847 bases of DNA. Source: a phage. The translations under genes were made by a program, and so were the position numbers. The notes under the pieces are model-generated. The model made no database searches. It was not told where the DNA came from and saw only the letters and a program-made list of their open reading frames with translations. The stretch is from sequence record AF039876.1. The stretch is one strand, 5' to 3'. Below are positions 1 to 847 of the stretch, piece by piece (position 1 is the first letter of the stretch; every line of letters begins with the position of its first letter).

Positions 1-14
1 GTGACTTTGCAGCA

Positions 15-533
15 ATGGCTAAGATCGGCGGTAGGTTACCTATTATGTACGCAGCTCTTGCTTCTAACGTATTCGTCCTACAGACTGCTTTTGAGAGCCT
101 AAAAGTAGGTGACCAGCTAAATAGGCTGGAACAGTTCGGTACTATTGTCGGCACCATGACAGGTACACCGGTACAGACACTAGCTTTATCACTACAAAAC
201 GCTACTAATGGTGCTATATCCTTTGAAGAGGCTATGCGTCAAGCATCCTCTGCTTCCGCTTATGGATTTGACAGCGAACAACTAGAGCAGTTCGGTTTAG
301 TAGCACGTCGTGCGGCTGCTGTTCTTGGTGTTGATATGACTGATGCACTTAACCGTGTAATTAAGGGTGTATCAAAACAAGAAATCGAACTTCTGGATGA
401 ACTTGGTGTTACTATTCGTCTTAACGATGCGTATGAAAATTACGTTAAACAATTAAATGCTACCAGTACAGGTATTAAATATACTGTAGATAGTTTAACT
501 ACATACCAAGAAACAACAAGCGTATGCAAATGA
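15..533 (+). CDS. Hypothetical phage-type structural protein, possibly tail tape-measure-like or minor tail protein; probably the N-terminal part of a longer interrupted gene
   Basis: Supplied ORF of 172 aa, ATG 15 to TGA 531-533. No minus-strand ORF competes. First codon position is G-rich and third position T-rich (gct, ggt, cgt, act, gtt), as expected for real coding sequence. Segments such as AYGFDSEQLEQFGLVARRAAAVLGV and ELLDELGVTIRLNDAYENYVKQ resemble tape-measure-like proteins from memory only. Frame 0 is also open at 3-14 (D-F-A-A) and there is no Shine-Dalgarno-like motif in 1-14, so the start may be upstream of the window. Confidence 0.75.
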   Translation: MAKIGGRLPIMYAALASNVFVLQTAFESLKVGDQLNRLEQFGTIVGTMTGTPVQTLALSLQNATNGAISFEEAMRQASSASAYGFDSEQLEQFGLVARRAAAVLGVDMTDALNRVIKGVSKQEIELLDELGVTIRLNDAYENYVKQLNATSTGIKYTVDSLTTYQETTSVCK

Positions 534-770
534 AGTTATTGCAAGAGTCTACTCCGTAGATTTGGATACCTAGATGATGCTCCTAAGGCAACCTCCTGGG
601 AACAATTTGCTGCCAATGCTAACTCAGCTCTAAGAAGTTTACAACAAAGTGCTGCTACATACTTAAATCCTGTTATGGATACCCTTAATACTTCCTATAC
701 CAAACTAAATCTCCCAGATGAGAAGTTCCGCAATGGCACTAATGCATCCGCTAAAAACTACTCAAGCTGA
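534..770 (+). CDS. Probable 3' continuation of the upstream gene: start-less open frame in the same frame, separated from it only by TGA 531-533 (frameshifted or stop-interrupted gene, possibly a pseudogene or sequencing artefact)
   Basis: Frame 0 has 78 sense codons from 534 to 767 and then TGA 768-770. There is no ATG, GTG or TTG in this frame before ATG 675, and that ATG has no RBS. A rough chance estimate for an open run this long is about 0.02, assuming roughly 5% stop frequency per codon. The translation from 573 onward (DDAPKATSWEQFAANANSALRSLQQSAATYLNPVMDTLNTSYTKLNLPDEKFRNGTNASAKNYSS) is protein-like, and all three frames are stop-rich only after 770. Confidence 0.4.
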   Translation, partial: SYCKSLLRRFGYLDDAPKATSWEQFAANANSALRSLQQSAATYLNPVMDTLNTSYTKLNLPDEKFRNGTNASAKNYSS

Positions 771-783
771 AAACGTTCAGCTT
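764..783 (+). terminator. Stem-loop overlapping the stop codon; weak candidate intrinsic terminator or RNA-processing/stability hairpin
   Basis: Perfect inverted repeat aagctgaa (764-771) / ttcagctt (776-783) with a 4-nt loop aacg (772-775). It is preceded by an A-run (753-757) and followed by only a short T stretch (the stem ends ctt, then t at 784), so there is no canonical U-tract. The stem has 3 G/C pairs out of 8. Confidence 0.25.
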
Positions 784-847
784 TATAGAGAATGCTGTAG
801 GGGCCCCAGAAGTTTAGATCCATAACCTAAGAAAGCGAAAAACGTGT

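Follow-up and report, generated by a model that had tools for sequence, protein, structure and literature searches.

The window, by which we mean the whole 847-nt stretch of DNA analysed (record AF039876.1), matches phage T5 at 97.1 % DNA identity when compared with phage genomes by blastn, and the match lies under gene D18-19/pb2. No phage record in that comparison exceeds 97.1 % identity to the window. In T5, pb2 (T5.140, YP_006968.1, 1219 aa) is annotated as a tail length tape measure/pore-forming tail tip protein. On the T5 reference (L001) the match occupies 4001–4850 and the pb2 CDS 3484–7143 (1219 codons), and end to end the window corresponds to pb2 nucleotides 518–1367, its start lying 517 nt into the CDS. 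The window is wholly internal to one gene, spanning T5 pb2 codons 174 to about 455, while the real gene reaches approximately 0.5 kb upstream and approximately 2.3 kb downstream of it. Window bases 1–507 are 100 % identical to T5, with 0 differences. The ATG at 15 is the internal pb2 Met178 rather than a gene start, and the codons at 3–14 (DFAA) already belong to pb2. The features that the argument draws on are these:

3–507, + strand: internal part of pb2, from codon 174, in the true frame and 100 % identical to T5 (alignment, L001 match)
508–554, + strand: three private one-base insertions, A at 508 (CCAG to CCAAG), A at 543 (GCAG to GCAAG) and C at 554 (ACTCG to ACTCCG) (alignment)
531–533, + strand: artefactual stop TGA, the pb2 codons GCA AAT GAA (A-N-E) out of frame, read as ..C AAA TGA (alignment)
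555–691, + strand: pb2 residues 357–402, again in the nominal frame (alignment, translation)
692–847, + strand: error-dense tail, still pb2 coding sequence, residues about 403–455 (alignment, shifted-frame translation)
764–783, + strand: 8-bp hairpin with the stem AAGCTGAA/TTCAGCTT (folding, alignment)
768–770, + strand: second apparent stop TGA, outside the pb2 frame (alignment)

Pfam recognizes two families on T5 pb2, TMP_N (PF24164) at residues 1–82 and TMP_C (PF24165) at residues 1182–1217, and window residues 174–455 lie outside both. For the central approximately 1100 residues of pb2, to which the whole window belongs, there is no Pfam match, and neither of the two translated window segments gave one. 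Inspection by eye of T5 where the window begins and ends revealed no obvious restriction or cloning site. In the surrounding T5 gene order, an endonuclease gene (T5.141, similar to RB49 ORF239C; L001 2735–3487, NC_005859 95777–96529) sits between the tail assembly chaperone genes and pb2, overlapping the pb2 start by 4 bases (3484–3487), and constitutes an insertion in an otherwise canonical chaperone-then-tape-measure order.

The initial annotation, prepared from the letters of the window, had described what looked like one gene split by an in-frame TGA. The frame of the ATG at 15 does close at TGA 531–533, is followed by 78 open codons at 534–767 and ends at TGA 768–770, as described, and the first ATG, GTG or TTG of the downstream stretch is the ATG at 675, with no Shine–Dalgarno-like motif in the 20 nt before it. 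When 534–767 was shuffled, only 157 of 20,000 shuffles kept the 78 codons open, so that the open stretch is more than would be expected by chance. The proposal that the two open segments form one gene was borne out, as 15–530 and 534–767 match adjacent parts of pb2. In the separate protein comparison of both segments that had been recommended as a check, 15–530 corresponds to pb2 178–343 with 165/166 residues identical and 534–767 to pb2 357–402 with 45/46 identical. The gene of about 250 residues envisaged from ATG 15 to TGA 768 is, on the other hand, wrong at both ends, since the real gene has 1219 codons.

The lesion itself had been presented as a single in-frame TGA, whereas three insertions are involved, all within 47 nt, and numerous further errors come after them. 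The insertions at 508, 543 and 554 bring the frame to +1, +2 and +3, respectively, and the original frame is back after 554. The in-frame TGA at 531–533 exists because the extra A at 508 shifts the reading of GCA-AAT-GAA. Residues 344–356 of pb2 (KQQAYANEVIAES) are lost from the nominal frame, although frame 1 still yields the majority (KQQAYANEVIA), and there tblastn returns KKQQAYANEVIA at 508–543. As a consequence of the three insertions, the downstream stretch is open, lacks a start codon and matches pb2 again. All three insertions are absent from T5, T5st(H), IrisVonRoten and HMD-P3 in the alignment, and the comparison of the locus in relatives, another of the suggested checks, finds these four phages with neither a stop nor an indel at 508–554.

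Within the downstream open stretch, the true pb2 frame is followed only at 555–691. At 583 and 596 this segment has private T-to-C substitutions, both of which repeat the C before them, and the first of the two gives L366P. A further deletion lies at the 691/692 boundary, on account of which 692–767 is open by accident. The segment 692–847 contains 20 of the 27 private differences of the window, at 13–14 % per base, and in it the true frame jumps through frames 2, 1 and 2, with the pb2 fragments FLYQTKS, SQMR.SAMA, KTT.AENV and IENAVGA.E found after 692 in frames 2, 1, 1 and 2, respectively. Each stretch between indels gives its corresponding pb2 residues when translated in a shifted frame. 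The second TGA (768–770) is an in-frame stop because of the preceding indels, whereas T5 is open at its counterpart and for another 2.3 kb. A nonsense codon produced by substitution, TAT to TAA, stands at 823–825 (pb2 Y448). Repair of the indels alone restores pb2 174–455 except for 10 residue changes, one of which is the TAA nonsense codon. As given, the window holds no uninterrupted pb2 frame, owing to 11 indels and the stops, while the frame is uninterrupted in all relatives examined; the broken frame is attributed to errors in the sequence and not to the gene. The sole heptamer of X-XXY-YYZ type in the window, GGGCCCC at 801–807, is out of the pb2 frame and owes its existence to private G-to-C changes at both 805 and 807, T5 having GGGGCGCG at this place.

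A hairpin and a stop-rich tail had been placed immediately after 770. An 8-bp hairpin is indeed present at 764–783, and stops occur in all three forward frames beyond 770, but these do not mark the end of a gene, the 'stop-rich tail' being pb2 coding sequence that is open in T5. The hairpin is made by two private differences, a C-to-A change at 764 and the loss of an A after 777, and in the intact T5 sequence the 764–783 stem is not formed. The folding energy is -10.9 kcal/mol (z -2.2) for the window and -7.2 kcal/mol (z -1.1) for the T5 counterpart, which adopts another fold. No T-run accompanies the hairpin on the + strand, and a terminator scan calls the site on the - strand only. That terminator-like site of the - strand (783–764, consensus scan) has GAGTAGTTTT after the 8-bp stem; we regard it as an artefact because it depends on the same private differences and lies within pb2 coding sequence. 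A real terminator after 770 was considered and rejected, given the origin of the hairpin in two private differences, the missing + strand T-run and the position of the actual pb2 terminator approximately 2.3 kb downstream of the window. Without the private differences there would be no second TGA, no hairpin and no stop-rich tail.

The character of the differences was assessed by aligning the window with T5 (two independent records), IrisVonRoten and HMD-P3 and tabulating every departure. All 27 differences, namely 4 insertions, 7 deletions and 16 substitutions, fall within 508–847, and the distribution of 0/507 for bases 1–507 against 27/340 for 508–847 is highly significant (Fisher P = 1e-11). 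Their density is 5.4 % in 508–600, 2.0 % in 601–700, 12.9 % in 701–770 and 14.3 % in 771–847. T5, T5st(H), IrisVonRoten and HMD-P3 all lack every one of the 27 variants of the window, and the relatives are unanimous among themselves at 24 of the 27 differing positions. The window accumulates 11 single-base indels in 340 bases, compared with no internal indel in relatives that carry 13 and 64 substitutions, the most divergent aligned relative differing by approximately 8 % in this stretch (64 substitutions over 848 aligned bases). Each of the 11 indels can be positioned so that a single base is gained or lost beside an identical one. Every one of the 16 window substitutions copies an adjacent base, against 7.0 expected (joint P = 7e-7), whereas the corresponding counts in the relatives (3/13 and 29/64) are at or below expectation. 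Substitutions at codon positions 1, 2 and 3 number 5, 7 and 4 in the window, 2, 0 and 11 in IrisVonRoten and 11, 8 and 45 in HMD-P3, and the ratio of synonymous to non-synonymous changes is 5:11 in the window, 11:2 in IrisVonRoten and 46:18 in HMD-P3. With no footprint of selection among them, the differences look like errors rather than the outcome of evolution.

The exact variant string is absent from collections of viral contigs, one-genome-per-species contigs and metagenome contigs, while its wild-type counterpart, used as a positive control, was found in the viral collection. An exact-product look-up returned no gene on record with the 172-aa product. A megablast comparison of the window with 5,426 complete E. 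coli genomes and 72,556 plasmids gave no match, and hence no integrated or decaying copy is present among them. By tblastn, 521 phage records cover at least 80 % of pb2 residues 320–469, and all 30 records sampled down the ranking of these 521 match that region in a single unbroken piece. Over the same residues most relatives show only about 50 % protein identity. At the DNA level, the alignments of Bf23, HildyBeyeler, slur09, SE11, EC100 and other T5-like phages (78–80 % identity) end at window 680–692, corresponding to about 4680–4695 of L001. These end points suggest that a boundary between conserved and variable segments of the tape measure gene may lie near 680–692, independently of the errors in the window.

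The pattern of the differences has to be weighed against the explanations that would take them at face value. If the 27 changes were true, the window would represent a genuine truncated tape measure allele and not a misread. The stops and frameshifts do stand in the sequence as given, and a damaged molecule, such as a mutagenized clone, would yield an identical static sequence, so that sequence alone provides no formal distinction. Nevertheless, it is improbable that the window derives from a defective or mutagenized T5 clone, a defective particle or a decaying pb2 pseudogene that would specify a truncated tape measure protein, and equally improbable that a localized burst of indels and neighbour-copying substitutions arose, for example, through slippage-prone, error-prone replication or repair. 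Real lesions would all have to fall in the 3′ 40 % of the window, beyond 507 bases without a single fault, and to rise in density, and the copying of a neighbour by 16/16 substitutions (P = 7e-7) is a signature of a base-caller and not of mutation. Tails, moreover, cannot be assembled without the tape measure protein, whose C-terminus is found in virions. T5 is strictly lytic, and since no copy occurs in the 5,426 E. coli genomes or the 72,556 plasmids, a pseudogene would have nowhere to persist and decay. The genuine lesion or pseudogene that the initial annotation had listed among three options is very probably not the explanation, in view of the neighbour-copying nature of all 16 substitutions and the failure to find the variant in any collection searched. 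A mosaic gene, which would combine 5′ 507 bases of T5 with a 3′ part contributed by a diverged T5-like phage, gains some appeal from the far greater divergence of Tequintavirus tape measure genes in the 3′ part of the window and from the many DNA alignments that end there, at about 680–692. A functional donor, however, would bring in-frame and mostly synonymous third-position changes, whereas in the window 11 indels shift the frame, one codon has become a nonsense codon and no codon position is favoured, and no change matches any of the three aligned relatives. No phage was found with an intact pb2 carrying the window's substitutions without its indels, and a mosaic origin is considered very unlikely.

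Programmed recoding, by which a +1 or -1 frameshift or TGA readthrough would join the two segments into a longer isoform, had also been put forward. Tail gene clusters are known for programmed frameshifts, such as that of lambda G/GT, and AAA-TGA at 528–533 is formally a possible context for a +1 slip, but a slip at this site meets a TAG 13 codons on. Readthrough would give nonsense, because ETTSVCK*SYCKSLL, the nominal-frame sequence on either side of the TGA, bears no correspondence to pb2 (KQQAYANEVIAEST). The window has no in-frame X-XXY-YYZ heptamer and no Shine–Dalgarno-like stimulator upstream of the TGA, and the production of pb2 from it would need 11 shifts, in both directions, plus nonsense suppression. 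There is also nothing conserved to recode, since in T5 and its relatives the frame runs on unbroken and no stop stands at this position. In siphophages, the tail-cluster frameshift of the lambda G/GT type belongs to the chaperone genes, which lie upstream, and not to the tape measure gene itself. The genomic neighbourhood is comparable in T5, with the chaperone genes (L001 1806–2640) just upstream of pb2, but the -1 frameshift of lambda G/GT takes place in a chaperone gene at one conserved slippery heptamer and is itself conserved among relatives, whereas the window would require eleven unconserved shifts in a tape measure gene with no slippery site. With relatives that have neither stop nor shift, no in-frame slippery heptamer and 11 shifts needed, recoding as an explanation of the split is excluded, any residual likelihood being extremely slight. 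Even less credence, a practically negligible amount, can be given to an alternative code in which TGA would specify an amino acid, in the manner of codes 4/25 or of selenocysteine, and the ORF would be continuous. Both stops, at 531 and 768, are TGA, as this explanation would have it, but TGA 531 lies among 13 codons that do not follow the pb2 frame, and the T5 equivalent is AAT GAA, with no sense-TGA. The host E. coli uses the standard code, and TAG and TAA stops are present throughout the tail as well. TGA as a sense codon is thus ruled out by the alignment with T5.

The whole very probably reflects errors of base calling where a read from within T5 pb2 runs into its low-quality tail. Of the three options offered by the initial annotation, the evidence supports sequencing or assembly error, and the interpretation given there is overall only partly supported. 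We infer base calling as the cause from the spatial and compositional pattern of the differences alone. The window would be a single read, or an unpolished record built from one, originating in the pb2 interior, with its first 507 bases correct and the quality of base calling collapsing beyond them. In the tail of such a read, neighbouring peaks would be called twice, merged or miscopied. Spurious bases at 508, 543 and 554 would take the frame to +1, to +2 and back into register and would generate the apparent TGA at 531, and spurious deletions and substitutions after 691 would generate the second TGA, the hairpin and the stop-rich tail.

The platform was most likely a single-pass Sanger-type read, and 847 nt is a typical length for an untrimmed read of this type. 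The window resembles the tail of such a read in its approximately 500 clean bases, followed by error rising to approximately 14 %, and in its doubled or merged identical bases and neighbour-copying miscalls. It differs in that the error density dips at 601–700 before rising again; the decay is not strictly monotonic, 601–700 (2 %) being cleaner than 508–600 (5.4 %). With T5 pb2 itself it shares 100 % identity over the first 507 bases, 97.1 % identity overall and segments corresponding to residues 178–343 and 357–402, and it differs by the 27 private differences in its last 340 bases, which include 11 frameshifting indels and one nonsense substitution.

C-terminal parts of pb2 are present in T5 tails, where the protein is cleaved after R1127 and where residues 1085–1127 and the last 35 residues have been modelled, and these parts are needed for channel formation and peptidoglycan digestion (PMC10038345). 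Consequently, translation must pass straight through the region covered by the window. In the phage itself, pb2 would be read as one uninterrupted ORF, with neither recoding nor pseudogenization.

The split gene is a correct reading of an incorrect sequence and not a real biological feature. The result tells us nothing new about T5 or tape measure proteins, and its value is limited to quality control. A gene caller or recoding scan applied to this record would produce only false features, namely a 172-residue ORF, an orphan open frame, a terminator hairpin and a candidate frameshift within a phage tape measure gene. The signature of a read tail, whose recognition eliminates such a false positive, is perfect identity followed by private run-length and neighbour-copying errors with no codon-position bias, and codon-position and neighbour-copy statistics, set against real relatives, make a reusable test.

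Follow-up and report, generated by a model that had tools for sequence, protein, structure and literature searches.

Does an 847-nucleotide stretch of phage DNA in record AF039876.1 (the window, whose numbering is used throughout) carry a frameshift that was repaired by further changes nearby, or do its letters only appear to do so? The main frame, with codons counted from base 3, reads DFAAMAKIGG...TTYQETTSVCK, then a TGA at 531-533, then SYCKSLLRRFGYLDD; past this TGA it is open, reading SYCKSLLRRFGYLDDAPKATSWEQF..., until a stop at 768. Translation confirms that frame +1, which begins at window base 1, has no stop between 499 and 570, where it reads LHTKKQQAYANEVIARVYSVDLDT. The first-pass annotation described a patch at 499-573 with the geometry of compensating +1/-1 shifts, and explained it either by a pair of homopolymer sequencing errors or by a real frameshift with a second-site suppressor. 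Its reading of the letters was accurate: AAA at 511-513 and TTT at 561-563 are both present, G opens 9 of 20 codons in frame +1 versus 3 of 21 in frame 0, and the main frame has just two Cys codons, at 525 and 540. For an off frame, 75 open bases are nothing exceptional here, and stop-free gaps of 96, 102 and 117 bases occur elsewhere in frame +1.

The window is a piece of the phage T5 gene for pb2 (D18-19) and corresponds to positions 518-1367 of the 3660-nt coding sequence. In a megablast search of 50,697 phage records, five T5 records matched with 97.1% identity and 100% coverage of the window, and their annotation at this place is pb2, D18-19, tail length tape measure or pore-forming tail tip protein; the named T5 records with the pb2 match are AY303686, NC_005859 (gene T5.140), AY692264 and AY587007. 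When T5 pb2 was compared with the window by tblastn, its residues 174-402 were matched, residue 174 lying at window base 3. Moreover, the repaired protein matched PHROG 3779 (tail length tape measure protein) with E = 3e-130 over profile positions 178-406 of 1225. A Pfam scan of the protein as repaired by the first-pass annotation gave no significant family; the N-terminal region of the tape measure is without Pfam coverage. In T5, pb2 is a trimer that fills the lumen of the tail tube and serves as the tape measure for polymerisation of the tube around it; after receptor binding, the protein is expelled and forms a membrane channel, and peptidoglycan is digested by the peptidase domain at its C-terminus (PMC10038345).

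By homology, the window belongs to the Tequintavirus tape measure protein pb2 (PHROG 3779). The uninterrupted frame of ~1220 codons that characterizes pb2 is absent from the window as written, which has frame-0 stops at 531, 768, 786, 798 and 828 and 13 indels relative to T5; this broken frame is attributed to errors in the sequence, not to the gene. The 5' part is intact:

1-507, plus strand: accurate portion of T5 pb2, 100% identical to NC_005859, AY303686, AY692264 and AY587007.

This portion opens at the second base of codon 173 and ends with the first of codon 342, codons beginning at window base 3. Since the window starts inside the pb2 gene (codon 173), the ATG at 15-17, which opens a listed 172-aa ORF (MAKIGG...), is not a start codon; it is an internal Met codon, pb2 residue 178.

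The patch was resolved by an alignment of the window with T5, T5st(H), IrisVonRoten, HMD-P3 and six further relatives, down to ~78% DNA identity. Three extra bases, present in the window only and in none of the ten relatives, account for its frames:

508-509, plus strand: extra A, read as spurious; CCAG in T5 becomes CCAAG inside codon Q342 (gap in 10/10 relatives).
511-543, plus strand: pb2 codons K343-A353 (KQQAYANEVIA) in window frame +1; 11/11 residues identical to T5 pb2 by tblastn.
531-533, plus strand: TGA stop in the main frame, created by the first insertion and preceding the second and third.
543-544, plus strand: extra A, read as spurious; GCAG in T5 becomes GCAAG between codons A353 and E354 (cumulative shift +2).
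545-553, plus strand: pb2 codons E354-S355-T356 (EST) in the third window frame (+2); AEST is invariant in 10 relatives.
554-555, plus strand: extra C, read as spurious; CTCG in T5 becomes CTCCG ahead of codon R357 (cumulative shift +3).

The main frame is valid as far as Y341. The extra A at 508/509 displaces the true coding frame by +1, and because of this first insertion KQQAYANEVIA is found in window frame +1; the ten relatives keep it as [KR]QQAYA[NK][EA][VA]IA. Over 545-553, the frame beginning at base 2 reads QESTP. Once the third extra base has brought the shift to +3, the main frame resumes from 555 (RRFGYLDD...), at R357. The coding path thus leads from frame 0 to frame +1 (511-543), to frame +2 (545-553) and back to frame 0 (from 555). 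The true pb2 peptide over the patch is TTYQKQQAYANEVIAESTRRFGYLDDALKATSWEQF, residues 342-377 of 1219, in the N-terminal third of the protein; it is kept in 10/10 relatives, in which the family peptide takes the form LTT[YF]Q[KR]QQAYA[NK][EA][VA]IAEST[RK][RQ]FGYLD. Across window region 480-600, the letters of T5 NC_005859 are CCAGAAAC, TTGCAGAG and ACTCGTAG. The spacing between anchors on the two sides of the patch is 93 bases in all 35 homologous loci compared versus 96 in the window.

The patch described by the first-pass annotation is therefore present in the sequence, though with a different geometry. Instead of a +1/-1 pair at the A3 run (511-513) and the T3 run (561-563), alignment to T5 and relatives gives three one-base insertions and no deletion at the T3 run; each of the three sites is a single base doubled, not a homopolymer of three. 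The entry into frame +1 had been placed approximately right, and the exit wrongly, as no T is missing at 561-563. Frame +1 had been offered as real coding sequence: KQQAYANEVIA is genuine and RVYSVDLDT is not protein sequence. Comparison of the three-frame translations with homologs, the check that had been proposed, separates the parts: frame +1 fits only over KQQAYANEVIA, with EST in frame +2 and RRFGYLDD in frame 0. The repaired peptide TYQEQQAYANEVIARVYSVDFGYLDD deviates at Q-E and across RVYSVD from the true peptide, TYQKQQAYANEVIAESTRRFGYLDD, as given by tblastn and the relatives.

The patch is part of a larger burden of errors. A minimum-edit alignment to T5 requires 25 edits (12 substitutions, 5 insertions and 8 deletions), all past base 507: none in 1-507, 5 in 508-596, none in 601-690 and 20 in 691-840. 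MAFFT gives 27 differences, a slight overcount against the minimum-edit figure of 25; in this count the density of differences is 0% (1-507), 5.4% (508-600), 0% (601-690) and about 14% (691-847), and the probability that all 27 would fall by chance inside the last 340 bases is about 2e-11. Single-base indels make up 13 of the 25 edits, and each of the five insertions doubles an adjacent base. Substitutions are spread evenly over the three codon positions (5/6/3), and 10/14 are non-synonymous. The differences thus lie toward one end, are rich in indels and are blind to codon position, as expected of an artefact in a read tail. Two further elements complete the 3' half:

583-596, plus strand: two T-to-C miscalls, each with a C immediately before it; the four aligned relatives all have T.
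691-847, plus strand: error-dense tail, 20 edits in 157 bases (10 substitutions, 2 insertions and 8 deletions).

The change at 583 turns CTT into CCT (L366P), and the one at 596 turns TCT into TCC, silent at S370. T-to-C changes directly after a C are found at 583, 596 and 694 (CTCTT to CTCCT, CTCTT to CTCCT and TTTCT to TTCCT), which looks like a systematic signature of base-caller carry-over and not like independent mutations. Between the two clusters of errors, positions 601-690 form a 90-base island identical to T5; the decay of quality is not monotonic.

In the tail, ten further indels between 696 and 830 change the running frame offset ten times, and tblastn matches alternate among frames 3, 2 and 1. 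T5 pb2 extends to residue 1219, some 760 codons further, which makes the ORF end at 768 an artificial one. The stops at 768, 786, 798 and 828 are likewise artefacts; the true pb2 frame continues through them (…NTFLYQTKSSQMRVSAMARSASAKTTPAENVTALIENAVGAREDLDTYLKESEER…).

The T5 reference was compared with other T5 records and with natural relatives. NC_005859, AY303686 (strain st(H)), AY692264 (strain st0) and AY587007 (ATCC 11303-B5) are mutually identical over the 850 bases, and therefore the reference is not the source of the discrepancy. IrisVonRoten differs from T5 by 13 substitutions, of which 11 are third-position and synonymous; they lie in both halves and are accompanied by no indels. 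HMD-P3 and SelmaRatti likewise differ from T5 by substitutions along the whole stretch, mostly third-position and synonymous, with no internal indels; the four or five 'indel columns' counted for these two phages reflect end stretches shorter than 850 bases and not internal gaps.

Another copy of the altered sequence was also searched for. A 65-mer with all three insertions had no exact match in the viral, metagenome and genome contig collections, and degenerate patterns carrying each insertion singly gave 0 matches in viral contigs. In the same viral contigs, the wild-type controls were found: a 62-mer in 1 contig (T5) and the degenerate wild-type pattern in 24 contigs. A megablast search with the window gave no match among 5,426 complete E. 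coli genomes and 72,556 plasmids; therefore, the window is not an integrated or cloned copy present in those collections.

Some records of the relatives deserve a remark of their own. In T5, the endonuclease gene T5.141 (NC_005859 95777-96529) lies between the chaperone gene T5.142 and the tape measure gene, with a 4-base overlap with the start of pb2; it is an unusual insertion into an otherwise conserved chaperone-tape measure gene pair. In the partial genome of Klebsiella phage vB_Kpn_3 (MZ079855.1 24839-27115), the coding sequence of the 'pore-forming tail tip protein' has 2277 nt, compared with about 3660 nt in T5 and its relatives, and this gene may be truncated or frameshifted in MZ079855.1. 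The UNVERIFIED record MG065692.1, 'Campylobacter phage C13', is classed as Tequintavirus and has ~78% DNA identity to T5 pb2; Campylobacter looks doubtful as the stated host of this phage.

The match between the window and T5 is directly observed, as are the number of the differences, their types and their places. From their pattern it is inferred that the patch is almost certainly an artefact of sequencing, produced by base-calling errors in the decaying tail of an unpolished T5 read. The source would most probably be a single-pass Sanger-type read or a record derived from one. In such a read, the first ~507 bases would be accurate, after which quality would fall and over-called, dropped and miscalled bases would accumulate. 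Three over-calls within 47 bases (A508/509, A543/544 and C554/555) would coincidentally sum to +3, so that the main frame seems to leave and return, creating the illusion of a compensated frameshift. The sequencing-error alternative of the first-pass annotation is thereby upheld in substance, with three over-called single bases in place of a homopolymer pair.

The 3' tail of a Sanger read resembles the window in several respects: ~500 clean bases are followed by growing numbers of over-calls, drops and miscalls, the total length is ~850 bases, insertions double their neighbour and T-to-C miscalls follow a C. The window differs from such a tail in the clean island between its two error clusters. 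Compared with T5 D18-19 itself, the window is identical base for base over 1-507 and can be aligned over its whole length with 25 edits; it differs in that these edits (508-840) break the frame and are found in no T5 record or relative. Another source of low quality, or errors put in deliberately, could in principle produce the same pattern.

Among the other explanations, the one that survives best concerns only the kind of sequencing: the errors would come from a platform prone to homopolymer errors or from a long-read assembly left unpolished (454, Ion Torrent, nanopore), and not from a Sanger tail. The share of single-base indels among the edits (13/25) agrees with such a source, as does the fact that 5/5 insertions extend an adjacent identical base. 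However, errors of this type would span the read from end to end, with long homopolymers as their preferred sites. The window instead has correct A4 runs at 101-104, 196-199 and 374-377, and yet doublings of single bases after 507. The abrupt start of the errors after ~500 good bases and the length of 847 bases also fit a Sanger-type read better, which makes such a platform an unlikely source; even if it were the source, the patch would still be an artefact.

A decaying, non-functional T5-like copy, that is, a pseudogene or a cloned or integrated fragment with real mutations, would be expected to accumulate many frame-breaking indels and non-synonymous changes without selection, as seen here. 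Neutral decay, however, would scatter the changes, and the window has 507 consecutive bases identical to T5 with all changes on the 3' side, a distribution with the chance probability of about 2e-11 given above. The searches of complete E. coli genomes and plasmids, and those for exact matches in genome and metagenome contigs, yielded no such copy. Moreover, T5 is strictly lytic, and no integrated form of it is known. A pseudogene is thus a very improbable origin of the window.

Less probable again, by a clear step, is a real mutant allele of T5 pb2. The corrected form of this proposal has three +1 insertions that restore the frame and alter ~12 residues. In its favour, all three insertions, whose sum is +3, fall within 47 bases, and RRFGYLDD marks exactly the point at which the main frame is regained. 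The likeness to the '+ -' and '+ + +' combinations of Crick and Brenner in T4 rIIB is evident, in that three close +1 changes restore the downstream frame on paper. The window differs from that system by a nonsense codon in the shifted interval, by the renewed loss of the frame downstream and by the lack of evidence that its changes exist in any phage. In particular, the lengths of the indels sum to a multiple of three (+1 +1 +1 = +3), as suppression demands, while the shifted interval is not free of stops, since the first insertion is followed by the TGA at 531-533 before the second is reached, and the downstream frame is not intact, since ten more indels follow at 696-830. A stop inside the shifted interval and a frame lost downstream mean that no viable suppressed allele can be read from the sequence. 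Translation would end at about residue 349 of 1219, ahead of the second insertion, and after 690 four more frame-0 stops would follow along with the ten indels. The first-pass annotation had expected about 17 altered residues from a frameshift with a second-site suppressor; the number would be about 12, in a protein truncated anyway. Truncation of pb2 should be lethal, judging from the role of the protein as tape measure and membrane channel (PMC10038345). Furthermore, the insertions are carried by no other sequence in the viral, metagenome and genome collections searched, nor by any relative.

The insertions might be real if the DNA came from a T5 stock with a defective pb2 allele, only the tail after 690 being sequencing error. 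One example would be a laboratory mutant whose frameshift is partly compensated ('+ + +') and which is maintained by means of a helper or a suppressor. This origin is as improbable as the real mutant allele.

In tailed phages, programmed frameshifting occurs in the tail gene cluster, a circumstance that speaks for recoding; the event known there is a -1 shift, and it lies in the gene of the tail assembly chaperone (T5.142 in T5), upstream of the tape measure gene and not within it. Programmed ribosomal frameshifting or other recoding inside the tape measure gene is the least credible of all the explanations, because all T5 records and relatives have a single continuous frame, so that there is nothing to recode, no pair of overlapping frames is conserved (a single frame in 10/10 aligned relatives and at 35/35 loci), and no precedent is known for three successive shifts within 47 bases.

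Read-tail errors remain by far the best explanation, and the compensated-frameshift patch is not a real feature. Three errors of the same sign can produce an apparent return to frame as easily as a plus/minus pair, and repairs guessed from homopolymers, without a check against homologs, can give a wrong peptide. The window of AF039876.1 has value for quality control only and provides no basis for a variant pb2, for an ORF ending at 533 or 768, or for recoding. The real pb2 gene of T5 runs straight through the site, where most probably nothing biological happens.
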